Virus genome (UHGV): UHGV-0090252 | Origin: a virus | Direction: 5' to 3' (one strand) | DNA length: 64,000 nucleotides | Shown: positions 1-64,000 of the stretch, piece by piece | Numbering within the stretch: the stretch's first letter is position 1 | Layout of the letters: each line of letters opens with the position of its first letter | Notes under the pieces: generated by a model | The model's database searches: none | Told to the model about the DNA's origin: nothing | What the model saw: the letters and a program-made list of their open reading frames with translations, nothing else | Position numbers and translations under genes: made by a program

Positions 1-16536: not shown

Positions 16537-17036
16537 TTTACGAAGAAAGATATAAGATAGATTACCAGAAGACTGGTCATCATGTCTCCCTAAGAGTAAC
16601 AAAACCAAATGGAGATACCGGTATCATAGCACATTTTGGTGGTGATTACTGGTACGGTACAGGTTGCTTTGAAGGCTACAGTCAAGAATACTTGAAAGCT
16701 TTCTACAGAGACTTTACAAACGACTACAACATGGTTGTTGATGAAAAGAACAAGTGTATTAAGCATGAACACCATGCCAGAGGATGCCTAAGTATTGTTA
16801 TGGTATTGGCGTTCTTCTTAGCAATGTTACTGGTAGTATCAGCAATCAGTTGTATAGCTCAAGACTTGACCATTACACAGATTACTGCAAAGTTGCATGA
16901 TGTCTGGTACTTGTATGTTGTTCCTTTAGCTGGTATCATCATCTCACTAATGAGGTTCAGAGTTTATAAGAAACGACTTAAGGATTCTGAGGTTAAACTT
17001 GAAGAGGTAAGTAAAGAATGCAACCTACAATTATAG
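16503..17036 (+). CDS. hypothetical membrane protein (two C-terminal TM segments)
   Basis: 177 aa; hydrophobic stretches LSIVMVLAFFLAMLLVVSAI and VWYLYVVPLAGIIISLM. Confidence 0.5.
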   Translation: MEQTIERGWKMIYEERYKIDYQKTGHHVSLRVTKPNGDTGIIAHFGGDYWYGTGCFEGYSQEYLKAFYRDFTNDYNMVVDEKNKCIKHEHHARGCLSIVMVLAFFLAMLLVVSAISCIAQDLTITQITAKLHDVWYLYVVPLAGIIISLMRFRVYKKRLKDSEVKLEEVSKECNLQL

Positions 17037-17112
17037 CTGTATGTGTTCGTTTTGCAATCGCTGAAATGATTAACAAGGCAATCTTGAAAGATGCTTATGG
17101 AGAGACTAAGTA

Positions 17113-17337
17113 ATGATTAAAACACCTGTACCAATTTTTGGATTTCCTTCTATAGAAGAGTTTAAAGTTTATCTTGACAAAAACTTCTACAACGAGCAGC
17201 CTGTTACTTTGCTGAAGAGTGACTTATCAGAGCTTCTTGATATGGTTATCAAGGCAACTCCTGAGAAGGAACCTGAGCAGAAAGCTGAGGAGAAGACTAG
17301 TAAGAAATCCGATAAGAAGACTGAAAAGTCTGAGTAA
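17113..17337 (+). CDS. hypothetical protein with Lys/Glu-rich tail
   Basis: 74-aa ORF. Confidence 0.4.
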   Translation: MIKTPVPIFGFPSIEEFKVYLDKNFYNEQPVTLLKSDLSELLDMVIKATPEKEPEQKAEEKTSKKSDKKTEKSE

Positions 17338-17389
17338 TAACTTAGGGGTTACTAGATAGCCCCTTTGTAGAAACTTAGAAGGTAGCGAA

Positions 17390-17812
17390 ATGAAAGAGCT
17401 TATTGGTAAAAGATTGACAGTTTACTGCTCTAAAACAAAGAAACCACTCACTTCTGTGAAGGTTTTTGATGTTGACACCACTGGTGTAGAGTATCCAATC
17501 CAATGCACAATAATTACTCCATTCAATGCAGATGATATGGATTTTAAAGAGTGTGAAGTGATATCTTTTAATGCTGATGGGTATTGGAGAGGTAAGTTAA
17601 ACAAGCAATCAGAAGATTTTGATATGCAAATCATTATCAATGAAGGCTATATCGGTGTAAAAGATATCCTCGTAGAAGCCTATGAAGAAGGTATAATTGA
17701 TATTGTGCATGATGTTGAAAAAGCTTTAAAGCTTGTTATGCCGCATTTAGAATCTGGAAAGCTGACTTTAGAGATGCTTAATAGGGTTATTCGGAGAGCT
17801 TATGAAAATTAA
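17390..17812 (+). CDS. hypothetical protein (140 aa)
   Basis: ORF in gene run. Confidence 0.5.
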   Translation: MKELIGKRLTVYCSKTKKPLTSVKVFDVDTTGVEYPIQCTIITPFNADDMDFKECEVISFNADGYWRGKLNKQSEDFDMQIIINEGYIGVKDILVEAYEEGIIDIVHDVEKALKLVMPHLESGKLTLEMLNRVIRRAYEN

Positions 17813-18251
17813 AGAAGTAGTGCAAAGAGCAATGCTTGACAATTCTACTAAAGATGAGATGTACACAGAAATTTGTGATAAGTTGAATTGCTCAAGACAT
17901 GCTGCTAAGGTTCTCGTACATTGTTTTATCTGGGAATGCTCAGAACGATACATGGAGCATATGCTTAAGAAAGAGATGGGTGTACAGGAGCCTATTGTCA
18001 AGAAGCATCCTTTACTTACTGGTTGGCAGTATGATATAAGAGAAGTTGAGACAGGTCTTTTAGTAGGTAATGGTACAGTCGGTACAATCTTTAGTGATGG
18101 CTCTTATACAATCTTGCTGAAGAATCCTACTAAGGAGTTTGCAAGACTCGACATGTATCTGTTTAAGGTTGCTGAAGATGACTTTATATATTCTCCAGAG
18201 AATGCTTATAAACCAATTTTCAGGGTCTGTAGAGAGGAAGGTGCAAAGTGA
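17802..18251 (+). CDS. hypothetical protein (149 aa)
   Basis: ORF overlapping upstream gene end. Confidence 0.5.
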   Translation: MKIKEVVQRAMLDNSTKDEMYTEICDKLNCSRHAAKVLVHCFIWECSERYMEHMLKKEMGVQEPIVKKHPLLTGWQYDIREVETGLLVGNGTVGTIFSDGSYTILLKNPTKEFARLDMYLFKVAEDDFIYSPENAYKPIFRVCREEGAK

Positions 18252-18820
18252 TTAAAAGAGACTTGAGAGTTATGGAAAAGGGTGATGTAAAAGAAGTTGA
18301 AGGTAACTACCTAGTACTTGACTGGAGTGATGTTCGAGAAGCATTATCCAAAGAAAGCCTTGACATACTAGAGCAGCTTGTCTTCTCAGTACGGCATATC
18401 AGAGAAGTTAAGAATGGTAAAGAGCCATTAGAAGGAATCTTTGTAGAGAAGTCTTATCCGTTCTATGAAGACACTTTACAGAAAGTTAAGATGTACTTTA
18501 AACAGAAGAACCGTAAAGTGGTCACTATGACATCTCTTGGTGGACAGAATATGTCTATTATGGAAGATATCAACCCTAAGAGACCGAGCAAAGGTGTCTG
18601 TATAAAAATCACAGGGCATGAAGAGTATATCTCAGTGGATGATTTTAGTGTGTTCTGTAATGGTTCTGCTGTCTTTAATGGGTTTCACTATGATATCCGA
18701 GTGTACCCAATCAAGGGAGATGCTGTTATGATGCAGATATTCGATAACAACAATGGATTCACTCATTTTTATCAGACAACCAAGTCATCACTGAAGACAG
18801 TTCTGGAAACACTGATTTAA
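18248..18820 (+). CDS. hypothetical protein (190 aa)
   Basis: last gene of the plus-strand module, followed by terminator. Confidence 0.5.
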   Translation: MIKRDLRVMEKGDVKEVEGNYLVLDWSDVREALSKESLDILEQLVFSVRHIREVKNGKEPLEGIFVEKSYPFYEDTLQKVKMYFKQKNRKVVTMTSLGGQNMSIMEDINPKRPSKGVCIKITGHEEYISVDDFSVFCNGSAVFNGFHYDIRVYPIKGDAVMMQIFDNNNGFTHFYQTTKSSLKTVLETLI

Positions 18821-18831
18821 AATATCTTAAG

Positions 18832-18856
18832 AGCCTCCTTAATTGGGGGCTTTTTA
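18832..18856 (+). terminator. rho-independent terminator
   Basis: GCCTCC-TTAATTG-GGGGGC hairpin followed by TTTTT. Confidence 0.6.
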
Positions 18857-18859
18857 TTT

Positions 18860-20390
18860 TTTATAAAATTTTATCGGTTGTACCAACCTCTGGGTCACCA
18901 TCATATGTGAATAAAATATCTATCCTTCTTAACAGCCTTCTTAATCTTACTCTCTATATAGTTATATAGTACTATATAGTATCTTAGTAACTATCTAGTG
19001 GTCTTAATAGCCCTCTGTATAACCCTTCTAACAAGCCCTCTAACAAGCCTTCTAAACAACCTATACAATCACCTTAACCATCTCTCTATACTCTCTTAGA
19101 AGCTCCCATACACCTCTTAATCTCTAGGTTAGCTATGACACTCTCTATAGGTGTTCACTAGGTATTACTAAGCCTCTATATAGACTGTTTTAACAAACTT
19201 AACAGGAATATCTTCACAGACCTTATCTCACAAGGTCTAACACGGTACTAACAAGGTATCTTATAAGCCTGTTTCCACCTGTATTTTTAAAAGACTGTAT
19301 AGGTAATTATTCAGAATTTTAAAATTTTTATAAAATAGGACTATCAAGTCATTTTTTTAGGGTCTTTGAAGGAACTGAAAAATATCTGTAGAAGATGTAT
19401 ATCTGCTTGGTAGCCCTTAACAGCTCCCTTACAAGTACTTTGCAGAATTTTAAAATATCATTAACAGTTTCTTAACAGTTCTCACATCTTCTTAACAACT
19501 CTTCAAAGGTCTTAACAGTTTCTTAACAGAACTAACAAGGGTTTAACAGTTTTCTAGGGATTGGTAACAATACCAATTAACAAGTGCTGAATAGGCTTTA
19601 CAGAGGCTTAACAGATGACTAACAAGAGCTAACAAGTTAATTTTTAAGAGTTATTTTGTTAAGATAATTAACAAGTCCCTAACAAGTGTTTAATCTTTTT
19701 AACAAGCTATTAACATGGTCACTACTCTTTTCTTATCGTTCCCTTTCCTTTCTTAGTGACTTCTTAAACATACCTCTTAAAAGCTCTTAAAAGCTCTTTA
19801 TAGGCTCTTTTAAGTCCCTCCCTAGTATTTACCCCTCAACTGTATGGATAGCTCTTTATAGGGCTTTACAGGAGCTTTTAAGGCTATGCCAAAGGTTCTT
19901 ACAAGGTTTTTACGTGGTCTTAACAGAGATTTAACAAGGTGCTAACAAGAATAACTATGTAGGGTTTGTTAAGAAAATGTTAAAAAAATGTTAAGGGGGC
20001 TAGCATTTACGTAACTTTTAAGCTACTTCAAAGTAACTTTATAACCCCTATAACATACTTTTTAATAGCTATCAAGGGGTTTGTTTAATCATTCACAAGA
20101 TACTAGCCAGCCTATAAGCTTTCACCCTTATAAGGTTCTTTTAAGGCTCTCAGAAGCTTTATAAAGGGCTTTTTAGGGTGGGTTAATATGATTGCTTAAG
20201 TTAGGGTGATAAGGCTGTTATAGGGCGTTATAGAGCGTTTAAGGGGTTGCCCTTCCCTTTCGGGTTATGGGCTTATATTTAAGTTGATTTGATAAGAGGT
20301 TATAGAGTAGACTATAGAGTTATTGCTTTTTAAGGTCTAGTAAGATTCTGGAAAGGAAAGGGAAAGGGTTTGTATAAGGATTCGATAGAC
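18860..20390. repeat. 1.5 kb repeat-rich non-coding region between convergent transcription units
   Basis: no ORF of 60 aa or more on either strand; dense short repeats (TATATAG/CTCTATA at 18940-19200; more than 20 copies of YTAACAR at 19400-19960; CTCTTAAAAGCTC and TTATAGRG families to 20330). Confidence 0.7.
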
Positions 20391-20392
20391 GT

Positions 20393-20417
20393 AAAAAAGC
20401 CCCTTTGAGTAGGGGCT
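20393..20417 (-). terminator. rho-independent terminator ending the small-gene array
   Basis: hairpin AGCCCC-loop-GGGGCT with AAAAAA on plus strand to the left (U-tract on the minus-strand transcript). Confidence 0.65.
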
Positions 20418-20455
20418 GTTCAGGTATCTGGGGCTAAATAGCCCCGCTGCGTCGA

Positions 20456-20704
20456 TTAGTTAGTGCCTTCTTTGTCGTAGTACAGGGAGACAATTTTTTC
20501 ACCCCAATAGTGAAAAGAATAACCCTCTTTAAGAACTTCCTGTTTTGTTTCCTCCCAGAACTCATTAGAAGGATTATAGTCGCTGATGGTCTGACTGATA
20601 AGACCTTTCACCATTTCAAAGGCGTTATCAGTGCCTGCAATGTCAAATTTAACATCCAGAGAGTAAAAACCAAATTCGTTAACAGTAGCGCGGATAGTTG
20701 CCAT
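20456..20704 (-). CDS. hypothetical small protein (82 aa)
   Basis: ATG directly preceded by conserved type A cassette with AGGAGA RBS. Confidence 0.55.
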   Translation of the reverse strand: MATIRATVNEFGFYSLDVKFDIAGTDNAFEMVKGLISQTISDYNPSNEFWEETKQEVLKEGYSFHYWGEKIVSLYYDKEGTN

Positions 20705-20772
20705 TTTTGAATCTCCTAGTTTAAGGGTTTTATTTAGTGGGGAAGGTCATTCCCTCTCCGTTGATTGACAAT
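20705..20772 (-). promoter_or_regulatory. type A intergenic cassette (hairpin plus Shine-Dalgarno)
   Basis: minus-strand consensus GTAAATTGTCAATCAACGG-GC hairpin-CACTAAATAAAACCCTTAAACTAGGAGATTCAAAA-ATG; five copies. Confidence 0.6.
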
Positions 20773-21303
20773 TTACAGATTTTTGATTGTCTCATCAATA
20801 TCTTTTTCAATATCTCTCAAAGTTTTTTCTAAGTTCTTGATATTGAAAGATAAGCCTTCTCCCAGTGTCTTAGCGTAACCATTGGGGCGCAAGTCATGCA
20901 GTTCGATTCCTTCCACTTCGAAGAGACTAACCAGCTCACCGCTTACAGTGTAAGCCATTGAAACAGTATTTACAGGGGCTTTATAGAACTTGTTTAAGAA
21001 CTTGATTGAACGCTCATAAGCCATTTTATAGCTATTTAAAAGGTTTTTAACTTGGCTATGAACGTTTTTGCACTCATCCAAGTAAATCCCTAAGAATAGC
21101 GGTAATAATTCTGCTACAGCTTGCATAAAGTGAGAGACTACAACGGTTGCAGCATTACGACGATGAACGTAATAAGCCCCGTTTTCTGATTTGGTGATGG
21201 TTGCAAAGTGTACCCCATTGCAGCGAAATTCGTAGGTATCTTTGACAGGCTTTGACATTACAGCATTTGAACGAATATAGTTGATGGCTTTGAACTTGTT
21301 CAT
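20773..21303 (-). CDS. hypothetical protein (176 aa)
   Basis: ATG preceded by type A cassette. Confidence 0.55.
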   Translation of the reverse strand: MNKFKAINYIRSNAVMSKPVKDTYEFRCNGVHFATITKSENGAYYVHRRNAATVVVSHFMQAVAELLPLFLGIYLDECKNVHSQVKNLLNSYKMAYERSIKFLNKFYKAPVNTVSMAYTVSGELVSLFEVEGIELHDLRPNGYAKTLGEGLSFNIKNLEKTLRDIEKDIDETIKNL

Positions 21304-21375
21304 TTTTGAATCTCCTAGTTTAAGGATTTTATTTAGTGGGGGAGGTCATTCCCTCCCGTTGATTAGTAATTTACT
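21304..21375 (-). promoter_or_regulatory. type A intergenic cassette
   Basis: TTTTGAATCTCCTAGTTTAAGGATTTTATTTAGTGGGGGAGGTCATTCCCTCCCGTTGATTAGTAATTTAC on plus strand. Confidence 0.6.
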
Positions 21376-21526
21376 TGTTTTGATAGCTGATTGCAAGCAA
21401 TTTTTTAAGCTTATCTATAAAGAACCTTTTAAGTGAATCCCTTTTAGATAAACCCCCCTCGAACAACATTACCAATGTCAAGGGGTATTGTCAACACTTT
21501 TTTGAAAGTTTTTTGTAAGTTGTTGA

Positions 21527-21868
21527 TTAACTGATGAATATTTTTTCAGGTTTTACATAGCTGATACGTTGGATTTTTAGCAGGTCATCCCAGATTAGTG
21601 CGGCAATATGAGCATAACCGGATTCACGTAGAAGCTTCATTGCTTTACTTCTCGTTTCAAATCGGTTTGCATAGTACTCGCTGCTCAGGGTTGTTTTCTT
21701 CCCTTCATTGTCTACATGAATAATCTGCATTACTTGGAAGGGGCTTACATCCTCGCCTTTATTCCATTGCTCAAAGTATTTTAGGCACTGCATAGGTGTC
21801 ATCTTATCACTTACTTGGGTTGACCAAGATGAATCCGGTTTATTGGTGATTACAGTTACATAAGCCAT
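21527..21868 (-). CDS. hypothetical protein (113 aa)
   Basis: ATG preceded by type A cassette. Confidence 0.55.
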   Translation of the reverse strand: MAYVTVITNKPDSSWSTQVSDKMTPMQCLKYFEQWNKGEDVSPFQVMQIIHVDNEGKKTTLSSEYYANRFETRSKAMKLLRESGYAHIAALIWDDLLKIQRISYVKPEKIFIS

Positions 21869-21945
21869 TTTTGAATCTCCTAGTTTAAGGATTTTATTTA
21901 GTGGGGGAGGTCATTCCCTCCCCGTTGATTGACAATTTACAGACT
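21869..21945 (-). promoter_or_regulatory. type A intergenic cassette
   Basis: same 70-nt consensus as 20705-20772. Confidence 0.6.
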
Positions 21946-21959
21946 TTTATCAGGCTTGT

Positions 21960-22193
21960 CTAGTCTTTTTCAATGATAATTTCATATTGACCATCAACAC
22001 TATCAAAATAAATGCCGTCGTCGTCTTCTGTCTTAAAGTAGCATTGAATATCATCACTTGCGGGGTAGTCTTGCCTTGCTATCTGGCAAACTTGAATAGC
22101 ATTTTCTTTACTTCCTGTAAACTCCTCAAGCCCTTTAAAATCGCATGAATGACCATTACAGATGGAAAGGATGAGATAAATGGTTGTAAGCAT
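21960..22193 (-). CDS. hypothetical Cys-containing small protein (77 aa)
   Basis: ORF followed upstream by terminator-like hairpin rather than a cassette. Confidence 0.5.
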   Translation of the reverse strand: MLTTIYLILSICNGHSCDFKGLEEFTGSKENAIQVCQIARQDYPASDDIQCYFKTEDDDGIYFDSVDGQYEIIIEKD

Positions 22194-22207
22194 GATTTAA
22201 GCCCTCT

Positions 22208-22227
22208 AAAAGCCCCTACAAGGGGCT
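22208..22227 (-). terminator. rho-independent terminator
   Basis: AGCCCCT-ACA-AGGGGCT hairpin with A-run on plus strand to the left. Confidence 0.55.
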
Positions 22228-22258
22228 AATTAGTGTTTATAAGGTGATTATATAGATT

Positions 22259-22801
22259 TTAGAAAAAGCTCTTTAAATCTTTCTCTGTGATGTTTCCTGT
22301 CAGTGTGTCCATGATGTCACAAAAAACCTGAATACTGTCCGACTGTTGAACGCTTTTAGCAAGAAGTTCCAGAGACTCATCAAGATAGTTTAAATTTGGG
22401 TTATCCAGTGAAGGAAGACAAAAAGGCGAAAACATCGCATTAAACTCGGTTACGTAAACCTTTTTAATCCAACTTGCATCAAAGTACTCTGTAAAACTTG
22501 CCACGCCAGACATATTATCACAAGAATAATCATCATTCAGCTCATCCTCTGGAATATCAAGTTCCAAGATAACAATATTTTGAGTTTTCATCTGGAAAGC
22601 GGCTGTAATAGTGGCATTACCTAATGCTTGCTGAATGCCTTCGGCTGTCATCTCTTCTTCATCGTCGCCATAGATTTTATTTTCTGGATACACGTAAAAA
22701 TTACCGTCCATGTCCGAACAATTCCATGCGCCTGATGGTTTATCGCCGTTATTAATCAGGTTGAGGAAGTTTTCTTGAGTAGTACCGTGAAAGCATTTCA
22801 T
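22259..22801 (-). CDS. hypothetical acidic protein (180 aa)
   Basis: ATG preceded by type B cassette. Confidence 0.55.
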   Translation of the reverse strand: MKCFHGTTQENFLNLINNGDKPSGAWNCSDMDGNFYVYPENKIYGDDEEEMTAEGIQQALGNATITAAFQMKTQNIVILELDIPEDELNDDYSCDNMSGVASFTEYFDASWIKKVYVTEFNAMFSPFCLPSLDNPNLNYLDESLELLAKSVQQSDSIQVFCDIMDTLTGNITEKDLKSFF

Positions 22802-22885
22802 TTTTGAATCTCCAGTCTAGGATTTAGTGGTAAAGCTCTTTATCTGGAGCTTAAGATATCAACTTTTAAGCCCCCTGTAAAGTAC
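22802..22885 (-). promoter_or_regulatory. type B intergenic cassette (9-bp-stem hairpin plus Shine-Dalgarno)
   Basis: minus-strand consensus AAAGTACTTTACAG-GGGGCTTAA(N11)TTAAGCCCC-AGATAAAGAGCTTTACCACTAAATCCTAAATTGGAGATTCAAAA-ATG; five copies with stem-preserving loop variants. Confidence 0.6.
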
Positions 22886-22886
22886 T

Positions 22887-23090
22887 TTATCGGTTATTTT
22901 TGACAACTTTTAAAACAGCACGGTAACCTAAGCAATAGGAATCACCGAAGAGCGACCGACCCATGAAGGAGTCCTCTGTAATATCTTTCGCCGTGACGGT
23001 TTTTTCTACGCCGTGAAAAAGAACTACATCCCCGGCTTTAATGTCTTTGATGTGTGTGGTTTCAATGGTTAAGCCGTTAATAATAGCCAT
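22887..23090 (-). CDS. hypothetical small protein (67 aa)
   Basis: ATG preceded by type A cassette. Confidence 0.5.
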   Translation of the reverse strand: MAIINGLTIETTHIKDIKAGDVVLFHGVEKTVTAKDITEDSFMGRSLFGDSYCLGYRAVLKVVKNNR

Positions 23091-23160
23091 TTTAGAATCT
23101 CCTAGTTTAAGGGCTTTATGTAGTGGGGGGGATGGTCATTCCCTCCCCGTTGATGTGTAA
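23091..23160 (-). promoter_or_regulatory. type A intergenic cassette
   Basis: variant with extended G/C hairpin and (TA)6 tract. Confidence 0.55.
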
Positions 23161-23200
23161 TTTAATATATATATATAAAAACCAGTGTCAACAAAAATTT

Positions 23201-23605
23201 TTAAAGTTCTGCATAAATTGCATCACAGATATTACGGAAGTCGTGATTTGACAAATTACGCTGCAACCAAGTGGCGAAAAAGTCAGCGATTGCATAATTA
23301 GCATCATACTCGACGGATAGCCATACTTTTACGGCGAATCTGAACATTTTTAAATCAAGCTCTTTATTCATTACCTTAGATTTGCCCAACATGTCAGCCA
23401 TTTCATATTGCGCACCGTCTAGCGTGATACCTGCTGCAACGTCAGTTAATGAGTTTTTCACGTTTTCAACGTCTAAGATAACACTTTGAATCTTCCCAAT
23501 AATGTTGTGCAATGTTTCATCAGGTGCTGATGATGTCAGAACATTAATCCGGTTAACTGTCAAACGTGCTTTTAAGATTGATAACTCACGGTTATTAATA
23601 GCCAT
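23201..23605 (-). CDS. hypothetical protein (134 aa)
   Basis: ATG preceded by type B cassette. Confidence 0.55.
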   Translation of the reverse strand: MAINNRELSILKARLTVNRINVLTSSAPDETLHNIIGKIQSVILDVENVKNSLTDVAAGITLDGAQYEMADMLGKSKVMNKELDLKMFRFAVKVWLSVEYDANYAIADFFATWLQRNLSNHDFRNICDAIYAEL

Positions 23606-23692
23606 TTTTGAATCTCCAATTTAGGATTTAGTGGTAAAGCTCTTTATCTGGGGCTTACTTTATCGAACTATAAGCCCCCTGTAAAGTACTTT
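23606..23692 (-). promoter_or_regulatory. type B intergenic cassette
   Basis: hairpin GGGGCTTA(N13)TAAGCCCC variant. Confidence 0.6.
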
Positions 23693-23965
23693 TTATACTA
23701 AATGCAGTTTTTTACCTTTTACTATGATGTAACTTGATGCGCTATTACTTTGCACATCTTGATAAATTCTACGCAAACGGCCTTCGTAGTATACTTTCCA
23801 ACTGGTTGGAATCTTTTTCCCGTATCCTGTAGCAGTTTTTTGCAGTCCTGCAAGTTGCCAATCAAGAATATGTTGTTCAGCTTGTAAATCCTCGAAGTGC
23901 ATTACGCCGTTCACATAGTGGCGCAGGGTTACGTTTAAGGTGCGACCGTTGTTAGTAGTATACAT
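23693..23965 (-). CDS. hypothetical small protein (90 aa)
   Basis: ATG preceded by type A cassette. Confidence 0.55.
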   Translation of the reverse strand: MYTTNNGRTLNVTLRHYVNGVMHFEDLQAEQHILDWQLAGLQKTATGYGKKIPTSWKVYYEGRLRRIYQDVQSNSASSYIIVKGKKLHLV

Positions 23966-24040
23966 TTTAGAATCTCCTAGTTTAAGGGCTTTATGTAGTG
24001 GGGAAGGTCATTCCCTCCCCGTTGATTAGTAATTTACTTG
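23966..24040 (-). promoter_or_regulatory. type A intergenic cassette
   Basis: same consensus. Confidence 0.6.
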
Positions 24041-24055
24041 TTTTTAAAATCAAAA

Positions 24056-24388
24056 TCAAGATAAATTTTTTCGTTTGCTCAGTTCTTGAACAATTACAGC
24101 GTAGTAGTCTTTTAAGTCACTGATATTTAAAGCATTTATCAGAGAGTTATAATCATCGACTAACTGAAAATCATCTTTAAAGATGTCGCTGATTTGATAA
24201 GTTCTCGATTGAAATCTGAAACTCATTTCTAACCGTTTTATTTGTTCATCACTTAAACGCTCCAGAAAGCTCATTACAAGGCTATTATTGACCTGTTGCG
24301 TGATTGCCTTACTTGCCAGAGTATAGGCGCTGTACGCCTTATATAGCGCCATAATAGCAATGATTGCAGTGATGCCAGTCATTAGCAT
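24056..24388 (-). CDS. hypothetical protein with N-terminal TM helix (110 aa)
   Basis: start overlaps end of upstream ORF; hydrophobic N-terminus. Confidence 0.5.
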   Translation of the reverse strand: MLMTGITAIIAIMALYKAYSAYTLASKAITQQVNNSLVMSFLERLSDEQIKRLEMSFRFQSRTYQISDIFKDDFQLVDDYNSLINALNISDLKDYYAVIVQELSKRKNLS

Positions 24389-24678
24389 GGTGATTCCTCT
24401 TTACGTGATACTTTGCCGCTTACAGTTATCTCATAAGATTCTAATAAATCACTTTTAGACTTTACAGGGCTTTTAAAAGTATTATCGTAAATATTGACTT
24501 GCAATACAGGGTTTTTATACTCCCTGCAACTATTCCATAAGCAAATCACTACACGACGGCCTTTAATTTTGCCGTGTAACCATTCCATAACATCATGATT
24601 ATTTCTTGATGTTTCAATGAAATCAATTTTATTAAGTAACTTGCTCAGATTTTCACGAACTTTATTTGATAATTTCAT
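24382..24678 (-). CDS. hypothetical small protein (98 aa)
   Basis: ATG preceded by type B cassette. Confidence 0.55.
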   Translation of the reverse strand: MKLSNKVRENLSKLLNKIDFIETSRNNHDVMEWLHGKIKGRRVVICLWNSCREYKNPVLQVNIYDNTFKSPVKSKSDLLESYEITVSGKVSRKEESPC

Positions 24679-24766
24679 TTTAGAATCTCCAATTTAGGAT
24701 TTAGTGGTAAAGCTCTTTATCTGGGGCTTACTTTATCGAACTATAAGCCCCCTGTAAAGTACTTTA
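24679..24766 (-). promoter_or_regulatory. type B intergenic cassette
   Basis: same consensus. Confidence 0.6.
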
Positions 24767-25072
24767 TTAGTTAATTTTCAGCTTTGCATGACCTCTCATT
24801 GTACGAATGGGGGAGGTTAAGGCTACGCGTCTAATATATGCCTTTTTCGTGTATATATTTGTCTTCCCGATAGTGTTTACACATGTAAAAAGGTTTATTG
24901 GTGAATTTTTTAACTTCAACTGTTTATCAACCTTCACGCCCCACCTTACAGCAGACTGTTTTCCGTTGTCAACAACTTTACCGCATAACTTTTTAGCCAT
25001 AATGCGAGCATCATCACGAGTTTTTGCAGTAATTACAACGTTTTTGATAATAGCCATTTTTAAGTTCTCCAA
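24767..25072 (-). CDS. hypothetical basic protein (101 aa)
   Basis: ATG preceded by type B cassette. Confidence 0.55.
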   Translation of the reverse strand: MENLKMAIIKNVVITAKTRDDARIMAKKLCGKVVDNGKQSAVRWGVKVDKQLKLKNSPINLFTCVNTIGKTNIYTKKAYIRRVALTSPIRTMRGHAKLKIN

Positions 25073-25143
25073 TTTAGGATTTAGTGGTAAAGCTCTTTAT
25101 CTGGGGCTTAAGATATCAACTTTTAAGCCCCCTGTAAAGTACT
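25073..25143 (-). promoter_or_regulatory. type B intergenic cassette
   Basis: same consensus. Confidence 0.6.
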
Positions 25144-25527
25144 TTATTTGTTAATTTTGAAGATAGTTACATAACCATCGCTACCAATGATTTGCGGCAC
25201 TCCAACTTTTTCTACTGAATAGCCCATATTTTCAAGATGATAAATGGCATCATCATAACCATATGCGCCACCCTGATAACGTCTCTTATTGCATTTTATC
25301 AGGTTTTTTCCACGTCCTGCAAGTGCATTCAGTATGGTTTTTTCGCTTGAGAGTGTACCATCTATCATGGTTGCCGTGTAATGGTTGATTTTATTCCCGT
25401 TGATGTCATATTTAAAATTAAATGAGTGAACAACAATTTTATTGCCTTTGAAATTCTCATCAAGTGACTTCTCCAGTACGTTGCGAAAGTTGTCTTTGTT
25501 GATGAATTTCGGTGCACGATAAGCCAT
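25144..25527 (-). CDS. hypothetical protein (127 aa)
   Basis: ATG preceded by type B-like cassette. Confidence 0.55.
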   Translation of the reverse strand: MAYRAPKFINKDNFRNVLEKSLDENFKGNKIVVHSFNFKYDINGNKINHYTATMIDGTLSSEKTILNALAGRGKNLIKCNKRRYQGGAYGYDDAIYHLENMGYSVEKVGVPQIIGSDGYVTIFKINK

Positions 25528-25618
25528 TTCTGAATCTCCTAGTTTAAGGGTTAATGTGGTAAAGCTCTTTATCTGGGGCTTAAGATATCAACTTTTAAGC
25601 CCCCTGTAAAGTACTTTA
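25528..25618 (-). promoter_or_regulatory. type B intergenic cassette (diverged 3' part)
   Basis: hairpin core conserved. Confidence 0.55.
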
Positions 25619-25825
25619 TTAGATATCGTAGTAATAAACTGCTGTCTGTCTTATGTGCTTTCTTGTATTTCTTGTAAGGTAGCAATCAGAGTTGATTGCT
25701 GTTTCTACATAGTTGCAATAGTCAGCTTCTGATATTCTAGACCATACGCCACAGATTTGCATGTAAAAACGTTTTACCTTTGTGTTAACGTTAGTTGTAA
25801 CCATCAATTCACGACCGTATAGCAT
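25619..25825 (-). CDS. hypothetical small protein (68 aa), first gene of the array
   Basis: ATG with AGGAGA RBS; upstream region is the 26060-26270 direct-repeat array. Confidence 0.5.
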   Translation of the reverse strand: MLYGRELMVTTNVNTKVKRFYMQICGVWSRISEADYCNYVETAINSDCYLTRNTRKHIRQTAVYYYDI

Positions 25826-26059
25826 TTTTAAGTTCTCCTAGTTTAAGGCTGTCGGGCTTGTCGCCCCGTCTGATGCAAATACTATAAAAACCCGTTCAAG
25901 GAGTCAATGAAAATTTTTAAAAATATTTTTGGCAAAAATGTAATGAAACGGGTGCGCGCGATTACCACAAAACAGAACTACAATCAAGAATTATTTTTCA
26001 ATCCGCTACAAATTTTTCTGTTGACTTTTATTTTCAGATGTGGTAGCCTTGTGAGAAAT

Positions 26060-26270
26060 GGCGACAGCCCCACCTACACCCACCTACCTGCACAATTCTC
26101 AAATGATTTTTCTTGCCCGACCTGATTTTTCTCTGCACGTTTTGAAAATGAAAAAGCTCTTTGGAGATTACCTGCACAGTTTGAAAATGAATTTTCTCTT
26201 TGGAGTTCAAAATTCTCTCTACAGATTTCTCTATAGAAATATACCTGCACAATTCTGAAATGAAAAAGCC
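26060..26270. repeat. array of four imperfect ~22-bp direct repeats (CCTGCACARTTYTSAAATGA) plus CCCACCTACACCCACCTACC
   Basis: copies at about 26086, 26128, 26171 and 26245 in the 500-bp non-coding gap upstream of the small-gene array. Confidence 0.6.
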
Positions 26271-26336
26271 CTCCTTACCTGAAAAATTTACCAGATAAGA
26301 AAGGCTTAGTCTATTGTGAATATCCTACGAAGTTTC

Positions 26337-27122
26337 TTAGTTCTTTGCGTCTAAGAAGGTAACTTCTGGCGAAGAGAAAACTGTCTCGATATCCTCATCA
26401 GTTCTTGCATAGATGTAGGTGTCTGCATCGCTACCAAATGTCACGGCAATTCTATGATTGCTCTTCGACAGGTGGGTAACTAGAGCGTTACTTAGAGACA
26501 TCTTTTCAACCGGAGGGTTACTTTGATGTATCTTACCTTTTCTTCGTCTGAAGAGGGTAACTGCATTATCCGTGAACACAACTACACCTGCAAAGTATTC
26601 TGGTTCACAGTAGTTCTTCCAACCTGAGCGTAACTTGTGGTACATCTCTCCTTCATAGACATACAGATAAACATCCACACTCTTCATCACCTGATTGATG
26701 ATAACTGTGACAGCTTGAGGGTCAAGTCCACCAATACCTGCACCAATCATAGGTAAACCAACTTTCTTCAACTGATTGACTTCACAGTATCTGTTAAGCT
26801 GTTTCAAAGATGACTCTAAAGCACTGTATCGTGCATCTTTACCAGTATGAAGTTGGGTGTAAAGGTTAGCTATACGACCTTGTTTTAAACGTGCTACAGA
26901 TAAATTACCTAGTAAATTTTCACAGGGTTTGTGACGAATGCCACCTGCAAACAGGTAAACTTCTGTGTCAGTATCATACACTTTTGGATAACGCTTAGAA
27001 ATAGTTGCTGCAATACCTGCACCCATGAAATTCATACAGTTGCAACCATGACCAATGATATCAAATTTACCTTTATCAAATGCTTCAAAGATATCACCTT
27101 TGATGATTTTTACAATACCCAT
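26337..27122 (-). CDS. macro-domain protein (ADP-ribose binding/processing fold) with about 100-aa C-terminal extension
   Basis: 261 aa; GDIFE, FDIIGHGCNCMNFMGAGIA and LPMIGAGIGGL match the diphosphate-binding loops of macro domains. Confidence 0.7.
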   Translation of the reverse strand: MGIVKIIKGDIFEAFDKGKFDIIGHGCNCMNFMGAGIAATISKRYPKVYDTDTEVYLFAGGIRHKPCENLLGNLSVARLKQGRIANLYTQLHTGKDARYSALESSLKQLNRYCEVNQLKKVGLPMIGAGIGGLDPQAVTVIINQVMKSVDVYLYVYEGEMYHKLRSGWKNYCEPEYFAGVVVFTDNAVTLFRRRKGKIHQSNPPVEKMSLSNALVTHLSKSNHRIAVTFGSDADTYIYARTDEDIETVFSSPEVTFLDAKN

Positions 27123-27323
27123 TTAACATCTCTCCCAAGATTCTTTATCTTCTGAAGGTTTTACACGCTGTCCTTCGTGGTCTACCCAGATGCACCCACA
27201 ACCTTCACAGATTACTGGCATTGCATAGCCAGCCTTAAAGTCATCTTCAGTGATGAGACCTTTTAAGTCACCTGTATCACGTCCGAACATTTCGATAGAA
27301 CAATCTTTGCAGAAGTCAGCCAT
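27123..27323 (-). CDS. hypothetical zinc-ribbon protein
   Basis: ORF track trimmed to internal ATG (MADFCKDC...CEGCGC) because the upstream extension overlaps the preceding ORF. Confidence 0.45.
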   Translation of the reverse strand: MADFCKDCSIEMFGRDTGDLKGLITEDDFKAGYAMPVICEGCGCIWVDHEGQRVKPSEDKESWERC

Positions 27324-27543
27324 GAATAATTGCCTCTTGAATGATAATACCTTTACCACAACGACTTTTAAAGTCTTCCAATGGTTCAGAGATGAAGCCA
27401 CGTAAGCAGTCAGTGAATACTAAGTTTTTCCTGTAAGCTATCACATCATTTGCTGTAAATGGGATGACCTCATTTCGTCCAATGAACACTGCTGACCTGA
27501 TAAGTTTTCGTGTCTTTTTATCTCTGGCTAGTATTACTTTCAT
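27316..27543 (-). CDS. hypothetical protein (75 aa)
   Basis: ORF in minus-strand run. Confidence 0.45.
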   Translation of the reverse strand: MKVILARDKKTRKLIRSAVFIGRNEVIPFTANDVIAYRKNLVFTDCLRGFISEPLEDFKSRCGKGIIIQEAIIHG

Positions 27544-27844
27544 AGTTTACCTTCTCAGTTAGCTCATATAAATCAACATGCTCAATACTGTCAATGTTGA
27601 TATTAATCTTTTTGAAACGTTCTATCACTTCGTTATCAGTCATCCATATCAGACACCAATGATTCTGGATGGATTCTTCAAGAAGGTCAACACAATCTTT
27701 AAAAGTTTTTGTATCACTTCTTGTTCCTACTACTGCGATTGTTCCATACAGCCACTTACCATTGCCATAAGTTACTTGTGCTACACCAACCTCTTTACCT
27801 TTCTCGTAGTAAACGGCTACAAAGTCTCTTCCATTAATCTGCAT
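27518..27844 (-). CDS. hypothetical protein (108 aa)
   Basis: ORF in minus-strand run. Confidence 0.45.
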   Translation of the reverse strand: MQINGRDFVAVYYEKGKEVGVAQVTYGNGKWLYGTIAVVGTRSDTKTFKDCVDLLEESIQNHWCLIWMTDNEVIERFKKININIDSIEHVDLYELTEKVNYESNTSQR

Positions 27845-27846
27845 AG

Positions 27847-28116
27847 TTACTTCCTCGTTTTGAGAACTGCTAAGATTTCTTTAGAGTCTGGTAAGAACCA
27901 TGTGTAGTGATTCTCTTTGATTTCTGGATGAGTGTCAACCTTTATTTTGCAGTCTTTACCGACATGCTTAAGCTGTGCTGTGACACCTTGCATAAAGATA
28001 TGACACATCACATTATCCATAATGGTTGGTATGAAGTCAATTCGCATATAAGTTTCTTTTGGTCGTGGTAACAGTAAGTAACCTTCTACATAGAAAGTAT
28101 CTTCATTCTCTGTCAT
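27847..28116 (-). CDS. hypothetical protein (89 aa)
   Basis: ORF in minus-strand run. Confidence 0.45.
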   Translation of the reverse strand: MTENEDTFYVEGYLLLPRPKETYMRIDFIPTIMDNVMCHIFMQGVTAQLKHVGKDCKIKVDTHPEIKENHYTWFLPDSKEILAVLKTRK

Positions 28117-28382
28117 TGCTGCTTATTCCCTAATAAAATCATGTCAATAAGGTTGTTAGCTTTGATTGTGCACTGGTAAAAGCCGTCACGATAGAACTCA
28201 AGGGCTGCTGCTACATCACTGCCTGTGTTGCCTTTGATGATATACCGTGATTCTTCTTGAGTGTACTTATCACTCTCACTTACTTGGGAGTTTTTGAATG
28301 TACTGCTCACTTTGTTCGTTGAACACCCTGACATAGTTATCAGTAACACAAACATTATAAAACTCTGGCTTAGTTTTTTCAT
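28113..28382 (-). CDS. lipoprotein (possible o-spanin)
   Basis: 89 aa; signal peptide with lipobox LITMSGC; start embedded in 3' end of upstream TM-protein gene in a different frame. Confidence 0.45.
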   Translation of the reverse strand: MKKLSQSFIMFVLLITMSGCSTNKVSSTFKNSQVSESDKYTQEESRYIIKGNTGSDVAAALEFYRDGFYQCTIKANNLIDMILLGNKQQ

Positions 28383-28623
28383 ATGTTAGTACCTCTTTTG
28401 TATGCTTATTCTTAGCAAGCACATCCTTCAAATCATTTTTGTAATTGGTGCTCAATGTTACTAATCCTTCCTGATAAGCATCTTTAGCAACACTTATGAG
28501 CTTTTGATTGTTTAGCTCAGTTTCAGCAACTTGATAGTCTCTGTAAGAGTATCCTCCCCAGACACCTGCCCCAACTAAGAAAACAATTATGAAAGTAGCT
28601 TGACAGAACTCTTTAAATGTCAT
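28276..28623 (-). CDS. N-terminal TM protein with predicted coiled-coil (possible i-spanin)
   Basis: 115 aa; TM segment ATFIIVFLVGAGVWGG then helical periplasmic-type sequence; overlaps the lipoprotein gene. Confidence 0.45.
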   Translation of the reverse strand: MTFKEFCQATFIIVFLVGAGVWGGYSYRDYQVAETELNNQKLISVAKDAYQEGLVTLSTNYKNDLKDVLAKNKHTKEVLTYEKTKPEFYNVCVTDNYVRVFNEQSEQYIQKLPSK

Positions 28624-28642
28624 TTAACAATCTCCTGAAATG

Positions 28643-28663
28643 AAAAAGGCTCCCGAAGGAGCC
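28643..28663 (-). terminator. rho-independent terminator
   Basis: GGCTCC-CGAA-GGAGCC hairpin with AAAAA on plus strand to the left. Confidence 0.65.
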
Positions 28664-28675
28664 TGTATCTTAACC

Positions 28676-29140
28676 TTAACCGAGGACTTTAGCAAGGACA
28701 TTTGCAGCCATCGAAGAAGCTTTTGCAGCAGCAGCTACCCCAGCTTTGACAGTGCTATCCTTGATAGCAGATACCGTTGCAGCATCAGTAAAGAGGTAAG
28801 TAGTTGTTTTAGAACCACTTGTGAAGGAAAGCATAAGAGCAGTTTCCAGATTGAAAGAGCGATACGGAGCACCTTCTTTAACGATACCTTCAGCACCTAA
28901 CTCTGAAGCCATACCCATATCATAGATAGTCATCAGGTTTTCTTTGTGTGCAGTCGTTGAACCAGCACCTTTGACGTGTTTCTTAACATTCAGAAGAGCA
29001 CGATACTCTCGGATGTTACCGTCTGCTTTTACATTGACAGCACGGAAGATTTTACCCTCAAAGTTGCTTTTGATAATGTTACGAACTACTTCAGATTTGT
29101 TTGCTGTAACGTCCAGTGCTACCGTAATGATATTGTTCAT
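28676..29140 (-). CDS. hypothetical protein (154 aa)
   Basis: ORF followed by terminator; no motif recognised. Confidence 0.5.
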   Translation of the reverse strand: MNNIITVALDVTANKSEVVRNIIKSNFEGKIFRAVNVKADGNIREYRALLNVKKHVKGAGSTTAHKENLMTIYDMGMASELGAEGIVKEGAPYRSFNLETALMLSFTSGSKTTTYLFTDAATVSAIKDSTVKAGVAAAAKASSMAANVLAKVLG

Positions 29141-29150
29141 AAGTTTTCTC

Positions 29151-29846
29151 TCAATGTTTTACTAACATAGTTTTAATGTGTGGAAGGATTCTGTTCACCT
29201 TCTGCACATTCTTCTCTGTATCTTCTATAAAACATACTATATCAAAGTAAGGCAGAATGCAAGACTGAATCATCCTCACTTTCAAACTTTCTGCACTTAT
29301 AGAGTTAGTCCCAAAACCACGCATAAAAAGCATGTAATCATGCTCTATGTAATGCCTTAAAAACATCTCAGTAGGTATTCTCTGAGATTCACCTCTCGCT
29401 GTCAAGAGTCCAATGGCGGCATGATTAGCAATTGCGTCAATGATGTTGAAAACATACGTTGGTTTTGCTCTTACAGAGTCAAGCAAATTAGTGTACTGTG
29501 AAAATGACCCATCAATCAATTCCATTGAGCAATCTTCGTGATTAAAATTTGTAAGAACACCATCAATGTCTGCTAAGATAAGGTTACCTTTTTCTACAAG
29601 GTCTTTATTGACTATGACTAAGCTATCACGACTTACACCTATAGTTTGTCCAGTCTCTTTATCTACAACATTCACAATTGGCTCTGATGTGTGGAACTCT
29701 TCGAGTGAACATACGACTTCTCTTGCGGTGTCTTCAAAATCCCTACACTGTTCTGGAGTACATACACAGGAATCAAGACCTAACTCATGAGGATGTAAGT
29801 CGTAAGCATGACACAGTACTTCATCAGACTTTTTTAATTTTTTCAT
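29151..29846 (-). CDS. HAD-superfamily hydrolase-like protein (possible 5'(3')-deoxyribonucleotidase) with Cys/His-rich N-terminal extension
   Basis: 231 aa; LILADIDGVLTNF resembles HAD motif I DxDGVL of deoxynucleotidases. Confidence 0.45.
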   Translation of the reverse strand: MKKLKKSDEVLCHAYDLHPHELGLDSCVCTPEQCRDFEDTAREVVCSLEEFHTSEPIVNVVDKETGQTIGVSRDSLVIVNKDLVEKGNLILADIDGVLTNFNHEDCSMELIDGSFSQYTNLLDSVRAKPTYVFNIIDAIANHAAIGLLTARGESQRIPTEMFLRHYIEHDYMLFMRGFGTNSISAESLKVRMIQSCILPYFDIVCFIEDTEKNVQKVNRILPHIKTMLVKH

Positions 29847-30372
29847 GGTTTACCTTAGAAATGTTTGTTGCAAATTCACATTGAGCAATAACTTTCATGT
29901 TGTTATAGACATCTTGAGAATATTTCTTAGCTTTAGGGATTCTGTACGAATACCCAGCATTATATGATGCTAAAACTTTTTGTAAAGTCTTCTTTGACTT
30001 TGGCTGACCATGCACCTTTGTCCAAAACTCAAGTTCTTTGTGCGTTTCCTTCGCAGCATAGTTAAAGTCTTTTAAGAGTTTCTTTTTAGCCACATTAGGA
30101 CTAATTTTGTTACGCTTTACAACAGTCTTCAAGTGATTCTGGAAAATACCATAATCATGTGTCTTTTTATTCTCTACCTTCAGACCTAACTCTGACTCTT
30201 GTAAGGCTATAGCAGCTAGAGTGATACCCCAACCTTTACCCATGTTGTTCTCACCATACTGGTAAGCTTTTAACATGTTTACTTTTTGGCTAATTGATAG
30301 CTCTGGGCAGTCAACTGCATAAGATAAGTGTGCTGTAAACATTAAGCACAAACCTAGAATCAATTTCTTCAT
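29824..30372 (-). CDS. secreted lytic transglycosylase-like protein
   Basis: 182 aa; N-terminal signal peptide; AIALQESELG ... YGIFQ resembles the catalytic ES...GLMQ region of Slt-family enzymes. Confidence 0.5.
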   Translation of the reverse strand: MKKLILGLCLMFTAHLSYAVDCPELSISQKVNMLKAYQYGENNMGKGWGITLAAIALQESELGLKVENKKTHDYGIFQNHLKTVVKRNKISPNVAKKKLLKDFNYAAKETHKELEFWTKVHGQPKSKKTLQKVLASYNAGYSYRIPKAKKYSQDVYNNMKVIAQCEFATNISKVNHEKIKKV

Positions 30373-30432
30373 TGGTTCTCCTGTTTAGTTTATCGTGACA
30401 ACAATTATACAGCACTCTGCACAAAATACAAA

Positions 30433-30458
30433 TAAAAAAGGCCGCCGAAGCAGCCTTT
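30433..30458 (-). terminator. bidirectional-type terminator downstream of rIIB
   Basis: GGCCGC-CGAA-GCAGCC hairpin flanked by AAAAAA on the left and TTTT on the right. Confidence 0.55.
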
Positions 30459-30472
30459 TAAGAAATTACTTA

Positions 30473-31582
30473 TTAGATTTCACGTTTACGCTGAGAGATG
30501 AGTTCACCAGCAGTACCAACGATGACATGTAAAGCTTCAGTCTTGCCATCCCATGCTTTCAACACTTTACGTTGATTATCAACGATTGCTGCAACTTCAT
30601 AACGAGATGAGCGCATCTTCATATCGTTGTAATCAGTTGGAACAGATACAACATCTCGTGGATGGACACGAACCTTCAGAATTGTATCACCTGAGAAACA
30701 ACGAACATAATCCCAAGCACCAACGTGAAGACCTTGAGAGCAAGTCACGTTACGGTTATTATCAACCATCCAACGTGGCATTTCTACAACGTTGCCCAAA
30801 TCATTAGGCACTCTGTAGGTGTGAGAATCAACCAGCTTGCCTTCACGAGTAGAGACTTTCTTCCAACCAATGATGTAGCCTTCTTCATCAATTTCAACAT
30901 CAAGGTGAGATACGAAGCCCCAAAGTTGTTCTACAGAGTCTTTAGATGGGTTTTCCATCAGTTTTTCGAAGAACATCACAAGGCGTTCAAAGCCTTTATC
31001 CCCAGTCTTCATCATGTGAAGAATACGGTCAACCAGAGTAGAACGCATCTCAACAGCACCGTAGAACAGCTTGTCACCTTTGATTGTGATAGCACCCTGA
31101 GTGAAGTTCTCGATAGACTTACGAATGTTCATCAGTTCAAAGGCTTTCTTAAACTCACCTTTCACAACATGAACTACAATCTCTTGATAGTTCGGATGAG
31201 TAGACTCAACAATTTCAGATTCTGAACCGTAAGTCATAATTACAGAGTCACCAGTAATCATGTACTCTATCTTGTCATCTTTCTGCATAGCTTCATGCAG
31301 TTTATTTACTGGAGCTTTCTGTACAGACTCTTTAACGACCTTTTCAACTTGTTTGCCAGATTTCTTTTTAAAAGTCTTAGCAACTTGTTTCAAAGTCTTC
31401 GTAGCTGGTGTAGAAGTCGCCTTCTTATTACCTTTTAAGGTTGCTTCATGACGCTCTACAGCACGACCAACTGAACGGGTTGAAGTATTAAATTTCTGTG
31501 CAATAGCTGTTTTAGTCAGCTTACCTTCTTTAACCAGTTTGTAAATTTCTGCGTCAATCTGTGCTTTAGTTTTAGTAGTCAT
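30473..31582 (-). CDS. rIIB: rIIB-like protein
   Basis: 369 aa; C-terminal CSQGLHVGAWDYVRCFSGDTILKVRVHPRDVVSVPTDYNDMKMR and central LFYGAVEMRSTLVDRIL match T4 rIIB as recalled; adjacent to rIIA. Confidence 0.75.
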   Translation of the reverse strand: MTTKTKAQIDAEIYKLVKEGKLTKTAIAQKFNTSTRSVGRAVERHEATLKGNKKATSTPATKTLKQVAKTFKKKSGKQVEKVVKESVQKAPVNKLHEAMQKDDKIEYMITGDSVIMTYGSESEIVESTHPNYQEIVVHVVKGEFKKAFELMNIRKSIENFTQGAITIKGDKLFYGAVEMRSTLVDRILHMMKTGDKGFERLVMFFEKLMENPSKDSVEQLWGFVSHLDVEIDEEGYIIGWKKVSTREGKLVDSHTYRVPNDLGNVVEMPRWMVDNNRNVTCSQGLHVGAWDYVRCFSGDTILKVRVHPRDVVSVPTDYNDMKMRSSRYEVAAIVDNQRKVLKAWDGKTEALHVIVGTAGELISQRKREI

Positions 31583-31661
31583 CTTATTACTCTCTCTTGT
31601 TAGTTAATAAATCATTTTGTGAGGTTATTCTAAGGGGCTTCAAAGCCCCTTGTCAAACACT

Positions 31662-34028
31662 TTAATCGTAAACTGTTGTACCTTCTGGAACACATTTTAC
31701 ATCAAAGCCTAAGAACTTACTCACTTCGATGGGGGACACTTTATTCCAATCTAAATGAGAAAGCAAGAAGTTTTCTTGTTTTCTTTTTGAAAGGTAGTTT
31801 GTCACCTTAATGACCATGCGGTCACCAGCTTTCTTAATTTTCTTGTACAGCTTTGTATCATTGTCAAGGCATTCTTTCAAAGTTTGCAATCTACTAATAG
31901 TGTAAGTGTATGCAAACGGTGCAGCAACGTATTGGATTTTACCAAACATTGCCTCAACAGCATCTTCATTACCTTCTAAGAAGATAGTTTTGTTTGTGTC
32001 TCGTGAATAGCAATAGCCACGAGAAATCTTCCTGTTATTGAACGTAAAGTTTCTGGCAATAATCCAGCTACTTGTAAGGTCAAGAACACCATTCATGTAG
32101 ATGCGTGTCATATACCTGTTATGATTAATCCAATGAACATCAGTTAAGCTGTCGTTCAAGAGCTTCTCATCTACTTCAATCCAGTCTTCTGGTATCTTTT
32201 TCCAATTTGCTTTTCGGAAAACATAGACTGTCTTTCCAATAACATTAGCAACTGACTTAGCTACATCTTCTGGGGATGAGCAAAAACATTCACCATCAAC
32301 TGTGTCACCAATTGCCTTAATGTAAAGCTGAGGTTCTTCAATTGTGTCTAAGTCCTCTGAAACCTCTTTATAGGAAGCTACACCTTCTGCTGGAACAGCT
32401 TTCCAGAGTTTTACAACACCCCTTACAGCTTCTTTGCGCTGGTAATGGTGCTCCTTATCAGACATTTTCACAATCTTTAACAAGCTTTTATCAAGTTTGT
32501 GTAGATTGATTAAATCATCTAACTCTTTTTCAGTCGAGAATACAAACACAATACCATTGTATCTGTGGAACAAACTTGACTCGTTGGCGTAGTCTCGACA
32601 TGCACCACGCAGAATCTGATTGCGGCCTACAGTCTTCTCAGTACCATTTTTATTGCGACGGTCATTAATAACAAACAAAAACTGTTCAATTTGACTTTTA
32701 CGCATTGCACCAAAGATATTGAACATGCTTGCTTCTTGAGTGTAGGAAAGTGCTGTTGCACGAATCTTACTCTCTAAAGAGTTAAACTTAACATAAGCAA
32801 CTGGATTGTATAGGTAGTCAACTTTAGGGATATTGTTTCCTTTGCTGTCAACCTTAATATTGCCTTTGCCGTCACGTTCATAGATGACTGAGCCGTCTTC
32901 TGCGTAGATAATTCCACGACGAATGTTTAGCAATTCTTCTTCCAGAGAATCAAGCTTAACACCTCCCCACTCTAGCTTTGGACACACAGCATTAAACATT
33001 TCTCGTGAGTTCAAACGTAATTCTGCATAAGCCTGTGCAGCATCCATGAGTGTAGGTTGGCTATTAACCCCCTTAATAACATCCCTTGTAATTGCTTCAG
33101 TTATCTTTTTGGTAGCCTCAATGATGACATTTTTTGTCGTATCATTCATCTGCAATGCTTCACGAGAAGCTGCAATAGCCACTGAACCAATAGGCATGTA
33201 GATGTTTACAAGGTCTACGCTCCTACGGAAAAATTCTGGCAAGACTTTGAAGAAATCATCACCAAGTAATGCTTCCATATTAACTGGGTAGGCAATATTA
33301 CCCATTACCACATTAAAATCTGTCCTGTTGCCACTAGAACGCCAGCTTTGCTTATGAATCATAGCATCATAAACACCTTCTTCACGGGCAATGACGTTCA
33401 TATCTGCTAACACGTCATCATACACAATGTTACTTTCTGGTTTTACAGCAAAGTATGAGTATACGTGACCAGCCTCTTCAAAGAACTTTGAAATACGGTG
33501 GTCAGCAACTGCCACACGTACAGCTAAGCCATTAGGTTCATTTGTTGGGTTAGTAGTAAGCTTAGTCACTTGAGGGATACCATTCTCAAGGTAAACAGAG
33601 TATTTATTAACAACACCATCAACATAGCTAGACACCGTGAATGACTGAGCAATTGCAAACGGTGACTTTGAGCCGATACCCATTGCACCAATGTAGTCAT
33701 TAGAGTCGTTCTTCGTAGAAGCCCCGTAGTTCAGGTACAAACTCATTACTTTGTCATGGGTTAAACCAGTTCCAAAGTCACGGACTTCAAAGTAAGGCTC
33801 AAATCGAGTAGGCAAATGCACATGGAATGGGATGTTCTCTTTTCCAGCTTCTTTCTGAGCATCTACTGCATTACATGACAGTTCACGAATCACTGCCCTT
33901 TCTTTGAAAGTGTATACACCAGAACTCAGAAGGCTGAACATTTCAGGTGTCATTGTAATCTGTGCTTGAGATGTCTCCAAAGAAGTTGAACTCTTAATCA
34001 CTTCTGCGTGGTCGTTTACCATGCGCAT
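31662..34028 (-). CDS. rIIA: rIIA-like protein (GHKL-type ATPase fold)
   Basis: 788 aa; N-terminal AVIRELSCNAVDAQ ... VRDFGTGLT ... NYGASTK ... GAMGIGSKSPF matches T4 rIIA as recalled. Confidence 0.75.
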   Translation of the reverse strand: MRMVNDHAEVIKSSTSLETSQAQITMTPEMFSLLSSGVYTFKERAVIRELSCNAVDAQKEAGKENIPFHVHLPTRFEPYFEVRDFGTGLTHDKVMSLYLNYGASTKNDSNDYIGAMGIGSKSPFAIAQSFTVSSYVDGVVNKYSVYLENGIPQVTKLTTNPTNEPNGLAVRVAVADHRISKFFEEAGHVYSYFAVKPESNIVYDDVLADMNVIAREEGVYDAMIHKQSWRSSGNRTDFNVVMGNIAYPVNMEALLGDDFFKVLPEFFRRSVDLVNIYMPIGSVAIAASREALQMNDTTKNVIIEATKKITEAITRDVIKGVNSQPTLMDAAQAYAELRLNSREMFNAVCPKLEWGGVKLDSLEEELLNIRRGIIYAEDGSVIYERDGKGNIKVDSKGNNIPKVDYLYNPVAYVKFNSLESKIRATALSYTQEASMFNIFGAMRKSQIEQFLFVINDRRNKNGTEKTVGRNQILRGACRDYANESSLFHRYNGIVFVFSTEKELDDLINLHKLDKSLLKIVKMSDKEHHYQRKEAVRGVVKLWKAVPAEGVASYKEVSEDLDTIEEPQLYIKAIGDTVDGECFCSSPEDVAKSVANVIGKTVYVFRKANWKKIPEDWIEVDEKLLNDSLTDVHWINHNRYMTRIYMNGVLDLTSSWIIARNFTFNNRKISRGYCYSRDTNKTIFLEGNEDAVEAMFGKIQYVAAPFAYTYTISRLQTLKECLDNDTKLYKKIKKAGDRMVIKVTNYLSKRKQENFLLSHLDWNKVSPIEVSKFLGFDVKCVPEGTTVYD

Positions 34029-34214
34029 AATACTTTCCTCTTAGTTTGCTGTTAAATCACTTATTAAACATTTTACCAGAACCACCACACATAGGGCAAC
34101 AGCCTGCTCTTGTATACCCTTCCCCGTTGCAGCAGTCGCACTTCTTGTGCTCTGCATAGTAATTGCAAAGAAGGTAAACAAATACTGCTACACTACCAAG
34201 TGACAGTAAAATTT

Positions 34215-34562
34215 CTATCCAATATGCTTGCATGACTCACCTCTCATATTTTTGTAAAGGATAAAGCTTCTGTCATGGACGATACTTGTAGACACTGCAA
34301 AGTTACTTTCAAGCATCTGTTTATTTGGATTGTAGAAGTTTTCTTTAAACTCATCAAGAGCAAATTGGTGATGTTGTGGAAGACCTTTTACACAGACTTT
34401 TATTGTGATTGCTGCTGCAACCTTACCCGTAAGTTCTTCTTTAGCTGCTACTAAAATTTTGTTAAGAAACTTTTTACCATCTTCAGGTTTCTTAATGTTT
34501 TCCCAACGTTCTTCTAGGACAACGTTGATGTTCATCTCTTTGATTTTCATAACTTTTACCAA
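34215..34562 (-). CDS. hypothetical protein (115 aa)
   Basis: ORF in minus-strand run. Confidence 0.5.
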   Translation of the reverse strand: MVKVMKIKEMNINVVLEERWENIKKPEDGKKFLNKILVAAKEELTGKVAAAITIKVCVKGLPQHHQFALDEFKENFYNPNKQMLESNFAVSTSIVHDRSFILYKNMRGESCKHIG

Positions 34563-34900
34563 GTCCAGTTAACAAGTATACCATCAAAACCTTTTGCTAA
34601 AGGTACACCCTCATGTTCATAAAATTCAGGATTAACTTCGAATCCACGATTCTCAATATACTCTATCATGTATTCCATTACAAAGCTAATCTCTTCATAG
34701 TCATCTGGGTCTCTGCCAAAGAACTGTTCTATGACAAACATACCCTCTTTCGTAGCAAACTGACAATGGTGATTATAGATACCTTCACAGAACTTTTCAA
34801 ACTTTTCCTTACCGAGAACTTCAAGGATGTCTGTATAGGCAACTTGTAAGTATTTAGGTTGTACAGGTTTCTTGTTAAACCATATAGAAAGGCTATCCAT
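34556..34900 (-). CDS. hypothetical acidic protein (114 aa)
   Basis: ORF in minus-strand run. Confidence 0.5.
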   Translation of the reverse strand: MDSLSIWFNKKPVQPKYLQVAYTDILEVLGKEKFEKFCEGIYNHHCQFATKEGMFVIEQFFGRDPDDYEEISFVMEYMIEYIENRGFEVNPEFYEHEGVPLAKGFDGILVNWTW

Positions 34901-34917
34901 AGTTTTCTCCAGAAATT

Positions 34918-34938
34918 AAAAAGGCTCCCGTAGGAGCC
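34918..34938 (-). terminator. rho-independent terminator after the NAMPT-like gene
   Basis: GGCTCC-CGTA-GGAGCC hairpin with AAAAA on plus strand to the left. Confidence 0.65.
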
Positions 34939-34953
34939 TCTTATCATATACTT

Positions 34954-36735
34954 TTAAAGCTGCTTGTCAATATTGTTTCGAATATCACCAAGAGTTGTGT
35001 AACCGAACTGCTCAGAGTCACTAAAGACTAAACGTAAAGCACAAGCTGGATGTTCAAGTGCATCTGCAAAGCTCTGGAATCCATAGCCATCTACAGCTTT
35101 CAACTTATCACCATCCCACATAGGTGCTACACCACCAAAAGCAGACTTCTTAACACCACTATCTGTTTTAGGGTCTTTTGCAAGCATAATCTCTTTACCA
35201 CCAATGCTTGCAAGAGTTGCTTTAACAGCAAATGCAAAGGTGTCACGAGTCATGTACTGGTAAGTGTAAGAGCCTACGCCAAACACTACGTTAGAGCTTG
35301 CAAAACCCATTTCATACAGACGCTTCAGTATTTCGTTTGCACGTTCCAGCGTGATAGAGTCGCCATAGATAAGACCGATATGCTCATCCAGTACCTTAAA
35401 CCCTTTAGAGTTGATAGTCCCACCAAAGATGTTGTACAGTGTCTTAATAGCTCCATCAATTTCAGCTACAGGACGTGTTACAACGTTTGCAGAGCCGTTG
35501 ATGTAAGCATCTTTCAGCAACACTGTATCGGCTACTTCAAAGTCTTCTCTGTCAACCACCATTTCATAGCCTTCTGCACGTAACCACCCAGCCATAACAT
35601 AGTTAATATCTTCAAGCTTCATGTTCAGGACGGTGCTCAACATTGTGTCACTGGCATTCTGCTTGATAAGGTGCTCGTAATAAGCCTTCTTAGCACACTC
35701 TAAGTGGATTGCTTTATAACCTGTGACAATATGTACAGGGTCTCCAGAGTCAGGGCGAATTACCAGCTTACCATCACGTTCCATAATTTCTTTACGAAGT
35801 GCTGGTAAGATTTCTGACACAGTTCTCCAGAAGTTATAAGTATCTGAAACAATACTTGCAATACCAGTTGGGTAAGTTTCTGTTAAGAAACGACGGAAGG
35901 TTTGTAACTCACCGTTAAAGCGTCTTTCCTCTTCAATCAATTCATTACCACCTTCCCAAGCGATGTTTGCACACATCACAGAGTGTTCAGTAGCTGGTAC
36001 AGAACTACCAATGTCAGAGATTGGGTAAGACTGTCCATAGATACGTTTAGCTGTGTATACAGCAGGGAAGCTATCAGTCCCTTTAAAGCTGGTTAAGTGA
36101 CCTACAGCGTTAAATGCGTCATCAGTAAAGCCGGACATACCACGCATAGCAAAGTCATGGCACTGATAAGGTAAATGTAAGTCATTGTCGCAAGTAAGGT
36201 CAGCCAACTTCTTACAGATGCGTTTGTAATGTAATGCAATAGTTGCAATGGTGCAAGCCTTCCAAATCTCAGCAGAGAAAGCATCTTCCAGATACCCTGC
36301 TACCCAATGGAAACCTGAAACAGTGTTCTGGAAGACAATCATTGGGACACGCATAGGAACAACTGTACCTTCTTCTACAGCGTATACTTCAACTGGTAGA
36401 TAGCCTAAGTCGTGAAGTGCTTCCCAATGCTCTCGACCGATAGCATCTTTACCCAGAACACCATTCATGACTTCTAAGATTTCATCAATTGCTTCTTTCT
36501 TATCACGTTCAAAGAAAGTGGCGTTCCAGTGGTCTATCAAGTAATCTTTAACAAAACGTTGAATACCAAAAGCCACTACACCGTCAATTGCTAAAGGACT
36601 GTTAAACCATTTATCACTACGTGGTGTCAGGTTGAACATCAAGTATTCTGTTGCACTAGGGTACTGGTAAACATGACCAGATTTGTAAGCATCTGCGTTT
36701 AAACCTGCTGGTACTGCATAAAGTGATTTAGTCAT
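34954..36735 (-). CDS. nicotinamide phosphoribosyltransferase family protein (NAMPT/NadV-like; candidate Namat of NARP1)
   Basis: 593 aa; N-terminal ADAYKSGH substrate-binding motif and overall NAMPT-like sequence; longer than the ~490 aa I expect for NadV; immediately downstream of a Prs-fold gene. Confidence 0.75.
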   Translation of the reverse strand: MTKSLYAVPAGLNADAYKSGHVYQYPSATEYLMFNLTPRSDKWFNSPLAIDGVVAFGIQRFVKDYLIDHWNATFFERDKKEAIDEILEVMNGVLGKDAIGREHWEALHDLGYLPVEVYAVEEGTVVPMRVPMIVFQNTVSGFHWVAGYLEDAFSAEIWKACTIATIALHYKRICKKLADLTCDNDLHLPYQCHDFAMRGMSGFTDDAFNAVGHLTSFKGTDSFPAVYTAKRIYGQSYPISDIGSSVPATEHSVMCANIAWEGGNELIEEERRFNGELQTFRRFLTETYPTGIASIVSDTYNFWRTVSEILPALRKEIMERDGKLVIRPDSGDPVHIVTGYKAIHLECAKKAYYEHLIKQNASDTMLSTVLNMKLEDINYVMAGWLRAEGYEMVVDREDFEVADTVLLKDAYINGSANVVTRPVAEIDGAIKTLYNIFGGTINSKGFKVLDEHIGLIYGDSITLERANEILKRLYEMGFASSNVVFGVGSYTYQYMTRDTFAFAVKATLASIGGKEIMLAKDPKTDSGVKKSAFGGVAPMWDGDKLKAVDGYGFQSFADALEHPACALRLVFSDSEQFGYTTLGDIRNNIDKQL

Positions 36736-36780
36736 CTTTTAATCTCTCTCAAAATGGGGCTTTCAAGCCCCTATAAAGTT

Positions 36781-37662
36781 TCAATCAATGGTTGCTACAG
36801 TAACTTGGGCGTAATGTGTTAAGCCACGGTCTTTAGCTTCACCTAAAGTGTTTGTAGTGTAGATATGGTCAATACCATTGTCAAGTAAGTTTTCAACACC
36901 TTTAGAGAAAATACCATGAGTTACATAGAGTTCCACACGTTTTGCACCTGCTTCACGTAGGTGTTTAGCTGCCTCTACGAAGGTTCGACCACCATCACAG
37001 ATATCATCAAGAATCATGACAGTTTTATCGGTCAAATCAACATCGTCAAGGATTCGCATACCAGTGATTTCTCCAGTCTTAAGATTGCGCACCTTAGACA
37101 TTGTGATATACGGTTTATCCACCTCTTTAGCGGTATCTTCAGTCTTCTTAGCTGCACCTGCATCTGGGGCTACCAAGAAATCAATGCGTGGGTCACTTGC
37201 AAAGTGTACTGCCACATCTTTTTGCTTCATGCTCTGAAAGCACTTAAATAAGTTTTCTGCAACATTACTGTGAGGGTCAAGAGCACATACTGCATCAAAG
37301 CCCATTGCATTAACTAGGTTGGCAAAGACTTTCAGTGCTGCTGCATCACCTTTGAACATGTGGCGGTCATATCGAGCATTTGGTAAGAACCCGAAAACAA
37401 CGGTTTTCATCGCTGATTTCTGGGGAACAAGACTGTCAACGGCATCCTTAGCCAAAGCTAATGCAAACAGTGTATCCTTGTCATATCCCTGTACAGTAAT
37501 TATAACATTATCAATCTTACCAGCATTACGCTCAGTAAACTTAACAAAATCTTCAGAGAAGTTTCCACCAATTTCTCCAGATGGGAATTGAATGATATTA
37601 AATTTTTCTGTGTGGAAGAATTTCTCTTGTGCGGTGACGACGGCTTCAATAACAGTTTTCAT
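36781..37662 (-). CDS. ribose-phosphate pyrophosphokinase (PRPP synthetase) fold protein (candidate Adps of NARP1)
   Basis: 293 aa; ILDDICDGGRTF matches the PRPP-binding loop DDxxDTGGT; adjacent and co-oriented with the NAMPT-like gene. Confidence 0.7.
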   Translation of the reverse strand: MKTVIEAVVTAQEKFFHTEKFNIIQFPSGEIGGNFSEDFVKFTERNAGKIDNVIITVQGYDKDTLFALALAKDAVDSLVPQKSAMKTVVFGFLPNARYDRHMFKGDAAALKVFANLVNAMGFDAVCALDPHSNVAENLFKCFQSMKQKDVAVHFASDPRIDFLVAPDAGAAKKTEDTAKEVDKPYITMSKVRNLKTGEITGMRILDDVDLTDKTVMILDDICDGGRTFVEAAKHLREAGAKRVELYVTHGIFSKGVENLLDNGIDHIYTTNTLGEAKDRGLTHYAQVTVATID

Positions 37663-37673
37663 AGTTTTCTCTC

Positions 37674-37952
37674 TCAGTCAAAAGTTACGTTTGTTACTGC
37701 CATTGCAGATTTGCATTTTGCAGGGTCTACAACGTGATAAAGTACACTACAGTTACCTGTGCTGTCTGGTACAGGCTTTACCCATTGCTGCTTTATAGTT
37801 GGCTCCCCTAAGTCTTTGTAAGAGCCATCTGTAAAGTTGTTTACCATCTCAAGTGCAATTGGTTCTGGAACATGGCCACGTATCATGTACATTTCACAAC
37901 CATTACCGCCTTCACTGACTAATGGTAAAATCTCCCACTTCTCTTTAGCCAT
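37674..37952 (-). CDS. hypothetical protein (92 aa)
   Basis: ORF in minus-strand run. Confidence 0.45.
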   Translation of the reverse strand: MAKEKWEILPLVSEGGNGCEMYMIRGHVPEPIALEMVNNFTDGSYKDLGEPTIKQQWVKPVPDSTGNCSVLYHVVDPAKCKSAMAVTNVTFD

Positions 37953-38460
37953 TATAAGTTGCCCTATAAACTGTCTCGAACTTCAACAGGAGAGATATTG
38001 CCAAATCTGTATAGTTGTTGTCAAGCACATCTGGCATATTATTTTTGATATATTTCTCTTGCTCTTCATAGGTCATCTTAGGTGTGCTTAGAAGGTTGTC
38101 CCCTTGCTTCTGGTTATCAAGTTTAGTCTGGATAAACCAGTTTGCACAGTGATGCTCACCACCCTTTGTAACAGGTTTGTGGTGGCCTAATGTAAATGTT
38201 TGCTTACCTGTATACCTGCAAAGATTGTTCAGTGTTGCAATAGTGTTCTTCACAACACACCATTCATACAGGTTATCTATTGTGTAGTGTGGGTAATAAC
38301 GGACAAGTACTCTTTCACGGAAGTTATCACGATTCCAAAGAACCATGTGATTCGAGTTAGAAGGGTCGTATTGGTGGGAGTCAATGAACTCTTGACGTTC
38401 CTCAAAGCTGAGTCTTAGAACTGACATTGCAGCCGAACGTTTCAGGTTTGACAGATACAT
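37945..38460 (-). CDS. hypothetical protein, possible HNH-type endonuclease
   Basis: 171 aa; GHHKPVTKGGEHHCANW resembles an HNH core but lacks the usual Cys pairs. Confidence 0.35.
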   Translation of the reverse strand: MYLSNLKRSAAMSVLRLSFEERQEFIDSHQYDPSNSNHMVLWNRDNFRERVLVRYYPHYTIDNLYEWCVVKNTIATLNNLCRYTGKQTFTLGHHKPVTKGGEHHCANWFIQTKLDNQKQGDNLLSTPKMTYEEQEKYIKNNMPDVLDNNYTDLAISLLLKFETVYRATYNG

Positions 38461-38474
38461 ATCATCTCCAAAAT

Positions 38475-38498
38475 AAAAAGGGAACCTTTACAGTTCCC
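38475..38498 (-). terminator. rho-independent terminator
   Basis: GGGAAC-CTTTACA-GTTCCC hairpin with A-run on plus strand to the left. Confidence 0.6.
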
Positions 38499-38511
38499 TT
38501 ATAGTATCTGT

Positions 38512-38832
38512 TTACTGAACTACTTTCAAGATGCTTGTGAATGAAATCTCACTCTCATCCATAAACTCTTTTGCTTCTCCAGTAACTTTTACAAAGTTAT
38601 CTAGGCAGATAATCTTCTTATCTTTCTTGCTATAGGTTAGCTTGACCTTTTCGATATCTTTCTTAGAGTTTTTCTCTTCATTAAAGAGCTTCACAGCTTC
38701 TTTAAATGGTAGGTATGAGCCATCATCATCGCTAATAAAACCTGTACCACAATAGTAGAAGTTGTATTCTTTAGCCATAAACTGACACAGTACGAAAATC
38801 TGTAATTTGCGAGTGTTATAGATTTTGCTCAT
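38512..38832 (-). CDS. hypothetical protein (106 aa)
   Basis: ORF followed by terminator. Confidence 0.45.
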   Translation of the reverse strand: MSKIYNTRKLQIFVLCQFMAKEYNFYYCGTGFISDDDGSYLPFKEAVKLFNEEKNSKKDIEKVKLTYSKKDKKIICLDNFVKVTGEAKEFMDESEISFTSILKVVQ

Positions 38833-38834
38833 GA

Positions 38835-39092
38835 TTATTTAGCCTTCTTATTACGTTTACGGTTACGAGCTTTCTTAGCTGCTCGTTTAATAGCTGCTGC
38901 ACCAGACGGACGATGGGCTTGTTTCTTACCACCTTTGCCACGGCCTACATAGATACTTTTCATAATCTCATTAGCCAGCTTCTCATCCATCTTGAAGTTC
39001 TGCATAAGATGAGTCACATCAACTCCAGTGAGCATACCTAATGAAGCTAGTGCTGCTTTTACTTTTGATTTAAAACTATTCCAGATTCCCAT
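38835..39092 (-). CDS. hypothetical protein with basic C-terminal tail (85 aa)
   Basis: ORF in minus-strand run. Confidence 0.4.
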   Translation of the reverse strand: MGIWNSFKSKVKAALASLGMLTGVDVTHLMQNFKMDEKLANEIMKSIYVGRGKGGKKQAHRPSGAAAIKRAAKKARNRKRNKKAK

Positions 39093-39361
39093 TTCGTATC
39101 TCTCTCAATCTTTTCACAAAATGTTTTAAGTTCTTCTTCAGTGACACCAACAATACTGTCTCCGACGTTTAAATTTGTTTTGTAGAACATTGTGTAGTGA
39201 CCTTTACCGACAACTTCAAATGTTCCAGCCTTCTCAATCTCTGCTAAGGCTTCCATTCCAACATTACCGAAAAGTGAGTTTGTATACTTTCTCCATTCAT
39301 CAAGGAGTTCGGTCTTAACTTTGTAAGTACCTAATAAAGCACTGTTAAAAGAAAGAACCAT
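39059..39361 (-). CDS. hypothetical protein
   Basis: ORF track 39059-39517 trimmed to internal ATG (MVLSFNS) because the upstream part overlaps nrdG. Confidence 0.3.
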   Translation of the reverse strand: MVLSFNSALLGTYKVKTELLDEWRKYTNSLFGNVGMEALAEIEKAGTFEVVGKGHYTMFYKTNLNVGDSIVGVTEEELKTFCEKIERDTKWESGIVLNQK

Positions 39362-39398
39362 TATTTCACCTTTTCCGTAACCCACTTTACGACGAGAC

Positions 39399-39884
39399 TT
39401 ACTCGGCTCTCCACTGACAATCACCTTGCCACCCATACTCTTTTCTCCATAGGTTTTGGTTATCAGAACCACGATATGGCTTAACTGTTGGTTTAGATGA
39501 ATCATACTTACCATCAATCACCACGTCAACATATTTCATCACATCTAGGTGAATTTTTTCGTGTAGTTGAAAACCTGTCCAGAGCCATATAGTCTTCTCT
39601 GGGTAAACAGTTTTAACACGTTTGCATATGTCGGTAACCTCTTGAATATTTCTATCATCCAGAGGTTCTCCACCAAGTATTGACAGCCCACTGACAGCAT
39701 CGTCACCCATTAACTGGATGATTCCGTATAGGTTTGCATAAGTGAACACTTTACCAGCATTAAACTTCCAAGACTCCCTGTTAAAACAGCCTTCACAGTG
39801 ATGTTTACAGCCAGCTACGAAGAGGCTTACACGAACCCCTTCACCATTAGCTGTATCAAATGGTCGAATCTCCATGTAATTCAT
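39399..39884 (-). CDS. nrdG: anaerobic ribonucleotide reductase activating protein (radical SAM)
   Basis: 161 aa; CKHHCEGC radical-SAM cluster motif near N-terminus. Confidence 0.8.
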   Translation of the reverse strand: MNYMEIRPFDTANGEGVRVSLFVAGCKHHCEGCFNRESWKFNAGKVFTYANLYGIIQLMGDDAVSGLSILGGEPLDDRNIQEVTDICKRVKTVYPEKTIWLWTGFQLHEKIHLDVMKYVDVVIDGKYDSSKPTVKPYRGSDNQNLWRKEYGWQGDCQWRAE

Positions 39885-39893
39885 CTAGTTACC

Positions 39894-40193
39894 TCACCAA
39901 TACATATAAGTGCTCTGAGCAGCTTTCTTTGGAGACTTGCTATCAATGTCAAAGTCTTCATCTAAGTAGGATGTCTTAGAAAGCTGCCTTATTTGTGTTC
40001 TTGTAAGACGTTTAGTAGCCTTCTTAATCTCTCTACAAGGCTGGCTTGTGAAGTCGTAAGAGCCACCTTTTCTAGACATCATATCAGAGTGGTAGTAGAC
40101 CTCTGAAGCATTTTCTCTGTTACGTACCTCATTTCTCCACTCATAAAGTCCATGAACGTTCTTTAAACCTTTTCTTCGAATTGTTTTACTCAT
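39894..40193 (-). CDS. hypothetical protein (99 aa)
   Basis: ORF in minus-strand run. Confidence 0.45.
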   Translation of the reverse strand: MSKTIRRKGLKNVHGLYEWRNEVRNRENASEVYYHSDMMSRKGGSYDFTSQPCREIKKATKRLTRTQIRQLSKTSYLDEDFDIDSKSPKKAAQSTYMYW

Positions 40194-40585
40194 TCAAATA
40201 CCACCTGACAAGGAACCTGTTTAGTAATAAATTCTTCACAGTGCTCTTTAATGAAGTTTTGTAATGGTACACAATCTTGTGCGCAAGTCATTAGCATAAT
40301 GTACTCTGGGTTCATGATGTTTTCAAGGGTGTAGAAGACAACATCATCAGACAGCTCGTGACCATCTTCTTCAGACCAAGTTCCAGAGACTACAGCTAGT
40401 TTATCAAGTAATTCATTAGGTAATACTACACCATCTTCTACAGAATCACTTAGAACATTGTCACCAATATACAATGTGAAGGTTGTATGGAATGTTGAGT
40501 ATCTTACGTGATTCTTTTCGCAAGAGCCACACTCTGAGGCGTAATCTTTAATCCACTCTAACTGTTTTTGGTTCAACTTAATCAT
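40190..40585 (-). CDS. hypothetical protein (131 aa)
   Basis: ORF overlapping neighbours by 4 nt. Confidence 0.45.
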   Translation of the reverse strand: MIKLNQKQLEWIKDYASECGSCEKNHVRYSTFHTTFTLYIGDNVLSDSVEDGVVLPNELLDKLAVVSGTWSEEDGHELSDDVVFYTLENIMNPEYIMLMTCAQDCVPLQNFIKEHCEEFITKQVPCQVVFE

Positions 40586-40797
40586 AAACTCACCTTAGTT
40601 GGTAATGCACTGAATGCTATAGCTAACCCTAAAAATGGTTTGAAGCATGACCATAAATCCATCTTACCATGATATGAGAAATTCCATTGTGGGTCTGAAA
40701 AACCCCATACCATAACACTAACACCAAAGAAGAAGATTACTATGTGTAGTATGGGTGTCAATACCTTTAAGATTGTTGTCATTGTTAATTCCACCAT
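40582..40797 (-). CDS. hypothetical small membrane protein
   Basis: 71 aa, two hydrophobic segments. Confidence 0.4.
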   Translation of the reverse strand: MVELTMTTILKVLTPILHIVIFFFGVSVMVWGFSDPQWNFSYHGKMDLWSCFKPFLGLAIAFSALPTKVSL

Positions 40798-41171
40798 ATA
40801 GTTTTACCATTATCACATGTGTAAAGATACTCTACAGAAGTTTGTGGGACAAGTACAGTGGTGTTCCCACTAAGTACACTCACAAAGTAAGTAACCTCAC
40901 GATGTTGATGAGTTTTTACACAATTGTTTGCCTTCATCCGTATCACAGTTTTGTATGAATAGAACACCGCCAAGACACAAAGTGTAATAACTCCAACCAT
41001 CATGGCAAACTCAGGCAAAAAATCTGACTGTATGATGTCTCTAAATCGCATTATTCCAAGAATAAATAAGATTATCAGACATACAATCCCACAAACTGCT
41101 ACATAAAGCCACAAGTCCATAATGTAACTCCAAATAAAAAGGTGATGTAAGCCTATCAAGACCCACATCAC
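40785..41171 (-). CDS. hypothetical membrane protein
   Basis: 128 aa, several hydrophobic segments. Confidence 0.45.
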   Translation of the reverse strand: MMWVLIGLHHLFIWSYIMDLWLYVAVCGIVCLIILFILGIMRFRDIIQSDFLPEFAMMVGVITLCVLAVFYSYKTVIRMKANNCVKTHQHREVTYFVSVLSGNTTVLVPQTSVEYLYTCDNGKTIWWN

Positions 41172-41182
41172 ATTGTCAAGTT

Positions 41183-42130
41183 TTACATAGAAATCCTATC
41201 CTTAATTTCTGCCATCTTAGCGTCATTCATTCGAGACTGGCCTTTAATTTTTGTGAATGATAAGTATCCGCACACCCTGTTAATCACAGAGATATCATGT
41301 GAATGACAAACCTCACATTCTTCAACATCAACCTTTGGTCTGTTACCACAATGTTCACAGATTGATAAGTCAAAGTTAAGTCCCTGATAGAAACCTTTCA
41401 ACATCCCTCTTGTAATACAACTCTTAAGTGCTGATAAGTTTTCTGGGTTAGCCACTCTTACATACTGGATTCTGCCGCCTCTACAGATATGGAAGAAGGG
41501 TTCTTCTAAGTCCTGCTTCTCAAATGGTGTAATATCTGCTGCAACATTCATATGGAAACTGTTTGTAAAGTATTCCTTGTCAGAAACGCCTTTGATAACG
41601 CCAAACATATCTCTGAACTGTTTTAGCTGAGTTCCACAAAGTGATTCTGCTGGAGTGCCATAGACTGCATATAAGAAGCCATCTTCATTTTTAAACTCTT
41701 CAGTCTTCATGTTGATATATTCCAGAACATCATATGCAAAACTACAGCTTCCAACTTCATGAAGTCGTTTACCTTCAGCAAGAACAGATAGCTCATCAAG
41801 CGCAGTAACCCCAAAAGAAGCTGTGAAGGACTTCACGATATCCCAGCCAACCTTGTCAGTAGGTTTCTTATTCCCTTTGTACAGACCACCCTGTGTGAAT
41901 GCAAGAGGGTTAGAACTTGCTGGCATATTAGCAATCATTTCGTAACGTTTCTTGTGGAAGCTGCGAACCATTTCTAGGTACTTATCAAGCTCTTTCCAGA
42001 AATCTAAGCCATTTTCTTTAGAATACTGGTAAATCATTGGTAAGTTCAAAGATACAGCACCAATGTTAGCACGACCTACATAAAACTCTTCACCATATTC
42101 GTTATGGTATGGTGATAAAAATGCTCTACA
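41183..42130 (-). CDS. nrdD: anaerobic ribonucleoside-triphosphate reductase, exon 2 (glycyl-radical domain)
   Basis: frame open upstream of the tracked TTG to codon Cys at 42128-42130; contains NLP motif, glycyl-radical RVCGYL and C-terminal CxxC...CxxC; spliced junction gives ...VISPMG|CRAFLSP... Confidence 0.8.
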   Translation of the reverse strand, partial: CRAFLSPYHNEYGEEFYVGRANIGAVSLNLPMIYQYSKENGLDFWKELDKYLEMVRSFHKKRYEMIANMPASSNPLAFTQGGLYKGNKKPTDKVGWDIVKSFTASFGVTALDELSVLAEGKRLHEVGSCSFAYDVLEYINMKTEEFKNEDGFLYAVYGTPAESLCGTQLKQFRDMFGVIKGVSDKEYFTNSFHMNVAADITPFEKQDLEEPFFHICRGGRIQYVRVANPENLSALKSCITRGMLKGFYQGLNFDLSICEHCGNRPKVDVEECEVCHSHDISVINRVCGYLSFTKIKGQSRMNDAKMAEIKDRISM

Positions 42131-42446
42131 CTTATTGTTCAGGTAAGTTCGCTAAGCTTACCCCGCTTTATTCAAGCTGCTTACTGTCGCCAGTAAGTCC
42201 AGACTATATCTTCTACTTATTTCTAAGTAGCGTACCATTTCGAGTCGCTTGACCCTACACCGCTACATTCATCACGGTTAGTCGTTCGGCATTTAGATGT
42301 ATTCAAACTCATATTCGAAGTTATTTGGCATGTAAGACTCCTATGTTGTATAGTTTCTTACATCGTACATCATTTAGCACAGGATTGTCTACATCTGTAG
42401 AGTTTCCCTGTTTAGGCACGTTTTAGATGAGCTATAGAGCTTGTTA
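42131..42446 (-). mobile_element. group I self-splicing intron (316 nt, no internal ORF) in nrdD
   Basis: exon 1 ends in U, intron ends in G; minus-strand R-like element CGAACGACTAA and S-like element AAGATATAGTC form P7; 7-bp P9-like hairpin CTTACTG/CAGTAAG; spliced product about 714 aa. Confidence 0.8.
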
Positions 42447-43643
42447 ACCCATCGGGGAAATTACCTTACCAGAACGCTCAAAAGCCTCTGCTACAGCACC
42501 ATGTCCAGTTACACTTAAGAAATCTGGATACATAGCTTTAGAGCAACACTCAATAGCTTTTTCAAACAACCTTGCTTGGCATACATCAAGCTTATGTCTC
42601 GTTTCTTCATAGATATACACAAGTTTAGGGAACACAACAGGTTTTTTGCTTTTTCCTTGCCCGTTCATCCTTACGTTAAGGATTGTATTGGCAATCATAA
42701 ACTGAAGGCGGTTATCTTCATTGTGCATATCTGGTTCCAACAGACCAAATGTCAGAGTAGTAAATGCAAAATCACCGCGACTGCAAGGAACAGTGTTAAG
42801 TTTCATTTCAAGAGATTGGAAACCTTGTGTTAACTCATTCTGTAATTGCTCCATTACGTAATTATAGTGTTGCTCTTTAGGGATTCCGTACTCTTCAGCT
42901 TTCTTTGAGTGGTACACTAAAGACTTCTTAGCATACGGTACAAGTACCTTATCAATCTCTGCTAAAGTAAAGCCACCAAATTGCTGTGCAGTTGCTGAAA
43001 GAACTACATCACCAATAACCTGTAAGGCTGACAGCACAGACTTCGGTTCACAGTATTCAATGCCAGACATTTCAAAGCCACCTTTCAGCACTTTACCAAT
43101 GTCAAACAGGCAACAGTTGATACCACCAAAAATTAGGTCTCTTAAATCATGGATATAGATAAACCCTTTTTCAATGGCTTCAAGTTCCTCTGGTGTTAAA
43201 TGGTACTGTTTAAAGATTTCTTTAGTCAGGTAACCACGAATAATTGAGCCTTTTGTAGAAATTAAACTGCTGTCAAAGTTAGCATTCTCTCTGTCGCCTA
43301 AGAAGAGTGTATCTTTGGTCTTCTGGTAGAGTTCATCCCAATTTTGAGCAACTTCTTTACGGTAATTTCTATATGTTGAGTAAGACTCATAAATCTCGTG
43401 ATTGACTTCTGCCAAAGCACCCTCAACAATACTGTGAATATCATTTACTGAAATGAGTAAATTATTCTGCTTAGTGGATTTTACCAGAATCCTCATAAAT
43501 GCTGACTCAAGAGCTTGGGTAACATCTGGTGGTAGTTCTTTATACCCAACCCTATTAGCTGACTTAGTGACTGCTGCTAAAACTTTTTTGATATCTGGTT
43601 CTTCGAGTGAGCCGTTCTTTTTAATAATCTGTACTTTGTTCAT
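42447..43643 (-). CDS. nrdD: anaerobic ribonucleoside-triphosphate reductase, exon 1 (ATP-cone and N-terminal half)
   Basis: 399-aa ORF; the in-frame TAA that ends the track ORF lies at the start of the intron. Confidence 0.8.
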
Positions 43644-43662
43644 TATTGCCCCTTTATATGCT

Positions 43663-43683
43663 AAAAAGGTCTCCGAAGAGACC
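43663..43683 (-). terminator. rho-independent terminator
   Basis: GGTCTC-CGAA-GAGACC hairpin with AAAAA on plus strand to the left. Confidence 0.65.
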
Positions 43684-43691
43684 CTTTCATT

Positions 43692-43898
43692 TTAAATCTT
43701 TTTAGAAAACTTCGCAAAGAGTTCTCTTAGTTTTTCAGTGATACCTAACTGTGTCTCTAATATCTCAAAGATAACCCATAGTAACATGGCTCCAAACAAC
43801 AAACCTTGTTTAAAGTCAGTAAATAGGTTAGCAATAAGCATACCAATTACAATAACTGGTGCATCAATAACCAAACCTTCCCAAAGGCGTTTAAGCAT
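43692..43898 (-). CDS. hypothetical small membrane protein (68 aa)
   Basis: two hydrophobic segments. Confidence 0.4.
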   Translation of the reverse strand: MLKRLWEGLVIDAPVIVIGMLIANLFTDFKQGLLFGAMLLWVIFEILETQLGITEKLRELFAKFSKKI

Positions 43899-44133
43899 TA
43901 TTCACCTCTGCCATAAAATTCTGTAGCGTCCCAACAGGTTTTAGGTTTTGTCCATCAGTTTTCATGATGAATGGCATCTGACGAACTGGCATCTGTGCAA
44001 TATCCATTAGTTCTGATAGCTCATAATCCTGCCCTAACATCCTCACAACATGGTCAATACCGCGAGCTTTTGCAAAATTCTTTGCAGTCTCACACTGAGG
44101 GCATCCAGTTTTGGAGTAAATTACATAAGTCAT
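43891..44133 (-). CDS. glutaredoxin/NrdH-like redoxin
   Basis: 80 aa; GCPQC active-site motif near N-terminus, immediately downstream of nrdB. Confidence 0.65.
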   Translation of the reverse strand: MTYVIYSKTGCPQCETAKNFAKARGIDHVVRMLGQDYELSELMDIAQMPVRQMPFIMKTDGQNLKPVGTLQNFMAEVNNA

Positions 44134-45206
44134 TAAGGAACCTCTAAAAATCCACTATTCAAATCATCTACAACAGTATTCAATAGGTACGCACCGTTCT
44201 GTTGCTCCTGATTAGCATTCTGCTCTTTATCAATTTCCATCTTCTTAATCATGTACTTCAAAGGTGGTTCTTTAGGAGCTACAAAATCTCTTGGAATGCC
44301 AAACATATCATACAGTGGGGCAGCATTATAGTAAACCCACTCATGAAGAAGCTTTGTATTTAAGCCAACTACAGCACGCCCTTCAGAGAAGATATAATAC
44401 GACCATTTTTCTTCACTTTCAACTACTTCATCTAAGATTACTTTAATCTCTGGAAGAATTTGTTGAAAAGCCTTCTGCCACTCATCATCTCTTAAAGTTT
44501 CTTTTAAAACTTCAATATCAATTTTAGTGTGAAGAATTTCGTCAAGCATAATTTTCTGGACAGCTTGAGCAATACCCTGAAATTTATCTTGAGCATCAAG
44601 TGCAAAGGTACATGCAAAGGATGCCATAAAAGATATACCTTCAAGTGCAGTCACTGCAAACAGACCTTTTAGAATCACTTTATGGAAGTGTAAAGGGTCT
44701 TTGTCCAAAAGTGAGTCACGCACATAACTCAGCCGATAGTTTATACCTTCATCCAGTAATTCTTCAAGAACACGATTCACAGTTTTTAATCGGTCTTGCA
44801 CAGCAACATTCTGGTTAATCTCATCTAAGATTGTTTCAGGGTTTTTAATACATTGTCTTACAATCTCTGAGTAAGTAAGAGCATGTAGGTTTTCAATCTC
44901 AGACTGCTTCATAATTGCAGTTGCATAGATGTCGTCAGAGATAAAGGGTGCAAAGGCAAATGCCAAGCTCTTAGCAACTTGAGTGTCTGCTTCCCATTGC
45001 CACTTAAGAATCTCAAGCATTACACCTGACATTGATGCTGGGACACTCTCAAAATCAAGACGTGATTGTTCAAAAGGGAACTCATCTTCTGACCAATCTT
45101 GTGCTTTTTGTTGTTTATAAAGTTCAAAGATTTTTGGGTAGTGCTTATTGAGTGAGTCAAAAGTTTTTCTCTCACCACCTAAAAAGATTGGGTGCTGGTT
45201 AATCAT
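44133..45206 (-). CDS. nrdB: ribonucleotide reductase class Ia small subunit
   Basis: ORF trimmed to ATG (MINQHPIF); overall resemblance to class Ia R2 subunits, iron-ligand motifs not individually mapped; adjacent to nrdA. Confidence 0.8.
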   Translation of the reverse strand: MINQHPIFLGGERKTFDSLNKHYPKIFELYKQQKAQDWSEDEFPFEQSRLDFESVPASMSGVMLEILKWQWEADTQVAKSLAFAFAPFISDDIYATAIMKQSEIENLHALTYSEIVRQCIKNPETILDEINQNVAVQDRLKTVNRVLEELLDEGINYRLSYVRDSLLDKDPLHFHKVILKGLFAVTALEGISFMASFACTFALDAQDKFQGIAQAVQKIMLDEILHTKIDIEVLKETLRDDEWQKAFQQILPEIKVILDEVVESEEKWSYYIFSEGRAVVGLNTKLLHEWVYYNAAPLYDMFGIPRDFVAPKEPPLKYMIKKMEIDKEQNANQEQQNGAYLLNTVVDDLNSGFLEVP

Positions 45207-45460
45207 AGTGTGATTTCTCCTTTCTTTATCATTTCTGAGGCTTGTTTTCTGTCTAAAACTTCCCAATTTTCTTTGTTGAACATCTCATAAGGTCTTGCGT
45301 AGATTTTACCATCTGCTGTAGAGATGTAAGAGATACCAGCAACCCATGAGTCATCCTTTTGTTTTATCATCATATCTGTGCTACTCACATAGTACATCGT
45401 TTTCCGAGGCTTGTGGAGCAAGTATATAGGTCGCTCATGTTTTTCTATTAAATCTTTCAT
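45203..45460 (-). CDS. hypothetical protein
   Basis: ORF trimmed to ATG (MKDLIEKHERP) to avoid overlap with nrdA. Confidence 0.4.
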   Translation of the reverse strand: MKDLIEKHERPIYLLHKPRKTMYYVSSTDMMIKQKDDSWVAGISYISTADGKIYARPYEMFNKENWEVLDRKQASEMIKKGEITL

Positions 45461-45515
45461 GGTCTCTCCAAAGTTATTTTTAGAGGGTCTTTTACGACCC
45501 TCATAGTTATTAAAA

Positions 45516-47750
45516 CTAAACACCACAGCCCTCGCAATAAGCATCTTGCAGTGCAGATTTACCTACACCAATGCGACTGTTAAGGTAGTACATGGTTTTC
45601 ATACCTACCGAGTTGGCATAAATCATGTACTTCAGAGCTTGAGCCAATGATACCTTCTTAGACTTTGCATAGTCAACATAGAAGTCTGAAGAAATAGCTT
45701 GACCAGTGAACTTTTGAACAATTGCATAACAATCAATCATATCAAAGGTGTCAATACCCCAAGCAATTTCATAAACATACTTCAACTCTTCATAATCTGG
45801 AACAATAAACAGTACGTTACCAGTTGCAGACTTTTTAGTTAAAATAAAGTCACGAATTGGGTACAAGCCATTTGTCGTATTAGTTGCTAGTGAAGAACTC
45901 TCATTAGGCATGTAAGCTTCTAATACAGAGTTTCGGATTCCACCATTCTCTTTGATACGTTGTGCTAAGTCATTCCAATCATATCTTAGTTTTGCATCAT
46001 GCTTTTCATCAATCTTCTTGTTAGCTGTCTTTGGAGGAACCCAGCCTTCAGGATACTTAGTGAACTTCATGTACTCTGGAACACCACGCTCTTTAGCAAG
46101 TCTCAGAGAGGCTTCATGCAGATAGTAAGAGTGCATCTCTGCAAGTTCATGAAGCTTCGTCTTACCTGCTCGTGAAGAGTAGTTCACGTAGTTCTTCGCA
46201 AGGTAATGAGCCACATTTGTAAGGCCAATCCCAACAGAACGACGCTTCTGAACATGGTTACGCATCGACGGATACGGATAATCCATAAGGTCAATAACGG
46301 AATCAACCATTGCAAGAGCATAATAAGCAACGTCAGCGTATTCATCTTCTGAAATTCTCCCTGCAACCAAACTAGCTAGGAAGCAAAGAGCCACCTCACC
46401 ATCCTCTTTCACAGCATCGTCTCTGTAAAGGTCTGTCTCTTTCTCAAAACCATACACTGGCAACACAATTTCCATACAAAGATTTGACATCTTCAAAGGC
46501 TCTTTAAATGGTGTATGTGTGTTTGCATTGTTAGTGAAGAATGGATACACACGACCTGTAGCATAACGCTGTTGAATAAACAGCTTAGCAATTTCACGAG
46601 CCTTTACTCGTCTGTGCTTAACTCCTGAATGTACTGCGTGACCAACTGCCATAGCAAACTCATCAGCAGATGCTGTGTAGAACATGTCATAGAGTTTTGG
46701 TGCATCTTTGTAAGAGAATAGCAACCAATCTGTATCATACTGAACACACTGCCAGAAATAATCGTTTGTGCCGAATGAGTAGTCCATCTCATTAATACGT
46801 TTAGAAGGAACCGTTGTAGGGTGCTTCAAACGCAGTAAATCTTCAATCTGCGGGTCTAGAGCAGTGTAGAAGTTATTAGCTGAACCACCACGGCTCTTCT
46901 GTTTGTTTGCCTCTACAGATGAACGTACAAGCTTGTAATAAGGCAGCTTACCCATGTGCTCAATCGTATTTTGACGGATACCATCACCAATAGTACGTGT
47001 CTCCATCAGCATACCAATACCAGCTTGCTTTGTGGTCATATCATAAGCAACCTTTGCAGCAATACCGAGAGACTCAGCAGTATCATTTGCCTTAATCAAA
47101 CAGCATGACGCATAACCTGATTTAGTTGCTCTTAAGCCATTTAAATAAGGCGTAGGGGCGTTAATCTTCAGGTCAGATAGATAAGTGTACAGCTTGATAA
47201 CATCTTGCAGTCTACGGTGCTTTGGTTGCTTCTCAAAAGCTTTCATAGCCATACCCATAAACATAAATTGTGGTGACTCAAAAAGTCTTCCCGTTTTAAT
47301 ATCACGGATACCATACTTGTCTCTGAACTGTTTCAAGACTGCATAACCGTAAGAGATATCTTTTGAGTGTACGATGTAACCTTGCAGGTATTCAAGCTCT
47401 TCCTGTGAATAATCCATCTTCTCCCAAAGTCCTGCTCTCTCCATATTTTTAACGAAGGTGACCAGCGTAGGAACCTTAGTAAAGCCTCCAAAGGCTTCTT
47501 TGTAGATAATACCCAAAAGCAGTCGTCCAGCCATGCCTGAGTACTCTTGAGTTTGTTTATCAACACAAACATCAATCATGGCTTGGTGCATCTCTTTTGT
47601 AGTGCAACCCTCATAGACACGTTTCATAGCTTCCATAGTGACTTCTGACCAGATAATTCCACGTTTATCTGCCCATGATGCCCATTTATTCAGTCTTTCT
47701 GGGTCAAAGCTGACTACTGTACCGTTTGATTTTTTAATTGTCTTAATCAT
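45516..47750 (-). CDS. nrdA: ribonucleotide reductase class Ia large subunit
   Basis: 744 aa; N-terminal ATP-cone (KKSNGTVVSFDPERL) and overall R1-like sequence. Confidence 0.85.
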   Translation of the reverse strand: MIKTIKKSNGTVVSFDPERLNKWASWADKRGIIWSEVTMEAMKRVYEGCTTKEMHQAMIDVCVDKQTQEYSGMAGRLLLGIIYKEAFGGFTKVPTLVTFVKNMERAGLWEKMDYSQEELEYLQGYIVHSKDISYGYAVLKQFRDKYGIRDIKTGRLFESPQFMFMGMAMKAFEKQPKHRRLQDVIKLYTYLSDLKINAPTPYLNGLRATKSGYASCCLIKANDTAESLGIAAKVAYDMTTKQAGIGMLMETRTIGDGIRQNTIEHMGKLPYYKLVRSSVEANKQKSRGGSANNFYTALDPQIEDLLRLKHPTTVPSKRINEMDYSFGTNDYFWQCVQYDTDWLLFSYKDAPKLYDMFYTASADEFAMAVGHAVHSGVKHRRVKAREIAKLFIQQRYATGRVYPFFTNNANTHTPFKEPLKMSNLCMEIVLPVYGFEKETDLYRDDAVKEDGEVALCFLASLVAGRISEDEYADVAYYALAMVDSVIDLMDYPYPSMRNHVQKRRSVGIGLTNVAHYLAKNYVNYSSRAGKTKLHELAEMHSYYLHEASLRLAKERGVPEYMKFTKYPEGWVPPKTANKKIDEKHDAKLRYDWNDLAQRIKENGGIRNSVLEAYMPNESSSLATNTTNGLYPIRDFILTKKSATGNVLFIVPDYEELKYVYEIAWGIDTFDMIDCYAIVQKFTGQAISSDFYVDYAKSKKVSLAQALKYMIYANSVGMKTMYYLNSRIGVGKSALQDAYCEGCGV

Positions 47751-47768
47751 TTTTGAGTCCTACAGATG

Positions 47769-47790
47769 AAAAGAGCCTCCGAAGAGGCTC
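47769..47790 (-). terminator. rho-independent terminator upstream of nrdA
   Basis: GAGCCTC-CGAA-GAGGCTC hairpin with AAAA on plus strand to the left. Confidence 0.65.
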
Positions 47791-47796
47791 CATAGT

Positions 47797-48132
47797 TTAA
47801 ATCTTGAAAATTTGCTCATTCTGCCACATATCGTAAAACTTATCACTTACTTTTGTGACTGAAGAAGTGTGCATACAATTCAGGAGCCATGACGGTGTAT
47901 TATCACCCATAATCGTTTCAAGTTTTTGTGTAACGTTCACATCCATGTCTGCAACAACATAATTACCTCGCATCTTGCAAACAATTCTCCCAAACAAGAT
48001 TGCGCTTCTTCCTCTTCGGTCATCACAGTACATAACTGTGTCCCCGTGCTTGATATCTTGTCCGATACTGTCAACACCTAACTTAGCACCTGAGATGATG
48101 TCATCATAAGATAGCTTTTTTGTTTTAGACAC
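47797..48132 (-). CDS. hypothetical protein (111 aa)
   Basis: ORF followed by terminator. Confidence 0.45.
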   Translation of the reverse strand: MSKTKKLSYDDIISGAKLGVDSIGQDIKHGDTVMYCDDRRGRSAILFGRIVCKMRGNYVVADMDVNVTQKLETIMGDNTPSWLLNCMHTSSVTKVSDKFYDMWQNEQIFKI

Positions 48133-48457
48133 GGTATTTCTCCAAGTTTCTTTTTAGATACAACCAACCATAATCAGTCCTTTCTACACCCATAAAGAGT
48201 GGAGCCATCACAACTTTACCGAAAGTATTTCTGTGTTGGCAGATTTCAAAAGAATACTCTTTCTCAATGTCAATCCCGTATTTGTACAGGACTGCTTTTA
48301 AAACTTGTTCATTATCCAGAAGTGTATCTGGAGTCTCACCATACTTTTCAAGTAACGGGTCATTCATAAACACCGTCATAGAAATATTGTAGTTTGAGAA
48401 GTGGCTCTTCTGAGCCACACCCTCTTTATTAATGTTCTGTGAATCCATTATAACCAA
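48125..48457 (-). CDS. hypothetical protein (110 aa)
   Basis: ORF in minus-strand run. Confidence 0.45.
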   Translation of the reverse strand: MVIMDSQNINKEGVAQKSHFSNYNISMTVFMNDPLLEKYGETPDTLLDNEQVLKAVLYKYGIDIEKEYSFEICQHRNTFGKVVMAPLFMGVERTDYGWLYLKRNLEKYRV

Positions 48458-49184
48458 CCCCTTTTAACCAGCACTTCAGGTTATTAGCATCATAATTCAG
48501 TTTCGGGTATGAGGTTACATGGAACTGCTCACCATCATAATAGACAATATCTGCAATCCATAGTCCATTCTCTTTACAGAAGTCTTTATCTGCTTTAGAG
48601 GTAATTGGATTAACTTCTACAAAACCATCTACACCCAAATCCTTTAAGCTACCTACAATACCTTTGCAGATAACGCATGTCTCAGATACTACCACAAAAA
48701 GTTCTTGGCTTTCAAGTTCTACAATGTATTCACCAAGCTGTACTTTAGGGAGATTTGATTGCTTCATAATCTTCCCATCGGCTGCACGAACAATCGCATA
48801 CCACTCTTTACCATCAACTACTGACATTCTGATAATACACTCTTGACCAGTACGCTTTTCAATGTCTGCAAGACGTTTTAAAGCTTCTTCATAGTCATCT
48901 GTGTACTTCAGGTCATTATTATGGCAAACAGCTTTCATAGCACCGTTATGGTCATGTTGTGACAGATAAATCAAGCCGTCAAGAACATATTGTAAATCTG
49001 CCTGAGCATCCAGTGTCTCAATGGGGTCTTTCTCTTCAATTGCTTTTACAAGCTCTTTTGCTTCTTCAAGCATACACAGAGATTGAGATTTTAAAGATTC
49101 CCAATACTCATCACTGTAAGGTTGCTTTTGAGTGTTTCCACAACGAAGGTTCCAGTTTTTTACTGATTCTCTTGAGTTAAACAT
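48429..49184 (-). CDS. hypothetical protein, N-terminal region weakly MazG/NTP-pyrophosphohydrolase-like
   Basis: 251 aa; helical N-terminus with EE..DA pattern; weak. Confidence 0.35.
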   Translation of the reverse strand: MFNSRESVKNWNLRCGNTQKQPYSDEYWESLKSQSLCMLEEAKELVKAIEEKDPIETLDAQADLQYVLDGLIYLSQHDHNGAMKAVCHNNDLKYTDDYEEALKRLADIEKRTGQECIIRMSVVDGKEWYAIVRAADGKIMKQSNLPKVQLGEYIVELESQELFVVVSETCVICKGIVGSLKDLGVDGFVEVNPITSKADKDFCKENGLWIADIVYYDGEQFHVTSYPKLNYDANNLKCWLKGVGYNGFTEH

Positions 49185-49423
49185 TCGGACTCCTTAAAAT
49201 ATTTGTTAACCTTTAGCTCTCGTGTTTCAATATATTCTAGATGCTCACGTAGCTCTTGACGTTTAAGCATTAGGTGCTGCATTTGAGATTCAACAGATTC
49301 AACTTCTTTAATTATTGACTCTCTAGCATTTGCAAGGATGCGCTCAAGTTCTTCAATCTTGCTGTCAACTTTTGCTACATGGCTCACAGCTTTACTTTTG
49401 TTAAACATTTTATTCTCTCTCAA
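49160..49423 (-). CDS. hypothetical coiled-coil protein (87 aa)
   Basis: ORF in minus-strand run. Confidence 0.4.
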   Translation of the reverse strand: MRENKMFNKSKAVSHVAKVDSKIEELERILANARESIIKEVESVESQMQHLMLKRQELREHLEYIETRELKVNKYFKESECLTQENQ

Positions 49424-49429
49424 TAGTTA

Positions 49430-49927
49430 TCAAGCACAATTTGCTTTCATTACCTTATGGATTCTTTTTTCAGCATCTTCATAAGTTTCTTTAGTAATAA
49501 ACTTAATTGCTGCAATATTGGCATTGTAGAAGAGTCTGAGCTTCGAGTCAATCCTTTTTGTCATTACATCGAATTTATGTTGAAGGTTTGCTTCACCATA
49601 GACTAGGCCACCTTTTGTGTAGTAGGTTTGAATAATGTAAAAGTCAAAAAATTCTTTTCCAAAGCTCTCAATATCTTTTTTAATATACTCAGAAGAAGTC
49701 TCGTAAGTCATCCAATCACTCTCCTTAGTGACTACCTTCTTCCGAGTCTTCCCAGCAACTTTTCTTTTGGTCACACTGTTAAGCTGCTTCTTTCCGATAT
49801 AGTATTGTCCAGTCTTCTTACAGTGTACTAAATAGACAAAGCCAAAATGTTTAGTGGGGTCAACTTCCCCACATAAAGATACCCAATGGCCATAGGTAGG
49901 GCAATTGCCAAATCCTTTAATCTTCAT
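49430..49927 (-). CDS. GIY-YIG family endonuclease (probable free-standing homing endonuclease)
   Basis: 165 aa; GFVYLVHCKKTGQYYIGKK matches the GIY-(N10)-YIG motif. Confidence 0.6.
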   Translation of the reverse strand: MKIKGFGNCPTYGHWVSLCGEVDPTKHFGFVYLVHCKKTGQYYIGKKQLNSVTKRKVAGKTRKKVVTKESDWMTYETSSEYIKKDIESFGKEFFDFYIIQTYYTKGGLVYGEANLQHKFDVMTKRIDSKLRLFYNANIAAIKFITKETYEDAEKRIHKVMKANCA

Positions 49928-50957
49928 TCATACACGGCTCCCAATTATATTTCTTAAAAGAGAAATTATCTTTTGGATTTCTCTCTTGATATGCTACCCA
50001 GAAATGCTGTTCCATTAACTCTAACGGCGTCTTTGTAACGGTCTGTCCATCCCATGACACATAGGTATAAGAGTCTTTTTTAGCATAAAGTTCATAGATA
50101 GCGTCAAGACACTCTTTGTAGGTCTCTTTACCCTCTAAAGCATTCATCACAGCTACTTTACCAGCACCTTTTAGGCCGAAGTAGTTGTCTGCATTATCTC
50201 CAGCAACAGCCTGATAACACAAGAATTTAAAACCTACACCAACTGTTTTTGCAGCTTTTGGTTTTGATTTGATAGGGCAATCCCAGATATTACCAACATT
50301 ATTATCAGCGATAAAAATTAGTGGTGATTTTTCATAAGTCATATCAATACAATAAGTCCCTTCAGCTTGTCGAAGGTCTTTGTCAATACTCATAAGAGCA
50401 GCTTTCTTACCCATCTTTTCAGCTTTAGCAATTACGATTGAATCGGCTTCGAAGCCACCCCTTAAGAGTTTGAACTCTGGTCTGGATAAAAGATATTCAC
50501 GACAAGCAACTAAGTGTGTTGGTGTGACAGCATCTTTGCGGTTACCTTGATATTGGTGCTCAAGACCTTTAATGTCTTTATGTTTATGCACACCTTTCTC
50601 TGTTAAATAACCCACCCAAGTTCTATCTTTACCAACAACCTTAAGCCACTCCTGAAGAACCTGTTGAGTAGCCATGATAGCTTCTTTTTCACTCTTAGCT
50701 TCTTTCCAAGTCTGTCTTTCCCATTCATCTTCATCAAATGTCAGACCAAGCTCTTCCACAAAGATTCTCTGGTCTGCTAACCATCTTGCGGCATCTTTCG
50801 CATTATCAAATGGCTCAGACTCTTCTGCTGTGAGTTTATTGACATATTTATACTTTGCTTTCTCAACTACACAAGCACCTTTATAGGCAATACTGTCAGA
50901 GTCAATAAAGACATGTGTAACTGAATCGGGAAGTTTTGTTAATGTGTACTTCTCCAT
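49917..50957 (-). CDS. RNase H / flap endonuclease (5'-3' exonuclease) family protein
   Basis: 346 aa; EADSIVIAKAEKMGKKAALMSIDKDL and downstream AGDNADNYFG resemble T4 RNase H as recalled. Confidence 0.55.
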   Translation of the reverse strand: MEKYTLTKLPDSVTHVFIDSDSIAYKGACVVEKAKYKYVNKLTAEESEPFDNAKDAARWLADQRIFVEELGLTFDEDEWERQTWKEAKSEKEAIMATQQVLQEWLKVVGKDRTWVGYLTEKGVHKHKDIKGLEHQYQGNRKDAVTPTHLVACREYLLSRPEFKLLRGGFEADSIVIAKAEKMGKKAALMSIDKDLRQAEGTYCIDMTYEKSPLIFIADNNVGNIWDCPIKSKPKAAKTVGVGFKFLCYQAVAGDNADNYFGLKGAGKVAVMNALEGKETYKECLDAIYELYAKKDSYTYVSWDGQTVTKTPLELMEQHFWVAYQERNPKDNFSFKKYNWEPCMNED

Positions 50958-51019
50958 TATGGCTCTCCATATGAAAAAGCCCCATACTGAGTACAGGGCT
51001 TTAAAGTAACTTTTAGAGA

Positions 51020-51868
51020 TTAATCTTCTGTATCGAAGTCTTCATCTTCTTCGTCATCTGGGTCTGGCAAATCTTCATCATCACCATCATTCGAAGATTT
51101 ATGGTCTGTTGCGTCTTCTTCAGTGATTTCACCGTTATCTTCAACACCGTCAAGACCAAGCATAGCCAGTTCATCTTCATCCAGTTCAGGCTCACCATTA
51201 GCACCGTTACCACCAGTGTAAGGTACAAGAGTGTCAATGATAAACTGTTCCTGAATAGGTTTTGTCAGAACATTGTTCTCAAAAGTGTAGAAGTGAGTAG
51301 AAAGAATCACACTACCAAAAGAACCGTTGCCAACTGCAATATCTGGATGAATTACATCATAGTTCTTGTCATCTTCATGTTTATCAGATGCTTGAGCTTT
51401 GATTTTCTTCATCGGCTGCTTAACAGCTACACGCTTACCATTTACTTCTTCAATCAGCATTACAGGGAATGACTGTTTAGATGTCCATACAGCACCATCT
51501 TTATAAGCTGCTGCACGACTTACTTTCAAGATGTAGTAAGTGTCTGCTTCAAAAGGTGGTTTACAACCAAACTTCTCTTCGAAGTCATCTGCATCAACTG
51601 CTTCAGTAGTAACTTTATCCCAGCCTTCTGGATTTTTCTTAGACTTAGTAAACTCTTTAAACAGTTTGTTACCGTCTTCTGCCAGAATTGATACGCTGTA
51701 GTTACAATCTTTTCCTGGGAATTTCTTATCAATAGACTTACCTTTTCCCGGACGTGGTGAAGTGTTCAGGTAATAAAACCAGACATCTTTCAGTAGGTAA
51801 CGCAGAGTTTGACGTTCAGTACCGTTGTACTTCTCTACCGGAGCTTTCATTTTAACAACTTTAGACAT
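51020..51868 (-). CDS. putative ssDNA-binding protein with acidic C-terminal tail
   Basis: 282 aa; C-terminus DGDDEDLPDPDDEEDEDFDTED typical of phage SSBs; position among replication genes. Confidence 0.45.
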   Translation of the reverse strand: MSKVVKMKAPVEKYNGTERQTLRYLLKDVWFYYLNTSPRPGKGKSIDKKFPGKDCNYSVSILAEDGNKLFKEFTKSKKNPEGWDKVTTEAVDADDFEEKFGCKPPFEADTYYILKVSRAAAYKDGAVWTSKQSFPVMLIEEVNGKRVAVKQPMKKIKAQASDKHEDDKNYDVIHPDIAVGNGSFGSVILSTHFYTFENNVLTKPIQEQFIIDTLVPYTGGNGANGEPELDEDELAMLGLDGVEDNGEITEEDATDHKSSNDGDDEDLPDPDDEEDEDFDTED

Positions 51869-52086
51869 TATTTAAACCTCTATCTCAATTTATGAAGAGT
51901 ACCAATTCTAATTTGTTGATACTCTATTGTCAAATACTAATTACTGGAAGTTGTGCTTATCTTTAGAAGCTGCTTTACGTGCAGTTTTTCCAGTTCTTAC
52001 ACGTTTCTCTTCATAGTACTTTGCTGGTTTTCCAGCAGTGGCTTTTAAGGAATCCCCAAAAACTTTTTCAAATGCTTTAGAGTGTT

Positions 52087-52380
52087 TCATGATATTCTCC
52101 GATATACTTGATATTCAAACACATTTTCTTTCATTATAAACAGCCAACCAATATTATGTTCAGGTATAGTAATAGTGACTGTGATAATACTGTGATGGAA
52201 CTTTTCTTCTACCTCAACACCGCCATCACATTTCATGTAGAGCATTCTATAGAACCTATCAATCTTTGTCAAACACTCTTCCTGAAATTTATTTAAACTT
52301 TTTTCTTCAAAGAAGGGTGTGAACCCCTCTCTTTTATAACTATCACTCAGTTTCGAATGGGCAGTCATCTGCATCCTCAC
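52087..52380 (-). CDS. hypothetical protein (97 aa)
   Basis: ORF in minus-strand run. Confidence 0.4.
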   Translation of the reverse strand: MRMQMTAHSKLSDSYKREGFTPFFEEKSLNKFQEECLTKIDRFYRMLYMKCDGGVEVEEKFHHSIITVTITIPEHNIGWLFIMKENVFEYQVYRRIS

Positions 52381-54334
52381 TTAATACAGGTGGAATCGTT
52401 GAGCTTTGACGCTGCTCTTCAGTATAGACTTCACCAGTCTCACGGTCAAACACTTCATCCTCATAATGCGGTAAAGAGTCATCGTAATGGTCTTCAGCTT
52501 CACCAATACCAAACTGTTGGCGAATATTTTCTGCTGCACCATCAATGTCAACCCCACAACCAGATGCTTTGATGAGGCGTCCTGTATCTGGATTGTACCA
52601 AGTATGACCAGCAATACCAGTTGACTTACCATGCCGACGGCATTTAGTTAACTTGATTTTTGTCAAGTTTTTCTTAACAGGGTCTGGGTCAACCTTGTTA
52701 CGCATCAACAGGATGTTGTTCATAGAAATCTGGAAATACGCACCAGAACCTTTAATATCCTCTTCAGAGATATCCCCACCTTCAGAGTTAGCCTTCTGAC
52801 CACCTGCACTCTTACGAACGTGACAGACGTTCACCTGTGCATACTGGTAGCGTTTGCAACGACGCAATAGCTCAGACAAAACTTCCTCTTCATCCGTATC
52901 TGAACGTGACAGAGCCAACGTAATAGGGTCAAGAATAATAATCTTACAGTCTAAACTATTAACAAGATAGTCAACAAACTCCAGCAAGTTATCTTGGTCA
53001 ATTGCCCCTTGATGGTCAACGATGTGGATACGACGACCTTTAGATAGTTCTGCGTGTGCTTCCTTCAATTCATCCCAATCACGTTCGTCATAAGGAATCT
53101 CAGAAATCTGCTTGCTCAGGTGGATTGCGCAGAGCATCTCCATCAGCTCTTCATAGGTATCCTCTACAGGAATTACACCAATATTGTAATCGGTATCTTT
53201 CCAAGCAGTATAAATCATTTCACGAGTGTATGCTGATTTACCCACTGAAGATGGTGCTGCCAGCGTTGTAATCTCACCTAAACCGTAACCGCCATAAGTC
53301 AGCCTGTTCAAATCTCCGAAAGATTCTGGGAAAGGAATCAATGGAATCTGACCACGATTCTTCATTGCCTCAAAACCATCTGCGAAGTTCTTGATACCAG
53401 CAGGACAGTAACGAGGTGCATTGTAGATACGCTGCTTAAATCCTTCCAGAACTGTATCTTTCTCTTTATAGAACTTTGTCCACCATTCATTAAGGTCTTT
53501 TACACCTTCTGGATACTGGAATAAACGAACCTTCTCAATAGGTAGGATACCAGCAGCTTCTTTGGTAGCTTTAGCACCTGCTTCATCGTTATCAAAGCAC
53601 AAGTAAATCTCATCAAATGATGTGATGTACTGATAGTTGTCTTTGATAGACTTAATGTTTGCACCCGATGGAACAGATACGTGACAGTAATTCTTACGAC
53701 GAGATTTGTCCTTAATCGCAAGAGAAGTCATATAGATTGCTGTCGCACATTCCATCTCACCTTCCCAGATGAATAGACGGTTACCACCTTCTGGAGCAAT
53801 CCATGAACCGAACATTGCCAGTTCACCTTTAATGTCTCCAACACCACCTGAGAAGTCTTTTAACTTACCACGTAGGTGCTCTTTTGGATGGTCTTCTGGA
53901 TAACGGTGACGAACACGGTAGCCAACATGTTCTAACTTACCATCTTCATTGCGTTTGTAAGTTGGGTAGAAATGTGCGTCAATTTCACCATCACTGTCAA
54001 TGTCTACCTTGATACCTAAACGCTCAAGAACTTTTGCAGGAATCTTCCTGTCTTTTAAGTCCATTGCTTCAAGGTTTTCTTTTACATCGTCTAAATCCAT
54101 TCCACGGAAAGTACGGTTTTTATTGTCTGAACCAGTAGAATAAGTGCTCACGATTTGTCCTTTATCAAAGTCCCACTCTGGGAAACCTTTGTTACAACTA
54201 AAGCAAGTCATCGAATAAGAATCATCGTCATGATGATAGATTGAACCAGCATCTGATGAACCACAACGTGGACATGCACAATGACCAATAAACTGACCAG
54301 CCTCTTTCAATTTACGACCTTTAGACATTAGCAC
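52343..54334 (-). CDS. bifunctional primase-helicase (zinc-ribbon and primase N-terminus, DnaB-family helicase C-terminus)
   Basis: 663 aa; N-terminal CPRCGSS...CFSC zinc ribbon, C-terminal Walker A AAPSSVGKSAYT and Walker B IIILDP. Confidence 0.8.
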   Translation of the reverse strand: MLMSKGRKLKEAGQFIGHCACPRCGSSDAGSIYHHDDDSYSMTCFSCNKGFPEWDFDKGQIVSTYSTGSDNKNRTFRGMDLDDVKENLEAMDLKDRKIPAKVLERLGIKVDIDSDGEIDAHFYPTYKRNEDGKLEHVGYRVRHRYPEDHPKEHLRGKLKDFSGGVGDIKGELAMFGSWIAPEGGNRLFIWEGEMECATAIYMTSLAIKDKSRRKNYCHVSVPSGANIKSIKDNYQYITSFDEIYLCFDNDEAGAKATKEAAGILPIEKVRLFQYPEGVKDLNEWWTKFYKEKDTVLEGFKQRIYNAPRYCPAGIKNFADGFEAMKNRGQIPLIPFPESFGDLNRLTYGGYGLGEITTLAAPSSVGKSAYTREMIYTAWKDTDYNIGVIPVEDTYEELMEMLCAIHLSKQISEIPYDERDWDELKEAHAELSKGRRIHIVDHQGAIDQDNLLEFVDYLVNSLDCKIIILDPITLALSRSDTDEEEVLSELLRRCKRYQYAQVNVCHVRKSAGGQKANSEGGDISEEDIKGSGAYFQISMNNILLMRNKVDPDPVKKNLTKIKLTKCRRHGKSTGIAGHTWYNPDTGRLIKASGCGVDIDGAAENIRQQFGIGEAEDHYDDSLPHYEDEVFDRETGEVYTEEQRQSSTIPPVLSEDADDCPFETE

Positions 54335-54521
54335 CTCTTCGTTGTAGTTCTGCTTTTAATCCATTTTCAATCTTGTCCAGTTCATGAATTTCATCTGCAA
54401 TCTCTTTCCTTCGTGATTCAACTCTCTTAAGACGTTCAATCATTACCTCATTGGAAAGAGATGAGAGTTCCACTAAACGGTGGTCAATAACTTTAAAATT
54501 GTCTTTTACTCTCATCTTCAT
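54321..54521 (-). CDS. hypothetical protein (66 aa)
   Basis: ORF in minus-strand run. Confidence 0.4.
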   Translation of the reverse strand: MKMRVKDNFKVIDHRLVELSSLSNEVMIERLKRVESRRKEIADEIHELDKIENGLKAELQRRGANV

Positions 54522-54529
54522 TCTCTCTT

Positions 54530-64000: not shown

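Follow-up and report, generated by a model that had tools for sequence, protein, structure and literature searches.

The stretch of DNA analysed here (64,000 nucleotides of the virus genome UHGV-0090252, hereafter the window) contains, at positions 18860-20390, a region that is dense in short repeats, and this raises the question of what the region is for. The preliminary description, made from the letters and a list of reading frames, offered three answers: a replication origin, a partition site, or the termini of a linear genome that carries terminal repeats. It also reported that no ORF of 60 aa or more was present, which is borne out even at a lower threshold: ORFs of at least 40 aa are absent from both strands between 18820 and 20434. 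Seven ORFs of 25-34 aa do lie in the region, of which six are disrupted in the majority of relatives. The sole small ORF intact in all relatives, a 26-aa frame at 19395-19475, spans the left cut site described below, so that constraint at the DNA level suffices to explain its conservation. With no other small ORF conserved, hidden small genes were rejected as an explanation of the region. The same description placed the region between convergent transcription units, with terminators on both sides, and in this it was correct. The gene blocks to the left and right both read toward 18860-20390, and each is closed by its own hairpin (Table 1).

The source genome is that of a Felixounavirus, a Felix O1-like myophage. 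Matches to the region come from 257 phage records, with identities of about 76-97%. Almost all of these are from Felixounavirus or related genera (some Mooglevirus and Suspvirus), the best matches being Tribble and Alf5 at about 96.5%; over the whole region, identity to other Felixounavirus records is 87-97%. As expected of a Felix O1-like myophage, portal and large terminase genes are found at 249-3348 and a block of 25 tRNA genes is present in the window. In Felix O1 itself, the orthologous region lies between ORF23 and ORF24. The large terminases of Felix O1-like phages form a terminal-repeat-type group of their own, according to the study of UAB_Phi87 (PMC4837284). No small terminase was recognised by PHROGs or Pfam, and the matches of the 66-aa ORF at 3355-3555, immediately upstream of the terminase gene, and of the two genes flanking the region are confined to families of unknown function. 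In the Felix O1 genome paper, ‘short terminal repeats’ are given as an inference from pulsed-field sizing (PMC3185647); neither that paper nor the one on the wV8 genome describes the region, and the PhageMaP essentiality paper on the Felixounavirus Bas63 reports no data for this intergenic stretch.

The evidence that bears most directly on the question comes from relatives whose physical ends have been mapped. For three phages, terminal repeats were obtained by running PhageTerm on sequencing reads: Pr103Blw (MW481326; PMC8303462), with a 581-bp repeat annotated as ‘short direct terminal repeat region’; I14.1 (PP892526; PMC11737134), with a 581-bp exact duplication at its ends; and Ro111lw (MH571750; PMC6454146), with a 613-bp repeat. 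The repeats of the first two correspond to window positions 19409-20000, and that of Ro111lw has the same left boundary as the window. Both boundary sequences, at 19408/19409 and 20000/20001, are identical in the three phages and the window, and the last base of each of the three records aligns to window position 19409. The shared boundaries of these three PhageTerm-based records, which come from two laboratories, point to fixed and unique end positions, within the error of a few bases that is possible in PhageTerm boundaries.

The ends of UAB_Phi87 were mapped in a different way. Time-limited Bal31 digestion combined with SpeI cleavage and run-off sequencing gave a terminal repeat of 608 bp, the Bal31-sensitive terminal SpeI fragments being of 4322 and 2819 bp (PMC4837284). 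When the boundary motifs are applied to this genome they predict a repeat of 614 bp and terminal SpeI fragments of 4431 and 2751 bp. It is exactly this locus that lies between the two SpeI sites of UAB_Phi87. The published and predicted fragment sizes differ by about 70-110 bp, but the locus is the same nonetheless. Furthermore, the published sizes are inconsistent with the 608 bp of the same paper (PMC4837284), and the genome length given there differs by 66 bp from that of the deposited record.

Many other GenBank records start or stop inside the region. Probes of 200 nt across each boundary found a second copy in about 26 records, and several more records open there. MET-P1-301, whose 544-bp end duplication is offset by about 20 bp, counts against the reading given below. 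The left-boundary 23-mer is also found in 26 viral contigs, each with a single internal copy and hence uninformative on ends. For Erwinia phage Fifi106, from a more distant genus, the stored record starts away from the terminus, with 910 bp of coding-like sequence at its beginning.

Because the ends of relatives map to its boundaries, the YTAACAR array of the window can be read as the body of a terminal repeat of about 592 bp. The region 18860-20390 is very probably a Felixounavirus concatemer junction, with 19409-20000 as the short exact direct terminal repeat. The repeat is real but ordinary, of a kind already known for the genus from the mapping of UAB_Phi87, from PhageTerm and from annotation in at least one record. 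Thus, among the three answers first offered, the genome termini with terminal repeats are supported, and the origin and the partition site are not. The repeat is present in a single, collapsed copy because this assembly was opened elsewhere; orthology suggests that it would be duplicated at the ends of this phage, as in its relatives. In the orientation of the window the chromosome would have its first base at 19409 and its last at 20000, and both gene blocks therefore read toward the ends. In the virion, the left arm of the junction would adjoin the right-end copy of the repeat, and the right arm would lie just inside the left-end copy.

Table 1. Coordinates in the window of the proposed concatemer junction, its parts and associated features (a slash within a sequence marks the putative cut).
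Feature	Position	Strand	Remarks
Large terminase subunit, presumed cutter of both boundaries (in trans)	1732-3348	-	phrog_979 ‘terminase large subunit’, E = 8e-234
Intrinsic terminator	18829-18854	+	10-pair stem followed by T run; closes rightward block (last gene 18248-18820)
Left unique arm of the probable concatemer junction	18860-19408		CTCTATA/TATATAG and CTAACAAG repeats; 11-12 bp periodicity
Left boundary (cut) element GATGTATATCTGCTT/GGTAGCCCTTAACAG	19394-19423		Cut inferred at 19408/19409
Probable direct terminal repeat, 592 bp	19409-20000		Orthologous to the repeats of MW481326, PP892526 and MH571750
Forward array of 20 TAACA cores (consensus YTAACAR)	19418-19947	+	Often in pairs or triplets at 11-bp spacing
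CTCTTAAAAG tandem repeat, variant unit inside the terminal repeat	19774-19798	+	2.5 perfect copies
Three inverted motif copies (TGTTAAG/A plus AAAA, period 11), adjoining the right boundary	19967-19995	-	2-5 copies in relatives
Right boundary (cut) element AATGTTAAGGGGGC/TAGCATTTACGTAAC	19986-20015		Cut inferred at 20000/20001
Right unique arm of the probable concatemer junction	20001-20390		GTTATAGRG and CTTTWWAAG-type units; purine run at about 20350-20368
Intrinsic terminator (20417-20398)	20398-20417	-	Terminator-like hairpin; closes leftward block (last gene 20456-20704)

The left boundary shared by the three PhageTerm-mapped phages and the window reads ...TATATCTGCTT/GGTAGCCCTTAACA, and the right boundary ...AATGTTAAGGGGGC/TAGCATTTACG. 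The two resemble an inverted pair, with CTGCTT/GGTAGCCCTTAACA on the left and, as the reverse complement, ATGCTA/GCCCCCTTAACA on the right; the pattern TGCTW/G ... CCC ... TTAACA is common to both. Around the left cut, 25 of 26 aligned sequences share the same 26 nt (TGTATATCTGCTTGGTAGCCCTTAAC), and the remaining one has a single substitution in TTAAC. A palindrome, TTACGTAA, lies 7-14 nt outside the right cut.

The short-repeat families that had been listed from the sequence, namely TATATAG/CTCTATA, a short tandem at 19760-19800 and TTATAGRG, are all present, and short repeats in general are far denser here than by chance. With expectations derived from the rest of the window, CTCTATA and TATATAG are found four times each (0.07 expected in each case), GTTATAG three times (0.07), CTAACAAG eight times (0.06), TAACAAG 12 times (0.21) and TTAACA 17 times (1.0). 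Direct reading of the sequence places copies of GTTATAGRG at about 20217, 20227 and 20299. TAACAR reaches 17 and nine copies in the region's two 500-bp bins, compared with an average of 1.06 per bin over the window. Of the 33 TAACA cores between 18800 and 20450, 28 are on the plus strand (binomial p = 7e-5); 24 of the 33 (20 forward and four reverse) fall in 19409-20000. The irregular tandem of more than 20 YTAACAR(G) copies in the preliminary description is thus a genuine array with a slightly generous count: strict YTAACAR copies number about 18-19, and 20 is exceeded only when variants with one mismatch are included.

A 10-12 bp repetition, unremarked in the preliminary description, runs across the whole region. 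Adjoining TAACA cores are very often 11 bp apart and, in 19409-20000, autocorrelation reaches z = 9.8 at lag 11, with harmonics at about 21, 31 and 42. Peaks are also seen in the arms, at lag 12 on the left (z = 5.5) and at lag 11 on the right (z = 4.7), all of them above the maximum of z = 4.2 among 60 control windows.

Conservation was assessed in an alignment of the window, as reference, with 25 relatives from three genera, scored in bins of 30 nt by identity to the window. Values of 0.85-0.99 are found over most of the non-coding region. The left arm lies at 0.87-0.99 over most of its length, with one 30-nt bin at 0.80, and the right arm at 0.76-0.96. The flanking coding sequence falls below the non-coding region, at about 0.8 to the left and 0.3-0.8 to the right. 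Within the repeat, the score is 0.947 at TAACA cores and 0.825 at other positions, the conserved footprint being YTAACA; such a difference between cores and spacers is as expected of binding sites. We found no description of the regular TTAACAR array, or of the strong conservation of the whole junction, in the literature searched.

The boundary motifs were found in 26 of 27 relatives, again from three genera, and the repeats that they delimit in these 26 are 567-658 bp long, with a median of 592. Each holds 18-23 forward and 2-6 reverse cores, and the forward cores persist between genera whose identity in this region is only about 77-79%. At the right cut, 11-bp units are gained and lost whole, leaving 2-5 copies among relatives, and the exact length of the array is therefore unconstrained. 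Specific to the window and four relatives (five of 26 sequences) is a 23-bp insertion at about 19554-19576. Given this insertion and the variable units, the array evolves by slippage of units while its cores are kept. When compared with the repeats of UAB_Phi87 (608 bp), Pr103Blw (581 bp), Ro111lw (613 bp) and I14.1 (581 bp), the repeat of the window is orthologous, with the same boundaries, neighbouring genes and length class. Its differences from Felixounavirus relatives, which consist of the length of 592 bp, the 23-bp insertion and the number of inverted units (three, as against 2-5), are without substance.

How such a junction might work can be proposed by analogy with phages of the T7 type. 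Replication would give head-to-tail concatemers that carry the repeat once at each junction. The terminase would recognise the junction and cut at two fixed sites, ...CTGCTT/GGTAGCCC... and ...AAGGGGGC/TAGCATT..., and repair synthesis would duplicate the repeat, yielding a packaged chromosome that runs from 19409 to 20000 with the repeat at both ends. The approximately 20 one-directional TTAACAR cores, about one helical turn apart, would form sites stacked on one face of the DNA, and the inverted triplet at the right cut may be part of the same proposed set. Their binder could be a multimeric recognition factor, such as an equivalent of the small terminase or a protein that organises DNA ends. 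Judged purely by its anatomy, the TTAACAR array is a plausible set of candidate binding sites, with a chance that we put a little short of even. The more ambitious idea, that the array serves as the platform on which a novel type of packaging-recognition protein loads, in a mode distinct from the known cos and pac sites, is tentative, and we consider it rather unlikely.

It may be argued that the terminal repeat and its cuts are real, and that the short repeats within are simply neutral by-products of slippage or out-of-register annealing with no role in binding. Whole 11-bp units are indeed gained and lost at the right cut (2-5 copies), the 23-bp insertion is seen in only five of 26 sequences, and the repeats range between 567 and 658 bp in length. 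Nevertheless, the cores are better conserved than the spacers (0.95 compared with 0.83), 18-23 forward cores are kept in three genera of about 77-79% identity, the strand bias is strong (p = 7e-5) and the region is better conserved than the neighbouring genes, all of which makes neutrality improbable. Less probable still, and in our view very unlikely, is an iteron-type replication origin, in which the repeats would bind a phage initiator that opens adjoining AT-rich DNA. No initiator-like gene was found to adjoin the region, the adjoining proteins being without known family. The physical ends of relatives at this locus already explain its conservation and its repeats, which, along with an AT-rich stretch at about 19285-19345 (within the left arm) and a GC content of 0.34 in 19001-20000, are the features that recommend an origin; it is also the case that no mapped replication origin was found for these phages in the literature. 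The repeat unit, with its 7-bp core, 11-bp period and variable spacers, is not the 17-22 bp iteron, and the region has one relaxed DnaA box and no cluster of them. The turns in GC skew coincide with changes of gene direction, and therefore provide no independent signal of an origin. An extra origin function in the arms could still accompany the terminal repeat.

The long and highly conserved non-coding DNA might instead be transcribed into a functional RNA, and there are weak promoter-like matches (9 of 12 positions) in its favour. However, such matches number 10, a count that shuffled sequence also reaches (6.3 +/- 2.8), and the terminators on both sides face into the region. Rfam gives nothing within the region at E <= 1, the single match (18799-18859, E = 0.067) lying over the terminator upstream of it, and the folding z-scores of the left arm and repeat, on both strands, are only -1.65 to -0.35. 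In addition, virion DNA would have the region split at its ends. We accordingly give a non-coding RNA very little credence. A partition (centromere-like) site of a plasmid-like prophage is scarcely credible: clustered short repeats are all that it has in its favour, against which the phage group is strictly lytic (PMC3185647), no ParA/ParB-like genes adjoin the region, and the linear ends of relatives are fixed here.

If the region is the concatemer junction, as we favour, the physical ends can be placed at 19409 and 20000, and the true chromosome would exceed the collapsed assembly by about 592 bp. Opening the record at 19409 and annotating the repeat is of use for genome comparison and when the phage is to be rebooted or engineered. 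The biological value is modest and lies in the presence of an array of about 20 sites in a phage group without an identified small terminase. The TTAACAR array offers a defined DNA bait with which its candidate binding protein could be found.

The junction may be compared with several known systems. Like the pac site of P1, in which hexamer repeats lie to either side of the terminase cut, it has clusters of a short motif around a putative cut, and these are probably recognition elements. The hexamers of P1 pac contain Dam GATC sites, whereas TTAACAR does not. P1 also packages by the headful mechanism, with permuted ends, whereas the relatives of the present phage have fixed ends and exact repeats; the shortening of two discrete fragments by Bal31 in UAB_Phi87 is likewise unlike P1-type headful packaging (PMC4837284). 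An IHF-assisted cos/pac site was considered and rejected, since no match to the IHF consensus WATCARNNNNTTR is present inside 18860-20390; the phased TTAACAR units are at best one mismatch away from it. The pho box, an example of the tandem head-to-tail sites bound by winged-helix regulators, has seven conserved bp and four spacer bp, repeated every 11 bp. The direct repeats here, with a 7-bp core, a spacer of about 4 bp and an 11-bp period, share that geometry, and the analogy extends to geometry only: the array of about 20 sites is far longer than the operators of such regulators, and no such protein was identified here.

The junction of T7 has a repeat of 160 bp and 13 copies of CCTAAAG, all in one orientation, over the right arm, repeat and left arm, with a signal at lag 12-13. 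Their counterpart here is the set of 28 forward TAACA cores with its signal at lag 11. Both junctions thus combine a short exact terminal repeat in a gene-poor stretch with an A/T-rich heptamer in about 13-25 copies, nearly all of one orientation and scattered over repeat and arms at about a helical turn. The two lack sequence homology and have different motifs, so that the resemblance is one of architecture only. Should the loading-platform idea prove true, it could also point to a role for the heptamer arrays at T7 ends. The arrangement nevertheless differs in other respects. The repeat here is about 3.7 times longer than that of T7 and holds most of the copies, whereas the T7 copies are mostly in the left arm, and the gene blocks here read toward the ends, whereas the early promoters of T7 lie just inside its left end.

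Palindromic elements lie both within the direct terminal repeat and at its right cut. The window shares the longer palindrome, a 23-bp insertion, with only four of the 25 aligned relatives. The unit that carries the shorter one occurs once in the window and twice in most relatives (sequences L014-L036); another relative carries some six tandem repeats of a longer unit that includes it. The pyrimidine run in the repeat and the purine run in the right arm, some 600 bp apart, are complementary to one another.

The short ORF that crosses the left cut keeps an unbroken reading frame in 25 of 25 relatives, and no obvious ribosome-binding site was seen ahead of it. Constraint at the DNA level is the better explanation for its conservation. 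On the other side of the repeat, the gene closest to the right arm codes for a homologue of Gp23 (9.7 kDa), which was found by mass spectrometry in purified Felix O1 virions (PMC3185647). By this homology its product is predicted to be a small virion protein, encoded by a gene adjoining the chromosome end.

Sequence features of the window near the terminal repeat and elsewhere
Feature	Coordinates	Strand	Remarks
23-bp insertion	19554-19576		palindrome ATTGGTAACAATACCAAT; about two helical turns
Perfect palindrome TTACGTAA	20004-20015		inside unit TTTACGTAACTTT; immediately outside right cut
Pyrimidine run TCCCTTTCCTTTCTT	19739-19753		within repeat
Purine run GGAAAGGAAAGGGAAAGGG	20350-20368		right arm
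Third related run CCCTTCCCTTTC	20248-20258		
26-aa ORF	19395-19475	+	spans left cut site
Gene nearest right arm	20456-20704	-	82-aa acidic protein; Felix O1 ORF23 homologue
66-aa ORF	3355-3555	-	directly upstream of large terminase gene (1732-3348)
tRNA block	3778-8669	-	25 genes

Strand switches of the ORFs define two divergent transcription sites, at approximately 10300-12300 and 56100-56800, and GC minima fall at 11-12 kb (0.348) and 56-57 kb (0.345). These divergent sites are more natural places than the convergent junction in which to search for early promoters or an origin. The tRNA block is flanked by terminase and portal genes on one side and by an RNA-binding-protein homologue (8835-10250) on the other. 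Since the window contains no recognisable small terminase, the 66-aa ORF, whose product matches solely phrog_4397, a family of unknown function, is a candidate for that role.

Records or papers of two relatives contain inconsistencies. The GenBank taxonomy line of PP892526.1 (vB_EcoM_I14.1) reads Tequintavirus/Demerecviridae; its ends match the Felixounavirus region of the window at 87% and 82% identity, and its own paper describes a Felixounavirus (PMC11737134). The GenBank taxonomy is probably mislabelled. For UAB_Phi87, the SpeI interval in deposited sequence JN225449.1 is 6568 bp; the published terminal SpeI fragments of 4322 and 2819 bp (PMC4837284) would then give a repeat of some 573 bp, whereas the paper states 608 bp. 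The genome length likewise differs, being 87,669 bp in the paper but 87,603 bp in the record.

Follow-up and report, generated by a model that had tools for sequence, protein, structure and literature searches.

What do the repeated elements do that lie directly 5' of most genes in an array of small phage genes? The array occupies positions 20456-25825 on the minus strand of the analysed window, a 64-kb stretch whose source genome is a Felixounavirus, a Felix O1-like phage, and consists of 13 co-oriented genes encoding 67-180 aa according to a reading of the minus strand and the ORF listing. Ten of the genes are directly preceded by such an element (hereafter cassette), five of type A and five of type B; the ORF listing and repeat finding thereby confirmed the layout given by the first-pass annotation. 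The results below make it likely that each cassette is a composite module of the promoter-early stem-loop (PeSL) type, serving early expression as well as recombination.

The gene products themselves offer few clues, as had been claimed: all 13 proteins match PHROG families of 'unknown function', and a Pfam search of the 13 returned no matches; host-takeover or anti-defence functions, which the first-pass annotation regarded as frequent in such arrays, are putative here. At the start of the array, the 68-aa gene (25825-25619) has a third cassette variant upstream (25826..25907), comprising a promoter, a weak hairpin and the same SD module. Its -35 TTGACT (25907-25902) and -10 TAGTAT (25884-25879) are separated by a 17-nt spacer and followed by TTGCATCAGAC, the weak hairpin (25866-25854), the leader CCTTAAACTAGGAG, the SD (25838-25835) and the ATG at 25825; an AT-rich tract, AAAAATATTTTTAAAAATTTT, lies just 5' of this first promoter cassette, which is kept in nine relatives. 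The 110-aa gene (24388-24056) overlaps its upstream neighbour and is without a cassette, and the 77-aa gene (22193-21960), also without one, is preceded by a weak terminator-like hairpin.

Repeat finding recovered type B as a family of 107 nt (D2; five copies, 71-100% identity) and type A as a family of 85 nt (D3; five copies, 61-100% identity). When the motifs GGGAATGACC, GGGGCTTA..TAAGCYCC, TAAAGAGCTTTACC and GGAGAWTC...ATG were scanned over the whole 64-kb window, matches were confined to 20700-25620, all on the minus strand and all intergenic; the clustering is therefore far beyond chance. The repeats thus stand, but not the size of 70-90 nt first assigned to them: the full type A element spans ~97-104 nt, with its -10 and -35 lying upstream and overlapping the preceding gene at its 3' end or stop codon. 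Both types share a leader module, CCACTAAAT..CCT(T)AAA(C)T(A)GGAGATTC, whose two variants are each found with either hairpin type, and a strong SD is present in every cassette. The SD and its spacing had been described as identical in all copies, which is incorrect for one of them: nine of the ten cassettes carry GGAGATTC(N4)ATG with a GGAG-ATG spacing of 8 nt, whereas the cassette of the 96-aa gene carries GGAGAACTTAAAAATG with a spacing of 9 nt (the real start of this gene is the ATG at 25057; the ORF list gave a TTG at 25072).

The description of a cassette as a hairpin plus SD was right in both parts and overlooked a third, a predicted sigma70-type promoter. A -35/-10 pair is predicted in every cassette with 17-nt spacing, from which only type A cassette 2 deviates. 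A consensus promoter scan caught all five type B sites and two type A sites, and found 43 promoter-like sites compared to 26.6±5.1 in shuffles; the type A hexamers are moderate consensus matches (TAAATT 4/6, several -35s 4/6).

In type A, a TTGACA-like -35, 17 nt, TAAATT and ~10 nt are followed by a G/C hairpin of 7-8 bp. Cassette 1 (23963..24059; 90-aa gene 23965-23693) has -35 TTGATT (24059-24054), 17 nt, -10 TAAATT (24036-24031), the hairpin GGGGAGGGAATGACCTTCCCC (24020-24000), the SD (23977-23974) and ATG 23965. In cassette 2 (23088..23191; 67-aa gene 23090-22887), with -35 TTGACA (23191-23186), hairpin 23148-23125, SD 23102-23099 and ATG 23090, TAAATT (23164-23159) lies 21 nt from the -35 owing to a (TA)n expansion, which yields an alternative -10, TATATT, at 16 nt. 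Cassette 3 (21866..21962; 113-aa gene 21868-21527) has -35 TAGACA (21962-21957), the TAG of which also ends the upstream gene as its stop codon, then 17 nt, -10 TAAATT (21939-21934), hairpin 21923-21903 (fold of the cassette -15.9 kcal/mol, z -4.0), SD 21880-21877 and ATG 21868. Cassette 4 (21301..21396; 176-aa gene 21303-20773) has -35 TTGCAA (21396-21391), 17 nt, -10 TAAATT (21373-21368), hairpin 21357-21338, SD 21315-21312 and ATG 21303. In cassette 5 (20702..20798; 82-aa gene 20704-20456), the -35 TTGATG (20798-20793) lies inside the upstream gene and, after 17 nt, the TAA of the -10 TAAATT (20775-20770) is the upstream stop codon; a weakened hairpin (20759-20739; fold of the cassette -8.3 kcal/mol), SD 20716-20713 and ATG 20704 follow.

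Among 61 unique type A copies from 19 loci, TAnnnT is found at a fixed place in all 61, and a -35 of the form TTGnnn or TAGACA lies exactly 17 nt 5' of the -10 in 57. All 42 unique type A variants fold (-7 to -17 kcal/mol), with differing stem sequences at the same place, 10 nt after the -10.

The 9-bp-stem hairpin first reported for type B is real, but it is only the top of a ~59-nt hairpin of three helices, which starts at the stop codon of the preceding gene. Embedded in this structure is the promoter (TTTACA, 17 nt, TAnnnT, often with TGn): the 5' arm contains the -35, and the -10 runs from the loop into the beginning of the 3' arm. Cassette 1 (25525..25618; 127-aa gene 25527-25144) combines -35 TTTACA (25610-25605), -10 TATCTT with TGn (25587-25582), the long hairpin (25618-25560), SD 25539-25536 and ATG 25527, and is a hybrid, since its leader is the 'A-type' variant CCTTAAACTAGGAG. 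Cassette 2 (25055..25146; 96-aa gene 25057-24767) has its -35 at 25138-25133, -10 TATCTT at 25115-25110, hairpin 25146-25088 (-21.9 kcal/mol, z -3.9) and SD 25070-25067, with the 9-nt spacing to ATG 25057. Cassette 3 (24676..24766; 98-aa gene 24678-24382) has its -35 at 24758-24753, -10 TAAAGT at 24735-24730, hairpin 24766-24708 (-22.4 kcal/mol, z -3.9), SD 24690-24687 and ATG 24678. Cassette 4 (23603..23692; 134-aa gene 23605-23201) has -35 TTTACA (23685-23680), -10 TAAAGT (23662-23657), an upper stem at 23678-23650, SD GGAG (23617-23614) and ATG 23605. Cassette 5 (22799..22889; 180-aa gene 22801-22259) has its -35 at 22881-22876, -10 TATCTT at 22858-22853, a hairpin with a G·U pair (GCTCC) at 22889-22831 (-18.9 kcal/mol, z -3.3), SD 22813-22810 and ATG 22801. 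Overall, folding energies of the type B copies in the window range from -19 to -22 kcal/mol (z -3.3 to -3.9).

The combination TTTACA, 17 nt, TAnnnT occurs in 33 of 33 unique type B cores, and TGn in 23 of them. Relatives from three genera share unchanged promoter positions and differ in their loops; across the type B alignment the unpaired C15/A16 and the loop bases T34/A35 do not change despite 11 different -10 hexamers and many loops, and in a variant shorter by 1 nt the missing base is located after the -10 and not in the spacer. This conservation shows, at the level of sequence, that the predicted type B promoter is written inside the long imperfect hairpin.

The same data bear on a reading in which the array is purely an RNA-processing system. 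The T7 early region contains RNase III processing signals (R0.3-R1.3) between early genes read by the host polymerase. By analogy, one long transcript would start at the first promoter, RNase III would cut the long type B hairpin and RNase E would cut nearby to give stable monocistronic mRNAs, the promoter hexamers being incidental. Type B does resemble the T7 signals in size and shape, as both are ~60-nt imperfect hairpins with internal loops between consecutive early genes (type B forms an imperfect duplex of ~20 bp with two internal loops over ~59 nt), and the upstream mRNA would retain a 3' hairpin after cleavage. Furthermore, the internal-loop bases CA/AGA show no variation, the array end retains a promoter-less B-like hairpin with AGAUA after it, and the array lies between a first promoter and a final terminator that are both strong. 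However, the T7 sites are not promoters, cleavage of the present hairpins is putative, and the conservation of loop and internal loop fits the promoter hexamers: RNase III does not require a specific loop, 33 unique cores from three genera keep T34/A35 and C15/A16 invariant exactly where the -10 and -35 lie, always at 17-nt spacing, and full TTGACA-type promoters are present in 57 of 61 type A copies. Processing as the sole function of the cassettes is therefore unlikely, and the reading as a whole is improbable; as a function added to the promoters, with which it is compatible, processing is plausible, if doubtful.

Whether the type B hairpin is selected as RNA or as DNA was addressed by covariation. 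In the type B alignment 95.2% of cells are paired, compared to 54-56% with partners slid by one column, a level matched by 0 of 500 shuffles, and RNAalifold independently predicts the three helices. Two pairs display compensatory GC→UA changes, and almost all one-sided changes give G·U in the sense strand (pair 22-42 is CG/UG at 17:17; pair 8-56 is U·G in 32 of 35). The covariation comprises few independent events among related sequences. Folding energies are weakly asymmetric, the sense strand being more stable in 30 of 42 variants for both types, and the commonest type B variant folds better as antisense.

These substitutions also weigh against the cassettes being DNA-level operators, in which the inverted repeat GGGGCTTAA-N11-TTAAGCCCC and flanking TAAAGnnCTTTA palindromes would bind a protein, either a dimeric phage repressor silencing early promoters or a recombination protein, with RNA structure irrelevant. 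The repeat spans the spacer and the -10, a position in which a repressor would obstruct RNA polymerase, and the transcription timing of Felix O1 is unexplained (PMC3185647). In addition, two words of the type B cassette, CTTTACAG and GCTTTACC, are members of the family CTWWAHAG, for which a nearby non-coding region (18.8-20.4 kb) shows strong enrichment; CTTTACAG-type words are dense there, with ~10-11 bp spacing, suggesting a protein that reads them; part of the conservation of these two words could reflect a DNA-binding protein. Nevertheless, the U·G pairs at 8-56 (32/35) and 22-42 (17/35) fit a folded sense strand only, as on the other strand they are A×C mismatches that break the DNA palindrome, the left and right halves of the variant AGATTTCTTTA...TAAAGAGATTT pair with each other although the sequence itself is no palindrome, and the GC→UA substitutions in the stems are compensatory. 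Operators are thus quite improbable, and the covariation shows that the type B hairpin is selected in the sense strand; it would consequently form in RNA reading through from upstream.

If the hairpins were instead plain intrinsic terminators, they would merely end each gene's transcript. The GenBank record of KhF2 labels the type A hairpins 'Rho-independent terminator', on the opposite strand, and PeSL stem-loops cut downstream lacZ expression as much as rrnB T1 (PMC2839356). But the opposite strand has no genes to terminate, and on the gene strand no T/U run follows (type A is followed by ACTAAATAAAA, type B by AGATAAAGAG). The terminator scan, in which the cassette hairpins failed the canonical intrinsic-terminator pattern, reported none of the ten cassettes and yet detected true terminators at both array ends. 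Upstream, a strong terminator (26266..26307, minus strand; 17-bp stem and T run) lies 3' of the gene at 27122-26337, the product of which contains a Macro domain; it corresponds to t13 of Felix O1 (PMC3185647), ends the upstream operon and separates the array from it. At the other end, the element at 20392..20441 (minus strand), kept in nine relatives, consists of the promoter-less B-like hairpin, GGGGCTATTTAGCCCC then AGATACC, followed by a canonical intrinsic terminator, AGCCCCTACTCAAAGGGGCTTTTTT. Termination as the role of the cassette hairpins is very improbable, and any attenuation by them would be non-canonical given the missing U tract.

The composite design of promoter, hairpin and SD matches, by analogy, the PeSL cassettes already described for the T4-like myoviruses RB49/phi1, T4/PST and KVP40/nt-1 (Arbiol 2010 PMC2839356; Comeau 2014 PMC4122927). 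[quoted passage not shown] Type B corresponds to the second arrangement and type A to the third. The PeSL/early-promoter consensus of T4/PST, TTTACW-N17-TAYWAT (PMC4122927), resembles type B, and both systems have the SD at the element end, cluster in a variable region of small ORFan genes and bound indels between close relatives. The present cassettes differ in belonging to Ounavirinae (Felixounavirus, Mooglevirus, Kolesnikvirus), to which BLAST matches were restricted with the exception of two single records that bear other names, and in having no detectable sequence similarity to PeSLs. The type B stem-loop is extended to the three-helix hairpin with covariation, and the array is unusually regular, its two types alternating and having a leader in common. 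For PeSLs, promoter activity, terminator activity and mini-circles were demonstrated by experiment; for the present cassettes such properties are putative.

No description of the cassettes as such was found in the Ounavirinae literature, and neither were mapped transcript ends of any Felix O1-like phage. Two 'direct repeats' of Felix O1, listed with two copies each and no assigned function and absent from the predicted promoters of Whichard 2010 (PMC3185647), correspond to them: the 57-bp repeat CTTTACATGGGGCTTAAAAG...CTTTACCACT is type B and the 39-bp repeat TTGACACTGG...ACACATCAAC is the promoter part of type A. RT-PCR in Felix O1 also supports the proposed early nature of the array, as genes 16, 20, 21 and 22 are maximal 5 min after infection; four other homologues peak at 25 min, not 5 min, by end-point RT-PCR (PMC3185647). 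Together with the conserved promoters, hairpins and SD in every cassette, the idea of a modular early-gene array with individual signals is supported.

Modularity is also seen among relatives, in which gene content changes exactly at cassette borders. The cassettes are more conserved than neighbouring genes (type B cassettes 78-81% identical to those of Mordin, genes 58-79%; 68-70% and 56-61%, respectively, for Erwinia phage Tian) and, judged from these comparisons, are under purifying selection. Four gene gains or losses left chimeric junction cassettes with the crossover in the shared hairpin/leader block, and hairpin and leader/SD variants are shuffled among orthologous positions. A dedicated mobile-cassette system, in which a structure-specific recombinase recognises the hairpins as in integron attC sites and excises and inserts 'gene + hairpin' units, expression signals being secondary, would agree with whole units being gained and lost at junctions inside the hairpin block, with the imperfect ~60-nt, bulged type B hairpin and its variable terminal loop, and with the PeSL mini-circles detected in RB49/phi1 (PMC2839356). 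It is nonetheless the least probable reading considered: crossovers lie within the longest stretches of identity, the outcome expected of simple homologous recombination, attC core sites (RYYYAAC / GTTRRRY) are absent at cassette borders, no recombinase is evident among the 13 array proteins by PHROG and Pfam search, and the promoter features are conserved. Comparison of the related sequences instead shows the cassettes to serve also as homologous recombination linkers. This role, like the PeSL design and the position of the type B promoter within its hairpin, had been overlooked by the first-pass annotation.

Combined, a composite expression and recombination module suggests the following course of events. 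The unmodified host sigma70 RNA polymerase would read each cassette promoter right after infection; each cassette probably drives its gene separately, so that each small gene or gene pair would be its own transcription unit. Type A transcripts are predicted to start 2-4 nt 5' of the stable G/C hairpin, and the mRNA would therefore begin with a 5'-terminal stem-loop. Such a stabiliser was reportedly described by Emory, Bouvet and Belasco in 1992 for the ompA 5' UTR of E. coli; a hairpin ~2-4 nt from the predicted, not mapped, 5' end has the same RNase E-protection geometry and may protect from 5'-end-dependent RNase E attack as in E. coli mRNAs. Type B transcripts would start immediately 3' of the hairpin, at CCCC/AGAUAAAG, with an unstructured AU-rich leader. 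In read-through RNA the hairpin may attenuate transcription, be a site of processing (by RNase E at AGAUA, or as an RNase III-like substrate of ~20 bp), protect the 3' end of the upstream message, or combine several of these roles. Translation would proceed from the same open leader in both types, with GGAG 8 nt before the ATG, and is thus expected to be uniformly strong. Finally, with conserved blocks of 25-60 nt recurring every 300-600 bp, 'gene + cassette' units are deleted, inserted or exchanged among these phages in a way that should not break the expression of their neighbours.

The ten cassettes, units of promoter, hairpin and Shine-Dalgarno (SD) sequence ahead of ten of the 13 small minus-strand genes between 25825 and 20456, are a real, strongly non-random and functional feature of this phage. 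Repeat finding recovered five copies of type B (107 nt) and five of type A (85 nt), and in a scan of the whole 64 kb the diagnostic cassette words occurred only on the minus strand, only in intergenic sequence and only in the array region, bearing out the two-family array of ten cassettes described by the first-pass annotation. Some details of that description required adjustment. The cassettes reach farther upstream than it had them; its two types hold as hairpin families, but both use one leader module (the segment from hairpin to ATG, containing the SD), which exists in two variants and is found with either hairpin. Likewise, the SD-to-ATG spacing claimed to be identical in all copies is generally 8 nt, but in one cassette, that of the gene starting at 25057, GGAG lies 9 nt from the ATG. 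Two single-base deletions distinguish the leader variants, yet both retain a very small hairpin across the SD (UCCU-UAAACU-AGGA versus UCC-UAAAUU-GGA, approximately -3 kcal/mol; 20705-20735, 21869-21900 and other leaders), which might tune translation weakly or be a coincidence.

All 13 array products belong to PHROG families of unknown function, none matched Pfam, and no recombinase family was found among their PHROG and Pfam assignments. Upstream of the array lies a macro-domain gene (27122-26337, Pfam Macro), with a strong terminator (26307-26266) between the two. The stretch from that terminator to the array's first promoter, a third cassette variant ahead of a 68-aa gene (ATG at 25825), holds four copies of TTCATTTTCAnAAnTGTGCAGGTA (26030-26300); Erwinia phage Tian carries the same four-fold repeat (..CATTTTCAATTTGTGCATAG..) in the corresponding position (L010 3552-4010), so this arrangement is conserved across genera.

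The type A cassette was aligned in 52 copies from the window and ten relatives (LinBro, Alf5, VpaE1, Felix O1, Z31, JK55, pinkbiff, KhF2, Citrobacter phage Mordin and Erwinia phage Tian), and further loci brought the set to 61 unique copies. A -35 hexamer (TTGACA, TTGCAA, TTGATT, TTGACG, TTGACT or TAGACA) is followed by 17 nt, a -10, four variable bases, ATCAAC and the hairpin; the -10 is TAAATT, with TAAAGT in Mordin and TAGTAT in the array's first promoter. TAnnnT is in register in 61/61 copies and the -35 stands at exactly 17 nt in 57/61, the exceptions being (TA)n expansions that create an alternative -10. A (TA)n microsatellite of this kind occupies the spacer at 23159-23191, where TTGACA and TAAATT are 21 nt apart versus 17 nt in Felix O1 and the expanded spacer yields the alternative promoter TTGACA-16-TATATT; as the (TA)n length varies among relatives (Alf5, pinkbiff), it may be an expression-tuning polymorphism. 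By inspection, A-tracts (GAAAAAG, TTAAAAAATT, TTTAAAAATTTTT) abut the -35 on its upstream side in the five type A copies and the first promoter, and the stop codon of the upstream gene often falls within the -10 (TAA of TAAATT) or the -35 (TAG of TAGACA).

The type A hairpin begins 10 nt past the -10 and has loops of 5-7 nt. Its sequence varies (GGGGAGG/CCTYCCCC, GGGAGGCGATAACCTCCCC, GGGGAGGGAAACTTCCCC, GGGGTAAGCAAGCCCC) and its position is constant; the window copies fold at -8 to -16 kcal/mol, and the full set of 42 unique variants spans -7 to -17 kcal/mol. A start 7±1 nt past the -10, as predicted, would leave 2-4 unpaired bases before the hairpin. Work on mRNA decay in E. coli by Emory, Bouvet and Belasco in 1992 is said to have found that such near-5'-end geometry makes a 5'-terminal stem-loop protective. 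A leader peptide was also considered, as the hairpin contains GGAGG..ATGACCTTCCCCACTAAATAA (M-T-F-P-T-K-stop), one copy of which is in frame after a 3-nt insertion; this candidate was rejected because the ATG is lost in many relatives (GATAACC, AATAGCC, GGGAAAC) and no more than 2 nt separate it from the SD-like GGAGG.

For type B, 35 unique copies were aligned and promoter elements were counted in 33 unique cores. TTTACA-17-TAnnnT is present in 33/33 cores, with TGn ahead of the -10 in 23/33, and upstream of the -35 lies ATAAAGTAC, together with coding sequence. No copy departs from TTTACA, which covers C15 and A16, both unpaired in the RNA model, and eleven different -10 hexamers occur (TATCTT, TAAAGT, TAAGAT, TAGTAT, TAATCT and others). 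The loop of 11-13 nt is variable except for T34 and A35, which never change, and in a variant shorter by 1 nt the missing base lies after the -10, so that the spacer is preserved. Transcription is predicted to begin at the A of CCCC/AGATAAAG, directly 3' of the hairpin, and the RNA between this position and the ATG lacks structure (-2.7 kcal/mol, z +0.5). The T4/PST early-promoter cassettes have the consensus TTTACW-N17-TAYWAT (PMC4122927).

The 9-bp stem that had been described for type B is present but is only the tip of a longer hairpin of approximately 20 bp, comprising a lower helix (UAAAGU/GCUUUA) that contains the upstream stop codon, a middle helix (CUUUA/UAAAG) and an upper helix (GGGGCUUAA/UUAAGCCCC), with an A×A mismatch between lower and middle stems and a 3×3 internal loop between middle and upper. 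RNAalifold, unaided, predicts the identical three helices. Pairing is kept in 95.2% of alignment cells versus 54-56% when partners are slid by one column, and 0/500 shuffles match the observed pairing or covariation score. Two pairs switch from GC to UA (7-57 in four sequences, 20-44 in three sequences of Erwinia phage), and one-sided changes are almost all to G·U (22-42 CG/UG at 17:17, 5-59 AU to GU in six, 8-56 U·G in 32/35). On the opposite strand these one-sided changes would be A×C mismatches, pointing to a sense-strand fold; the folding-energy comparison, in which sense is more stable than antisense in 30/42 variants, is less informative than these pair-type counts. Selection on the hairpin at the level of RNA, or of single strands, is therefore likely, not proven, as the controls are imperfect with related sequences and few events. 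Two palindromic operators flanking type B (TAAAGnnCTTTA) were considered and rejected: a variant, AGATTTCTTTA...TAAAGAGATTT, pairs left with right while neither half is palindromic, which argues against two separate protein-binding palindromes.

Because the type B hairpin lies upstream of its own predicted start, it would be present only in RNA arriving from upstream; in such read-through RNA it might serve as an attenuator, a cleavage site or a protective 3' end for the upstream message. As an imperfect dsRNA of approximately 20 bp with an internal loop, according to prediction and covariation, it is like a T7-type RNase III site, which type A is not, and RNase III might plausibly cleave it; its AGAUA resembles RNase E sites. 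At the array end in nine relatives, a promoter-less upper stem with AGAUA precedes a true terminator, hinting at a role of the hairpin independent of the promoter. A dual coding can be envisaged, in which the DNA of type B would be a promoter and the RNA from upstream a processing hairpin cut at the conserved AGA internal loop; the 5' end so produced would nearly coincide with the promoter's own start, giving one identical monocistronic mRNA per gene from any transcriptional origin. The joint reading, in which type B is dual-coded in this way and the hairpins also act as recombination handles that excise mini-circles of gene plus cassette, is considered improbable; if the hairpins did serve structure-specific recombination, the array would be a phage counterpart of the integron.

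The region and its cassettes are widespread within one phage group. The 5.9 kb around the array match 253 phage records, almost all of them Felix O1-like myoviruses (Felixounavirus), the best being LinBro (91% over 100% of the query) and Alf5 (95% over 87%). Type B was found at 1418 places in 288 phage records and type A at 1300 places in 242; nearly all are Ounavirinae, with type B extending to Erwinia phages. The Erwinia array also contains cassettes of types of its own that follow the same plan, and the leader they share is a different one. In SUSP1 (Suspvirus), 1-22000 is the structural region. An IMG/VR scan with the 14-mer GATAAAGAGCTTTA returned mostly chance matches, with only about eight Felix-like loci, which added a few variants. 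Conservation is higher in the cassettes than in the adjacent genes: identity to Mordin is 78-81% for B cassettes and 58-79% for genes, and identity to Tian 68-70% and 56-61%, respectively.

Gene content was compared by clustering the ORFs of eleven arrays. Backbone order is constant across them, and units that are present or absent include the ORF clusters f19+f14, f20, f15-f6-f10, f24 and f29. The junction cassette is chimeric in 4/4 gain or loss events examined at the nucleotide level, its 5' part resembling the cassette after the upstream gene and its 3' part the cassette before the downstream gene, with the switch point within the shared hairpin/leader block. Hairpin-loop and leader variants also differ between genomes at orthologous positions, which points to ongoing exchange between cassettes.

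This combination of features recalls the promoter-early stem-loop cassettes (PeSLs) defined in T4-like phages (Arbiol et al. 2010, PMC2839356; Comeau et al. 2014, PMC4122927), which extend from stop codon to ATG with an AT-rich tract, a sigma70 promoter and a terminal SD, and whose stem-loop, a G-run and C-run with G-T pairs, can be situated between -35 and -10, cover the -10 or immediately precede the start. PeSLs populate hyperplastic ORFan regions and mediate modular shuffling, and both promoter and terminator activities have been measured for them (PMC2839356, PMC4122927); PeSL mini-circles were detected in RB49/phi1 (PMC2839356). The present cassettes likewise fill the intergenic space from upstream stop codon to downstream SD and ATG, carry in both types -35/-10 elements that are sigma70-like by sequence at approximately 17 nt, have A-tracts upstream of the -35 (type A and first promoter) and a stable stem-loop (over spacer and -10 in type B, after the -10 in type A), and are clustered among small genes with element-bounded indels and chimeric junctions. 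They differ in belonging to Felixounavirus, which is not T4-like, and in sequences that lack homology and find BLAST matches almost only in Ounavirinae. As every sequence-level feature of PeSLs is found in an unrelated lineage with unrelated sequence, they appear to be the same kind of device and not a homologue; on these grounds they share a design with PeSLs rather than a descent, and add a new phage subfamily for this device. The cassettes are best read as PeSL-type promoter/hairpin/SD units that would provide each early accessory gene with its own expression unit and that act as recombination linkers.

Other known devices fitted less well. Intrinsic terminators were rejected, as a terminator scan reported 0/10 cassette hairpins and the tails (ACTAAATAAAA and AGATAAAGAG) contain no U tract; the GenBank record of KhF2 labels type A hairpins as opposite-strand terminators, for which the sequence gives no support. 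Integron attC sites were rejected as well: their core sites R''/L''...L'/R' (RYYYAAC ... GTTRRRY) are absent, the type B borders being TAAAGTAC ... GCTTTAC, and no recombinase family, such as the adjacent tyrosine integrase that attC sites call for, turned up among the array proteins' PHROG and Pfam assignments. The hairpin promoter of the N4 virion RNA polymerase has a 5-7 bp stem and a 3-nt loop, whereas here type A loops measure 5-7 nt and type B loops 11-13 nt, and Felix O1 encodes no RNA polymerase (PMC3185647). A search of Rfam gave no family at gathering score and two sub-threshold chance matches (mir-22, 22.9 versus a cut-off of 48 bits, and a CRISPR repeat).

Additional repeats and motifs were observed in the window. 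Between the plus-strand gene block and the array end, 1.6 kb (18821-20455) without an ORF of at least 50 aa on either strand is dense in degenerate words approximately 10-11 bp apart (CTTAACAG, CTAACAAG, CTTTATAG, CTTTACAG, CTTAAAAG). CTWWAHAG has 30 matches there and 148 in the window versus approximately 41 in mononucleotide shuffles, and the type B words CTTTACAG and GCTTTACC are of the same family; the stretch may hold binding sites for a protein, an origin or the ends of the genome (a 608-bp terminal repeat is present in UAB_Phi87). A promoter-like motif, in which two TTGACA boxes separated by 12-13 nt are combined with a (TG)TAnnnT -10, occurs on the minus strand at 10792-10862, 21423-21494 and 56698-56750, each followed after 35-45 nt by the exact word CTTAAAAGGTT (three matches versus 0.1 expected); one copy immediately precedes a type A cassette, within the 223 nt that separate gene 21868-21527 from gene 21303-20773, and a similar motif follows the array in Tian. 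A putative tRNA cluster on the minus strand (3700-8600), with repeat families containing GGATTCGAACC-type T-arm words, is expected for Felix O1-like phages, and three to four tandem coding repeats of approximately 250 nt at 63-70% identity (12864-13700; GATGCAGGTTCATACACTTGTGTTGT...) look like repeated protein domains inside a plus-strand gene.

Published data touch on the array at several points. For Felix O1, Whichard et al. 2010 listed 57-bp and 39-bp repeats without interpretation, described as unknown any promoters downstream of terminators, the passage of transcription through the many terminators and its temporal control, and by RT-PCR placed the expression maxima of array genes 16, 20, 21 and 22 at 5 min and of 14, 17, 19 and 23 at 25 min (PMC3185647). 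No transcript-end mapping in Felix O1-like phages was found in the literature. PhageMaP in Bas63 describes the corresponding region as small genes of mixed essentiality, among which g107 was more important in strain S17-1 and resembles the NAD-binding domain of RNA 2'-phosphotransferase (PMC11482910). If gene numbers follow locus tags, g107 is likely the homologue of the 180-aa gene (22259-22801), whose product begins MKCFHGT. A PDB sequence search gave no match for the 180-aa or the 176-aa protein, and the single-sequence AlphaFold model of the former (pLDDT 38) was too poor for use. The gene just upstream of the array that holds this 180-aa gene encodes the ADP-ribose-binding macro domain (26337-27122).

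Felix O1-like phages are widely used in typing, biocontrol and therapy of Salmonella and E. coli. Existing records call the cassette sites opposite-strand terminators or leave them unlabelled; the cassettes offer about a dozen candidate early promoters and transcript boundaries that are directly testable, and they explain where gene content differs among approximately 250 sequenced relatives. For engineering, the cassette borders would be natural, expression-neutral sites for deletion or insertion of genes. The PeSL design would not be peculiar to T4-like phages and would recur in large virulent phages as a way in which accessory early genes are run and reshuffled. The main interest is that the early transcription programme of Felix O1-like phages becomes directly testable.

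Follow-up and report, generated by a model that had tools for sequence, protein, structure and literature searches.

Organization of the intergenic region

The window analyzed here, a 64,000-nt stretch of UHGV virus genome UHGV-0090252, derives from a Felix O1-like phage. Its segment 25500-26900 is 99.7% identical to Escherichia phage vB_Eco_Tribble and was matched in 249 phage records, nearly all of them Felixounavirus. The genes around the array described below all lie on the minus strand, on which a macro-domain ("phosphatase") gene (261 aa; 27122-26337) is followed by a terminator, the repeats, a sigma-70-type promoter and the first small gene of a terminal block (25825-25619). The distance from the macro-domain stop (26337) to the first small-gene start (25825) is 511 bp, in agreement with the ~500-bp gap described in an earlier, sequence-only reading of the window. 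The intrinsic terminator of the macro-domain operon (26266..26307, minus strand) consists of a 17-pair stem and a T-run; it is the equivalent of Felix O1 terminator t13 (Table 2 of PMC3185647) and is annotated as a terminator in both Tribble and wV8. The promoter of the first small gene, TTGACT-17-TAGTAT (25879..25907, minus strand), has both hexamers conserved in the alignment, is located ~180 bp downstream of the last repeat and has no copy of the repeated motif. An A/T-rich stretch lies directly upstream of it (23% GC at 25880-25939). Read from 25907 to 25879, this promoter plausibly drives the small-gene block. Pfam and PHROGs searches with ten downstream proteins returned no Pfam family and only PHROGs of unknown function.

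A bipartite motif is repeated four times in one orientation

The four irregularly spaced repeat copies claimed for 26060-26270 were recovered, with cores at 26088-26106, 26133-26151, 26172-26190 and 26245-26263 (plus-strand coordinates) and start-to-start distances of 45, 39 and 73 bp. The ~22-bp unit proposed for them exists as a repeat but had to be turned around and lengthened. With the genes lying on the minus strand, its reading is TCATTT-N7-GTGCAG, which together with the G-R-G-M-W5 upstream reaches ~30 bp. The result is a bipartite site, GRGM-W5-TCATTT-N7-GTGCAG on the gene strand, present in four copies of one orientation. A PWM made from 79 unique instances extends it to G-R-G-M-W5-TCATTT-N7-GTGCAG-R. 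CATTT and GTGCA are fixed in all 79 instances while N7 varies, the fixed blocks being in part a product of construction because instances were selected with that pattern. TCATTT and GTGCAG are dissimilar, invariant blocks whose centres are ~12 bp (about one helical turn) apart, with an A/T-rich centre that is free to vary, and the site has no dyad symmetry.

In order of transcription, the first copy is R4 (GGGCTTTTTCATTTCAGAATTGTGCAGGTATATT; 26238..26271, minus strand; PWM score 44.0 bits), which matches the core and whose T-run doubles as the U-tract of the terminator just upstream. It is followed on the same strand by R3 (GAGAAAATTCATTTTCAAACTGTGCAGGTAATCT; 26165..26198; 38.1 bits), the copy absent from the three-copy variants L032, L035 and L036; by R2 (GAGCTTTTTCATTTTCAAAACGTGCAGAGAAAAA; 26126..26159; 40.3 bits), the core of which is invariant in an alignment of 24 unique relatives; and by R1 (AAGAAAAATCATTTGAGAATTGTGCAGGTAGGTG; 26081..26114; 34.9 bits). 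A conserved block, CAGGTCGGGCAAG, precedes R1, and AGGTC-K-GGCAAGAAAAATCATTTT is shared with Erwinia phage phiEa104.

The motif is unique to a handful of sites. TCATTT-N5-8-GTGCA matched four times in the 64 kb, always within the array and on the minus strand, where 0.30 matches were expected; four matches were not attained in any of 100 shuffles. Three copies of CCTGCACA are present in the window, every one within the array; the count alone is not significant, but the clustering is. When the window and the 26 kb of the closest genome (Tribble) that are absent from it were scanned with the PWM, only five sites scored at least 12 bits, namely the four repeats (35-44 bits) and an isolated copy at 30443-30410 (26 bits), and nothing was found between 12 and 26 bits.

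Several other elements share the gap. A second repeat type, the tandem TCTATAGAGAAA / TCTGTAGAGAGA (TCTRTAGAGA twice), was read from the sequence between R4 and R3 (26214..26237, minus strand), and its two TCTGTAG are retained in the three-copy variants too. CTCCAAAGAG precedes both R3 (26196..26205) and R2 (26157..26166), each time on the minus strand. The extra tract noted beside the repeats was also confirmed, as CCCACCTACA x1.9 (26069-26087 by TRF). It is one form, allele a, of a two-allele tract after R1 (26069..26088), and in this form the gene strand is G-rich and the plus strand C-rich. Allele b, found in most relatives, reads CCCCTCTCCCCCTCTTACTCCCCCTCTCCCC on the gene strand and is C-rich there, with four runs of C4-5, so the opposite strand could form a G-quadruplex; nucleotide diversity (pi) in this segment is 0.319. 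Farther downstream, a 46-bp block (25984..26029) is nearly invariant by alignment conservation and identical in Mooglevirus. It holds a plus-strand TTGACT (26021-26026); 17 nt after this hexamer, the window allele has an extended -10-like TGG-TAGCCT (26041-26049) that points into the repeats.

Conservation and constraint

The four copies hold their positions in 19 IMG/VR relatives and in GenBank records. Some Felixounaviruses differ in the end of the macro-domain gene, the terminator and the spacer, yet have three copies spaced 75 and 45 bp. Four copies are present in Suspvirus SUSP2 and, spaced 75/39/45, in Mooglevirus Silverhawkium, whose macro-domain protein is 65% identical. In Erwinia phage phiEa104 (Kolesnikvirus), where identity of the macro-domain protein falls to only 44% over 58% of its length, four tandem units of the form TTTTTCATTTT-N6-TGTGCATAG recur at 37/37/39 bp within intergenic DNA that has little recognisable similarity to the window. 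In a metagenomic relative whose proteins are 38-41% identical and whose gene order is the same, the macro-domain gene is followed by at least three clear copies and two degenerate ones. Judged from these genomes, the non-coding array is almost unchanged across the whole phage subfamily.

Nucleotide diversity among 19 co-linear Felixounavirus sequences provided a check that is independent of motif-based instance selection. Pi was 0.007 in the core blocks, 0.020 in the ten bases upstream of the core, 0.056 in N7 and 0.082 in the spacers between repeats; codon positions 1/2/3 of the flanking gene gave 0.043/0.019/0.106. Constraint on the cores thus exceeds that on second codon positions, and these values indicate that the motif is under very strong purifying selection.

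Outside the subfamily, two adjacent copies were sought in 185,579 species genomes, which yielded 43 stretches, none of them from Enterobacterales; judged by regular spacing alone, the multi-copy ones among them look like unrelated repeat arrays. Viral matches from outside the Ounavirinae had, on inspection, a regular period, mostly of 36-57 nt, and look like coding repeats.

The array does not encode a protein

A small protein gene is annotated over the array in several records (ORF14 in Felix O1, gp013 in wV8, TRIB_125 in Tribble and, on the opposite strand, 0096/0097 in Bas63). Both strands do contain open frames of 47-91 codons, one antisense frame being open across several genera. That such a gene explains the conservation is nevertheless barely credible. 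Variable columns were distributed 19/18/17 over the three codon positions in the array vs 16/6/37 in the flanking gene and so lack a third-position bias. The annotated ORFs differ in strand and frame between annotators, their start codons are not conserved, and the frames are broken by the 37- and 73-bp spacings and by a 2-nt deletion in wV8, while the motif is kept whatever the frame. A coding function was thus ruled out by codon periodicity and frame conservation.

A fifth, isolated copy overlaps a promoter

The isolated copy (GGCCTTTTTTATTTGTATTTTGTGCAGAGTGCTG; 30410..30443, minus strand; 26.1 bits) is located outside the array, in front of an ORF at 30372-29824. Its motif, TATTTGTATTTTGTGCAG at 30434-30417, comes directly after the rIIB terminator (30459-30436) and ends 7 nt before a perfect TATAAT (30409-30404), so that the copy overlaps the -35 and spacer of the TATAAT promoter. 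In relatives, the TATTT, TGTGCAG and TATAAT of this site are kept, and changes occur in N7 and in the N6 ahead of TATAAT. One lineage draws its -35, TTGAAA, from the first block itself, with a 16-nt spacer. The product of the ORF begins with a signal-peptide-like sequence, and the gene is not one for a DNA-binding protein.

The repeats had been proposed to be "stacked promoters or operators". The second of these remains plausible in view of the bipartite site, the purifying selection and the position of the fifth copy over a -35 and spacer, but the first is not supported. Were each repeat a sigma-70 promoter firing toward the small-gene block, a -35-like and a -10-like hexamer (TAnnnT) 16-18 bp apart would be looked for in every copy. 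R4 does offer TTTTCA-17-TATATT (9/12, sigma-70-like), R1 carries TTGAGA in the window, and the fifth copy sits inside a real-looking promoter. Nonetheless, only one of 13 promoter-like matches in a 2.5-kb scan fell within the array, at R4. TCATTT and GTGCAG, being 7 bp apart, cannot be a -35/-10 pair; they fall at the position of a promoter spacer, not on the hexamers, and there is no register common to the copies. The TATAAT of the fifth copy is 7 nt after GTGCAG, whereas the only TAnnnT of R3 is 1 nt after it. R2 is without any -10-like sequence, and in the register set by their TAnnnT, R3 and R1 score just 2-3/6 at the -35. Moreover, the bases after GTGCA vary by genus (GGTA, ATG, TAG). Taken together, these observations make stacked promoters quite improbable.

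The array RNA has no structural signal

All five copies are oriented with transcription, and two of them come directly after terminator U-tracts, an arrangement that would also suit a repeat acting at the RNA level. Read-through or antisense transcripts would then carry four motifs that a protein binds or cuts, and might for example act as a sponge, be processed there or imitate a type III antitoxin. The true tandem repeats of 37/37/39 nt in Erwinia phages resemble type III antitoxin arrays (ToxI and relatives), in which exact tandem repeats of 34-46 nt, a size range that includes ~37-nt units, precede a terminator and a toxin gene. The GTGCAG hexamer is, in addition, shared with type III antitoxin RNA repeats. 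There is also evidence that the region is transcribed, in that Felix O1 "ORF14" (8042-8254) was positive by RT-PCR with a maximum at 25 min, in an assay that was apparently not strand-specific (PMC3185647).

No Rfam family, ToxI included, was found at E<=1 in 24000-28000. Single-sequence folds of both strands were no better than those of shuffles (z-scores +0.5 and +0.8), and the array RNA shows neither a stable nor a conserved fold. Two fixed blocks around a free centre make the pattern of a DNA site and not that of a helix. Spacing in the window is irregular (73/39/45), no toxin-like gene follows the array, a terminator precedes it on the gene strand, and paired motif copies were found in no Enterobacterales genome. 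The array thus differs from type III antitoxin arrays in its irregularity, in lacking both an Rfam match and a toxin gene, and in having a variable centre in place of the conserved pseudoknot. We consider a role as RNA repeat improbable.

Position of the array relative to the genome end

Terminal repeats have been determined for two phages of this type, experimentally for the Felix O1-like UAB_Phi87 (608 bp; PMC4837284) and with PhageTerm for Pr103Blw (581 bp; PMC8303462). The latter maps to ~19420-20000 of the window, and the physical end that it implies is 6.66-6.85 kb from the array, a distance of ~7.6% of the genome. Between the array and the end lie small genes, none with a known function, which are all read toward the end. 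The same layout occurs in a Kolesnikvirus-like contig, with 7.2 kb, and in the distant metagenomic relative, with 7.5 kb. In all three lineages a macro-domain gene is followed by the array, 6-7.5 kb of small genes and a terminal region with abundant TTAACA/TGTTAA. The small genes in the 7.5-kb block of the distant relative have no detectable match in the window. The layout shared across lineages therefore marks the array as a conserved boundary of the terminal early block. In the distant relative, eleven TTAACA copies come directly after the array, the first three phased like those at the start of the terminal repeat.

Several assemblies (L014, L015, EC106 and Andreotti) stop or start inside the region. 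A genome terminus or pac site at the array was ruled out by the position of the terminal repeat, which has experimental support and lies 6 kb from here. Every assembly break falls within allele b of the G-rich/C-rich tract, and Nextera transposase-end remnants are present at two of them; the breaks are therefore attributed to sequencing or assembly drop-outs.

The distance to the end invites comparison with phage T5, which transfers 7.9% of its genome in a first step and whose stop signal is a conserved, repeat-rich untranslated region; T5 also has a 10-kb terminal repeat, inverted repeats and eight paired DnaA boxes (bioRxiv 10.1101/866236). By analogy, genome entry would pause after the ~6.7-kb terminal block, and the outward-facing early genes would be expressed first. 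If so, Felix O1-like myoviruses would be a second, independent case of two-step DNA transfer. The array at ~7.6% from the inferred end compares well with the 7.9% of T5, and both regions are conserved, repeat-rich, untranslated and at the inner edge of small early genes. The layout of array, small-gene block and terminal-repeat-like region is kept in three lineages though the block genes are not homologous. In the Erwinia phages alone, the sites resemble DnaA boxes, being one mismatch from the consensus TTWTNCACA (8/9).

On the other side, two-step entry is not described for Felix O1-like phages in the literature that we searched, and no A1/A2-like proteins were recognised among the downstream proteins with Pfam and PHROGs. 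The terminal repeat here is ~0.6 kb, and the sites in the window are direct, not inverted, repeats. They are also poor DnaA boxes, as in the coliphages generally, the best being ACCTGCACA with 6/9 of TTWTNCACA. A T5-like stop would, besides, leave the fifth site, at an internal promoter, unexplained. We regard an injection stop or boundary of this kind as very improbable, and no better a chance is given to stepwise entry in which the terminal block, with its sigma-70-driven small genes, would go in first and the pause would set in upon capture of the four sites by a protein of host or phage.

Discussion

The array is most likely a DNA-level set of putative sites for one sequence-specific DNA-binding protein. 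TCATTT and GTGCAG are arranged as expected of a protein whose two reading heads contact successive major grooves. From this we infer protein binding and, more tentatively, an operator or boundary role in transcription, which is the role we favour without giving it an even chance. A transcription role is favoured mainly because a protein on the fifth site would cover the -35 and spacer. The protein would load on the four same-orientation sites directly after the macro-domain operon terminator, and the resulting nucleoprotein boundary, or operator array, would separate the operon from the ~6-kb terminal block of small early genes. At the fifth site (30.4 kb, after the rIIB terminator), the same protein may regulate the promoter there, most simply by repression.

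A candidate for the binder is a 99-aa Cro/C1-type HTH_3 protein that the phage encodes just outside the window, with conservation of 97-100% within the genus and of 71-79% in sister genera. An asymmetric site is not typical for proteins of this type, the operators of HTH dimers typically having dyad symmetry. The consensus sequences for sigma-54, CRP, IHF, Fis, LexA, Fur, the MarA box and E. coli CRISPR repeats were compared by eye, and none fits all copies; the DnaA box, likewise compared by eye, fits the Erwinia versions only.

Further observations count against an operator. The sites are 180-360 bp upstream of the small-gene promoter and not on it, other early promoters of the small-gene block have no motif copy, and five copies co-oriented with transcription also fit a transcription-coupled or RNA-level role. 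A PhageMaP study (bioRxiv 10.1101/2024.10.10.617714) gives Bas63 positions ~46-66 kb, as a segment, as uniformly non-essential. The array of Bas63 lies in this segment, at 64.06-64.56 kb, and in the laboratory whatever it does may thus be dispensable or redundant.

Known arrays offer parallels, among them phi29 p4, with four sites between early and late promoters, P1 C1, with asymmetric 17-bp operators, and lambda OL/OR. As in these, several 17-30-bp sites occupy non-coding DNA where transcription units meet, a further site lies over a promoter, and strong constraint is confined to the contact blocks. Unlike them, the array consists of direct repeats without dyad, has its main cluster off the downstream promoter and is known from sequence alone.

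The main rival is a replication origin, in which the four direct repeats would be iterons for a phage initiator. The A/T-rich stretch, the possible G-quadruplex tract and the promoter would then aid unwinding or priming, and the distal site would be auxiliary or autoregulatory. Such elements are known from iteron origins such as lambda ori, P1 oriR, T4 oriE and P4 ori/crr, which share with the array 3-5 co-oriented repeats near an A/T-rich stretch and a promoter, together with one distal site. The cluster is unique in the genome, and its four same-strand copies compare with the three or more direct repeats of ~17-22 bp in one orientation that mark iteron origins. Its sites are 20-30 bp long with spacings of 37-45 bp, the stretch of 23% GC (25880-25939) and a strong promoter are nearby, and a single further site is ~4.2 kb away. 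Phage P4 ori/crr and plasmid iteron-plus-operator layouts likewise combine a cluster with a distal site, and iteron-type origins exist in lytic myoviruses, T4 oriE being an example. To our knowledge, no replication origin has been mapped for the Felix O1-like group.

We nevertheless consider an origin unlikely. No initiator gene adjoins the array, the upstream gene encoding the macro-domain protein and the ten downstream proteins being without a Pfam match, and the fifth site is not in front of a DNA-binding gene. The A/T-rich stretch is ~150 bp from R1 and overlaps the upstream part of the promoter. GC skew does not change at the array, although skew is uninformative as an origin marker because in phages it mostly follows the direction of transcription. 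The segment being non-essential in Bas63 argues against a unique essential origin, at the level of the segment and not of the cores themselves. The spacings, moreover, are irregular and longer than in classical iteron origins, and the resemblance to those origins is again one of sequence.

As a direct-repeat array of protein-binding sites, the putative operator or boundary element is of a familiar kind; its motif, depth of conservation and fixed position are not documented in the literature that we searched. Full-text searches returned no description of these sites. Direct repeats (24 bp or longer) and several promoters are listed in the Felix O1 genome paper, which does not describe these sites and calls the timing of transcription in the phage unknown. 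The wV8 annotation is also without a description of them. Here is a short, sharply defined cis-element that is constrained more than the neighbouring protein and has been kept for as long as the subfamily exists, and it can be taken to experiment at once. Salmonella typing, biocontrol and therapy cocktails make wide use of Felix O1-like phages, and functional non-coding elements matter for the engineering of these phages. For annotation, the array also identifies as spurious the genes that several public records call across it.

Variation and assembly breaks around the motif array

The tract that follows R1, the last of the four motif copies of the array on the gene strand, occupies window positions 26050-26088 (same place in L014, L015, L026, L025, and L032) and occurs as two alleles. 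Allele b, which reads GGGGAGAGGGGGAGTAAGAGGGGGAGAGGGG on the plus strand, contains four runs of four to five G residues and could form a G-quadruplex. Breaks in assembly or remnants of Nextera transposase ends were found at the allele-b tract in at least five independent assemblies; L015, for instance, ends in adapter sequence there, and VpaE1_ev035 contains an insertion of CTGTCTCTAGAGACAG.

In the IMG/VR contig L019, phage sequence is replaced by other sequence from position 3510 to the end of the contig, the switch occurring after CAGGTCGGG, between R2 and R1. The non-phage part, identified by eye, is presumably E. coli mukB, and L019 is probably an assembly chimera. The Andreotti record (MN850610) starts with a rearranged junction in which TGCAGACCACACTCAGGTC is joined to TGGCTCTC, and about 230 bp of the array's intergenic region are missing between the two ends of EC106 (ON210138). 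Both were deposited as complete genomes and look like incomplete assemblies.

Beside the array, a nearly invariant block within window 25984-26049 contains a plus-strand TTGACT. In the window allele, this hexamer is followed by a 17-nt spacer with TGG at its end and then by TAGCCT, an arrangement that could constitute a putative antisense promoter whose transcripts would cross the repeats in the direction of the hairpin at 26266-26307.

Directly behind the promoter, the position of the first gene (window 25619-25825 and the homologous positions of L004-L022) is a mosaic slot. Depending on the relative, it holds one of at least three alternatives that are unrelated to one another (MLYGRELMV..., M[KA]YRAPKFINKDNF..., and MASRKIKVGDE...), while the upstream promoter and array remain unchanged. 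Intergenic spacers of the small-gene block (window 20400-25900; wV8 locus L024, 608-1508) carry repeated promoter/terminator cassettes, annotated in wV8 as DR_1, DR_6, DR_7, and DR_9, which accounts for the several BLAST "places" per record. The fifth, isolated motif copy (window 30404-30459, minus strand) sits downstream of the rIIB terminator and ahead of a perfect TATAAT; relatives keep this copy, with differing linker bases.

Terminal-repeat region and candidate binding factors

The annotated 581-bp terminal repeat of phage Pr103Blw maps to window 19420-20000. On the minus strand, this region starts with GCCCCC and three TTAACA copies with an 11-bp period, followed by about 20 copies of the inverted TGTTAA(G), and it is likely a packaging or terminus recognition region. 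In the distant metagenomic relative, eleven TTAACA copies in one orientation lie directly after the motif array (minus strand of L106, at about 620-770 in that locus). A second TTAACA/TGTTAA region occurs 7.5 kb beyond, at converging genes (joined L127 and L106). This recurrence of the hexamer hints that a TTAACA-binding factor may be common to the array region and the terminus.

A candidate regulator, encoded outside the window, is a 99-aa HTH_3 protein (L037 23502-23801, corresponding to 47001-47300 of the Tribble record), with 97-100% identity across Felixounavirus contigs. This Cro/C1-type protein is encoded by a virulent phage.

Follow-up and report, generated by a model that had tools for sequence, protein, structure and literature searches.

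Within the window (the whole 64,000-nucleotide stretch of viral DNA analysed here), the minus strand encodes at 26337..27122 a protein composed of a macrodomain, homologous to the anti-DarT factor Tk.4 (AdfM) of phage T4, and of a C-terminal orphan domain. On balance, and by analogy with AdfM, this protein is probably an eraser of the ADP-ribose that DarT2-type toxins place on DNA, with an accessory domain for specificity. A macro or phosphatase annotation is already attached to the gene in hundreds of deposited genomes. The protein combines an AdfM/Tk.4-family macrodomain with a lineage-specific orphan domain, and the function is proposed by analogy only.

The window is the genome of a FelixO1-type myovirus (Ounavirinae, Felixounavirus). 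The 3-kb stretch around the macro gene shares 99.9% identity with Escherichia phage vB_Eco_Tribble and 92-94% identity with about 200 other phages of Escherichia, Salmonella and Shigella, including JohannRWettstein (Bas63). In Bas63, the orthologue is gene 95, annotated as a "putative phosphatase".

A macrodomain of the ALC1/TARG1/DarG-like class

The first-pass annotation of this DNA had described an open reading frame of 261 amino acids at 26337-27122. It is present on the minus strand, where it begins with ATG and runs for 261 codons up to a stop, and the motifs quoted for its product (GDIFE, GHGCNCMNFMGAGIA and PMIGAGIGGL) were all found. The macrodomain occupies amino acids 1-157 (26652..27122, minus strand) and is recognised by Pfam, by PDB profile matches and by Foldseek. 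Pfam Macro (PF01661) matches amino acids 25-141 with 30.1 bits (E = 5.2e-07), above the curated gathering cut-off of 22 bits, while PHROG 335, labelled "phosphatase", matches the protein over its full length (E = 6.9e-115). The full-length AlphaFold model (pLDDT 90, pTM 0.88) shows the three-layer alpha/beta/alpha fold of macrodomains, its best Foldseek matches being TARG1 (target TM 0.80-0.83), DarG (0.74-0.77) and Poa1p (0.72), with E-values of 1e-9 to 1e-8. The macrodomain call of the first-pass annotation is therefore confirmed, including by the structure prediction and fold comparison that it had proposed as a check.

We also built a family profile (A1) from 23 homologues and compared it with solved structures of the PDB. 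The matches were TARG1 (2e-18), SCO6735 of Streptomyces coelicolor (PDB 5E3B; 6e-15), Poa1p (1e-14), DarG of Mycobacterium tuberculosis (3e-14) and DarG of Thermus aquaticus (4e-11). Among solved structures, TARG1/OARD1 and yeast Poa1p are thus the closest in sequence, profile and fold. In the PADLOC and NCBIfam libraries, the only matches were DarG models (E = 5.5e-15 and 8.5e-15, respectively), and these cover only the macro part of the protein (amino acids 5-159 and 5-163). The NCBIfam DarG model NF048014 reaches 54.9 bits against an equivalog cut-off of 250, with model positions 2-153 of 338 matched, and the PADLOC model is matched at positions 3-146 of 329. Since the DarG matches are confined to the macro half and lie far below the equivalog cut-off, the window protein is a macrodomain of the ALC1/TARG1/DarG-like class and not a DarG. 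Like DarG of the DarTG2 systems (T. aquaticus and M. tuberculosis; PDB 5M31, 5M3E and 5M3I), with which it shares the macro fold, it has two domains, a macrodomain and a C-terminal module. However, the catalytic Lys80 of DarG faces Gln90 in the window protein, and the DarT-binding domain of DarG finds no match in the C-terminal domain, the positions of the DarG profile beyond about 150 being unmatched.

The macrodomain displays the signature motifs H25-G-C-N28-C29, M33-G-A-G-I-A38, N86-L-Y-T-Q90 and P124-x-I-G-A-G-I-G-G132. The glycine-rich loops MGAGIA and IGAGIGG, predicted to bind ADP-ribose, are present and conserved. In a tblastn search of 50,697 phage records, full-length homologues of the 261-aa protein were found in 258 records and the macro part (amino acids 3-157) in about 2,800, with many T4-like phages among the matches listed. 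About 2,500 of these 2,800 records hold the macro part alone, and the homologues of other phage groups mostly have a length of 139-180 aa, against 261 aa here. The window protein carries the family signature, i.e. N-C in the first loop, NxYTQ, and an IGxG(I/L)(G/A)G loop. In T4-like phages, the homologue is the gene tk.4, adjoining vs. Tk.4 of T4 shows 35% identity with the window protein over amino acids 3-157 of the latter (BLASTP E = 2e-23). Both belong to PHROG 335 (E = 1.3e-65 for Tk.4) and share the motifs HGCNC, MGxG(I/V)A, NLYTQ and PxIGAGIG. In contrast to the window protein, Tk.4 is a single domain of 155 aa, the additional C-terminal domain of 104 aa being absent from T4-like phages.

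Then, we compared the active site with those of the characterised relatives. In the HMMER alignments, L-I-T-K84 of TARG1 faces N-L-Y-T-Q90 of the window protein, and I-G-C-G-L-D125 faces I-G-A-G-I-G131. The catalytic dyad Lys84/Asp125 of TARG1 is therefore absent and replaced by Gln90/Gly131. Gln90 (codon CAA, 26853..26855, minus strand) takes the place of the catalytic lysine in TARG1 (Lys84) and DarG (Lys80) and, together with Asn86, Asn28 and Cys29, is invariant in 81 out of 81 family loci. Asn28 (codon at 27039..27041, minus strand), in the H-G-C-N-C motif, is also invariant in the A1 profile and, from its position in the motif, probably corresponds to the Asn in the active sites of DarG (N22) and of PhiKZ AdfM (N23). 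In SCO6735, Gln85 is the equivalent of TARG1 Lys84 and DarG Lys80, and the Q85A variant is inactive; this enzyme cleaves thymidine-linked ADP-ribose from DNA and is reported to act on protein substrates too (PMC9411070). SCO6735 and the window protein thus both belong to the ALC1/TARG1-like class and both have a Gln at the position of the catalytic lysine. The correspondence between Gln90 and Gln85 is transitive, drawn via TARG1 Lys84. As SCO6735 is active on DNA with Gln85, Gln90 is compatible with DNA de-ADP-ribosylation. SCO6735 differs in being a bacterial enzyme regulated by DNA damage, only distantly related, with a long mobile loop carrying Lys89 and Lys94.

Judging from these residues, the phage family of the window protein is of a glutamine type, distinct from the lysine-type AdfM of chimalliviruses. 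The latter (PhiKZ gp104) removes DarT2 ADP-ribose from DNA in vitro and counters DarTG2 (PMC13309987). This DarG-like protein (N23/K78) represents another lineage and enters the phage nucleus by import; our searches for homologues of the window protein did not recover it. AdfB of ICP1 was rejected as a relative, as it is a 77-aa DarT binder and not a macrodomain.

Substrate of the putative eraser

A role as an eraser of ADP-ribose modifications, suggested by the first-pass annotation, is upheld by sequence, profile and fold. Three more precise roles had been offered. Reversal of DarT-type modification gains specific support from the homology with T4 Tk.4/AdfM and from the fact that the best family models are DarG models, while degradation of ADP-ribose-derived signals and supply of ADP-ribose to the NARP1 enzymes gain little (outside the Ounavirinae, both NARP1 genes occur within 10 kb of 1 out of 54 macro loci). 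A screen of a T4 transposon library against DarTG2 yielded tk.4 as its only significant hit, and a clean deletion of tk.4 sensitises T4 to DarTG2, hence the name AdfM (anti-DarT factor, macrodomain); this evidence, reported in a preprint (bioRxiv 10.1101/2025.11.20.689424), is purely genetic.

By analogy, the macrodomain of the window protein would bind the ADP-ribose moiety and hydrolyse its bond to the acceptor. The most likely substrate would be the thymidine-linked ADP-ribose set by DarT2-type toxins on single-stranded phage DNA, and erasure would restore the templates of replication and transcription. The mechanism would be of the glutamine type described for SCO6735, where the distal ribose is positioned by Gln and water is activated; TARG1 and DarG use a lysine mechanism instead. 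The C-terminal domain, specific to the phage subfamily, would set the substrate or partner specificity, for example through a basic hairpin gripping DNA or through contact with a host protein. The phage encodes a thymidylate synthase, which we take to mean that its DNA contains ordinary thymine and can thus be targeted by DarT2.

The Bas63 orthologue is not required on laboratory E. coli, which is what an accessory counter-defence gene would show, and in this it resembles tk.4, both being dispensable accessory genes of virulent myoviruses. Dispensability is deduced from the PhageMaP knock-out library of Bas63: in the data sheets covered, the fitness scores of gene 95 are positive (+0.6 to +1.1), as are those of the NARP1 genes, against about -1 for essential genes. 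These scores hold on laboratory E. coli strains and across a panel of 33 defence systems, in which gene 95 shows no phenotype. This panel is the set of Gao et al. and includes neither DarTG nor Thoeris; the paper mentions neither DarT nor Thoeris. Bas63 was not included in HIDEN-SEQ. We also counted in favour of counter-defence that the macro gene closes an early-type block which holds NARP1 and rIIA/B. Several points count against the anti-DarT reading. At 35% identity, the window protein and Tk.4 need not share a substrate; moreover, the window protein lacks the catalytic lysine of DarG and scores far below the DarG equivalog cut-off. Furthermore, enzymes of the SCO6735 and TARG1 types act on proteins too, so that DNA is not the sole candidate substrate.

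If the anti-DarT2 reading is true, AdfM-type activity is not confined to T4-like phages but extends to the FelixO1 group, whose members find wide use in diagnostics and therapy against Salmonella and E. coli, and the glutamine-type macro active site is the standard phage solution. The orphan domain would then offer a handle on how erasers acquire host or substrate specificity, and the gene would help to predict which therapeutic phages overcome DarTG-bearing hosts.

The eraser might instead act on ADP-ribose linked to protein or RNA and not to DNA, and so counter other ADP-ribosyltransferase defences or toxins (e.g. mRNA- or protein-modifying), or it might deacetylate O-acetyl-ADP-ribose like TARG1/OARD1. 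We consider this unlikely. Macrodomains are generally promiscuous, and TARG1/OARD1 is the top neighbour of the window protein in all three comparisons (sequence, profile and fold); the activity of SCO6735 on both protein and DNA (PMC9411070) also speaks for this reading. However, the TARG1 dyad is replaced by Gln90/Gly131 and the sole phenotype of the family concerns a DNA-modifying system. Moreover, the Bas63 genome has no annotated ADP-ribosyltransferase, which argues against a self-regulatory pair like Alt/Mod of T4. It is less probable still, and in our opinion very improbable, that the protein is a sponge or eraser of ADP-ribose-derived immune signals (gcADPR or His-ADPR of Thoeris). Macrodomains can bind His-ADPR, as the type II Thoeris effector ThsA does according to the literature, and the gene is both dispensable and surrounded by counter-defence genes. 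Nevertheless, the protein has no homology to known anti-Thoeris proteins, its nearest characterised relatives are all hydrolases of macromolecular ADP-ribosylation, and its invariant catalytic-site residues fit an enzyme better than a sponge.

A last alternative is related to the neighbouring NARP1 genes. The "candidate NARP1" cassette reported about 8 kb away by the first-pass annotation is genuine: Adps (Prs-like; 36781..37662, minus strand) and Namat (NadV-like; 34954..36735, minus strand) share 99% and 96% identity with gp79 and gp80 of Bas63, respectively, the genes in which NARP1 was discovered. By this identity, the two genes correspond to the experimentally defined NARP1 pair, at 7.8 kb from the macro gene. 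The protein could then be a Poa1p-like small-molecule phosphatase or salvage enzyme that converts ADPR-1''-phosphate (from ADPR cyclic phosphate) into ADPR, and recycles decay products of the NARP1 intermediate ADPR-PP, or RNA-repair by-products, into NAD reconstitution. This would agree with the long-standing "phosphatase" annotation, derived from the A1pp/Poa1p relationship, with the rank of Poa1p among the best profile and fold matches, with the spontaneous decay of ADPR-PP to ADPR-cyclic-phosphate described in the literature for Bas63 infections, and with the strand and gene block that the macro gene shares with NARP1 and a PNK-like gene. In addition, the macro homologue of Vibrio phage Athena lies directly between Prs-like and NadV-like genes, a metagenomic phage (L079) has a NARP1-type pair 3.6 kb downstream of its macro homologue, and a metagenomic homologue (P0019) carries a cREC_REC cyclic-phosphate-processing domain. 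The Athena operon and the P0019 fusion, which count against the anti-DarT reading as well, point to small-molecule substrates for some members of the family at least.

Despite these cases, we regard such a salvage function as quite unlikely for the window protein. Most phage records of the family are macro-only, with many T4-like phages among those listed; to our knowledge, T4 and T4-like phages do not carry NARP1. The single locus in 54 with a full NARP1 pair within 10 kb outside the Ounavirinae is no more than the genome-wide NARP1 frequency of about 4.3%. The sole phenotype of the family, that of T4 Tk.4, is against DarTG2, and published experiments show NARP1 functioning as a unit of two genes. 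A general genomic link between the macro family and NARP1 was thus rejected as a rule, and it holds in the individual lineages of Athena and L079. Athena (L002, NC_055851; 4129-7135) is a T5-like vibriophage in which a Tk.4-family macrodomain is found inside a NARP1-type operon, with the Prs-like gp175, the macro "phosphatase" gp176 and the NadV-like gp177, and with RNA ligase and phosphoesterase genes nearby. In P0019 (339 aa), a Tk.4-family macrodomain is fused to cREC_REC (PF20274, "cyclic-phosphate processing receiver domain"), a fusion that hints that some family members may handle ADP-ribose cyclic phosphate.

The C-terminal orphan domain

The separate C-terminal domain of about 100 aa noticed by the first-pass annotation is real. 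It covers amino acids 158-261 (26340..26651, minus strand) and consists of one helix, six strands and a further helix at the C-terminus. Its block pLDDT values are 84-93 in the model of the full-length protein, against a mean of 78 when the domain is modelled alone. In the model, it packs onto the macrodomain directly after the last macro strand, with no long linker. It has no Pfam family, only sub-threshold matches to PH and NAC. A profile search of 1.84e9 representative proteins recovered members of this family, fragments and a single spurious repeat protein (P0028), and nothing else. The PDB sequence profile search gave no match, and Foldseek against the BFVD viral models returned its own family alone.

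Three candidate relationships were rejected. A divergent cREC_REC domain, as in P0019, has an hhalign probability of 0.2%, and the predicted topology is beta-rich and not (beta-alpha)5. Homology with the C-terminal extension of the Erwinia phage phiEa21-4 type has an hhalign probability of 0.1%, i.e. the similarity is undetectable. Finally, a DarG-like DarT-binding domain is not supported, since DarG models are unmatched past the macro part. With a pI of 6.5, the domain does not suggest an acidic DNA mimic.

The C-terminal domain is always fused to the macro part and was found in Felixounavirus, Mooglevirus and Suspvirus, as well as in a lineage with 23% identity (L025/P0009). Within the genus, dN/dS is 0.19 for the C-terminal domain and 0.06 for the macro part, and identity between genera is 48-50% and 76-79%, respectively. 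The domain is therefore a real coding domain under constraint, evolving faster than the macro part. It contains a conserved basic hairpin (F-R-R-R-K-G-K). This RRRKGK hairpin and the compact packing suggest a specificity module, and the domain would most likely determine the substrate or the partner of the enzyme.

Pectobacterium phages Wc4-1 and Arno162 carry a C-terminal extension of similar length, whose homology is indicated by a marginal profile match only, to a similar 252-aa protein (P0029; E = 9e-4). In the Ounavirinae of Erwinia (phiEa21-4 type, 36 records), a 260-aa macro protein is encoded at the same position, directly after the spanins. For instance, the macro protein of Erwinia phage phiEa104/phiEa21-4 type (L026, 8483-9265) has a C-terminal extension of about 105 aa with no detectable similarity to the Felixounavirus domain, and its first loop is QGCNC, not HGCNC.

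The domain, which evolves fast and is replaced in the Erwinia relatives, could be a toxin- or DNA-engaging module. On a more speculative view, the two-domain protein would be an independently evolved analogue of a whole DarG, combining erasure with neutralisation or targeting, with a C-terminal module swapped between phage genera that tracks the DarT or ADP-ribosyltransferase variants of the hosts. A second speculative reading would make the protein a third NARP1 component that salvages ADPR-cyclic-phosphate/ADPR-1''-phosphate. Even taken together, these two readings seem rather unlikely.

Transcription unit and downstream region

A long series of genes read in the same direction ends with the macro gene: Nrd (ribonucleotide reductases), NARP1, rIIA/rIIB, a PNK-like gene, the spanins, four small genes and the macro gene itself. 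A Shine-Dalgarno-like GGGAGAG (27130..27136, minus strand), read from the sequence, is located 7 nt before its ATG. Directly upstream, a small ORF (27123-27401, minus strand) encodes two CxxC-like pairs (CKDC ... CEGCGC). Its stop codon (27123-27125) abuts the start codon of the macro gene, which suggests that the two genes may be translationally coupled. This small ORF belongs to no Pfam family, begins at a later ATG in the annotation of Bas63 (66 aa) and does not precede the macro gene in the Erwinia relatives.

A Pfam scan of nine neighbouring ORFs found no DUF4433/DarT, the sole match being a weak one to an SLT transglycosylase in the ORF at 29824-30372. The annotated neighbourhood of the orthologue in Bas63 consists of spanins and hypothetical proteins. 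Beside the ORF with the SLT match, the ORF at 29151-29846 (minus strand, 231 aa) displays a DxDGVLT motif of HAD type and is a "polynucleotide kinase" in the annotation of Bas63; it has no Pfam match at E 0.01. Among the homologues of the macro protein, P0007 (179 aa; cluster of 15 member sequences) shares 96% identity with the window protein and then changes frame after about amino acid 168, so that the C-terminal domain is absent; the protein is either naturally truncated or an artefact of sequencing or assembly.

An intrinsic-terminator-like hairpin followed by a T run (26266..26307, minus strand) begins 30 nt past the macro stop codon. It folds with -25.8 kcal/mol (z = -6.84) and is retained across genera, with changes on both arms. 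From these features, it appears to end the transcription unit of the macro gene. The first-pass annotation had placed the gene after a direct-repeat array; as the gene is on the minus strand, this array (about 26085-26278) in fact lies downstream of it, past the terminator-like hairpin.

The array is part of a 510-nt non-coding gap (25826-26336, minus-strand reading), which is better conserved between genera of Ounavirinae than the C-terminal domain of the macro protein. The gap contains four boxes TTCATTT-N5-6-GTGCAG(GTA) and long stretches that are invariant, TCAGGTCGGGCAAGAAAAATCATTT and AAAATTTGTAGCGGATTGAAAAATAATTCTTGAT among them. Boxes and stretches alike are kept even where the macro protein has diverged to 39% identity, as it has in one phage. 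Rfam gave no family match in the repeat region and gap, and the annotation of Bas63 has two small plus-strand ORFs there. The gap may be a regulatory region, iterons or an origin, or an RNA. Just upstream of the next minus-strand gene (25619..25825), a promoter-like TTGACT-17-TAGTAT (25879-25907, minus strand) precedes the conserved TTTGCATCAGACGGG. All five aligned phages retain the TTGAC core of this promoter-like site and most of its second hexamer.

Follow-up and report, generated by a model that had tools for sequence, protein, structure and literature searches.

A probable NARP1 operon in a Felixounavirus genome and a folded insertion within its Namat

The window is the whole 64,000-nucleotide stretch of UHGV virus genome UHGV-0090252 that was analysed. 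It is a Felixounavirus genome, collinear with the annotated genome of Escherichia phage Bas63 (JohannRWettstein). Two adjacent genes of its minus strand form a compact cassette:

36781-37662, minus strand: adps, assigned to ADP-ribose pyrophosphokinase (Prs fold), the first NARP1 enzyme; 293 aa, ATG start (from the ORF, profiles and identity to Bas63).
36756-36771, minus strand: hairpin GGGGCU-UGAA-AGCCCC in the adps-namat spacer (sequence and fold calculation).
34954-36735, minus strand: namat, assigned to nicotinamide ADP-ribose transferase (NAMPT fold), the second NARP1 enzyme; 593 aa, ATG start (from the ORF, profiles, identity to Bas63 and fold).
34919-34942, minus strand: intrinsic-terminator-like hairpin closing the cassette, a 10-bp stem with 5 GC pairs and a T-run.

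An earlier note on this DNA had described co-oriented Prs-fold and NAMPT-family genes of 293 and 593 codons, 45 nt apart and closed by a terminator. The ORF list agrees (the spacer is 36736-36780), and the hairpin with its T-run is located 12 nt past the namat stop codon. The two motifs cited in that note are also in place, the small protein having ILDDICDGGRTF at residues 217-228 and the large one ADAYKSGH at residues 14-21. Its proposal that the pair is NARP1, that is Adps plus Namat, is borne out by comparison with Bas63 genes 79 and 80. Adps is identical to bas63_0079 at 291 of 293 positions (99%; two substitutions) and Namat to bas63_0080 at 572 of 593 (96%; 21 substitutions), both pairs being of equal length. 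The cassette region as a whole is 96.1% identical at the nucleotide level. Genus, gene order and spacer hairpin are the same in the two phages, as are the flanks, with rIIA/rIIB downstream and NrdG/NrdD upstream of the cassette.

The spacer hairpin (-14 kcal/mol, z -3.4) is followed by AUUUUG and then by the namat ribosome-binding site GAGAGAGA. It is identical in Bas63 despite differing flanking bases. It is absent from phages Moogle and Hena2, and a role as conserved regulator was rejected. The hairpin possibly acts as a weak attenuator or as an RNA-stability element. No Rfam family was found within the cassette.

Two small ORFs precede adps, with synteny kept in Moogle and Hena2:

37674-37952, minus strand: 92-aa ORF, phrog_4726, directly upstream of adps.
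37945-38460, minus strand: 171-aa ORF, phrog_3500, with weak similarity to HNH endonucleases.

The 171-aa ORF is the first gene after an upstream terminator (38500-38478), and both ORFs are possibly co-transcribed with adps-namat. In the five small ORFs that flank the cassette, Pfam and PHROG profiles detected no Macro domain (no match at E<=1), no RyR domain and no other NAD-related domain; the weak HNH-like similarity of the 171-aa ORF was the only signal.

Both family assignments are far beyond chance. Adps matches phrog_619 (E 1.4e-99) and the TIGR01251 ribose-phosphate diphosphokinase model (E 1.2e-40, 139 bits for a subfamily cut-off of 113). It remains far under the cut-off of every Prs equivalog or other Prs subfamily model (for example 114 vs 296 and 101.7 vs 297 bits), and its best Prs match in the PDB is no better than E 1.5e-18. 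Judged by these profiles, Adps is a Prs-fold protein and not a bona fide ribose-phosphate diphosphokinase. Bas63 Adps is among the query sequences that define the phage Adps clade, in which 97% of the genes have a Namat nearby. The arrangement that identifies NARP1, a Prs-family gene of this clade adjacent to and co-oriented with a Namat homologue, is the one found here.

The large protein matches NF006629 (E 1.8e-140), phrog_448 (E 2.8e-201) and the Pfam families NAPRTase and NAMPT_N. Its best PDB match, by sequence as well as by fold, is the Namat of Bacillus phage SPbetaL1 (9W5W/9W5X). The AlphaFold2 model is confident (pLDDT 92.8) and superimposes on 9W5X/9W5W with a target-normalised TM score of 0.95. 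The bit score is 431 to SPbetaL1 Namat vs 352 to HdNadV. Residues D15, Y17, F195, R198, D221, A248, H251, R327, D329 and G458-D459 are invariant with their SPbetaL1 equivalents in alignment A1. The Namat core is thus present, since F195, R198, D221, R327, D329 and H251 correspond to F189, R192, D215, R306, D308 and the catalytic histidine of the SPbetaL1 enzyme.

Two further elements concern the adenine clamp:

35242-35274, minus strand: codons of the selectivity-clamp helix, GSYTYQYMTRD, Namat residues 488-498, with aromatics Y490 and Y494 (alignment to SPbetaL1 Namat, HdNadV and Xcc Nampt).
36607-36618, minus strand: codons of the selectivity-clamp loop, S40-D41-K42-W43 (alignment and the published description of the Bas63 loop, PMC12774641).

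The Namat adenine-clamp motif has been defined as GSxPhixPhixPhiTRD (PMC12774641). The corresponding segment is GAQTYQRNTRD in HdNadV and GGALLQKVDRD in Xcc Nampt, both without the two aromatics. A clamp-equivalent helix devoid of adenine-stacking aromatics marks the canonical NadV/Nampt enzymes; the window protein carries both aromatics. In the clamp loop of Namats, the third residue is an arginine, or else a lysine or tyrosine followed by a stacking residue. The loop of Bas63 has been described as the lysine type (PMC12774641). The window Namat has the same loop, with lysine third and tryptophan fourth, and W43 would therefore be the stacking residue. The earlier note had held that Adps/Namat and Prs/NadV are inseparable by sequence. 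This view has to be revised, because near-identity to the founding operon and the GSxPhixPhixPhiTRD motif do distinguish them.

We conclude that the two-gene pair is very probably a Felixounavirus NARP1 operon and the orthologue of Bas63 genes 79-80. The system is already known: its founding experiments were carried out on a phage 96% identical to this one, and the cassette therefore adds nothing new to the biology. NARP1 was discovered by deleting genes 79-80 of Bas63 (Osterman et al., bioRxiv 10.1101/2024.02.11.579819). The deleted phage formed about 20-fold fewer plaques on SIR2-HerA, wild-type Bas63 partly restored NAD+, and ADPR-pyrophosphate (ADPR-PP) was detected only with wild-type Bas63 plus the defence system (bioRxiv 10.1101/2024.02.11.579819). 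Bas63 NARP1 is independent of host pncC and nadR. In the proposed mechanism, a host defence of SIR2, TIR or SEFIR type would cleave NAD+ into ADP-ribose and nicotinamide. Adps would transfer pyrophosphate from ATP onto ADP-ribose, yielding ADPR-PP, and Namat would let nicotinamide displace this pyrophosphate to give NAD+ directly. NAD+ would be rebuilt with neither an NMN intermediate nor an NMN adenylyltransferase (NMNAT), and the phage would replicate despite NAD+-depleting defences.

Because the Bas63 enzymes purified poorly (bioRxiv 10.1101/2024.02.11.579819), the in vitro reactions and the crystal structures come from the SPbetaL1 enzymes, which are about 38% identical and lack the Namat insertion described below. 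ADP-ribose pyrophosphorylation in vitro was obtained with SPbetaL1 Adps only, ADPR-PP being seen in vivo for Bas63. The preference for ADPR-PP over PRPP and direct NAD+ synthesis by Namat were established with the SPbetaL1 and P. foliorum enzymes only. The SPbetaL1 and window Namats share the fold, all residues contacting nicotinamide, ribose and phosphates, and both clamp-helix aromatics. They differ in the clamp loop, where SPbetaL1 has Arg40 and the window protein the Bas63-type Lys42-Trp43. Adps and Namat of the present phage are expected to do the same as their characterised homologues.

A candidate accessory gene lies outside the cassette:

26337-27122, minus strand: Macro-domain 'phosphatase', 261 aa (Pfam Macro, phrog_335).

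It is located 7.8 kb downstream of the cassette, 15 genes away, and is the sole Macro gene found. The Macro domain scores above the Pfam cut-off (E 5.2e-7) and the protein matches phrog_335 with E 6.9e-115. An additional region of about 100 aa is observed at its C-terminus. In the NARP1-AP system of Vibrio phage Gary, the operon reads Adps-Adpp-Namat (bioRxiv 10.64898/2026.01.28.702374). We observed this architecture also in Vibrio phages K412 and Ceto and in Pseudomonas phage JS. The core enzymes are common to NARP1-AP and the window, but NARP1-AP has its Macro Adpp gene within two genes of NARP1 and the window has none there. The distant Macro protein could be an Adpp-like phosphatase that converts ADPR-1''-phosphate to ADPR and feeds it to Adps, so that NAD+ phosphorylases of RES type (aRES) would be countered as well, which is what NARP1-AP achieves. 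This addition is compatible with NARP1. Phrog_335 is also the family of the operon-embedded phosphatase of K412, and the window protein is 27% identical to that of K412 (E 1e-12), 30% to that of Ceto (E 2e-17) and 31% to that of phage JS (E 9e-15). Such values equal the likeness of K412 to Ceto (33%, E 5e-15). Moreover, the published survey covered two genes around NARP1 only and would miss a Macro gene 15 genes away. Against this role, about 3000 phage records contain a Macro gene of phrog_335 type. Among them are T4-like phages, whose copies are closer relatives (33-37% identity) and which are missing from the Adps tblastn matches. The best solved relatives are of OARD1/TARG1 type, the match to Poa1p is weak and limited to the N-terminus, and the C-terminal 100 aa or so have no assigned role. 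Our literature search returned nothing usable on the catalytic residues of Adpp and Poa1p, and no usable paper linking Felixounavirus with NARP1 or Macro. On balance, an Adpp-like role appears possible but rather unlikely.

Classical salvage would instead require a true PRPP synthetase and a true NadV/NAMPT, with NMN converted to NAD+ by host NadR or PncC, and would represent a metabolic boost rather than anti-defence. Database names and the Pfam and NCBIfam matches do read Prs and NAPRTase/NAMPT. Namat retains some PRPP-to-NMN activity in vitro, about half that of human NAMPT (PMC12774641), so that an NMN side-route may exist beside direct NAD+ synthesis. But SPbetaL1 Adps gave no measurable product in a Prs-type assay (bioRxiv 10.1101/2024.02.11.579819), Adps falls under all Prs equivalog thresholds and the clamp motif is of Namat and not NadV type. 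We consider this explanation very improbable. The NAMPT fold and the catalytic core, including the catalytic histidine, are common to the window Namat, NARP2 of Vibrio phage KVP40 and the canonical enzymes (HdNadV 9KE8/9KEO, Xcc Nampt 7YQO, human NAMPT). The latter systems use PRPP, require an NMNAT and lack the two clamp-helix aromatics.

The absence of an NMNAT gene from the window, as claimed in the earlier note, holds within an annotation-based and non-exhaustive check. The Bas63 annotation has none, and none turned up beside the cassette or among the ORFs scanned in three window-specific segments (17396-18263, 59269-59885 and 62718-64000); coverage of the shorter segments 38955-39400, 40754-41116 and 62212-62389 was partial at most. 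A NARP2-type route, in which an NAMPT encoded with a phage NMNAT makes NAD+ from PRPP and nicotinamide as in KVP40, could claim the NAMPT-family gene, but with no NMNAT seen in the collinear Bas63 genome, the neighbours or the scanned ORFs, and with a Prs-like partner that defines NARP1, its probability is close to nil.

The NARP1 assignment leaves one feature of Namat to describe:

35458-35709, minus strand: lineage-specific insertion, a small alpha/beta subdomain at about Namat residues 343-426, in place of a loop of 14-19 aa (alignment A1).

The window Namat has 593 residues vs 491-496 for SPbetaL1 Namat (491) and HdNadV. The earlier note had rightly attributed the excess of about 100 aa to an inserted or extra domain; it resolves into this insertion of 72-77 aa, one of about 14 aa at residues 256-275 and a few smaller additions. 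SPbetaL1 Namat has neither of the first two. The HMMER match is split into two blocks, residues 5-350 and 427-585. AlphaFold2 folds the subdomain confidently, both within the full model and by itself (pLDDT 93.4). A fold search with it found no recognisable relative and a Pfam scan no match. Searching 1.84 billion representatives exhaustively with HMMER yielded four matches, three of them Namats or a Namat fragment; the fourth is weak (E 7e-4) and is an unrelated tandem-repeat protein. The insertion was seen in Ounavirinae Namats only. In the Namat structural paper, the word 'insert' appears once only, in the cloning methods (PMC12774641). The Namat of the founding phage Bas63 itself bears this folded, fast-evolving orphan subdomain.

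The rate of evolution of the insertion is about five times that of the remainder of Namat. Of the 21 substitutions relative to Bas63, fourteen lie in the part of the insertion spanning residues 357-413, and dS is about 3 times higher there. This clustering together with the raised dS suggests a recombined segment. Positive selection was rejected, as dN/dS against Bas63 is 0.18 within the insertion, compared with 0.015-0.07 in the rest of the protein. The pattern fits recombination combined with relaxed purifying selection. Rather than being a decoration that is simply tolerated, the subdomain could have a function, such as a regulatory one, the binding of a partner or escape from an inhibitor made by the host. 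Taken together with the Macro protein, we tentatively propose, as a minority reading, that Felixounaviruses run an extended NARP1, with the Macro protein acting in trans and a functional insertion module in Namat.

Like about 4% of sequenced phages, the present phage can probably restore the NAD+ that SIR2, TIR and SEFIR defences deplete. The presence of NARP1 is relevant to host-range prediction and to the choice of therapeutic Felix O1-like phages. If the Macro protein converts ADPR-1''-phosphate to ADPR in trans, phages classed as plain NARP1 in the survey would be resistant to RES-type NAD+ phosphorylases, and the share of NARP1 carriers able to counter RES would exceed the reported 15%.

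The cassette consists of two minus-strand ORFs separated by a spacer of 45 nt (36736-36780). Together with two further co-oriented genes, it lies between two terminator-like hairpins:

38500-38478 (-), upstream terminator-like hairpin, bracketing the gene set together with that at 34942-34919
37674-38460 (-), ORFs of 171 aa (phrog_3500, weakly HNH-like) and 92 aa (phrog_4726), function unassigned
36781-37662 (-), adps, Prs-like, 293-aa ORF
34954-36735 (-), namat, NAMPT-like, 593-aa ORF
34942-34919 (-), terminator-like hairpin of 10 bp with a T-run, 12 nt past the namat stop codon

Coordinates and spacing of the two genes are exactly those claimed in an earlier note, the closing terminator is present, and both motifs quoted there, ILDDICDGGRTF and ADAYKSGH, are found in the encoded proteins. 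The proposed Prs-fold and NAMPT-family assignments also stand. TIGR01251, the ribose-phosphate diphosphokinase subfamily model, recognises the Prs-like protein with E 1.2e-40, as does phrog_619 with E 1.4e-99; the NAMPT-like protein matches NF006629 (E 1.8e-140), phrog_448 (E 2.8e-201) and both Pfam families NAPRTase and NAMPT_N. The two-gene cassette is not a chance pattern.

A megablast search with region 34500-38000 returned 260 phage records, nearly all Felix O1-like, the best nucleotide matches being phages Tribble (96.9%) and JohannRWettstein (Bas63; 96.1%). The entire window is collinear with Bas63 in reverse complement (Bas63 87100->27363 plus 3555->1). The counterparts of the two genes are bas63_0079 ('ribose-phosphate pyrophosphokinase') and bas63_0080 ('nicotinamide phosphoribosyltransferase'), with gap-free identities of 291/293 for the Prs-like and 572/593 for the NAMPT-like protein. 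Because these are the founding genes of NARP1, a phage pathway for rebuilding NAD+, the near-identical cassette is an already known system, which supports the Adps plus Namat reading of the earlier note. Relative to the window protein (36781-37662 (-)), Felixounavirus Adps falls into two allele classes, one sharing 95% identity or more (about 50 records, with phage garuso at 100%) and one of about 77-82% (about 200 records).

NARP1 was discovered on Bas63 genes 79-80. Without them, plating of Bas63 on SIR2-HerA drops about 20-fold and NAD+ loss is deeper; ADPR-pyrophosphate (ADPR-PP) was seen only where wild-type phage and defence system were combined. Since the Bas63 protein purified poorly, the in vitro reactions were performed with homologues from Bacillus phage SPbetaL1, Adps converting ADPR and ATP into ADPR-PP and Namat converting ADPR-PP and nicotinamide into NAD+. 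The defences countered are type I Thoeris, DSR1, DSR2, SIR2-HerA and SEFIR. NARP1 is carried by 859 phage genomes (4.3%), and a Namat gene is found near 97% of Adps-clade genes (Osterman et al., bioRxiv 10.1101/2024.02.11.579819).

The profile and structure comparison proposed in the earlier note places the two proteins with Adps and Namat rather than with Prs and NadV. The solved structure of SPbetaL1 Namat defined a selectivity clamp, made of a helix with the motif GSxPhixPhixPhiTRD, in which two aromatics, the third and seventh residues, stack on adenine, and of a variable loop supplying a third stacking residue (PMC12774641). The clamp helix of the window Namat reads GSYTYQYMTRD (aa 488-498). 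The aligned segment is GSFTYQYNTRD in SPbetaL1 Namat, whereas it is GAQTYQRNTRD in the true NadV of H. ducreyi (HdNadV) and GGALLQKVDRD in the canonical Xcc Nampt. The clamp loop, S40-D41-K42-W43, is of the same Lys-then-stacker type as that of Bas63 Namat (PMC12774641). All equivalents of the catalytic core (D15, Y17, F195, R198, D221, A248, H251, R327, D329 and G458-D459) are invariant in an alignment of 33 sequences. The AlphaFold2 model (pLDDT 92.8, pTM 0.91) finds Namat crystal structures as its top match (E 1.8e-53, target-normalised TM 0.95), with HdNadV and mammalian NAMPT ranking below, and sequence scores follow the same order (Namat 431 bits, HdNadV 352 bits). Adps clears only the broad Prs subfamily model and stays far under all Prs equivalog cut-offs. 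The PDB entries searched contained no Adps structure, the top match being an archaeal Prs (E 1.5e-18). The ribose-5-phosphate loop is DDMADTCGT in human PRS1 and DDICDGGRT in the window Adps; we infer that the arginine of the latter could accommodate the ADPR diphosphate.

The earlier note saw no NMN adenylyltransferase (NMNAT), and indeed none is annotated in Bas63, and no NAD-related domain was found in ORFs of the window-specific segments 17396-18263, 59269-59885 and 62718-64000; the scan covered the shorter segments 38955-39400, 40754-41116 and 62212-62389 at most in part. NARP2, the route using NAMPT and NMNAT, was rejected on these grounds. NARP1-AP, in which a Macro-domain phosphatase (Adpp) is added to NARP1, was rejected by the published two-gene criterion, as none of the five small ORFs next to the cassette contains a Macro or RyR domain. 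With no NMNAT or such domain found in the ORFs covered, the locus classes as plain NARP1 of two genes, and the cassette very probably works as such. Some doubt persists because the reactions were measured with enzymes of 38% identity that do not have the insertion described below.

The order of the four genes is shared with Citrobacter phage Moogle and Erwinia phage Hena2, members of two other Ounavirinae genera. The 171-aa and 92-aa ORFs hold their position across the three genera and may be co-transcribed with NARP1. The adps-namat spacer forms a stable hairpin (-14 kcal/mol, z -3.4) that is identical in Bas63 and missing from Moogle and Hena2. The Moogle spacer is a homing site, as an HNH homing endonuclease gene is inserted there (L006 1938-2453). 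Felixounaviruses ULIM3 and D4 match 34500-38000 in two pieces, and the features listed for that match include an HNH endonuclease.

Elsewhere in the window, nrdD (anaerobic ribonucleotide reductase; exon ORFs 42444-43643 and 41183-42049) carries a group I intron at 42180-42477 (-) (Rfam RF00028, 55 bits). The Bas63 intron holds a homing endonuclease ORF, bas63_0068, whereas the window copy lacks about 423 nt and carries no homing endonuclease ORF. An HNH_3 and AP2 homing endonuclease ORF at 59499-60002 (+) overlaps the 3' end of the DNA polymerase gene (56818-59517); this segment is unmatched in Bas63, where another putative homing endonuclease takes the corresponding position. Segments 17396-18263 and 62718-64000 also have no nucleotide match in Bas63, and their ORFs of 140, 149, 200 and 146 aa gave no Pfam match. 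A cluster of 25 tRNA genes (3778-8669 (-)) is present as in other Felix O1-like phages. In BLAST, region 12704-13693 aligns several times off the diagonal, shifted by about 250 nt, with the immunoglobulin-like domain protein of Bas63 (76874-77869) at 67-71% identity, which points to tandem Ig-like domain repeats.

The length excess of the window Namat, about 100 aa, has four components:

residues 338-428 (91 residues), main insertion, from the RPDSGDP strand to the next helix, net 72-77 aa
residues 256-275, second insertion, about 14 aa
SCL region, addition to the clamp loop, about 4 aa
near the C-terminus, additions of about 6 aa

The net length of the main insertion is counted against 14-19 residues in relatives of 488-507 aa (29 in one 507-aa relative). 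This insertion bears out the extra domain suspected from protein length, being modelled confidently within the whole protein and alone (pLDDT 93.4, pTM 0.82 alone). Its predicted fold is an alpha/beta unit of three helices and three strands. By tblastn, it occurs only inside NAMPT-annotated Ounavirinae genes (276 records). Identity is 84-97% within Felixounavirus, falling to about 50% for Mooglevirus and about 30% for phages of Erwinia and Yersinia. HMMER over 1.84 billion representatives retrieved only Namat proteins and one weak, unrelated repeat protein. The latter (P0123; 247 aa, metagenomic, secreted-looking, with tandem 'DELGEDGWELVAVTEDADAFYTLFFKR' repeats) matches EGYEMVVDREDF...TVLLK of the insertion, aa ~381-420, with E 7e-4, which may be coincidental or may reflect a small domain shared by distant homology. 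Other Namat lineages have unrelated insertions at the same loop in the 33-sequence alignment. Identity among close relatives drops from 97% in the remaining protein to 82% in the insertion. Compared with Bas63, it shows dN/dS 0.18 and dS 0.52, against 0.015-0.07 and 0.15-0.17 elsewhere. Positive selection was set aside, this ratio with raised dS being read as recombination and weaker purifying selection. Residues 343-426 (35458-35709 (-)), with dS about three times that of the rest of the gene relative to Bas63 and 97% protein identity to Salmonella phage UAB_69, look from their sequence like a mosaic stretch acquired by recombination in a gene that is otherwise conserved. The paper on the Namat structure (PMC12774641) uses the word 'insert' once, within cloning methods.

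A Macro-domain gene is found at a distance from the cassette:

26337-27122 (-), bas63_0095 orthologue ('putative phosphatase'), 261 aa, same strand as NARP1 and 7.8 kb downstream

Its product, a member of phrog_335, scores 30.1 bits against the Macro-domain model PF01661 (cut-off 22). The RES-domain defence aRES yields ADPR-1''-phosphate, unusable by NARP1, and Adpp, present in 15% of NARP1 operons, restores ADPR; the survey covered only two genes on each side of NARP1, a radius that the window Macro gene lies outside (Osterman et al. 2026, bioRxiv 10.64898/2026.01.28.702374). An Adpp-like role of the window protein is conceivable, if rather unlikely. In its favour, the protein is homologous to NARP1-linked Macro proteins of Vibrio phages K412 and Ceto, which have an Adps-Macro-Namat architecture, and of Pseudomonas phage JS, where the Macro gene is two genes downstream of Namat (27-31% identity of the Macro domain; E 1e-12, 2e-17 and 9e-15, respectively). 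These similarities equal that between the K412 and Ceto proteins themselves (33%, E 5e-15), and the K412 protein is also phrog_335. However, phrog_335-type Macro genes occur in about 3000 phage records, and the closer relatives are copies from T4-like phages, which are unseen among Adps matches. Moreover, the best solved relatives are of OARD1/TARG1 type, the match to Poa1p is weak, and the protein carries an extra C-terminal region of ~100 aa.

Two points may go beyond known NARP1: a Namat subdomain that PMC12774641 does not appear to describe, and an unlinked Macro gene that is a tentative Adpp-like candidate.

Follow-up and report, generated by a model that had tools for sequence, protein, structure and literature searches.

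Positions 42131..42446 of the 64,000-nt stretch of viral DNA analyzed here (UHGV virus genome UHGV-0090252, hereafter the window) very probably constitute a splicing-competent group I intron of 316 nt and IA2 type that lies on the minus strand and splits nrdD. We infer its splicing from several lines of evidence that agree with the group I interpretation given in a preliminary description of this DNA, i.e., a covariance-model match (Rfam RF00028), splice-site pairings known as P1 and P10, a terminal G, the existence of intron-less alleles among relatives, and covariation in the helices of the predicted fold. The intron carries no endonuclease gene of its own, and comparison with related phages shows that this is a derived state.

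The first nrdD exon (42447..43643, minus strand) has 399 codons encoding the ATP-cone and the N-terminal half of the NrdD barrel, and its tail reads ...VISPMG with GGU as closing codon. As the preliminary description had said, the first open reading frame (43643..42444, minus strand) stops directly after this motif, and its TAA (42446..42444) consists of the opening three bases of the spacer. The second exon (41183..42130, minus strand) opens with a UGU cysteine codon and comprises 315 codons plus stop, including those for the Zn-ribbon cysteines and the glycyl-radical motif (..RVCGYLS..). The two open reading frames are indeed separated by 316 nt, and the coordinates and sequence statements made about them proved correct. 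When 43643..42447 and 42130..41183 are joined, SPMG leads directly into CRAFLSP, and the result is 714 codons plus stop with no internal stop codon, as expected from the earlier proposal of a continuous NrdD of about 714 aa. This joined product matches the Pfam NRDD family with 387 bits over residues 119-712 and additionally matches the ATP-cone and Gly_radical families.

The joined protein is colinear with T4 NrdD, and its alignment with this crystallised enzyme is gapless over the junction (..VISPMGCRAFLSPY.. vs. ..PVSPMGCRSFLSVW..). The cysteine that opens exon 2 aligns with T4 NrdD Cys290, which in the T4 enzyme is the active-site cysteine bearing the thiyl radical (Logan et al. 1999; Andersson et al. 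2001), and the glycine of RVCGYLS aligns with T4 position 580. After joining, nrdD thus has the hallmarks of a class III RNR gene, with a full NRDD domain, the aligned cysteine, and the glycyl-radical motif, and NrdG is present in the same genome. The gene for this activating enzyme, which NrdD requires, is found at 39399..39884 (minus strand; Pfam Fer4_12 with 146 bits, and Radical_SAM), so that the class III system is otherwise complete in the window. The nearby nrdG, grx, and nrdB are all intact, and a promoter scan of the region gave 7 sites compared to 8.3 expected.

The reading frame by itself does not define where exon 2 begins. It had been described as open back to the cysteine codon, and it is indeed open there, but the 7 spacer codons before it (RTYLNNK) are open as well, and the first stop in this direction is a TAG at 42154..42152. 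The frame alone is therefore insufficient, and the assignment of the cysteine codon to the junction follows from homology together with the rules of group I splicing. Comparison with intron-less DNA likewise does not fix the boundary to the base: the intron and exon 2 both begin with T, so that the junction could be shifted by one position. This ambiguity is settled by the group I splice-site rules, since a terminal G is obtained solely with the boundaries given above. The base preceding the intron is a U and the final intron base (42131) is a G, both as previously pointed out, and the intron opens with UAA, an in-frame stop for exon 1. The predicted ligated junction is ...CCGAUGGGU followed by UGUAGAGCA....

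The sequences around both splice sites can form the pairings expected of a group I intron. The P1 hairpin (42426..42453, minus strand) pairs GAUGGGU at the end of exon 1 (42453..42447) with the guide GCUCAUC (42432..42426, i.e., intron positions 15-21) in 7 bp with a U.G wobble at the 5' splice site, and it is kept in all four of the introns at this site (4/4). Inside the P1 loop and directly 5' of the guide lies the intron strand of P10, GCUCUAUA (42433..42440, minus strand), which pairs with UGUAGAGC (42123..42130, minus strand), the first 8 nt of exon 2, to form 8 bp that are contiguous with the P1 guide. This pairing covaries with the exon, being CUCUAUA/UGUAGAG in the window vs. GAUUGGCA/UGCCGAUC in Vibrio phage F97.

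A covariance-model search of the kind that had been suggested as a check returned Rfam RF00028 (Intron_gpI) with E = 3e-11 over the whole 64-kb window and with 55.1 bits, just 5 bits over the gathering score of 50, as the sole non-tRNA Rfam match above threshold in the window. The coordinates of this match (42477..42180, minus strand) are not the intron boundaries, since the model puts a P1/P2 segment in exon 1 and ends after P9. No further group I introns were found in the 64-kb window with a relaxed Rfam scan (E <= 0.1), a scan that is weak on ORF-bearing introns because Rfam at the gathering threshold misses the ORF-bearing relatives (5 records).

The fold of the intron core comprises all helices of an IA2 intron from P3 to P9.2, and every pair of these core helices is formed in the window sequence (all on the minus strand). 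P3 pairs CGUGCC (42415..42420) with GGUACG (42231..42236), and 5 of its 6 pairs change on both sides among relatives. P4 (ACAGGG/UCCUGU) is arranged around P5 (UCUAC/GUAGA) at 42379..42411, followed by P6 (GC/GC) and P6a, which together enclose an endonuclease-gene relic at 42289..42378 and are supported like P4 and P5 by fold and covariation. In P6a, GAUGUA (42371..42366) pairs with UACAUC (42301..42296), and all six pairs covary (6/6). The R-like and S-like elements that had been reported (CGAACGACTAA and AAGATATAGTC) are present and can form P7, with GACUA (42279..42283) in the R element CGAACGACUAA pairing with UAGUC (42202..42206) in the S element AAGAUAUAGUC. P7.1 (ACCG/CGGU) and P7.2 (GGGUC/GACUC) at 42242..42278 are extra hairpins typical of IA2 introns, and both show compensatory changes among related introns. 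P8 (CUACUUA/UAAGUAG, 42213..42230) has changes on both sides in 6 of its 7 pairs. The 3' part at 42142..42197 contains P9 (CUUACUG/CAGUAAG), which is the 7-bp P9-like hairpin already recognized from the sequence, as well as P9.1 (GCUU/AAGC) and P9.2 (GGUAAG/CUUACC), again based on fold and covariation.

Unconstrained folding gave a minimum free energy structure of -80.2 kcal/mol (z = -3.5 vs. shuffles) in which only the P7 pseudoknot and P9.1 are missing from the core helices; P9.1 does form in the centroid structure. With 71-82% identity to the T4 td and T4 nrdD intron cores and with its P7.1 and P7.2, the intron falls into subgroup IA2. P2 is absent from the window intron, unlike td.

We assessed this fold by comparison with related introns. 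A BLAST search with the intron alone retrieved homologues at the same point of nrdD (..MG followed by CRSF..) in Vequintavirus EPFV3-03/2025 and in the Vibrio phages 1.084.O and F97. The search also retrieved the related T4 td intron and a related terminase-gene intron from each of two Aeromonas phages. The resulting alignment set comprised seven introns with their ORFs cut out (the window, EPFV3-03/2025, 1.084.O, F97, T4 td, and the two Aeromonas terminase introns). On a plain MAFFT alignment of these sequences, RNAalifold predicts P1, P3, P4, P5, P6, P7.1, P7.2, P8, P9, and P9.2, with 40 of 66 pairs retained despite changes on both sides. When the P7 pseudoknot is added, 95.2% of cells are paired vs. 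39-42% with partners slid, and 40 of 70 pairs change on both sides vs. 4-13 in the slid controls, a result matched by none of 500 shuffles; these pair counts are somewhat inflated because the consensus structure came from the same alignment. Covariation backs P3, P4, P5, P6, P8, and P9, as judged from just seven sequences of which four are close in the P7-P7.1 region. The P7 5' strand is invariant in the seven introns, and the comparison is thus neutral on P7, speaking neither for nor against it.

The DNA around the intron belongs to a well-sampled group of phages, since 2.6 kb around it are 93-98.5% identical to many Felixounavirus phages (Felix O1-like myoviruses of E. coli and Salmonella). 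Felix O1 itself has an uninterrupted nrdD whose codon count equals that of the joined window exons and whose junction reads ...CCGATGGGT followed by TGCAGAGC..., in agreement with the Felix O1 genome paper according to which introns are absent from this phage (PMC3185647). A 72-nt probe spanning the exon junction found contiguous matches in 119 phage-collection records (Felix O1 and 118 others), while the intron was found at >= 95% identity in 94 phage-collection records, with both counts including some duplicate GenBank and RefSeq entries. Among the intron-bearing records, 32 are ORF-less and ca. 62 carry an HNH gene. One genus therefore contains three states of this locus, i.e., no intron, intron with HNH gene, and intron without HNH gene. 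The exact-base absence of the spacer from 119 related genomes also bears on whether its likeness to group I introns could merely be due to chance or low-complexity composition, as might be suspected from an Rfam score near the threshold. Given this absence, the E value of 3e-11, the strong covariation, and the 71-82% identity to the T4 td and nrdD intron cores, such an explanation is for practical purposes refuted.

The exon sequences flanking the insertion differ from those of Felix O1 in an asymmetric way, with 2 differences in 60 nt at the end of exon 1 but 12 in 60 nt at the start of exon 2, the latter all within its first 55 nt, while most of the remaining exon 2 is ca. 99% identical. At the protein level, 10 of the 11 intron-bearing copies compared read PYHNEYG (with PYHNEHG in momo), compared to PY(F/L)NE(N/D)G in the three intron-less alleles. 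This asymmetric flank would be a co-conversion tract, or a tract tied to endonuclease immunity, as for a homing intron. The locus displays the presence/absence polymorphism, and probably the co-converted flanks, that are characteristic of homing introns.

Database records largely present this gene differently, and most GenBank entries list the two nrdD parts as separate CDSs of 399 aa and 284-288 aa. Their annotation corresponds to an alternative in which no splicing takes place and the active enzyme is put together from two independently translated halves. The NrdA enzyme of Aeromonas phage Aeh1 provides a precedent for such an arrangement, as it is split through mobE and functional without an intron (PMC3653736), so that a functional intron-free split RNR is on record. 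For the window, we nevertheless regard a two-piece enzyme as extremely unlikely. Downstream of the in-frame TAG, the exon 2 frame offers no ATG, GTG, or TTG until 27 codons past the cysteine and no Shine-Dalgarno sequence at that place, and a separate C-terminal piece would therefore miss the Cys290 equivalent together with the next 26 residues. Furthermore, the spacer contains a complete and covarying group I fold that is not expected of a passive spacer.

The pairings present in the sequence suggest how the proposed intron would be removed. P1 would arise between the internal guide and the final seven bases of exon 1, placing the U.G at the splice site. By the two-step transesterification known from group I introns in general, the 5' splice site would then be attacked by a free guanosine in the P7 pocket. 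Subsequently, the first eight bases of exon 2 and the adjacent guide would form P10, and the G at 42131 would enter the G site. Exon ligation would then create ...CCG AUG GGU directly followed by UGU AGA GCA... and a 714-aa NrdD in which the catalytic cysteine is the first codon of exon 2. On unspliced RNA, translation would presumably end at the UAA that starts the intron, similar to the arrangement in T4 td where GGGU is followed by UAA.

The preliminary description had noted the lack of a homing endonuclease ORF, and the spacer indeed contains no ORF of more than 32 codons and none of endonuclease size. This is where the window intron departs from an autonomous homing intron, which would encode its own endonuclease. 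The corresponding intron of relatives such as Tribble and Mushroom is 742 nt long and carries a 154-aa HNH_3 ORF (465 nt) in the P6 loop. The window intron equals this intron minus an in-frame deletion of 426 nt (142 codons) inside the ORF, by which ATGCCAAA followed by CTATCAC...GAGCATAA and TAACTTC became ATGCCAAA directly followed by TAACTTC. The deletion junction lies between 42324 and 42323 within a relic of the HNH gene in the P6 loop (42302..42365, minus strand; intron positions 82-145) that was delimited by alignment with HNH-bearing introns. The ribosome-binding site and start codon of the gene remain, and a 12-codon mini-ORF (MPNNFEYEFEYI plus stop; 42293..42331, minus strand) with GGAG as upstream ribosome-binding site consists of HNH codons 1-3 joined in frame to the final 9 codons and stop.

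Could the HNH gene instead have been inserted into an originally ORF-less intron? We rejected this possibility because the window intron still has both ends of the gene, namely its ribosome-binding site, ATG, and initial codons as well as its nine final codons with the stop, and it is further countered by full-length homologous ORFs in outgroup introns. Compared with the Felixounavirus HNH protein, the ORF products from the Vequintavirus and Vibrio introns show 41-50% identity, and their C-termini can be aligned with the relic. From these homologous outgroup ORFs and the alignment of the relic, we conclude that the ORF-bearing state is ancestral and that the window form was derived by deletion. 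It would thus originate from an HNH-carrying mobile intron that lost its endonuclease gene through the in-frame 426-nt deletion while keeping the codons that contribute to P6a. The retained final codons UAC AUC UAA provide the 3' strand of P6a, which plausibly explains why viable deletions end there.

In an 8-bp hairpin found by folding upstream of the deletion (AUGUAAGA/UCUUACAU; 42330..42363, minus strand), the former endonuclease start codon is paired at its AU, as are the six bases ahead of it. By analogy to the control of T4 intron endonucleases, one may speculate that this hairpin could have held back HNH translation; one of its pairs is broken in several copies. Elsewhere in the 64-kb window, no HNH paralogue of the lost endonuclease was found. 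An ORF at 37945..38460 that appeared HNH-like by eye was discarded as a candidate since it has no Pfam HNH match.

The deletion is shared by many phages. A probe for its junction found 32 records from phages of E. coli and Salmonella, including EC6, momo, L27, REP5-12, ECOH1, and SPJ41. In 5 of these 32 records the region under the probe is annotated as a hypothetical protein or as nrdD misc_feature, while most others have no annotation there; the flanking nrdD halves, where examined, are given as two CDSs or as a misc_feature. By comparison, the HNH ORF is intact in about two thirds of the relatives that carry the intron.

In the homing life-cycle model, introns are expected to begin degenerating with the loss of the endonuclease gene, and an ORF-less copy could therefore be a decaying intron that has lost splicing as well, leaving nrdD as a pseudogene and aerobic NrdAB to supply dNTP. 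Some records are compatible with such decay, given the "similar to" annotation of nrdD or of its second half (D1-2, SP4; the second half is annotated only as misc_feature in SP4) and the mutation of the relic ATG to ATA in momo. We compared 11 Felixounavirus copies (8 ORF-less and 3 HNH-bearing) and found variable sites at 17 of 64 positions in the relic but only 8 of 252 in the core (Fisher p = 7e-8), while the flanking exons had 27 of 240 (p = 7e-4 vs. core). The changes in the core fall in loops and joining regions or are switches between G.U and G-C pairs (positions 151 and 213). With the core conserved far above the relic, this pattern speaks for a functional ribozyme that contains a neutral relic.

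Decay of splicing is consequently very unlikely in our view, as the core of the eight ORF-less copies is more conserved than the adjacent exons and changes in its helices keep the pairs. Moreover, the window intron is 100% identical, base for base, to the HNH-bearing intron of Tribble outside the deletion. Both exons are intact CDSs in 6 of the 7 other ORF-less genomes examined and open in the window, the ORF-less form occurs in 32 records from both E. coli and Salmonella phages, and the RNR-related nrdG, grx, and nrdB show no damage. A splicing-competent intron that can no longer home by itself, because its endonuclease gene has been deleted, thus remains our preferred reading, with the loss of autonomous mobility deduced from this deletion. 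Onward movement would still be possible by ordinary recombination or with an endonuclease from a co-infecting relative. The deletion allele is found on two haplotypes, one Tribble-like (window, momo, REP8) and the other BPS17W1-like (SPJ41, S19cd, SP4, DE7), a distribution for which recombination among the introns seems to us a better explanation than the same deletion arising repeatedly.

Several known introns resemble the one described here to different degrees. Closest is the HNH-bearing intron of other Felixounavirus phages (Tribble, vB_EcoM_Alf5, Mushroom, UAB_Phi87, BPS17W1), which is the same intron at the same site but has 742 nt with the ORF, 426 nt of which are lacking in the window copy. 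The introns of EPFV3-03/2025, 1.084.O, and F97 share the identical insertion point, a homologous IA2 core, and homologous HNH ORFs in the P6 loop; they are 762-819 nt long, and many of their helices differ by compensatory changes. Unlike the window copy, they retain the ORF, which continues through P6', J6/7, and P7 and ends with ...EMPND and a stop. The compact IA2 introns in the terminase large-subunit genes of Aeromonas Plateaulakevirus phages 2L372D and phiA047 are ORF-less as well, similar in size, and near-identical to the window intron in P7-P7.1, but differ in host gene and have a longer P9 region.

Of the phage T4 introns, td and nrdD have cores that are similar to the window intron to about the same degree. 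The td intron (IA2, I-TevI) shares P7.1 and P7.2, the in-frame stop at the 5' splice site, and the location of the ORF in the P6 loop, with 71% identity over 164 nt of the 3' half; it differs by its other host gene, a GIY-YIG endonuclease, and an extra P2 hairpin. The T4 nrdD intron (sunY, I-TevII) is in the same gene, with core identity of 77% over 111 nt and 82% over 62 nt. It reaches 105 bits with the Rfam model, is annotated with a GIY-YIG endonuclease, and has a length of 1033 nt (the 2851-nt joined span minus the 606-codon CDS). The preliminary description had drawn an analogy to this intron, which is accurate as to the gene but not the site. We rejected a common insertion site because T4 nrdD is interrupted ca. 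110 codons upstream, near codon 179/180 (..AFQAYE followed by YEVNTL..), while the window intron lies at the Cys290 equivalent.

It is textbook knowledge that phage nrd genes can contain group I introns (PMC2988022; PMC3653736), and the family to which the window intron belongs is common in phages, making it real but ordinary and leaving the current understanding of group I introns unchanged. Previous studies described nrdD of some Felix O1-like phages as "split" or "interrupted by a homing endonuclease" but did not use the term intron (PMC4837284; PMC3728262), and the SPJ41 paper lists "two introns" among predicted ncRNAs without detail. In the literature that we searched, the insertion is nowhere described as a group I intron, and no splicing experiment is reported for the window intron or any other Felixounavirus intron. 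It is thus a member of a well-known kind of group I intron that is new or at least not formally described. Details of modest interest are the insertion at a catalytic-cysteine codon that is common to four phage groups, an endonuclease gene removed cleanly and in frame, and the three-state polymorphism. An immediate practical consequence concerns annotation because ca. 94 Felixounavirus records of the phage collection give nrdD as two genes, as endonuclease-interrupted, or as a pseudogene-like misc_feature.

The success of the ORF-less form might also have a selective explanation. With the homing site filled and the adjacent exon sequence co-converted, it could act as an "immunity allele": nrdD would be shielded from the HNH endonuclease that a co-infecting relative brings in, and the phage would be spared the cost of an endonuclease gene. 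We consider this scenario rather unlikely, though if true, the deletion on at least two haplotypes and in 32 records would reflect spread by recombination under selection, against a background of phage competition mediated by intron endonucleases. In a weaker variant, the efficiency of splicing may link NrdD output to how actively the host is translating or growing. More generally, the locus offers a convenient system for studying the cycle of gain, degeneration, and loss of homing introns and endonuclease-mediated competition between phages. Recognition of the intron would further mean that these phages, which include candidates for phage therapy and biocontrol, probably encode an intact anaerobic RNR.

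Where its second exon begins, the intron-bearing nrdD has a cluster of substitutions relative to intron-less alleles. It spans ca. 55 nt (window 42076..42130), and the comparison with Felix O1 gives 12 differences among 60 positions at the start of exon 2 versus 2 in the 60 nt with which exon 1 ends. Two of the changes alter the protein, with PYHNEYG replacing PY(F/L)NE(N/D)G. Of 11 intron-bearing copies compared, 10 have PYHNEYG and one, that of phage momo, has PYHNEHG; all three intron-less copies compared lack PYHNEYG. Judged from this pattern of substitutions, the cluster appears to be a tract either of co-conversion or of endonuclease immunity. Most of the remaining gene is 92-100% identical to Felix O1, except for the junction segment, the last ca. 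70 nt, and a mosaic stretch of exon 1 (window 42564..42923, nt 721-1080 of the nrdD coding sequence) that shares only 68-83% identity. The sequence comparison suggests that this exon 1 stretch is a recombination patch independent of the intron. On both sides, nrdD is bordered by terminator-like hairpins, i.e., a 13-bp stem followed by a T-run directly 3' of the stop codon (window 41142..41171, minus strand) and a GGTCTC..GAGACC hairpin with T-run just upstream of the ribosome-binding site (43668..43683), which is an annotated terminator in phage Tribble. Elsewhere in the window, ca. 23 tRNA genes are clustered on the minus strand at 3781..8669, as is typical for Felixounavirus; a long variable arm is present in two of them (3861..3950 and 6626..6713), and tmRNA-like and tRNA-Sec-like matches in this cluster are weak and all below threshold.

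Among the introns compared, the Rfam model Intron_gpI at its gathering threshold matched only the ORF-less ones and the T4 nrdD intron, in which the core precedes the ORF. Homologous introns with an endonuclease ORF in the P6 loop, including that of T4 td, were missed at this threshold (comparison loci L001, L007, L008, L009, and L010), so that Rfam-based intron surveys of phage genomes will under-count them. In the nrdD gene of Vibrio phage F97 (L007, 224..1384 and 3303/3304), another HNH-containing insertion lies upstream of the intron at the Cys site, and there is a further break between two adjacent coding sequences, so that the gene is in at least four pieces. In the T-even-type Mosigvirus TH58 (L013, MT446423.1), 111 nt at 1501..1611 are 87.5% identical to the window intron and match two separate parts of it (query positions 15-192); Rfam at gathering score gave no match in this locus. 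This stretch may be an intron fragment or a very compact relative.

In the database records of D1-2 (MN481367.1, L023) and SP4 (MW321605.1, L018), the sole annotation of nrdD, or of its second half, is a misc_feature "similar to" the reductase, which means that it is handled there as a pseudogene. Four unannotated records labelled as Campylobacter phages ("Campylobacter phage A126", MG065668.1; "A132", MG065664.1; MG065674.1; and MG065644.1) contain either introns of the Vequintavirus-like kind or the ORF-less Felixounavirus nrdD intron, the latter at 99-100% identity, and are probably mislabelled or mixed assemblies.

When window 42302..42365 is set against loci L002 and L014-L020 from other phages, the same 426-nt deletion of the endonuclease gene is found on two different haplotypes of the intron, a Tribble-like and a BPS17W1-like one, and shared polymorphisms are distributed in mosaic patterns. 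Either recombination between introns or recurrent deletion would account for its presence on both.
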